Below are positions 1 through 64,000 of a stretch of DNA of 64,000 bases, piece by piece. Below the pieces are notes generated by a model. The model ran no database searches, was not told where the DNA came from, and worked only from the letters and a program-made list of their open reading frames with translations. Both the position numbers and the translations under genes were made by a program. How positions within the stretch are numbered: the first letter of the stretch is position 1; every line of letters begins with the position of its first letter. This stretch comes from Dictyostelium discoideum. Lineage: Eukaryota. The stretch is taken from NCBI GenBank assembly GCA_000004695.1, contig CM000153.2, positions 5,184,001 through 5,248,000 of the forward strand, written 5' to 3'.

Positions 1-29040: not shown

Positions 29041-30563
29041 TATATTGTTATCATCTTCATTAAATTGATTGTTTNNNNNNNNNNNNNNNNNNNNNNNNNN
29101 NNNNNNNNNNNNNNNNNNNNNNNNNNNNNNNNNNNNNNNNNNNNNNNNNNNNNNNNNNNNNNNNNNNNNNNNNNATTGTTGTTGTTGTTGTTCGAGTAAT
29201 ATTGAGAAGAATCTCTCAACATTGCACCAAAGTGCTTTTTATCTTCTTTAAAACTATCTGATCTCTTTGAAAAATTAAATACATTATCATTATATGGGTT
29301 TGATTGATTATTTACAATTAATATTTGTTTTTCTTTTTGTTTGTTTGTTTGATTTTGTTTATTCTGTGCTGGCTTCTGATGATTATCTATTATAATAGGA
29401 CTATCAATGGTATTGACATCATTATTTTTGTTATTATTTAAGTAATATCTATTTGCATCTTGAGTTGGTGTTAATGAAATACTAGATTGGGTCGGGTTTA
29501 TATAATCATCATAACTACTACTAATATAATTATTATTTTTATTATAGCCATTATCATTATTATTACTATAATTATTGGTTTGCATAATACCAATTGGTCT
29601 TTTGTTATTTTGTTGCTGTTGACTATGTTGTTGCTGTTGACTATGTTGTTGCTGTTGATTATTTCGTTGTTGTTGTTGAATGGATCTATTAAAATTGTTG
29701 ATATTATTATTTGATTCATTGAATATATCATCATCTTCGAATACTAAACCTTTAGCTTGAGGAAAAGCTTTCTTTGGGGTATCTAAATAATAATAGGTCA
29801 GTATTGAGGAAACAAAAGTTTTAAAAAAAAAAAAAAAAAACCTACATTTTGATTTTATTGGAGACTGATTGCTGTTTAAAGATTGTTTAAATGGTGAGGT
29901 TAATTTTGATTTAAAATCTTGAAATGTTGCACCACTACCACCATTAAAACTACTAGAAGAATGATTATCATTCAATATATTTTGATTAAATTGTTGTTTT
30001 TCATATTGATCCCATTGAAATGAATCGATATCTTTTTTATTATAATCAGTTTTTAAAGGTGATTTAAATATATTACTACCTCCTCCTCCTACAATATGTT
30101 TAGGTTGTTGGGGTGATTGTTGTTGTTGTAGTGGTTGTAGTGGTTGTAGTGGTTGTATTGGTTGTATTGGTTTTGGTTTTATTTTTGACCAATAATTATC
30201 ATTAAAACTACTACTAGTTGTATTGTTATCACCAATTTGATTATCAGATTCAATTGATTCATCAGAGGTATTGACATTTCCTCCTCTCATTTCATCATCT
30301 TCACCATTTTTAAAATTTTCAAATGAATTATTATTATTTATTTTATTTTTATTGATATATGATAAATTACTTATTTTTATTTTTTGGTTATTATTATTAC
30401 TATTATTATTATTATTGCTTTTATTGTTTTTATTAACAGATTGTTGTTGTGAATCACTTATTTCATAATCTAAATCTCTATAATTTGCATCAAAGTTTGG
30501 TAAATCAAAGTCTTGATTTTGATTATTATTATTAAAATATTTCTTTTTATCACTGTTCATCAT
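29040..30563 (-). CDS. N-terminal N/Q-rich portion of the same large gene, or a separate gene; frame link lost in the 100-N gap 29075-29174
   Basis: ORF 29040..30563 (507 aa, MMNSDKKKYFNNNNQNQDFDLPNF..., PIQPLQ repeats, polyN/Q). It abuts the downstream 966-aa ORF across the N gap, so the true frame relationship cannot be determined from this assembly. Confidence 0.45.
   Translation of the reverse strand: MMNSDKKKYFNNNNQNQDFDLPNFDANYRDLDYEISDSQQQSVNKNNKSNNNNNSNNNNQKIKISNLSYINKNKINNNNSFENFKNGEDDEMRGGNVNTSDESIESDNQIGDNNTTSSSFNDNYWSKIKPKPIQPIQPLQPLQPLQQQQSPQQPKHIVGGGGSNIFKSPLKTDYNKKDIDSFQWDQYEKQQFNQNILNDNHSSSSFNGGSGATFQDFKSKLTSPFKQSLNSNQSPIKSKCRFFFFFFKTFVSSILTYYYLDTPKKAFPQAKGLVFEDDDIFNESNNNINNFNRSIQQQQRNNQQQQHSQQQQHSQQQQNNKRPIGIMQTNNYSNNNDNGYNKNNNYISSSYDDYINPTQSSISLTPTQDANRYYLNNNKNNDVNTIDSPIIIDNHQKPAQNKQNQTNKQKEKQILIVNNQSNPYNDNVFNFSKRSDSFKEDKKHFGAMLRDSSQYYSNNNNNNXXXXXXXXXXXXXXXXXXXXXXXXXXXXXXXXXXTINLMKMITI
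29075..29174. other. assembly gap (100 N) inside the large low-complexity gene
   Basis: A run of 100 N followed by a (TTG)n/(CAA)n tract. It separates the 507-aa and 966-aa minus-strand ORFs. Confidence 0.95.
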
Positions 30564-31180
30564 TAAAATTAAAAATTAAAAAATAAAAAAAAATAAAAAA
30601 TAAAAAATAAAAAAAAAAAATTGTAAATGAAAAAAATTAAAAAAAATTTCAAAGAAATATCAAAATTCTTTTTTTTATGAGAATTAATGATAATTTTTAT
30701 AATTATTTTTTTTAATAAAATTTTTAATTAATAAATTCATATTTCTTTTTTATTTATTTTATAATCAAATATAGATCTTAGAAGAGTTTTAAAATAGATC
30801 TATTAAATTTCATATTATAATTATTTTAATTTTATTTTTTTATTTTTAATTTTTTTAATTTTTTTTTTTATAATTTTTTGTTTTTTATTTTATTTTTTAT
30901 TTTTTATTTTTTTTATTTTTAATTTTAATTTTTTTCCTTTTTTTTTTTTTCTAAATTAAAATTTGGAAATTTCTAAATTGAGTAATTTTTTTATTTTATT
31001 TATTTTTATTTTATTTTATTTTTTTTTTTTAAAAATGTTTTACAAATTTAAAGTTTTATTTTTTTTTTTTTATATTTTTTTTTCCTTAAAGTGTAAATAA
31101 TAAATAAATATCCTAGTCCAAAAAAAAAAACAAAAAATAAAAAAAATAAAATAATAAATAAATAAATAAATAAATAGAAA

Positions 31181-31926
31181 ATGGCATTCAATTTATTATC
31201 AAATATTACAGTAGATGAATTAAGAAATTCACCAAAATCTAAAGATATGATTACTGTTAGAAATACAGATTCAATTCCAACAGTATTTAAAGTAGGTTTT
31301 TTTTTTTTGTTTTTATTATCTTTTTTTTTTCATTCCTAAAAAAAAAAAAAAAATACTAACTTCATTTTTTTTTTTTTTTTTATAATATTATTAGACATTA
31401 TCAAAGAATGGAATTTTATCAGTGCCAGTATTAAATGAACAAAATAGACCAATTGGACTTGTAGATTATGTTGATATTGTTAATTGTGTTGTTCAAATTA
31501 TAAATCATACAGATTTATTAGGTAATGATTATTATTCATTCTTGGAAAGGGAAGATTTATTCAATCACACATATGCATCCTATGTAACGGATCTATCACA
31601 ACGTAATCCTTTCATACCAGTTGTAAAAGGTGCATCATTATTAGAAGCAATCACTGTTATGACCAAGAATCAAATTAATAGAGTACCAGTAATTGAAAAC
31701 AATGTTAATGGTGAAGGTGCTCAAATCGTTAATCTAATCACTCAATCTGCCATCCTCTCTTATCTTGGAAAAAACATTGAACAACTTGGTAAATGGTCTT
31801 TAAAATCAATTAAAGATTTAGGTTTTAAAGAAAAAAAAGTAATTTCAATTGATTTCAATAAAAGAGCTTTAGAAGCTTTTGAATTAATGGCAAATAATGT
31901 AAGTTTTTTAATAATTATAATTATAT

Positions 31927-31957
<31 letters not shown>

Positions 31958-32371
31958 GTATTAAGTAATAATAATAATTTTTTTTTTTTTTTTTTTTTTA
32001 ATTTTTAGAAAGTAAATGGTATTGCAGTAAATGATGAAAAAGGACATATTATTGCAAATATTAGTGCAAGAGATTTAAAAGAATTGTTAAATGAAACTAG
32101 AGTATTTGAAAATTTATACCTTTCAGTTGGTGAATTCATTTCAAAAGTTCGTCAACAAGATTACAAAGCTGTTAATCCTTCAATTTCTTGTCATATGAAT
32201 GATTCTTTGGCTAATATTATCACAAGAATGGTTGCTGCTAATATTCATCGTGTCTACATTATAGATGAAGAAAGAAAACCAATTGGTGTTATTAGCATTC
32301 ATGATATCTTAAACATAATTTTAGAGAATATTAACAATAATGTTCCTCCAACAAATAAACCAATGCAATAA
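31181..32371 (+). CDS. CBS-domain protein (tandem CBS pairs)
   Basis: Three exons: 31181..~31287 (MAFNLLSNITVDELRNSPKSKDMITVRNTDSIPTVFK); ~31394..~31899 (TLSKNGILSVPVLNEQNRPIGLVDYVDIVNCV...NRVPVIENNVNGEGAQIVNLITQSAILSYL...); ~32009..32371 (KVNGIAVNDEKGHIIANISARDLKEL...IHRVYIIDEERKPIGVISIHDILNII...). Repeated h-x-x-h-P-V-h-D / RhPVh motifs are typical of CBS domains. Confidence 0.75.
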
Positions 32372-32604
32372 AAAATTAATTAAATTTTAAAAAAAAAAAA
32401 AAAAATAAAATTAAACATATATTTTATTTTTTATTTATTTTTAAAATACAAATAAATAGAGGGGGGTATTTTTTAATTTACTTTCCACCAAAATTTGAAT
32501 TTTTTTTATTTAAGGAAATTGGAAAGCACTACAAATAAATTTAAGCAAATTATTATTATTATTATTTTTTTTTTTTTTTTTTTTTATTTAAATAAATTAT
32601 TTTA

Positions 32605-34826
32605 TTAAAAGTTTTCTTTATGAAATATTAAATGACAATTATTTTTACCATTAAATTTATTACAATTTTTAATGATATTTTTACCTAATGCTTTATTACC
32701 ACAATAGAATACACCAATTTTCTCTCTTTGATGAAGTTGAGTTAATTGATTAAAGATTGAACGAAAATTTGGTCTACCAAATAAAGTTTTTGAATGTAAA
32801 TTTGTAATGTGACATTTTTGAGCATTTTTAATTTTTGCATAATCATCAAGTTCTAAAGCACCTGTTAAAAATATATGAATTTCCAAGATACTATCGATTC
32901 TTTCATCATTTTCCAATTCTGCTAAAATATCAGTAAACCATTGAAATGAATTCTTTTGTCTACTAATCCAAATGAAATAAATTTTATTAATTTTTAAATG
33001 ATTTTCATCAGCATTGGTTTGTTTATCATTTTGATTTTTAAGGTGTCTTAAAATACTTGAAAATGGTGTAACACCAATACCAGCACCAATTAATACTAAA
33101 TTACGATATTTGAAAAAGTTTTCAGCTGGTGCACCAAATGGACCATCAATTTTCAAAATTCTACGTTTACCCCTATTTTGGGTGGATTTAAGGTCCTCTT
33201 GAATCAAACCTAATTTATTATCAGGATTAAGTAATTTAAATAATTTTCTAGTCCAATTACCAACAATATTAATATGCACTGATATGAATGGATCATCAGG
33301 TGCCGATGTTATTGTGAATGGATGCCACTCATGGTATGCAATGGATGGACAATTTAAATAAAGATATTGACCTGGTTTAAAATTAAAATTATCATTATCT
33401 CTTTTCATTCTAAGTTCTAATACTTTACTTGGATGCATAATTGCTTTCTCTAGAATTACCCTCTTTTTACTTCTAGCAATTCTAATTAACCTTTCAATTG
33501 AATATAAAATGAATGGTGCAATTATCCACATCCATGATTGTGGATCTTTTTTTAAAATTTTTGAATATCCATGAAAACATAATAAAATATAAAATGGTAT
33601 AAATAAATGATGAACATACCAAAATATTTCAAACATTGGTCTTCTAATTCTCCACATTGATGATGAAACAATTAATATTAATATTAACAACATTATATGA
33701 CCAGTAATACCTGGTACTGATTTAAAAAATAAATATTTTTCATCTGGAAAATTATTAATATTAATATTTAAATAATCACCTGCAACACTTTTACCATCAT
33801 CAATTTTTAAAACATCATCATTAATTTTTTTAAAACTAATATAATGACCAACACTAATAAAAAAAAAAATTAATTAATATGTAAAATAAAGAGAGAAGGT
33901 TGGGGAGTGGTAGTTTGTATGATAGAAAACCCTCCTTTTTTTAATAAAAAAACTTACCAATGAATAATTGTACAACAAAAAAGCATAAATGCACATAATT
34001 TATGGAAATTTAAATGCTTATCAATTGGTATATAATTATTAACGATTGTACCTCTTAACCATGATAGGAAATTACGCAAAACTGGTAATAAAATAACAGC
34101 AGAATTTAAATTAATTAATCTAGCAGCAGTTCTTGAAAAACAAAATGATAATCCTAAAAATTTAAAAATATCACTATGATACATATTATAAAACATATGT
34201 ACACCAACACCAATATTTAATGCAATATAAAATAGCATAATATATGTTGAAATACCTCTATGCCACCACCAACCACGAATTTTAATAAAAATTTTTGATT
34301 TAAAAATTTTACTTCTTAATCCAATTTTTTCATTTTTATTATTATTGGTATTATTATTATTATTGGTATTATTATTATTATCGGTGTTTGAATTAACTTG
34401 ATCATTTGATTCAATATCAACCTTATCTAATTTTACAATATTTTCTTGTGATAAACTTATTGGAAGTGAAAGATTATTTTTACTATGAATTAAATTATTG
34501 GTGTTTTTATAAATTTTTGGAGTTTGAATGGTTGGCGGAATTGGAATATTTTCAATATCTAAATTTTGTAATTCCTCTTGCATTGAAACAAATGGTTTAT
34601 TTGGAGTTATATTTAAACTTTCATTTTCATTATTACTATTATCATTTTGAGAAATTGGTGGTGAACTTATACCACTTTCGGAAGTTTCATTACCAGTTGA
34701 ACTAATTTCTCCATTTGGTTCTTGTAATTTTTCTAATTGTTGATTTTTTGGTGTTTGAAATTCTTGTAATTCTAATTCTTGTTGTAATTCTTTTTTTTCA
34801 TTCATAATTTTGGTTTTATTAAACAA
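32605..34826 (-). CDS. superoxide-generating NADPH oxidase (NOX/ferric-reductase family) with a long low-complexity N-terminal extension
   Basis: Exon 1, 34826..~33959: N/Q/E-rich N-terminus, then ferric-reductase TM helices with paired haem histidines (...HMFYNMYH...; HKLCAFMLFCCTIIHW). Intron ~33856-33958 (GTAAGT). Exon 2, ~33855..32605: further TM helices (WYVHHLF), FAD-binding HPFTITS, NADPH-binding GPFG / LIGAGIGVTPFSSIL / VFYCGNKAL. The long N-terminal extension recalls the Dictyostelium noxB-type isoform, but I cannot assign the isoform with certainty. Confidence 0.85.
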
Positions 34827-35039
34827 TAAAAAGTATTTTTAAAAATAAAAAAAAAAAAAAAAAATTTATTTATAGACCAAGAAAAAAAAAAAAATTAAAA
34901 AAAAAAAATAAAAAAATAAAATAAAATTAAATAAATTAAATAAAATTAAATAAAAAAAAAAAGAATTTAATTAAATTTAAAAATAAAATTGTCAAATATG
35001 TCAAATTGTGACTAGATATTAATTTTTTTGTTATATTAG

Positions 35040-35265
35040 GGTCTTAAAGTCTGTTTTTTCTTTGATCCACTTCGCTATTTTTGTTTTTTTTTCAAATAAA
35101 AAAACACTTAACCCCCATAAAGCCTCCGCAAAAAAAAAAAAAAAAAAAAAAAAACAAAAAAAAAAAACAAAAACGGTGTGGATGGGGAAAAATAATTTGA
35201 TAATCACTTGTCCCCTTTTAAAATATAGCAACGGATTCTAATATTATAATCTAAGAATTTATTTT
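35040..35265 (+). ncRNA. candidate small ncRNA locus / regulatory island: GC-rich block with DUSE-like motif (CCCCATAA) ~55 nt upstream of a GGGGA...TCCCC hairpin and a T-run
   Basis: A GC-rich island in an otherwise >85% AT intergenic region. It contains CACTTAACCCCCATAAAGCCTCCGC (35113-35120 matches the Dictyostelium upstream sequence element core CCCAYAA), then A~45. Next comes ACGGTGTGGATGGGGAAAAATAATTTGATAATCACTTGTCCCCTTTTAAAATATAGCAACGGATTCTAATATTATAATCTAAGAATTTATTTTTTTTTT (35174-35265). This ends in a T-run as expected for a Pol III-type terminator. It lies 220-440 bp upstream of the NOX start codon. Confidence 0.3.
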
Positions 35266-35423
35266 TTTTTTATTTTTTTTTTTTTTTTTTTTAGAATTAG
35301 TTAATAATAAATTTTATTTGAAAAAAAAAAAAAAAATTTAATTGAATTGTTTTATTTTATTTTTTTATTTTTTTATTTAATAATAATAATTAATTTTTTA
35401 TTACTTTTAATTTTTTTATTTAT

Positions 35424-37109
35424 TTATTTAAATAATGGAATAAGGTCATACCTTTTATATTTTTTAACAAAAATAAAGTGGTTGAAATTTGAACTAAAGA
35501 AAGGATATAAAATTTGTATTACCTCAAAATTATAATATTTAATTAATTTGGAAGTTTCACTTTTCTCTAAAGAAAATGGTTTAAACTTTGTTGTTGTTGT
35601 TGTTGAATATTTAGAAAGTAAATTTAAAGCTGGATAAACATTACCTTCTTTTATCATTTGAAGGATATTAATCTCTTCATCTTCAACTAAGGTTTTAGTA
35701 TCAATCTTTAAAGATTGATAATTAATTATTAAAGGTCTTTGTAAATAATTTAAATAATTATTTAAAGGTTTTAATAGTTGTGGTTGTTGTTGTGGTGGTT
35801 GTTGTTGATATTTTTTAAACTCTGCAAGTGGATCAAAAGAGCTTGGATATATTTTAGAATCTAATAATATTTGAAACATTGATTTCATTTTAGTTTGATT
35901 TTGAATTCTCCAAACACCTTCAAATAGTAAATAATATTCATTTAATTGGTTATTTAATAGATTTGCATTATTGGAATAAGTTGGTTGTAGGAAAATTGAT
36001 AGAGCTTCTTGATTCTCATTTAATATTACTTTTTTAATATTACCAATGTGTGCTAATAATCCATCTTTTAAAAACATTTCAATTGATTGTAAATCATTTA
36101 AATCTATACAAATATTATAAATTCTAAATGATAATAAAACATTGGTACTGTTGATATCACTATTATTACATTTCGATATAAATGATTTATAATCAATATT
36201 ATTCTTTAAATAAATTTTAAATAAAGAAAGGTATTTCATATTCATTTGATCATCATCTTTTTCTAATGATTTAATAAAATAATTTATAATATTTCGAATA
36301 GTTGATGCATTTGGTGATGGTAAATTATTATTATTATTATTAATAATAAGATATTCTAAAGATTTAAAACATTTATTGTCAATTGCAATTTGATAAAAAT
36401 TTTGACTATTTTTTAAAAGTTGAAGTGGGTGAACTTTATGATTATGTAATGATAATAGTAATTCTAAATAATTTATATCTTTTTCTGTTTTTGAATATTT
36501 TAAAAAATGATTTATTATTATGAATGGATCTGATTCTTGGATGGATTTTAATGACATTTGGTATTGTTTATTTGATAAGAAATAAATTATTGGTGTGCAA
36601 TTTGTAATTGAATTACTTGATAATACATTTAAAATGAATTGCGTTGAATTTGAAAATTGGATTTCTTTTGATTTCTTTTCAAACAATAATTCGAATAAAG
36701 AAATATCATCACAATAATTAAAAAATAATAATAAATCTTTTCTTTTTAATCTTAAAAATTCAAGATTTTCTTGATTTTCTTCTTGATTTTCTTCTTGATT
36801 TTCTTCTTCTTCTTGATTTTCTTCTTGATTTTCTTTTTCTAATTTTTCTACTTTTTTTTTACTATTTCCATTATTATTATCATCAAAACAAATACAATTT
36901 AATTTATATCTTAATAAAGACCATTGTTTCTTTTTTGAAAGTTTACCAATATTATTCATAAATTTAAATGGAGTTCTATTACCCAAATATCTATTTTCTT
37001 GATTTTCAAATATTATAACCATTGTTTTTAAATGGTAAAATATTAAATTTCTAATAAATACATTATGATAAACTCTCCAAAATAAAATTTCTTTTTCTTT
37101 GTTTTTCAT
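35424..37109 (-). CDS. hypothetical protein, 561 aa (lineage-specific; internal ENQEE repeats)
   Basis: Single uninterrupted ORF MKNKEKEILFWRVYHNVFIRNLIFYHL.... A 12-nt tandem repeat at ~36770-36850 encodes (ENQEE)n. No recognisable catalytic motifs. The hydrophobic/aromatic N-terminal motif resembles Dictyostelium-specific gene families. Confidence 0.55.
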   Translation of the reverse strand: MKNKEKEILFWRVYHNVFIRNLIFYHLKTMVIIFENQENRYLGNRTPFKFMNNIGKLSKKKQWSLLRYKLNCICFDDNNNGNSKKKVEKLEKENQEENQEEEENQEENQEENQENLEFLRLKRKDLLLFFNYCDDISLFELLFEKKSKEIQFSNSTQFILNVLSSNSITNCTPIIYFLSNKQYQMSLKSIQESDPFIIINHFLKYSKTEKDINYLELLLSLHNHKVHPLQLLKNSQNFYQIAIDNKCFKSLEYLIINNNNNNLPSPNASTIRNIINYFIKSLEKDDDQMNMKYLSLFKIYLKNNIDYKSFISKCNNSDINSTNVLLSFRIYNICIDLNDLQSIEMFLKDGLLAHIGNIKKVILNENQEALSIFLQPTYSNNANLLNNQLNEYYLLFEGVWRIQNQTKMKSMFQILLDSKIYPSSFDPLAEFKKYQQQPPQQQPQLLKPLNNYLNYLQRPLIINYQSLKIDTKTLVEDEEINILQMIKEGNVYPALNLLSKYSTTTTTKFKPFSLEKSETSKLIKYYNFEVIQILYPFFSSNFNHFIFVKKYKRYDLIPLFK

Positions 37110-37228
37110 AATTTATAAAAAATAAAAAAAATAAATTAAAAAAATAAATTAAAAAATTAAAAAAAAAAAAAATAAAAATAAAAATAAAAAAAAAAAAAAA
37201 TTTTTATTATTAAAAAAAACACCACTAA

Positions 37229-39369
<2,141 letters not shown>

Positions 39370-39613
39370 CTAACTACACAAAATTGAATCAAATTGTACA
39401 ATGAATAAGTACACATATTTAAAAAGAATAAACTTTTTTTTTATATTAATTATCAACACTTTTATTAAAAGGTATCAAAATGAAATAACTCTATTCTTTT
39501 TCTTTCTTTTCTTCTTCTTCAAATATTAAAGAACAGAGAGAGAATAAGAAATAAAAATTAAATAAATAAATTTATTATTTATTAATTTAACAAAAATAAT
39601 TATTTTTTATTTG

Positions 39614-40203
39614 TTAAATTGAATTTATTAAATATTCTTTTAATTGATCTAATTGTGAATTTGAATCTAAAATATTATTTAAAACAGTTTTTGTTCTTTC
39701 AATTGCAATTGAGATACCTTCTTCATTGTATTTCATACCTAAAAGATTATTTGAGAGTACTTCAATCATTGTTGGATTAAGTGAGTCACTATAAATCTTT
39801 ACTTTATCAATTATACTTTTTGTAACATTCATATTGATATCAACTGTGCCCCAATCGAATCTTTTTTCAAATTGATGTTCAAATTCTGGTGAATTACCAT
39901 ATCTCCAGTCCCATTTTTGAAGGGTTTCATAAGTTTCCTTTAATGATGGTATTCTCTCTAAATCTGAAACTGTCAATTCCTCTACCTCTACATTATCATT
40001 TCCATACATTTTACAAAATTCTTTAATTACACTATCACAAACCATTTCATGATTCATTGTTGGTAATATAGTTTTCATATTTAATACTCTTGATATGACA
40101 CTTGTAATACCTTTACTCTATTTTTTTACAAAGGGTGACAGGGTGAGGGGGACAGGGGACAGGGTGGGATAATATTAATATTAATATTAATATTAATATT
40201 AAT

Positions 40204-40249
<46 letters not shown>

Positions 40250-40928
40250 TAATTACCTTTAATTTATCTTTATTTGGATTTAAATATTTTTGAAGTGAAT
40301 CTAAATTTACATTGATCATAATTGTACCATGATGAAATGAACGAGGACCAGATTGTTTATAAGCTGAACCTGATACTTTTTTACCTTGAACAATGATATC
40401 ATTTCTACCAGATGCTTCAATTGGTCCTGAAATACCAATTGACGATAGGGAATTAATTATGATATTTGTATTTCTATCTTTACTATAATCAGCAGTTGGT
40501 GATAAAAATGTGAAATTAGTGTTACCTAAATCATGATAAACAGCACCACCACCACTATATCTTCTTGCTAATACAACATTATCCTCTTCCATTCTTTGAA
40601 GATGACATTCTTTATATGGATTTTGATATCTACCAATAACAACTGTTGGTGAATTTCTCCATAAATATAATGTTTGTTTATTTAAATCAAATTCTTTAAA
40701 TAACCAATCTTCTGTTGCAATATTAAATAATGCATTATTAGTTGTTGATTTATAAATTTTAATTGATTTCTTTCCATTATTTTCTTTATTTCCGATGGTT
40801 GTTGTGGTTGTTGTGGTTGTGGTTGAGTAATATCTATTTAAATTATTAACAATTTTTGTAAAATTAAAATTGTTATTACTATTTTTAAATAATAATAATG
40901 GTGACACCACTCCTTTTATTGATATCAT
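39614..40928 (-). CDS. lipoate-protein ligase / lipoyltransferase (LplA-LIPT1 family)
   Basis: Exon 1, 40928..~40252 (ORF 40203..40928: LYLWRNSPTVVIGRYQNPYKECHLQRMEEDNVVLARRYSGGGAVYHDLGNTNFTF...GKKVSGSAYKQSGPRSFHHGTIMINVNL, the LplA catalytic core with the conserved lysine). Intron ~40107-40251. Exon 2, ~40106..39614 (SKGITSVISRVLNMKTILP...C-terminal domain). Confidence 0.8.
40133..40168 (-). promoter_or_regulatory. C-rich (CCCTGT)-like tract forming an unusually strong polypyrimidine tract 25-60 nt upstream of the lipoyltransferase intron 3' splice site
   Basis: Plus strand GGGTGACAGGGTGAGGGGGACAGGGGACAGGGTGGG. The minus-strand transcript reads CCCACCCTGTCCCCTGTCCCCCTCACCCTGTCACCC, followed by TTTGTAAAAAAATAG|exon. 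It is flanked by (AATATT)5 and T37 inside the same intron. G/C content like this is highly atypical for Dictyostelium introns. Confidence 0.5.
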
Positions 40929-41370
40929 TTTGTTTTTTCTTTTTGTTTTTAATTTTACAAAATGATCATTTTTTTTATTTTTTTTATTTTTTTCATTTTT
41001 TTTTCAAAACGATTAAAAAATAATAAAAAAAAAAAATACAAATAAAATTTTAAAAAAAAAATAAAAAAATATCTTGAAAAAAAACACTATAAATTATGTG
41101 TCAAAGAAAAAAAAAATTCTAATTCTTTTAAAATATTTTTATTTTTTTTTTTTTTTATAAATATTTAAATTTTTGATTTAATTTAAAATTATTTTTATTT
41201 TATAATTATCTAAATTATTTTAATTCAATTAAATAAAAAAAAAAAATCAGGTAAAAACGAGAAAAAAAAAAAAAAAAAAAAAAAAAAAACTTTTTGTTTT
41301 TTGTTTTTTATTTTTATTTTTATTTTTTTTTTTCATTCGTTTATATATATATAAATAAAAAAAGTTTAAA

Positions 41371-42538
41371 ATGATATCAAGAGTTTTAAAAAAAGGTTTC
41401 ATTAATAATAATAATAATATAGATAAGAATTTAAAATTATTTATAAATAGAAGTTATTGTAGTGGTTCACAAAATAATAATAATAATAATAATGGAATAT
41501 CAACAGAAATTAATGATTTACCAATTTATTTTCATAGAGATTTACAATCAAATAAAGATATTTTCATGATTGGTAGTGTTCATACATCAAGAGATAGTGC
41601 AACTCAAGTTCAAAAGTTTATAAGAGATGTTAAACCAGATGCTTTAGTATTAGAATTGGATGATTCAAGATTCAATAAAATTCGTAATGATATTCATAAT
41701 AAAGATTTAAGTACTTATAAAACACAATCAAATGAAGATGATTCATTTTTACAAATGTTATTTGGAAACCTTTTTGGAGGTCAATCATCTCCATTTGCTG
41801 GAGTATTAATTGTATGTGTTTATTTAAATATATATATTAAATTAATTTTTTTATTTATTTATTCAAATAATTCTTACACATTATTTTAATTTATAGAAAA
41901 ATTTTAAAAAATTTCAAAATACAATGAAAACATTTGGATTAATTCCAGGATTAGAATTTTATTTTGCAATTAAAGAAGCGGAGAATTTAGGTTGTGAAAT
42001 TATATTAGGTGATGTTGATTCAAATATTACAATCAATAAATTATTACATGCAGCTCCAAGTGAATTTTTCTCGAAATCTAATGGTATTTCACCAGATATG
42101 GAAAGACTTAATCAATTAATGTCACCTTTAGTTCATATAATGATGAAAGATGGTGCAACAGAGAAAGAGATTGAAGTTGAATATAAAAGAATATTAAATA
42201 ATAAAACTTTGAATGAAGTAAGATCAATCTTTGAAAAAGAGTTACCAAAAACTTATGAAGCATTATGTATTGGTAGAGAACGTCATATTACTCGTTCCAT
42301 AAAACAATCGAAGGCAAATACAATCGTTGTTGTCGTTGGTGCACTTCATGTTGATGGTATTAAAAAATTATTAAATTTACCTTTAAATGATATTCCTAAA
42401 TCATTACCACCACCTCCAAAATCATCAATCCAAGGTTTACTTGGTGCTTTTGGTTTAGGTGGTGGTGGTAGTGGTGGTATTAACGGTGGTTTTGGTAATA
42501 TGATGAAAGGATTGTTGGGTAATAATAACAATAAATAA
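41371..42538 (+). CDS. TraB-family protein (TraB/PrgY/GumN, TRABD-like) with a G-rich C-terminal tail
   Basis: Exon 1, 41371..~41808 (...IFMIGSVHTSRDSATQVQKFIRDVKPDALVLELDDSRF..., the GTxH / LELD signature of TraB proteins), donor GTATGT. Exon 2, ~41897..42538 (GLIPGLEFYFAIKEAENLGCEIILGDVD...VVVVGALHVDGIKKLL...GGGGSGG...stop). Confidence 0.75.
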
Positions 42539-42816
42539 AATAAATTAATTAATCAATTTTGATTGATTCTGTGCAAACTATAAATATTTTTTTATTTTAT
42601 TTTTCCATTATCATCTTTTTTATATTTGAATATTAATTATCTTCTTCCATTTTTTTTTTTTTTTTTTTTTGTATTGATTAAAAAGTGTTTAGACTTACAC
42701 TTAAGATATTAATTATAGGAGAGATCTAGATTTAGAAATAACAGATGTTTATAATGTTTATAATCTTTCATGTTGAGTGCAGTTTTGTTTAAGAAATGGT
42801 GGGCCTAGTTAATCAA

Positions 42817-42826
42817 GAATCGAACC
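42817..42826 (-). promoter_or_regulatory. ex-B box (extra B-box GGTTCGATTC) ~30 bp downstream of the tRNA-Leu gene
   Basis: Minus-strand GGTTCGATTC within CCAAGGTTCGATTCTTG, ~31 nt beyond the tRNA 3' end. Dictyostelium tRNA genes often carry an additional B-box-like element 20-40 bp downstream. The surrounding sequence does not fold as a second tRNA. Confidence 0.55.
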
Positions 42827-42857
42827 TTGGTTCTATGGGTATTTTTTTAAAAAGTCA

Positions 42858-42940
42858 TTGCAAGAGGCGAGATTCGAACTCGCGAACCGAATGGATGAGA
42901 TCTTAAGTCACACGGATTTAACCAGACTTTCCTACCCTTG
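42858..42940 (-). tRNA. tRNA-Leu (anticodon UAA), 83 nt with long variable arm
   Basis: Minus-strand sequence GCAAGGG-TA-GGAAAGTCTGGTTAAATCC-G-TGTGA-CTTAAGA-TCTCA-TCCATTCGGTTC-GCGAG-TTCGAAT-CTCGC-CTCTTGC-A. The 7-bp acceptor stem has one G.U pair. T-arm GCGAG/TTCGAAT/CTCGC. Anticodon loop CT-TAA-GA. The ~12-nt variable region is typical of type II Leu tRNAs. A T5 Pol III terminator lies ~7 nt downstream. Confidence 0.8.
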
Positions 42941-43446
42941 CTTTGGATGAATCATAATTTTTATTAGCAAAACTCGTTGGTTTGAATTGAAATAAATGAA
43001 GTTTGTCAAAGCAGAAGAAAATGTTAAAACAGATAAAAGGAAAATGATAAATAAGGTAATGATAACTCAAGTGATGAAAAAATTACTTTAAAAGAGAATG
43101 AAGATTATGTTATCAATCAAGAACAAGACAAAGAAGAAATCATGGTTACTCGAGATGTGGAAAATGAAGATTTAGAATTCATATGACGGTAAAGAAGATG
43201 GAGTTTATTATGAAATGGAAGATGGTGATGAAGAGGATGAGGAATTTAAATAATTATGTAAAAAATTATGTTTTAATTCAAAAATGTGATTCAAAAAAAA
43301 AGCATAATTTCAATTCAATTTGAGTTTAACTTAATTTTTTTTATTTATTGCAATTTTTTTTTTTTTGTTTTTTATATTTTCTATTGTTTTTATATATTTT
43401 AAAATTTAATATTTCAGGAATTTTCCAAAGATGGATAGTAAAAATA

Positions 43447-43876
43447 TTAAACAGTATTGCAAGTCAAAACAGTTGAGCCTTTGTTTGTTAAGGTTAATTC
43501 AAATCCTCCAAAACTACGGTCATATTCGGCAAAGTCATTAAATGTATCCTGTTCAGCTGGTGAGACACCGGCTTGCATTTGAATTGTACCAACACCACCC
43601 CCATCAACTTCACAATTAACAACTGTTGGTTTTGTAGCCCATGTTGGCTAAAAATATATAAAAAAATAAAAAAATAAAAAAAATAATTAATAAAAGGTTA
43701 GGATTTTAAAATGAAATAAATATATTATAAAATTTAATAAAATTTACAATTGATCCTTGAGATTGTCCTGGTTGTAAAGTCCATGGTCTAAATAATAATA
43801 ATAATTTTAGGTTATTTATTAGATACAATATCAATTAAAAATGAAAATTTTTTTTATCTTTATATTACCCAGCCAT
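43447..43876 (-). CDS. small hypothetical protein (~83 aa), three exons, unusually GC-rich codons
   Basis: Exon 1, 43876..43869 (ATGGCTGG|GTAATA). Exon 2, 43787..43748 (PWTLQPGQSQGSI, donor GTAAAT). Exon 3, 43647..43447 (PTWATKPTVVNCEVDGGGVGTIQMQAGVSPAEQDTFNDFAEYDRSFGGFELTLTNKGSTVLTCNTV*). Codons such as GCC/GGC/CCG/GGG stand out against the genome-typical AT-rich choice. Two Cys residues. No family recognised. Confidence 0.5.
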
Positions 43877-44613
43877 TTTTTATTTAATTTTTTAATTTAT
43901 TTAGAAAATTAAGATGTAAGAAAATTATAATTATTTAATTTTTAATTATTTAATAAAAAAAAAAAAAAAAAATTAATTTAAATACTTTTTTTTTTTTGAG
44001 AAAAAAAAAATAATCAAGATTAAAATAAATAATTAAAATTCAAACAATCTTCTTTTTTTATGTGCATTATAAGAAAGGATTATTTTTTATTGTGATTTTG
44101 ATAAGTAAGTTGGTTCTTCTCTTAAAAACAAAAAATAGAAAAGAGGTTTTTTTTTTAATTTTTCTCCACAAAATATTAAAAAAAAAAAAAAAATTTAATT
44201 TTTAACCCAAAACACTTTTCAAATTAGATTTTTTTTTGGTGAATTTGGCAATTAAAATAAAAATAAAAACTGATTGTAAACGTGTTGTTTAAATTGACTT
44301 TTACTCCTCTTTTTTTATGAAAAAAAAAAATCTTTTTTTTTATTAATATTATTAAATAAATAATTCCAATTTTTTATGGGAATTAATTTATTGTGGTTAT
44401 TTTGTAAATATGGTAAAAATCATTTTTATGTTTTTTTTTTTTGTTTTTTTTTTGATTAGGTGTCTCTTAATTATTCAAAAGTTTTTTTTTTTTTTTAAAA
44501 AAAAGGAATTATTTGAAATGATAATTTTTTGTAATAAATATTCACTTAAAAAAAAAGTTTTTTGGACAATCTTTATTATAATATACTAATAAATCCTTGT
44601 TTTTAGGTTTTAG

Positions 44614-44644
<31 letters not shown>

Positions 44645-44730
44645 GTTTAGATTAAAAAATTTCAAAAATAAAGGAATTAAATGTTTTAAAAATTAAATTA
44701 AATTTATTTATTTATTATTTGTTTGTTTTT

Positions 44731-44777
<47 letters not shown>

Positions 44778-45091
44778 TTATTTATTATTTAATGAAATTT
44801 CGTTTATTTATTTTTTTAATGAAATTTTATTTATCTCTATTTCAATGAAATTTCAAACAAAGATATAAACAAATATAAATAAATATATTTTTGTTTATTT
44901 CTTTGTTTGAAATTTCGTTGAATATTATTTTTAAATGGATCTAATTAAATGACTATGTACAAGGCCAAACGGCTGAAAGGGCTAATTGCAAGGTTTTTTT
45001 TAAAAAAAAAGAACTTCATAGGCTTATAACAAGGTTTTCTTATAAACAAAAATTAAAAAAACAAAAAAACCATTAAATTAATGGGGCAGAT

Positions 45092-46801
45092 TGTTGAACA
45101 TTAACACAATAATTTAACATTTATAATATAAAAATAAATATATAATAAGTTGATGTTTTATCGATAATCCTAAAATTTATTATGCATGTTTTTTTATTGC
45201 TGAAAATTTTTACTTTTTATATTTGAGATTAAAAATTATGTTTATGAGTTTTTAAATCGACATTAAAAACTCACCACGTGGCTTTTTCCCACCTAGGTGA
45301 GAAAAGTCTAATTATATAAACATAAATTATTTTAGTTTGTGAGCGAGATTGTATCTAATTTAATATCTTGATAAAACATAATTTTATTGTAACAATTTAA
45401 TTATTACATAATTATATTACAACACGCCACCTTTAGATTTTAATTTTTAAAATATTAAAATCTGATAATAATCTTAAAACATTATGATGATCATTCCATG
45501 TTTTATCACTCCCTCTTTCAACTGGTTTTCAGATTGCACCAATTTATTAAAATTACCAAATTTTTTTTTAACCATAAGAAGTTAAAGATGAAACTGGAAT
45601 CCATGCTTTAGTCTTTGAAATTATTAAATATTCTACCAATAGTTTACCACATTGATTTTCTAAATCTGGATTGTACTATTCATTTAGTGAGAATTAACCA
45701 AACCCATTAGCACACTAATAAACCTTTGGTCCATGGTTGGATCTTTAATGAATTTGACAACAACTTGTTCACGTTTTTAATGGATTTTGGCTTTTTAACA
45801 TTTAACATTAGTTGCTTAATCTGTCAACTTTTCACTTTTTGATTTTAAATTGAGGTTCTGCCAATAACATACTTTAAGTTGATCACCATCACCTTTGAGA
45901 AAATTCACGTTATCACTGAGACATGTTAAGTTAGACGATGGTCTTTGATACTCATCCAATCCAGTAGTTTTTCGGACCACTGATTGATGATTTGAAGTTT
46001 GACTTCCACATCCTTACCATTTACCACTATGACCTGATAATCTGAGGTTCTGATGTGTTCTGCAAGATCTGTCTTCAGCGAGAGCAGTCTCCATACTATT
46101 CATCTCTACCAAATCAGCATCTATAGGGCTGCCACTTACTCAATCTTCACTATGATCCGTTCTCTCAAAAGAATCTTTGTTGATCCCTTTGGTATTGAAC
46201 TATTGGGCTTATGAGACCTACGCTCTATCAACTGAGCCAACACGGCATGTTGATGTTTTTTTTTTTTTTTTTTTTTTAAAAATTTATTTTTATAAAATTA
46301 GTACAAAATAAAAAGGTAATTTACAAGTTATATATTTATTCTTTTAGTTATTTATATTTTTCTAAATCTTTGAGAAGCTACCATGTTGAACATTAACACA
46401 ATAATTTAACATAAATAATATAAAAATAAATAAATAATTAAAATACTCGCCTAAATTTTTGCTCATGTTAGGTTAAGAATCTTTTAATAGAAAAATATAA
46501 TAAAATTAAATAAATAAATATATAAGTTGATGTTTTATCGATAATCCTAAAATTTATTATTTATGTTGTTTTATAGTTGAAAATTTCTACTTTTTATATT
46601 TGAGATTTAAAATTATGTTTATGAGTTTTTCAATCGACATTTAAAACTCACCACGTGACTTTTTCCCACCTAGGTGAGAAAAGTCTAATTATATAAACAT
46701 AAATTATTCTAGTTTGTGAGCGAGATTGTATCTAATTTAATATCTTGATAAAACATAATTTTATTGTAACAATTTAATTATTACATAATTATATTACAAC
46801 A
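45092..46801 (-). mobile_element. candidate degenerate LTR-retrotransposon remnant: two direct LTR-like repeats (TGTTG...CAACA) flanking ~960 bp of non-coding interior
   Basis: Repeat 1 is 45092-45424 and repeat 2 is 46384-46801. They are ~95% identical, and repeat 2 has an ~85-bp insertion. Both begin TGTTGAACATTAACAC and end ATTATATTACAACA (terminal inverted dinucleotide TG..CA). Each contains a CACGTG-centred hairpin (CTCACCACGTGG...CCACCTAGGTGAG). In minus orientation the 5' repeat is followed directly by TGGTAGCTTCTC (primer-binding-site-like: TGG plus complement of a tRNA 3' end). The 3' repeat is preceded by AAAGGTGGCG (polypurine-tract-like). The interior (45425-46383) has no long ORF. 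Confidence 0.5.
46205..46246 (-). pseudogene. tRNA-Met-like 5' half (positions 1-38 only) embedded in the LTR-like element interior
   Basis: Minus-strand GCCGTGT-TG-GCTCAGTTGATAGAGC-G-TAGGT-CTCATAA. This is a perfect acceptor 5' strand, D-arm (GCTC/AGTTGATA/GAGC) and anticodon loop with CAT. Similarity stops exactly after position ~38 (the canonical tRNA intron/cleavage site). No T-arm or 3' acceptor strand follows. A T22 run (plus strand 46256-46277) lies 9 nt from its 5' end. Confidence 0.5.
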
Positions 46802-47259
46802 GCAGATGGAAATTTTATTTTTTTTTATTTTATTTTATTTTATTTAATTTTATTTTTTTTTTATTAAAAAAATGTTTTTGTATTCTTTTTTTGGTAAAAT
46901 CTCAAATTCTCATTTGGAATTATGTATTTTTTCTTTTTTATATTTTTTTTTAAATGTGTATAAAAGGTGTTGATGATTATTTTTTTTATTTTAAAAGTCC
47001 CCGTCATCTATAAAATTTAGAAAGAATGATATCAAATGTAAACTCACCTCAACCTCCCTCACAATTTATTGACGATGGATATTTAGTATTAAGTGAAATA
47101 AACATATGTGATGATTGTTCAAAAAACCAGGAAAATGAAAATGGTAAACACACATTTTATTATATTATAAATACTTTTAAAAATAAATTATTTTTTTTAA
47201 TCTATATCATTTTAATTAATTTCATTTTTATTAATATCATTTTCTTTAATATTATTTAC

Positions 47260-47450
<191 letters not shown>

Positions 47451-47468
47451 TATTATTAAACTATATAA

Positions 47469-48536
47469 AATGAATTTAGAATTAAAAAATATCAAAGAAA
47501 TATTGGATAAACTTACAAAAGGTAATTTTTTATTTATCATTTTTTTTTTTTTTTATTTTTAAAAAATCATATTAATTTAAAATTAACACAATTAATAATA
47601 CATGTAGATTTAAATGCACTTGAAAATAATTTTAATTCTAGATTAAATACACTTGAAAATAATTTTAATTCTAGATTAGATACACTTGAAAATAATTTTA
47701 TTTATTTTAAAAAAGGTATTATTTTACAATTATTATATTTATTTGTTTCTTCTTTATTTATTTATTTATAACTTATTAACTGGATTTATTTTACTGAATA
47801 TTCATTAATAGCAATTGTAGATGAAAAAATAATAATTAGTAAAGTTGGTAAATCTGAATTAATGTTATTGGGATTGGACAATAATTTTAAAATCAAAAAA
47901 ATTAATCAGCCATCAATTTCCCAACAACAACTTATGGAATTAAAATCATTTAATGTATTTGAATGGAAAGAAAATGAAAAATACTATGAATCCACAATGG
48001 ATATCAATAATTATTTTCATTATATCATTGATCAAGAAACTGAAGATATGGAAAATATGTACTTGTCAAATATTTCAAATCAACATACTGCTTTAAAATG
48101 CCAAGTTGGTGATATAGAATTGTCTGGTTCAGGAGATTATTTATTAGTAATTAATGGAAAAGGAAATCCTGAAAAAAGATTTAAATTGGATTTAGATTAT
48201 GTTAAAAATCCTTCAAATTTCGAGTTTGATAACGTTTATCTTGGTTTTGAAATTAAATCAACATCTACAATTAATGAATTTCAAGGAATTGCCGAATTAA
48301 TTGCAATTACAAGAAAATCAAACGGTTTGCACCCAATTCTCCACATTTCAACAAATTTTAATGATAATTATATATTTTCATTTTGGGATATTGAAGGTAA
48401 TGTAAATTGGGTAAAAATCGAAAGAAAATCGGCAATTAATTTAATTCAAAGTTTTGTTTTAAAATCAAAAGAATTTCCAAAAGAAAATTTTTACAATATC
48501 AATGGTATTAATATGTATTCTAAATCATTACAATAA
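47469..48536 (+). CDS. hypothetical protein with N-terminal 12-aa tandem repeats (LENNFNSRLxT; coiled-coil-like) and a C-terminal globular domain
   Basis: Exon 1, 47469..~47521 (MNLELKNIKEILDKLTKG, donor GTAATT). Exon 2, ~47604..~47713 (DLNALENNFNSRLNTLENNFNSRLDTLENNFIYFKKG; a 36-nt unit repeated twice). Exon 3, ~47812..48536 (AIVDEKIIISKVGKSELMLLGLDNNFKIKK...ORF 47862..48536). A possible extra 5' exon is 47026..~47145 (MISNVNSPQPPSQFIDDGYLVLSEINICDDCSKNQENENG|GTAAAC), unresolved. Confidence 0.55.
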
Positions 48537-48692
48537 TGTTATTTTATTGTATTTTTTTTATATATCTCAAGAATAATAATTTTCCCAAATGATTTAAGTA
48601 AAAAAATATTAATTAAAAAAAAACAACAATAAAACCTTTTGTTTCTCTTTGATTTTATTTAATTGTTTTAATAAACAAAAAAATAAAATTAG

Positions 48693-48725
<33 letters not shown>

Positions 48726-48784
48726 AATCTAAAATGGCATTTACAACAAAAATAATTTATTTTTATTAATTTTTTTTTTTATTC

Positions 48785-51065
48785 TTAATTATTATTATTA
48801 AAATAAATTTGGAATTTACTACCAAAAGTTAAATAAATTGGGTCCAATGTATTTAAAATAATATTATCATATTCGGTTGATAATAAAGTTAAATAAACAG
48901 ATGGATTAAATGTTAACATTTCAAAAGTGATAGTAGTTTGATTCCAACCAACATTGAATGTTGATCCTATATAATTCATTGATCTAATTTTAAGACTTGT
49001 TGTACCTTCTGGTAATTGAGGATAGAAATCCAAATTGCCTTGATGAATTCTAACTCCACCATAACCAAACATAAGACCTTGAAGGAATCCACCTAAAATA
49101 TATGAATATATATTAGTTTATGTTATAATTTTTATACTATAGTATTTACATTTATTACTTACCCATTCCTGTAGCAAAGTTAACAGCTCCACCAGTTGGA
49201 GTTTCAGTCCATACTAAGAATGGAGAGTTATTACAATTATTATAAGAACGAAACCATTGTTTAGTTGCATTTTCAAGACTTTCCAATTCTAACCATGCAA
49301 CGGTATGCATTGAATAAGTCATTGCAGGACCACTATTTGTTGTAACTGCTTCATAATAAATTAAATCATTCTTTCTAGCTTCTTTACTCATATTATACAT
49401 TAAAGGGAAACCTAATAAAACCACATCAGCTTGTTTGATAGTTTCACCATTATAACCTTGATACTCTGGATGCCATTGATTAACCTCATCAAATAAAATC
49501 ACTAAACCATTTGCAATTGATGACCAATGTTCAAATGGAATATTCTCTGTATCATTAATCAATGTTGCTACCTCAATTACCCATTCAAATGTCATTTTAA
49601 CAGCAACATTTGTATAAACTGAATTATTAACACCAACTGCATATTCATCTGGTGGAATAATAGTATTGATAGAATATTGTTGATTTAATTGATCATATTC
49701 AACTCTACTTGCCCAAAATTCTGCAATACCTTTAAGTGCTTTATAACCAAAATCAATTAACCAATCTAAATCACCTGTTAAATAATAATATTGTCTAATT
49801 GCTAATGCTATATCTGCTGTTATATGTTGTTCTAAAATACCCTATATAAATTTATAATTTATAATTAATATAAATTTATAAAATTTTAAATATAATATAT
49901 ATATATTACTTACAGTTGGAGCAAAAGTTGGACAAACTTCTATTCCAGTGAAAGCACTCTCCCATGGAAACATAAAACCAGTATAATTATTTGATTTATA
50001 ACTTAAAGCTTTTTCATGAGCACCTGGTAAATTATTGATACGATATTGTAAAAGACAATCTCTTACAAGTTTTGGATTTAATAAAAGTATTGGTGGAAGC
50101 ATCCAAGTTTCAGTATCCCAAAATGAATGACCATTATAACCATCAGATGCTAAACCACCTGGTGACATACCATATGACCAATCATCTCTAATTGATGAAA
50201 ATAAATAATACAATGAGGAATTTACAACTTGTTGTAAATGTGAATCTCCACCAACTTCAATACCAGATATCCAAATTTTATTCCATTCATCTAAATGACT
50301 CTTGATCAATTGATCAGCTAAAAGAAATGTTGTTTTATAAATATCTAAACTACCTTCGATATAATCATTTGTTTCAATATTTGTTAAAAATGAGGTGACA
50401 TAATGATGTTTCTTTTTCTCACCACTTTTAATTGTAATTGATTGAGGTATGGTTGTAGTTGTGACGGCCACTGATGTCATAAAATTAACTTCTGGCACTT
50501 TAATAGTAAGATTATACAATTGATAATCATTACCTGTGAATTGAGTATTTGTTAAATTTAAAATATTGAAATCAACATTTGCTGTAAGATTAATACCAAC
50601 AACACTCAATTGTAATGTGACATCTGTTTCAATATTACTATTATCAACTTCAATCTCTTGTACTAAAATATTTCTAATTTTTTGATGAGCATAAAAAATT
50701 TGTTTAACAATTGTACCTGGTGATGATGGAATTGAATAAACTCTAGTATAGGTTGCATTCTCTATATCTAAACCTGCATATTGAAATTGAGCATTACTGA
50801 TTTCAATATTTTGAAAATTTGGTATACCTGCTCTATGAGATGGTAAATTATTTGCATCTCCTAAATTTATAGCTGGTCCATTATACACACCACCAACATA
50901 TATTGATTCACCACCAATTACAAATGCAACATATCCATTACCAACATTTGTCATCAAATAATTAGTTGGTTCTTGTTCACCATTTGAAATTGATAATAAA
51001 TTACCTGCTTCAACTCTTTCATTCCACCATTGTGGTGGTTGTAAATATTCTTGTGAATTAATAAT
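48785..51065 (-). CDS. glycoside hydrolase family 65 protein (ATHL1/PGGHG-like; acid-trehalase-like) - N-terminal exon(s) unresolved
   Basis: Exons: ~51065..49904 (QIINSQEYLQPPQWWNERVEAGNLLSISNGEQEPTNYLMTNVGNGYVAF...GMSPGGLASDGYNGHSFWDTETWMLPPILLL...FMFPWESAFTGIEVCPTFAPT); ~49853..49163 (GILEQHITADIALAIRQYYYLTGD...WFRSYNNCNNSPFLVWTETPTGGAVNFATGMG); ~49094..48785 (GFLQGLMFGYGGVRIHQGNLDFYP...stop). Donors GTAAGT twice. Motifs are typical of the GH65 catalytic (alpha/alpha)6 barrel. The exon upstream of the A58 run at 51062-51120 was not identified. Confidence 0.8.
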
Positions 51066-51068
51066 CTG

Positions 51069-51123
<55 letters not shown>

Positions 51124-51939
51124 ATTAGTATTTGAAACTAAATTTTATTTTTTATCTTTCACCTAAAAAAAAAAAAAAGCATACAGATATTAAAACAATT
51201 ATAATAAATAATTTAATAATAATATTATTTTCATTTTATTAATAACCGATTATTGGTAACCAATAAAAAAAAAAAAAAAAATAAAATCTTTTTAACAACT
51301 TTTTTTGATTGGTTTTTTTTTTTTTTCAACCAGGAAAAAAAAAAAAAAATAAAATAAAATAAAAATAAATTAAAATTAAGATAATGGAATTTGGGATTTT
51401 ATAAAAAATTTAAAAAAAATATTTATTCGTAAATGGTATTTTTTGGGCGAAATCAAAATTATCCTAACACCAATACCATTGCTATTATTACTATTTTTTT
51501 TTTTTTTTTAATAATTATTAAATGGTGTTATTATTACAAGTGGACTTTTACCAATTAAAATAAAAAAGAGAAAAAAAACAAAAAAAAAAAAAATAAGAAA
51601 ATAAAAAAAAAAAATTTAATTTGATATTATTATACATTTAGATATGATATAATCAAAACAATGATTTGATTATATGATATATTTGTTATTTTGCTTTTAT
51701 TATAATAAATAATAATCACTTTTTAAAGAAAAAAAATAAATAAAAAAAATAAAAAAAAAGAGTGATATAATTTTGGTAAAGGTGTAGTGTGCTATTTACT
51801 GTGGTTGTTGTTGTTGTTGTTGTTGTTGTTATTGAGTAGTTTGATTTGTGAAGGGGTATGTGTGTATAATGTATAAAGTTGGTTTCTTTAAAATATTATT
51901 TCATTTTTTATATGGATTTTATGTGAGTGTGTATAGATA

Positions 51940-52841
51940 AATATTTAAGCGGTTGAATTATTATTACCACCTCTACCACCTCTTGAACTACCTCTAAAAT
52001 CTCCTCTACCACCTCTTGAACTTCCTCTATATTCACCTCTACCTCTACCTGCTGGTGATGAGTCGCCACCACCACTATTATTATTACCACCACCTCTACC
52101 ACCTCTATAACTATTATCACCTCTACCTCTACCAGATGCATCACCTCTACCTCTACCAGCGAAACCATCACCTCTACCTCTACCTCTATTACTATCATTT
52201 CTTTGTTGATATGTAGTTCTTAAAGTTTGTTCTTCTTCTGCTACTAAATCTATAATCTATTCAAACATTATAAAAAAGTTAGTAAATAATCATCCCCACA
52301 TAATAATTATTATTATATATTATTGATTGATTTTGTTCAATATTGAACAAGTTATGTACATACTTCATCAGGAACCGATATGTATTTAATTGTATTTCCT
52401 CTAATATAACATGATTGAATTTTCCAAAATTTATCAGAGTCTTTTGAGGTTCTAATAACATTTTTTAAATTTATGTTCATCCAATTATCGCAATTTACTA
52501 AAAGTCCATTATATGTTTCGCCATTCTTAAGTTCCACCATCTGAATAAAAAAAGTAATAATAAATTAATAAATAATTTAAAATGTTAGTAATGATGATGT
52601 GGCAGTGGTGGTAGTGGTGACAATATTTATATGATTTGGTTTTTATTATTATATAAAGAGAGTAGTTATGATGTGTTAACACTTACAATTTGGTGACCTT
52701 GACCTGTTCTTAATAATGAAAGTGGTAACTAATATAAATAATAATAAAAAATTAGTATTACAATATTGTAAAATTTTTAAAAAAAAATTAATAGTATATA
52801 TATATATATATATTTAAATGAATGAATTAACAAAATCGAAT
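51940..52841 (-). CDS. lsm4: U6 snRNA-associated Sm-like protein LSm4 with RG-rich C-terminal tail; start codon split by an intron
   Basis: Exon 1 is ATG alone (plus 52839-52841) followed by donor GTAAAT. Exon 2, 52728..52687 ([14 protein letters not shown], donor GTAAGT). Exon 3, 52540..52364 ([59 protein letters not shown], the Sm fold, donor GTATGT). Exon 4, ~52256..51940 ([10 protein letters not shown]...[24 protein letters not shown]...GGRGG...stop). Aligns with human LSM4 [82 protein letters not shown]. Confidence 0.85.
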
Positions 52842-53059
52842 AATTTACCATTGCTAATTTGAAGAAATAATGTTTATTTCTTTTTTTTTTTTTTTTTTTG
52901 AAATCAAATGAAATGAAAAAAAATTAAAAAAAATTAAAAAAAAAAAAAAACAAAATTTTTAATTTTTTAATTTTTTTTATTTTTTTTATTTTTTTTTTTC
53001 CTCAATTCGATCTTCATTATCGTATGATGTTCAAAATTCCAAAAATGGATAAATCATAT

Positions 53060-53440
53060 CAAACCAAATCAAATCAAATAATATTAAATCAAATCAAATA
53101 AAATCCAATATAATCTAAGATAATCAAATTTTTTATCAATATTTTATTGATTTTTTTTATTTTTTTTTTACAATCAATTTGAAACAAAATAGGTTTGGTC
53201 CAATTTAATTGTACTAATGATATTATGCATAGAGTTTAAAAGGGAATAAGAAATTGATTTACCATCTTGATCTAATAATAAAACATATGTTGGATTTCTT
53301 GGTGATTCGTCATCTTTTTTAATTTCTTGGATTGATAAATATCTATCATCTTTTGGTTTTAATGAAAGATCTAAATCTAAAAATAATAAAATAATAAAAA
53401 AAAGTTTTATAAAAAAAAATAAAATTTTATAAATTAATAT

Positions 53441-53493
<53 letters not shown>

Positions 53494-55164
53494 TTTAAAA
53501 TACTTACCCCATAATTTAATTGATAAAATAAAGTTAAATTTAAAATCAAATAAATAAAACTTTTGAGTTGAAATTACTAAATAGTAAGGTGTTTTCTTTT
53601 CATCATAAACCTTGAAATGAATTATATACCATTCTTTTGAAGAGAGTAATGATTGATGAGTGTTTGTAGTTTTAATAACTTGTTGAAGGAAAGATTTTTC
53701 AAATGAAAATGGTTTAATGATTGCATCAGGACCGATGAATCTTGGTGGTCTTGAACGTGATTTACTAGAGGCAGGATCCAAATAAGAGTTTCTAATACCT
53801 TGTGTTGCAGCATTAATCATATCGATAGCACCAACAGTTGGTTTTACAACTGTACCTAAAATTCCTTTACCAAATCCTTTAACCAAACCAGAGAAACCTT
53901 GATCTTGAAACTCTTTAACCGGTTGATCGAATAGACCCGATAAACCATGTGCCAAACCTTGAGTGAACCTTCCAATACCATTTGAAACACCATCGATTGC
54001 ATGTTTTGGTTGAGTATGACGATCCCTCTGAGCAAGATAATTTTCATCCATTGAGAACGGCGCAATAGCTGAACCAACGGTATTTGTTAATTTACTAGCA
54101 GAATTGAAAATACCATAGATACTATTGGATACTAAACTTTTAGTACCTTTAACTAAACCTTTTCCAAAGTTTTCCGGATTATTTAAACCTTCCTTACTTT
54201 CATAAATGAAATCATTGATACCACGAGTGATGTTTTCAACCAACGATAATGGAGCACCAAACACATCAGAGTATAATAAAATCTTTGATACCTCCCATTT
54301 ATAATGAGAAAACAATGATAATGCCAATGCATTTGCAGTAACGAATTGATGTTCCAATTTCCATGAACCTAAATGTAAACTTGCTTTATCAATATTTGCA
54401 ATGGTTGAAAATACAGATGCCCATGGTCCAATCAATGGTCTTGAATGTGGTGATAAACAATAACTAATTGTAACATCAACCAATGGTAAATTTAAAACTT
54501 CAATATATAACCTCTTTGAATCAATAGAATGTGGTATTGGTAAATTTGAATATGGTAATTTAATTGATTTTATAATTTTACCATCATTTTTTTCTTTTTC
54601 ATCATATTCATCGATATTATTAAAATCATTATTTTGATTATTATTATTTTGATTATTATTATTATTTTGATTATTAGGTAATTTAATTGATTTAATAAAA
54701 TTATATAAATGAAATAAAATTGTTTCATCAATTTCAACATCAAAGGGTTGAATATCAAAATTTAATTCTTTTATATATTCAATACCAACTTGATGTAATT
54801 CTTTTGGTTGATATTGACCTGAACGTATTAATGATACATTAAAAGAATGTTTAGTTGGTTTTAGATTATTGGAATTATAAGATTGAATCATTACTGGATA
54901 AGGTGTATGATATAGTTGATTATCAACTTTAAAAGAATGAATTGATAAATTTATATTTTGTTCTGTTGAATATTGCTTAAATCTAAGTTGTAAACCTCTC
55001 AAGGTTATATACATCAATTCCTTTGGATGACCATCAATTAATGAAACACTAATACCACCAATACAAATTTCAAAATTTAAATTATTATTATTTTGATTAT
55101 TATTATTTTGATTATTATTATTTTGATTATTATTATTATTATTATCTTTTGTTACTGAATTTAA

Positions 55165-55206
<42 letters not shown>

Positions 55207-56470
55207 TAATGTTTTTGAAATTGAATTATGATCATTTAAATCTGTTAAACGTAATATATTTGTTGGACCATTAGCAATGATATCTAATTTAATATCTAAA
55301 GTTTTGTTTGAATGTTTAACTTGATATGGTTGATGATATTGTAATTTATCTAAAGAAACACTCTTTTTATAGTTTGTATTTGGAATTGTAATACCTAAAC
55401 GTTTTGTACCCATTGGATTTGACCAAACATATCTTTTGGATTGATTTGAAAAGATAGGAATTGGTTGTTCATTTGTATCGACTTGGTGGATTGCAATTGG
55501 TACTGATATTAAATTTTCAACTCTATAAGGTGGATAATCTTTTGTCTCTGGATTAACAACAACAAAATAAATTCCTTTTTCTTGTACCATTTGAATCATT
55601 GGTAAATAAAATTGATCATCACTACTACCACCACCACCACCATTATTATTATTATTATTACTACTACAATTTGAAAATGCTGAAGATGATGATAAATTTA
55701 ATGGTGAAGTTGAAGATGATGAAATTGATGGTGAAGATGAGTTTGAAGAACCTGAATCACTATCACTATCTTGATCATCATCGATTGGTTTATCCAATTT
55801 AATATTGAATGAAATTGATTTATTAATATTGAAACAACCAGACCAATCATTATTTGGTGATAATCTAAAGGCAATCTTTTTTAATAATTGATCATCAAAA
55901 AAGTGAAATGGTATGGTTTCATTTGGATTTAAACAATAGTTTTTATAGAGATTAGAATCCTTTTGGCAATAGTATAATGGTTGAGCTAAATTATTAACCA
56001 AAATAAATTGTGGATCTACTGTTATATTTGTTGTTAATGATTCATTTGCAATTGAAGTTGAAATTAAGAATTGTAAAGAAAGTTTAGTAATTTTTGAAGA
56101 TGTTGGTGACTCTTTTTGTTCCTTGATAATTGTAATGGGTTCTTGTTTATTTGGTTGAATCGAAATTGGTTGAGACCATTGAGAATTACCATCAACCTGT
56201 AAAACCAAATATGATGTATTATTACTGGTACCAACATTTGATGGAATTGGTGAAAACATTGATATTTGTGAAATATTTTTATCATTATACCATTTCTTTG
56301 GATCTTTTTTATAATCAATTGTTCCTTGAATTGGTTTAGTTGTTGCTGCTGTTGTCGTTGTGGTAGTTGTTGTTTTATTTTTTGGAGTATTTTTAGTTAA
56401 TAAATTTGAAAATGTTTGTGAATTAAATACGGAAGCTATAATCACAGGTTGATCATGAATTGTATTATTA

Positions 56471-56507
<37 letters not shown>

Positions 56508-58522
56508 CTGATAAATTATTTAATTTAAATGATAAATTTAAACCAATTTGATTTATGATTGAAAAGGTTGGATATAAACAAACATGGATTGAACCAAATA
56601 GTTCATTTTGAAAGATATTAACAAAAAAGGTTTGATCTGAAGTGGTTGAAATCAATTTTCTTGGTTGTTTGTTTATATAATTTTGAGAGGATTGATTAAT
56701 TTGAATAAATCCACTAGAACCAAAACCTTTCATATGAACTTTAATCATTATTAAACGTTCAACATTTACACAATAGATACCTTTGGTTTGATTTTCTTGA
56801 ATACTCTCTTTACCAACGGTTCTATTGGATTCTTGATCATGTAATGTAATATCGATAGGTATAATAAATTGATTATAAATTACCAATGGTGGTACAATTT
56901 TAATTATATGGTTTGTTTTTTGAATTATCCTATTCATTGATGATGATGATTGATTATCTTGATTCTCATCATTCACCATACTATTCTCATAATATTGTTG
57001 ATTACTAATATGATGATAAGAGGGTTGATGCTGAGGAATTGTTCCACCTGTCAATGGATTAATTTGTTGATCTTCCAATTGGAAATTTGATAGATGTTGA
57101 TCAATTTGTAGACAATAAAACTTGTTTGGTGGACAATCAAACAATAATGTACCAGGATGTAATAATCCATTATTACAATTCAAAGGATGAGTCCAACGTT
57201 GTTGATTATTTCCTAGATTTGCAGAGGATGAAAATGATTGATGAATCATTGGTCTAAAACTAAATATCATATCTGTTGTTGATGATGATGAGGAGGAGGA
57301 GGATGATGATGAATTGCCACCACATATAGATAAAGATTTCGATTGTTTTGGTTCTAAAATAAAAGGACATACTTTTCTTAATGTATGTGTAGGTTTATCC
57401 AAATATTCCAATGTATGATCAGTTTCATTTACAATCAAAACATTTGATCTTACAATTAACTCTTTTGTAAAATCTGATACCCTTACTTCAAATACCAATT
57501 GTTGAGATGGTAGTGATTTAGTTGAAGATGATACATTTACTTTTGGTATTAAACTACAAATATAAATTCCAGTTTTATGAATTGGTAAATTTGAAATTGC
57601 TTCAAAACCATCAACAACTATATTAATTCTAAATAATGATATCGATGTTATATCTCTATACTTTTGTGCATTATTAATTGATCTAAATTTATCCTTTTCT
57701 TGATTAGTATTACCATTTGAATATAATGTTTCTTTTAAATCTAAATAAATTTCACCACCATCTTCTAAAATTTTATTTTTAGTTGTTTGAGTTTTGCTTG
57801 AAGTTGTTGGGTTTGAAGTTGAAGTTGAAGTTGAAGTTGAAGTTGAAGTTGAAGTTGAAGTTGAAGTTGAAGTTGAAGTTGAAGTTGAAGTTGAAGTTGT
57901 AGTTGTTGAAGTTGATGGTGATGTCGAAGTTGACAATCCAACAAAATCATTTGATTGAGTATCACCAAAAGAAGATGCACAAATTATTGATATTTGATAT
58001 TGTATCTCTAAACCAGTTTGATTTTTTAAAAGAAAAGGATGATAATTTTGAGATTTGTAATGTTGTAATAAATTATTATTTACGCCAGTTTTATAGCCAA
58101 GATCATAAGCTGATTGTGTTGAATCAGCTTTACTAATATCCATAGCAATCTCTATCAAAGGATATATCGTAGTAAAAGTATCAAACAATGATTTTGTTAT
58201 ATTTAAATTTAATTTCCCACTTGAAGAGATAACAATATTCTTTGATTGATCCTTTGTACCAATCTCTGATGTCTCAATACCAAATTTACAACCCCATTCC
58301 TCTATCATTGGTTCCCAAACTGATTTTGAAACATTGAAATAATTTGCAGCTATAAACATTGCAAATAATACTCTATTTTGTGCAACCTCTACTGAAATAT
58401 CTCTAATTTTTAAATCAATAATACCACAATACTTATTACCATAGTCGTTAATTACTGTTAATTCAACTGATGGTGATTGAAAATTAACTCTTAAAATTTG
58501 TTGTTCTTGTTTTGATTTATCA

Positions 58523-58607
<85 letters not shown>

Positions 58608-61032
58608 TATTATTTTGTTGTTGATGTTGTTGTTGTAAATTATTTAAACTATTTATTAATGATTCAATATTTTTTGAAAGTGATAAAAATAATAATAAAT
58701 CTTGAAATGATATTGAAATATGCATTGGATCAACAGCAATTAAAATATCAATTGGTAAATAATCTTTACCTTCAACCATTGAAATGTTTGTAGTGATTGA
58801 TAATGGATCAATGATTGATTCAATGGTTTGATCGAAATTATCTGCTCTACATTTGAAGAGAATAAATTCATCAATACAAAGTTGAATATCTTTATAGGTT
58901 AGAGAATCACTTTTTTGAATGGTAACTTTACCAAATAGTGAACCTCTTGCAATGAGTAATCTACTTTCACGAGTAGCAGGATTATCAACAAATGATAGAT
59001 CTATATTCGATGTCTCTATATGTACCACAGTATTTGTAGTCATTCTTTTCTTATTCTTTTCTTCCAACATTGCTTTAACTGTCGATTTCAAAGGATCCCT
59101 TCCAAATAAATGTGGATTATTATTCATGGTATCTACATTTAACACTGGTGAAGAAACGGGTGAAATCTCTGAAAGTGATGATAAAGCTTTAATTCCTGGC
59201 ATAATGAAATCAATCATTGAAATTAATGATTCCGGTACTATAACACCTCTAAAATGATCCAATATCAATTTAACTTGAGTATCACCACCTCTTTTTTCAA
59301 ATACATAAACTTGTAATTCTTTTTTCATTTCTTTTTTTTCCTTTTCATCTTTTGATAGTGGTGGTGATAAACCACTACCATCTGCTGATTGTTGATTCTT
59401 TTCCTTTGAATGATGAATAATACGACGAAAATGATTTACTGTTGATTTTCTTGTATCAGTTAAATCGATAGAACCCAATGAAAAATTTGAATATTCATTA
59501 CCATTATCATATTCAATTAAAGAACATTCGAATTCATCAATTTCAAATGAAACTACAGATTCTTTATTCTTTCTAAAGAATTCTAAAGAAATATGAGGTA
59601 AATGAAATGTAATTTGATCTTTAATTGAATCCAATGATTTAATTATTTGTTGTTGTTGTTGTTGTGATGATGATGGTGGTGGTGGTGGTGGTGGTGAAGA
59701 AGAAGAAGAAGATGATGATGATTTATGATCATGTAAACTTTCTAAAATTGGAGTTGGTAATGGTAATCCAATTGGAACATCTACACTTTTAAAATCTTGA
59801 TTTGAAGAAGCAACATTTAAAAAGTTTTGATAAAGATTATCAAGATTAAGCTGACTTTCAATTCTTCTATGATTTCTCTTCTTTCTTTTCTTTTGTTTAA
59901 TAGTTGGTTCAATCAATGATTTAATGATTGCAATAGTTAATGAATATTGTTGATCCGATATCTTTAGATTAATTGGTGATATCTCTCCATCAACTTTTTG
60001 TTTTGGTTCATCTAATTGATCTTCTTCTAATAGTGATGGATTTAAAAATGATTCAATATTAACATGAACATTGATCTTATTTGAAATTGGTTCAATTGTT
60101 GATTCTAAAACTTTACCATTTTGAAATTTACATGCATGAAAATTGACTGACGATGCATAAACAAATACTTGTTCAGATGATAAAATTGTATTATCACCAC
60201 CATTACTATTTGTTAAATTTGATTTATATTTATTAAATACAGAGATATGACCTAAATCTGCAATGATTACATATGGTGAATAATGATTCTTTGGAAAGAT
60301 TATACGTGGTGTGTTAACATCAACTTCAAAGAGTATACGTTTCTGTTGATTTATACGACGAGTTGACATAATTTCTACAGCTCCTTTTGCACTATCAGCC
60401 AATATTTGATCGATTTGATTTGGTGCAAACTCTTCGAAATAATCGATTATTCTATCAATTAATGATCTTACAACTATTAATTTAACAGAACTCATTCTAA
60501 CACCAATCTTTGTATCGAAAATTTCATTTTCATCTTGAAGTATACTAGTTGAATCTTTTAATGGAGATGAAGGTGGTTTCTCTTTTACTTTTTCAAATAG
60601 AGTAGTTGAAATGGTTTCTTTTGTTTCATTATCCAATGTAATTTTTGCAGTTGCTGTTGTTGTAATTGTTTCAAGTGGTTTTGAATTCTTTAATGTGTAA
60701 ACATAAAATTCAATTATATGTTCACCATCTGTACCAAATAATGGATTCAAATCTTTTGAAGCTTCCTTTGAAATATCTGATATTGTTAAATTACCCAATT
60801 TAAATCTCATCATGGATGATTCTAAATCTATATCGAAATTAATTGATAAATCTGATACTGTCAATGCAAAATATGATTGATCATCTTCATTCAAATTAAC
60901 TACCAATGATTTCATCTTTGTTGTTATTATAACAATTGAATTATCTTTATCAATTTTAAATGTTGAATTTTCAAATGCTTTACCTAAATTAATATGTGAC
61001 TGTGATTTTTGTTTTTGAAGTGGTGGTGGTGG

Positions 61033-61098
<66 letters not shown>

Positions 61099-62494
61099 TT
61101 GTGGTATTGATTGTTGATTACTCTCACTTGTTGGTAATGGTTGATTATCTTTATCCTTTTCTAATCTTTTTCTTTTCTCTCTTCTTTTCATTACAGTTTC
61201 AACAATAGTTTTCTCAACAAAATCAACAAGATTCATAATTTTAATTACTAATTTCTTATTGATATTAACAAATAATGTATTGAATGAAACATCAATTTGT
61301 TGAGAAATACCACTATATTGAGGTGAATTTCTTTGAACTGATGATATTGAAATTGAAATTAAATGTTCTTCTCTCTCTATTCCACTACTATTTTCTAATT
61401 CTGATTGTAGTGGTTGTTGATTATTATCAATTGATGAATTTGCTAAATATTTAAAACTTTCATTTTTAAAATCTTGATAAAGATCTTCAATTGATAATTT
61501 CGCTAGAGAAAGTTTAATTGAAGTATCAAAGGTACGCTTTAAAACTTGAGCACTAATATCTGATAATATCATTCTAATGAATGGTTTATCATCTTCAACC
61601 ACTTGTAATGATACGGTTGTTACAGAGAATGATACTTCTAAAATGGTATTATAAATCATTAAAATTGGTAATTGATCTTGAGTATGTTCTAAATCCATTG
61701 ATTCTAATATAAATGATCCTTCTTTCTTTAATTTTGGTTTTTTAGATTTCTTTTTTAATGAATCATCATTACCACTACTCTTTTCTTTATCATCTTGGTC
61801 ATCTTGAGTTGTTTTATCATTTTCATCATCGTTATTATCATCGTCACTATTCACTCCATTGTAATATTCTTCAATATCAACTTCTTGATCATGAATAACT
61901 GTTTCAAAATCAACTCTATCCAAATTACTATTATTGTTTTCATCTTCAGCATTCTTCTTTGAAGAAAAATGAGTTGAAATTTCAGGTGGATCATTTTGAA
62001 GGGTACTGATAATATTTATTAATATCTCTATTGATTTTTGAGATAATAACATATTCAATGAAGGTAAACCACCAAATAATTTCAATTTACTTAATAGTGT
62101 TTGTGATTTGATTATACATTTATAAATTTTGAAATTGATATCAAATTTCTCAACCAATTGAAGTGATTCACCTTGTGATGCAATATAGAATTGAATATTA
62201 TTTAATTTCAATTCAAATAGATCATATAAATACTTTGTAACATTCTCTTCATCATAAACACTATTATCACTAATAATACTTGTATTAACTGATGGTGATT
62301 TAATATCAACACTACAACCTCCATTACTACTTGAGTTATCATCATTAGATGATGGATGTTGGGATTGTTGTTGTTGTTGAGCTTGTTGTTGAGCTTGTTG
62401 TTGTTGTTGGGATTGTTGTTGTTGCTGTTGTTGTTGCTGTTGTTGTTGCTGTGACTGTGGTTGAATTGGAATTTGTTGTTGCTGTTGCTGTTGC

Positions 62495-62561
<67 letters not shown>

Positions 62562-64000
62562 GAATAATTGAAAAATCATTTTTTAAAATTGAAGATATTT
62601 CAATTTCTTCTGATAAAGTATCATCTTTATGAGTTACAACACTTTGTACAGAGAAAGAACCTAAATCTAATACTAATATTGGTGCTGAAGGTATTGTAAA
62701 GCTTTCAGGTATTAATACGTGTGGTGCATTAATATTGATATCTAAATCTATGGACTTATGATTCTCTAGTTCATGTTGAATACGTAATGTGGTTTTATCT
62801 TTAAATATTTTAATTTGATTACGAGCAGCCTCTTCAATCTCCTTTAATGTATCAGAGGGTGCATTTCCAAAGAATTCCAATATAGCATCCATCATTGATT
62901 TATTATAAACAACCTCCAATGGCAATGCTTCTATGAAAATTGAGAAATCTGATTCTGAATTTAATGGATTTTGTTGTAATGTCATTGAAAATAATGGTTG
63001 TTTTTCATCATTTGTATTATTTTCATAATCACCACTACCATCTGATTCTTCTCTTGATTCAGTTGTTCCTTTTGTTGAATATTTGTCATCACCCTCTTCA
63101 CCACCATTATCAACACCACCACTACCACCACTACTACAATCATCTTTACTCTTTTTATCACATGATACTTTTTCAATACTACTTAATGAGCATTTTAAAT
63201 TCTTATCAACATTTAATTTCTTTTCTTTTTCATCCTCTTGTTTAGTTTCTTCTTCCAATCGTTTATCTCTTGATGGTGAAGAAACTGGTGAAGGTGATGA
63301 TGATACTATTGATAGATAGTCCTTATTTATATCCTCTACACCTTCACTATTACTATAGGGTAGAGTTCTTGAAGATGAATTTACAAATGTATTGTTTTTA
63401 ACAACGATAGGTTTCATTAATATTGGAAATTGTGTATCCTTTGTAAAGAAATCACGTACATATATAGTCTCTAATATTGCTTGAACATATAATGATCCAA
63501 CAAATTTATCAACTGCCACAGACATTCTAACCAATTCAATCATTAAATCTGCATTTCCTTTTGATGATGGTGGTGATTTTGAAGAGAAATGAGTAATTGG
63601 TGAATTTGGTGGTTGCAATCTAAATGCAACCGAACCACGATTCATTGTAAAATTAATTCTAGTTTTAACATAATCCTTTGGATAAACTATATTCTTTGAT
63701 TTTTGATGTTCATCATATTCAATGGTTGAATAAAGTTCTCTCTTCTGTTGATCAGTTATATCTAATGTTCCCAATATTGATGAATCTTGATCCTCACTCT
63801 CATCTTGTTGTTGTTGTTGCTGTTTACTTTTATTTGAACTACCCCACCCAAACCATTTAAACCATCCTCCACTATTTTGATCATCTTTTGATTTATTCTT
63901 TTTATGACTAATTGTAGTAATTATTTTATTTTTATTCTTATTTTTATTATCTTGGTCATCATTTTTATTTTCCTCCTTTTTATCTATATTATCTTTATTT
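53060..64000 (-). CDS. VPS13-family giant lipid-transfer protein (C-terminal ~3500 aa; 5' end beyond window; last small exons approximate)
   Basis: The 10.3-kb ORF 53440..63774 continues in frame upstream to the window end (...SGGWFKWFGWGSSNKSKQQQQ...). The C-terminal region carries the VPS13/ATG2_C signature GKGLVKGTKSLVSNSIYGIFNSASKLTNTVGSAIAPFSMDENYLAQRDR...GFGKGILGTVVKPTVGAIDMINAATQGIRNS. The ORF tail after ...KLWG is intron read-through (donor G|GTAAGT at ~53505; T50 run). Further small 3' exons lie ~53390-53278 and ~53230-53150. Internal coding microsatellites: (GAAGTT)~18 = poly(TS) at 57783-57900, (AAT)28 at 58528-58612, (CAA)n polyQ at 61030-61095 and 62340-62580. Confidence 0.8.

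Follow-up and report, generated by a model that had tools for sequence, protein, structure and literature searches.

A probable non-autonomous LTR retrotransposon copy enclosing a tRNA-Met-like fragment in Dictyostelium discoideum AX4

Within a 64-kb window of chromosome 4 of D. discoideum AX4, an LTR retroelement forms a single unit of 1,710 bp on the minus strand (window positions 45092–46801), and a neighbouring open reading frame (ORF) matches DDB_G0287051 from the same strain at 100% identity. The unit is delimited by a 5′ LTR of 418 bp (46384–46801, minus strand) and a 3′ LTR of 333 bp (45092–45424, minus strand), both with TGTTG...CAACA termini, and pairwise alignment of the two shows 14 mismatches over 333 aligned positions (95.8% identity, K2P 0.043) together with one 85-bp indel. 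The initial annotation, made from the sequence, had described direct repeats of about 330 and 420 bp, 95% identical and with these same termini, which agrees with our measurements except that it had placed the inner end of the left repeat 2 bp short. The 85-bp segment (46437–46521, minus strand) is present in the 5′ LTR only and has AATAAATAAATA-type direct repeats at its bounds, as seen with MAFFT and in a BLAST alignment in which LTR positions 31–55 are aligned twice; the bounds are ambiguous by a few nucleotides. The length of the 5′ LTR, 418 bp, is probably ancestral, and the 85-bp segment was most likely lost from the 3′ LTR by slippage. A TATA-like TTTATATAATTAG in the 5′ LTR (46698–46686), followed by two short hairpin-forming palindromes, may represent putative promoter elements. 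Directly outside 45092 and 46801, where it had been suggested to look for a target site duplication (TSD) of 4–6 bp, we found a perfect 6-bp TSD, GCAGAT, on both outer sides (left copy 45086–45091, right copy 46802–46807), with a probability of arising by chance of ~8e-5 from base composition.

Sequences resembling a primer-binding site (PBS) and a polypurine tract (PPT), which had been noticed at the expected inner borders, were both found to abut the LTRs directly. The PBS, TGGTAGCTTCTC (46383–46372, minus strand), is 12 nt long, follows the 5′ LTR without a gap, opens with TGG and is complementary to a predicted tRNA 3′ end, ...GAGAAGCUACCA, of the CCA type. Its TGGTA... start presumably reflects a tRNA carrying U72 and A73, a signature that points to initiator tRNA-Met as the putative primer. 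No tRNA complementary to the PBS was present among the sequences reached, a metagenome scan for the putative initiator tRNA 3′ end returned 0 matches, and a text search of papers for the PBS sequence gave unrelated primers only. At the opposite border, the PPT-like AAAGGTGGCG (45434–45425, minus strand) adjoins the 3′ LTR; it is weak, with purines at 8/10 positions, and its placement matches that of the tract in a DGLT-A-like copy (locus L003) and a Skipper-2-like copy (locus L005) of Dictyostelium.

The interior between the LTRs measures 959 bp, in line with the earlier estimate of ~960 bp without gag/pol. On the sense strand of the element, the PBS is followed by an AT-rich leader of 94 nt (46278–46371), a run of 22 adenines (46256–46277, T22 on the plus strand), a spacer of 9 nt, CATCAACAT (46247–46255), a tRNA-Met(CAU)-like piece (46204–46246), a B-box-like motif found by motif scan (46191–46200) and a core of ~32% GC (45435–46190), all on the minus strand. 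From 46251 to 46383 the GC content is ~13.5%, and the leader of 94 nt is plain AT-rich DNA. No ORF longer than 54 aa is listed in the interior, and both its stop codons and its longest open stretch are the same as in shuffled sequence. Six-frame translation yielded no Pfam family, and a six-frame comparison with 5.8 billion proteins detected no homologue and no remnant of the gag, PR, RT, RNase H and IN regions; exact-protein look-ups of ORFs from the window, including the 54-aa ORF of the interior and the AX4 protein P0001, found no record. Rfam searches of the element region and of the whole window returned tRNA-Leu and sub-threshold hairpin matches only, and comparison of the interior core with five Dictyostelium loci, either TE-rich or orthologous, gave no match. 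The gag/pol coding capacity of an autonomous Ty3/gypsy element is thus absent from the interior. Origins of the interior as a NUMT or from rDNA were also considered and rejected, as no protein or Rfam match was obtained.

Because the LTRs are only 4.3% apart, yet none of the frames in the interior surpasses random sequence, gag/pol would have been absent at integration, and this copy was most likely already non-autonomous when it integrated and mobilised in trans, on the presumption that interior and LTRs evolved at an equal rate. Alternatively, a full-length autonomous element could have inserted and later lost gag-pol, with its leader and 3′ untranslated parts left behind and possibly patched. 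Such a deletion derivative would account equally well for the LTRs, PBS, PPT and TSD, the 85-bp slippage deletion in the 3′ LTR is an event of this kind in the same copy, and every AX4 copy of DGLT-A and of Skipper-2 is reported to be degenerate (PMC5006619). Nevertheless, we consider this history unlikely, given that no trace of gag or of the pol domains PR, RT, RNase H and IN survives in any frame, that a core of about 770 bp resembles random non-coding sequence, that the interior holds a tRNA-gene fragment such as no described dictyostelid LTR element contains, and that one clean deletion would have had to take out exactly the whole ORF.

The tRNA-Met-like piece (46246–46204, minus strand) stands in the sense-strand order A22-CATCAACAT-GCCGTGTTGGCTCAG, that is, A run, 9-nt spacer and tRNA-Met-like sequence. 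It has a CAT anticodon and comprises the 5′ strand of the acceptor stem, the D arm and the whole anticodon arm, with one mismatch in the anticodon stem, and lacks the 5′ strand of the T stem and the 3′ strand of the acceptor. The Rfam tRNA model matches it in truncated form over model positions 1–42, at 20.2 bits (gathering threshold 29, E 0.012); ARAGORN makes no call on it, a full cloverleaf not being formed, and no 3′ half of a tRNA-Met-like gene was found within the 64-kb window. The B-box-like motif GTTCAATACC starts 3 nt past the piece and is the sole match in the element, with 6 matches in the window on both strands. It lies 39 nt after the start of an A-box, TGGCTCAGTTG, in the same orientation, ~5 nt closer than in a tRNA, and a T4 stretch occurs within ~30 nt after this A-box/B-box unit. 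Judged by its sequence, the block is a truncated pseudogene piece, consisting of nt 1–43 and a B-box remnant, and not a clean half; the initial description of a perfect tRNA-Met 5′ half ending at nt 38 is therefore superseded, since the piece reaches nt 43 and keeps the B-box remnant.

This arrangement raises the question of function, in that the two boxes might be a Pol III promoter kept by the family, which would be transcribed by Pol III or bound by TFIIIC and so serve as a landing pad for retrotransposons. The shared orientation of the A-box and B-box, their 39-nt separation and the nearby T4 stretch would suit such a module, as would the analogy with the Cassandra TRIMs of plants, which carry a 5S rRNA Pol III unit. 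B boxes also suffice for the targeting of TRE5-A (PMC5633606). However, the module is known from a single copy, tRNA detectors fail the piece, which has no T stem, no 3′ acceptor strand and a mismatched anticodon stem, and no TRE or DGLT-A insertion lies at the canonical distance from it, leaving a functional module very unlikely in our judgement.

Still less probable, and in our view a highly improbable reading, is that the locus is composite, either through a poly-A (TRE-type) retroelement nested in the LTR element by the tRNA half, or through priming by a tRNA-Met 5′ half in the style of copia. The A22 run 9 nt upstream of the tRNA-Met-like 5′ part would speak for the former, and for the latter there is the precedent of Drosophila copia, which is primed by a fragment of tRNA-iMet. 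A/T runs of at least 20 nt, however, number 38 in the 64-kb window, about one per 1.7 kb, and the A22 run is ordinary for this genome. The nested insertion put forward in the initial annotation is further at odds with geometry, as the run lies only 9 bp from the tRNA-like piece with its tail side facing it, whereas TRE5-A lands ~47 bp upstream and turns its 5′ end rather than its tail to the tRNA gene (PMC5391098), and TRE3 integrates downstream (PMC5006619). Neither TRE5 nor TRE3 is reflected in any TRE-like protein similarity in the interior, and the stretch between the PBS and the A run has the plain composition described above. As for the tRNA-half-primed element that had also been proposed, the PBS at the LTR border is of the canonical 3′-CCA type and unrelated to the internal piece, which is located 137 nt downstream of the LTR and, having the sense orientation, cannot anneal to tRNA-Met. 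We infer that the piece plays no part in priming.

Comparison with other assemblies provided direct evidence of the insertion event. Two diverged D. discoideum-complex assemblies, GCA_054859355.1 (locus L001) and GCA_054859385.1 (locus L002), carry the orthologous empty site AATTAATGGGGTAGATGGAAATTTT with a single GTAGAT and the same flanks, and in both of them the outer flanks of the element meet exactly, around a single copy of the 6-bp target; paralogous empty sites are also present in these assemblies. The flanking DNA in these assemblies is 79–95% identical to AX4, a divergence that exceeds the 4.3% between the LTRs, making an insertion after the split coherent. The element is a true insertion, made in the D. 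discoideum AX4 lineage. A local segmental duplication, which in a form without TSDs had been named as the outcome that would overturn the retroelement reading and which the empty-site alignment contradicts, or a pair of independent solo LTRs around ordinary genomic DNA, has nothing in its favour except that two repeats are present and is extremely improbable, because the empty sites in two assemblies exclude such a duplication together with the TSD, identical at the outer ends only, and because PBS and PPT occupy the inner borders. We conclude that 45092–46801 is probably an old copy, now dead, of an LTR retrotransposon of non-autonomous, TRIM-like type that lies on the minus strand, the assignment to an LTR-type retroelement in minus orientation being upheld by the LTRs, the placement of PBS and PPT, the TSD and the empty sites.

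The LTR retrotransposons of D. discoideum are said to be only Skipper-1, Skipper-2 and DGLT-A, which are centromeric or targeted to tRNA genes. DGLT-A, for which no primer tRNA could be identified, is a Ty3/gypsy element (its LTRs formerly known as H3R) with a 265-bp LTR, the PBS TGGCGACATCGTCTTTC 2 bp after the LTR and a gag-pol ORF, and is found 13–33 bp upstream of tRNA genes (PMC5006619). The present element shares with it the host, a TGG-type PBS and a PPT beside the right LTR, but has an LTR of 418 bp, the PBS TGGTAGCTTCTC at 0 bp, no ORF and a distance of 2,151 bp from the tRNA gene. The PBS of DGLT-A is absent, with up to 3 mismatches allowed, from the window and also from L003, where a DGLT-A-like copy beside a tRNA-Pro gene has an LTR that starts with TGTGATGATTCACC and is unrelated to that of the element. 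In Skipper-1 and Skipper-2, a polypyrimidine tract replaces the TGG PBS, the LTRs are 390 and 208 bp long, respectively, and the integrases have chromodomains; Skipper-1 resides in centromeric clusters, and Skipper-2 (DGLT-P) 8–23 bp downstream of tRNA genes (PMC5006619). The likeness to these two consists of the same host and, presumably, the Ty3/gypsy type of LTR element, whereas the copy described here has a TGG PBS and a 418-bp LTR and is situated well upstream of tRNA-Leu. In L005, the LTR of a Skipper-2-like copy is ~190 bp long, TGTAAAAT...TTACA, and likewise unrelated to that of the element.

Searches with the LTR by BLAST and with a sequence-only covariance model gave nothing significant in the window or in five Dictyostelium loci with DIRS-1, Skipper-like and DGLT-A-like copies, the Skipper-like ones lying in L003–L005, the sole exception being a 14-bit match to the integrase coding region of Skipper-1, which is probably due to chance. 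No second copy of the element was found in the 64-kb window or the five loci, and a metagenome scan for the LTR core gave 0 matches. LTR sequence, PBS and position would place the element outside DGLT-A, Skipper-1 and Skipper-2, the Skipper-2 of AX4 being compared by published length and PBS type.

Among known non-autonomous elements, the closest parallels are offered by TRIMs, with which the element shares TG...CA LTRs, a putative PBS of the TGGTA (initiator-Met) type, a PPT, a non-coding interior, a TSD and the need for mobilisation in trans. Classical TRIMs are shorter than 1 kb and have LTRs of 100–250 bp, while a broad, Wicker-type definition admits non-autonomous elements of <4 kb. With a total length of 1.7 kb, LTRs of 333–418 bp and an interior of 959 bp, the element exceeds the miniature size and is a TRIM in the broad, Wicker-type sense only. 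It also differs from TRIMs, which occur in plants and also in animals, in its TSD of 6 bp rather than 5 bp, in its amoebozoan host and in being known from one copy; no report of TRIMs in Dictyostelium, and no relevant new survey of its transposable elements, was found in the literature searched. Compared to Cassandra, the module here is tRNA-derived and truncated, and sits in the internal domain rather than in the LTRs. A further likeness is to transducing retroelements, such as the acute transforming retroviruses and maize Bs1, in which cellular sequence lies between leader and PPT in a helper-dependent element with intact LTRs, although what was captured here would be a non-coding fragment of a tRNA gene and further DNA, for which no source locus was found.

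These features suggest a possible history. The element would have been transcribed from its own 5′ LTR, packaged by proteins that an autonomous LTR retrotransposon supplied, presumably one of Ty3/gypsy type, and reverse transcribed with a tRNA bound at the PBS as primer, with initiator tRNA-Met implied by TGGTA..., before being inserted by the integrase of the helper through a 6-bp staggered cut. Ty3/gypsy elements do not usually produce a TSD of 6 bp. The tRNA-Met-like piece and the 31 nt upstream of it (the A22 run plus 9 nt) would most likely be cellular sequence caught by an ancestor of the element, either by read-through or recombination where that ancestor had once integrated, immediately upstream of a tRNA-Met gene, or by a template switch of the reverse transcriptase onto a pre-tRNA. 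The internal tRNA-gene fragment may accordingly be a transduction fossil from a former target site at a tRNA gene.

As an instance of a well-known kind of mobile element, the copy is a modest addition, and it would be ordinary if it matched a repeat that already has a name or had arisen as an isolated deletion product. That it belongs to an undescribed fourth LTR family of D. discoideum, helper-dependent, TRIM-like, primed by initiator tRNA-Met and carrying an internal A-box/B-box unit derived from tRNA-Met, is a speculative proposal to which we give little credence. If it were true, and if the family kept the A-box/B-box unit in the way that Cassandra keeps its 5S unit, Pol III/TFIIIC sites would be moved round the genome; because Pol III genes are the targets of TRE5, TRE3, DGLT-A and Skipper-2 alike, such mobile sites would seed new landing pads. 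D. discoideum is the reference amoebozoan, and its catalogue of LTR families would grow by one with an element that depends on a helper, has a canonical PBS, does not target tRNA genes and whose insertion can be dated; the helper would then have an integrase footprint of 6 bp.

The only tRNA gene within reach of the element is a tRNA-Leu(UAA) gene (42859–42941, minus strand), with the element 2,151 bp upstream of it. The D. discoideum genome is about 34 Mb in size. With 418 tRNA genes in it (PMC5633606), ~5% of random sites are expected to lie as near to a tRNA gene. Published integration windows are 13–33 bp for DGLT-A, 8–23 bp for Skipper-2, ~47 bp for TRE5 and ~100 bp for TRE3 (PMC5006619, PMC5911963, PMC5391098). 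The distance of ~2 kb to tRNA-Leu given in the initial annotation is thus accurate, but the tRNA-proximal integration habit read from it is not supported, as the element lies far outside these windows.

Two direct repeats on the minus strand bound the element, a 418-bp 5′ LTR (46384–46801) and a 333-bp 3′ LTR (45092–45424), and both show the TGTTG start and CAACA end reported in the initial annotation, although at its inner end the left repeat extends 2 bp beyond the boundary first read. Alignment of the LTRs gave 14 mismatches over 333 positions (95.8% identity, K2P 0.043) plus one 85-bp gap; since AATAAATAAATA-type direct repeats border this gap, the shorter LTR most likely lost 85 bp through slippage, and the ancestral LTR would most likely have been ~418 bp long. 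In minus orientation, a PBS, TGGTAGCTTCTC (46383–46372), directly follows the 418-bp repeat, and a PPT, AAAGGTGGCG (45434–45425), directly precedes the 333-bp repeat, as the earlier description of the flanks had it. The 5′ LTR contains putative promoter elements at 46698–46640, a TATA-like TTTATATAATTAG and, after it, two short palindromes.

Immediately outside both element ends we observed an identical hexamer, GCAGAT (45086–45091 and 46802–46807), a perfect 6-bp target-site duplication whose probability by chance, given the base composition, is ~8e-5. Orthologous regions in two assemblies labelled D. discoideum (L001, GCA_054859355.1, and L002, GCA_054859385.1) were reached via the neighbouring gene DDB_G0287051, and the site there reads ...AAATTAATGGGGTAGATGGAAATTTT..., in which the AX4 left flank runs into a single hexamer with one SNP and then the AX4 right flank; the 1,710-bp element is wholly absent. 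Together, the duplication and the empty sites back the core reading of a degenerate LTR retroelement and exclude both a local duplication and two independent solo LTRs. Around the site, both assemblies show 79–95% identity to AX4, a divergence exceeding the 4.3% between the LTRs, so that insertion in the AX4 lineage, after its split from these assemblies, would be coherent.

The same 79–95% identity extends over window positions 43248–52000, and the DDB_G0287051 protein is 90% identical. Such values are far beyond the divergence expected inside one species, and the two assemblies, though labelled D. discoideum, may represent cryptic species. Both also carry an additional, paralogous DDB_G0287051 promoter and gene (L001 5850–7330 and L002 6700–7420, compared with window 46780–48315), located between tRNA-Leu(UAA) and the remaining region, where AX4 has a single copy; the target site of the paralog, GGGGTGGATGGAAAT, is likewise unoccupied. 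L002 lacks ~130 bp of DDB_G0287051, including the AX4 start-codon region.

The 959-bp interior (45425–46383, minus strand) contains no ORF longer than 54 amino acids among the ORFs listed, and its six-frame translations matched no Pfam family and none of 5.8 billion proteins, a collection that takes in several annotated Dictyostelium proteomes and their transposon ORFs, in line with the reported lack of a gag/pol ORF. In a 769-bp core, stops are as numerous as in shuffled sequence and the longest open run, 65 codons, is as long, so there is no coding signal; the interior also gave no match in Rfam. From the LTR divergence, only ~2% of interior sites are expected to have changed since insertion, yet every frame contains at least 11 stops, which recent decay of a gag-pol ORF cannot explain. 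The copy was therefore most likely non-coding at integration and mobilised by proteins supplied in trans, a reading that presupposes that the interior and the LTRs changed at the same rate and that no large deletion followed. The element is most likely a non-autonomous, TRIM-like LTR retrotransposon.

Three LTR families are described in D. discoideum: Skipper-1, with a 390-bp LTR and centromeric location; Skipper-2 (formerly DGLT-P), with a 208-bp LTR, 8–23 bp downstream of tRNA genes; and DGLT-A, with a 265-bp LTR, 13–33 bp upstream of tRNA genes (PMC5006619, PMC5633606). A polypyrimidine tract replaces the PBS in most Skipper elements, those of D. discoideum included according to the paper, and the DGLT-A PBS, TGGCGACATCGTCTTTC, lies 2 bp past the LTR (PMC5006619, PMC5633606). 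No published description fits a 418-bp LTR with TGGTAGCTTCTC at 0 bp, and the window lacks the DGLT-A PBS. The PMC5006619 supplement supplied integrase and RNase H sequence blocks with which we found Dictyostelium copies for comparison, and three transposon-rich loci were taken (L003, L004 and L005). In L003, a DGLT-A-like copy (10001–12205; 69% identity to the published D. discoideum DGLT-A RNase H block) shows the canonical DGLT-A organisation in another strain: its PPT is AGAGAGGGGG, its LTR starts with TGTGATGATTCACC, and it sits a short way upstream of tRNA-Pro(UGG). The L005 locus holds a Skipper-2-like copy that ends in AAGAAAGGGGGGAAGG, followed by a ~190-bp LTR, TGTAAAAT...TTACA, with the 3′ end of tRNA-Leu(AAG) 5 bp away. 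Neither LTR resembles that of the element, and BLAST and a sequence-only model gave nothing significant for the latter in the transposon-rich loci or the window. The one hit, weak at 14 bits (E ~0.003–0.008), pairs the opening 96 nt of the LTR (window 46706–46798, minus strand, LTR positions 4–96) with the Skipper-1 integrase segment that codes for GPY/F (L003 6436–6527, L005 943–1019) and contains AATCTC..CTCACAAACT.GAAT; it is probably due to chance and could also reflect old homology. On the evidence available from published descriptions and fetched copies, the element falls in none of the three described families, and possibly represents an undescribed family in D. discoideum. Skipper-like integrase/RNase H proteins from other strains (P0069, P0013 and P0010; L005 10001–11940, L004 10001–11782) show 47–57% identity to D. 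discoideum Skipper-2 blocks and 35–50% to Skipper-1, and the L005 copy may belong to one more Skipper lineage that targets sites downstream of tRNA genes, although the references were OCR text.

A tRNA-like block, GCCGTGTTGGCTCAGTTGATAGAGCGTAGGTCTCATAAGCCCA (46246–46204, minus strand), gave a 3′-truncated match to positions 1–42 of the Rfam tRNA model (20.2 bits, E 0.012 in a 47-nt search), short of the gathering score of 29. The match comprises the acceptor 5′ strand, the D arm and the complete anticodon arm with a CAT anticodon; the block had been described as a perfect tRNA-Met 5′ half, and these parts stand, but it continues past nt 38 and one anticodon-stem pair is mismatched. Three bases past the block, GTTCAATACC fits the B-box consensus GTTCRANNC (a motif occurring once in the element and six times across both strands of the window), 39 nt from the A-box start and ~5 nt nearer than in a real tRNA, a short spacing indicating that the T-stem 5′ strand is missing. 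No acceptor-strand complement was found downstream of the block. With both parts absent, the block is a pseudogene piece of tRNA-Met(CAU), truncated and sense-oriented, at a distance of 137 nt downstream from the 5′ LTR. This tRNA-derived candidate Pol III module would gain significance if conserved within a family. An 8-mer, TCAACATG, occurs at the LTR/PBS junction (46379–46386) and again directly 5′ of the block (46247–46254), with a rough chance probability of ~0.1; it may be a coincidence or a trace of internal segment joining.

Two origins of the tRNA-Met fragment fit the data. An ancestor upstream of a tRNA-Met gene would have captured its former target site via read-through and recombination, as in transducing retroviruses; 31 nt (A22 plus 9 nt) precede the tRNA-like piece, a stretch that lies within the 13–33-bp landing window of DGLT-type elements, and such capture could therefore have occurred. 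Alternatively, reverse transcriptase copying the 5′ end of a pre-tRNA, 9-nt leader included, could have switched templates to an A tract. A/T runs of at least 20 nt number 38 in the window, making the A22 run, 9 nt upstream of the block, uninformative. The proposed nesting of a poly-A retroelement fits neither TRE type: TRE5-A, at its integration site ~47 bp upstream of a tRNA gene, turns its 5′ end rather than its tail to the gene (PMC5391098), and TRE3 integrates downstream (PMC5006619). Priming by a tRNA half finds no support, as the PBS is complementary to a tRNA 3′ CCA end, ...GAGAAGCUACCA, without relation to the internal piece.

The TGGTA of the PBS implies U72 and A73 in the primer. 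Among eukaryotic cytoplasmic tRNAs, an A1:U72 pair is a hallmark of initiator tRNA-Met, which primes Ty1, Ty3, copia and plant TRIMs, and the putative primer is probably this tRNA. In the proposed history, a helper-dependent element would be transcribed from its own 5′ LTR and its RNA packaged by the helper's Gag, with a tRNA (probably that for initiator Met) as primer at the PBS, plus-strand priming at the PPT and integration with a 6-bp stagger.

The sole tRNA gene in the 64-kb window (GC content ~22%) is tRNA-Leu(UAA) (42859–42941, minus strand), at a distance of 2,151 bp from the element, which is on its upstream side. The D. discoideum genome measures ~34 Mb. With 418 tRNA genes (PMC5633606), roughly 5% of random sites would be as near to one, and published retroelement targeting windows span tens of bp, a few hundred at most, so the tRNA-proximal integration suggested in the initial annotation is not apparent here. 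On the other side, the 5′ LTR adjoins DDB_G0287051, pointing away from the gene, and the element lies 225 bp upstream of its start codon. The ORF at 47862–48536 shows 100% identity to DDB_G0287051 of D. discoideum AX4. This gene region contains a long (ATT)n microsatellite (47255–47440) and a threefold 33-bp tandem repeat (47610–47708). Finally, a near-perfect 88-nt hairpin (44838–44925), 170 bp left of the insertion site, is kept at the orthologous place in L001 (~9391–9486) and L002 (~8953–9050), and in Rfam yielded only sub-threshold miRNA-family matches (38.5 bits, where the gathering score is 100).
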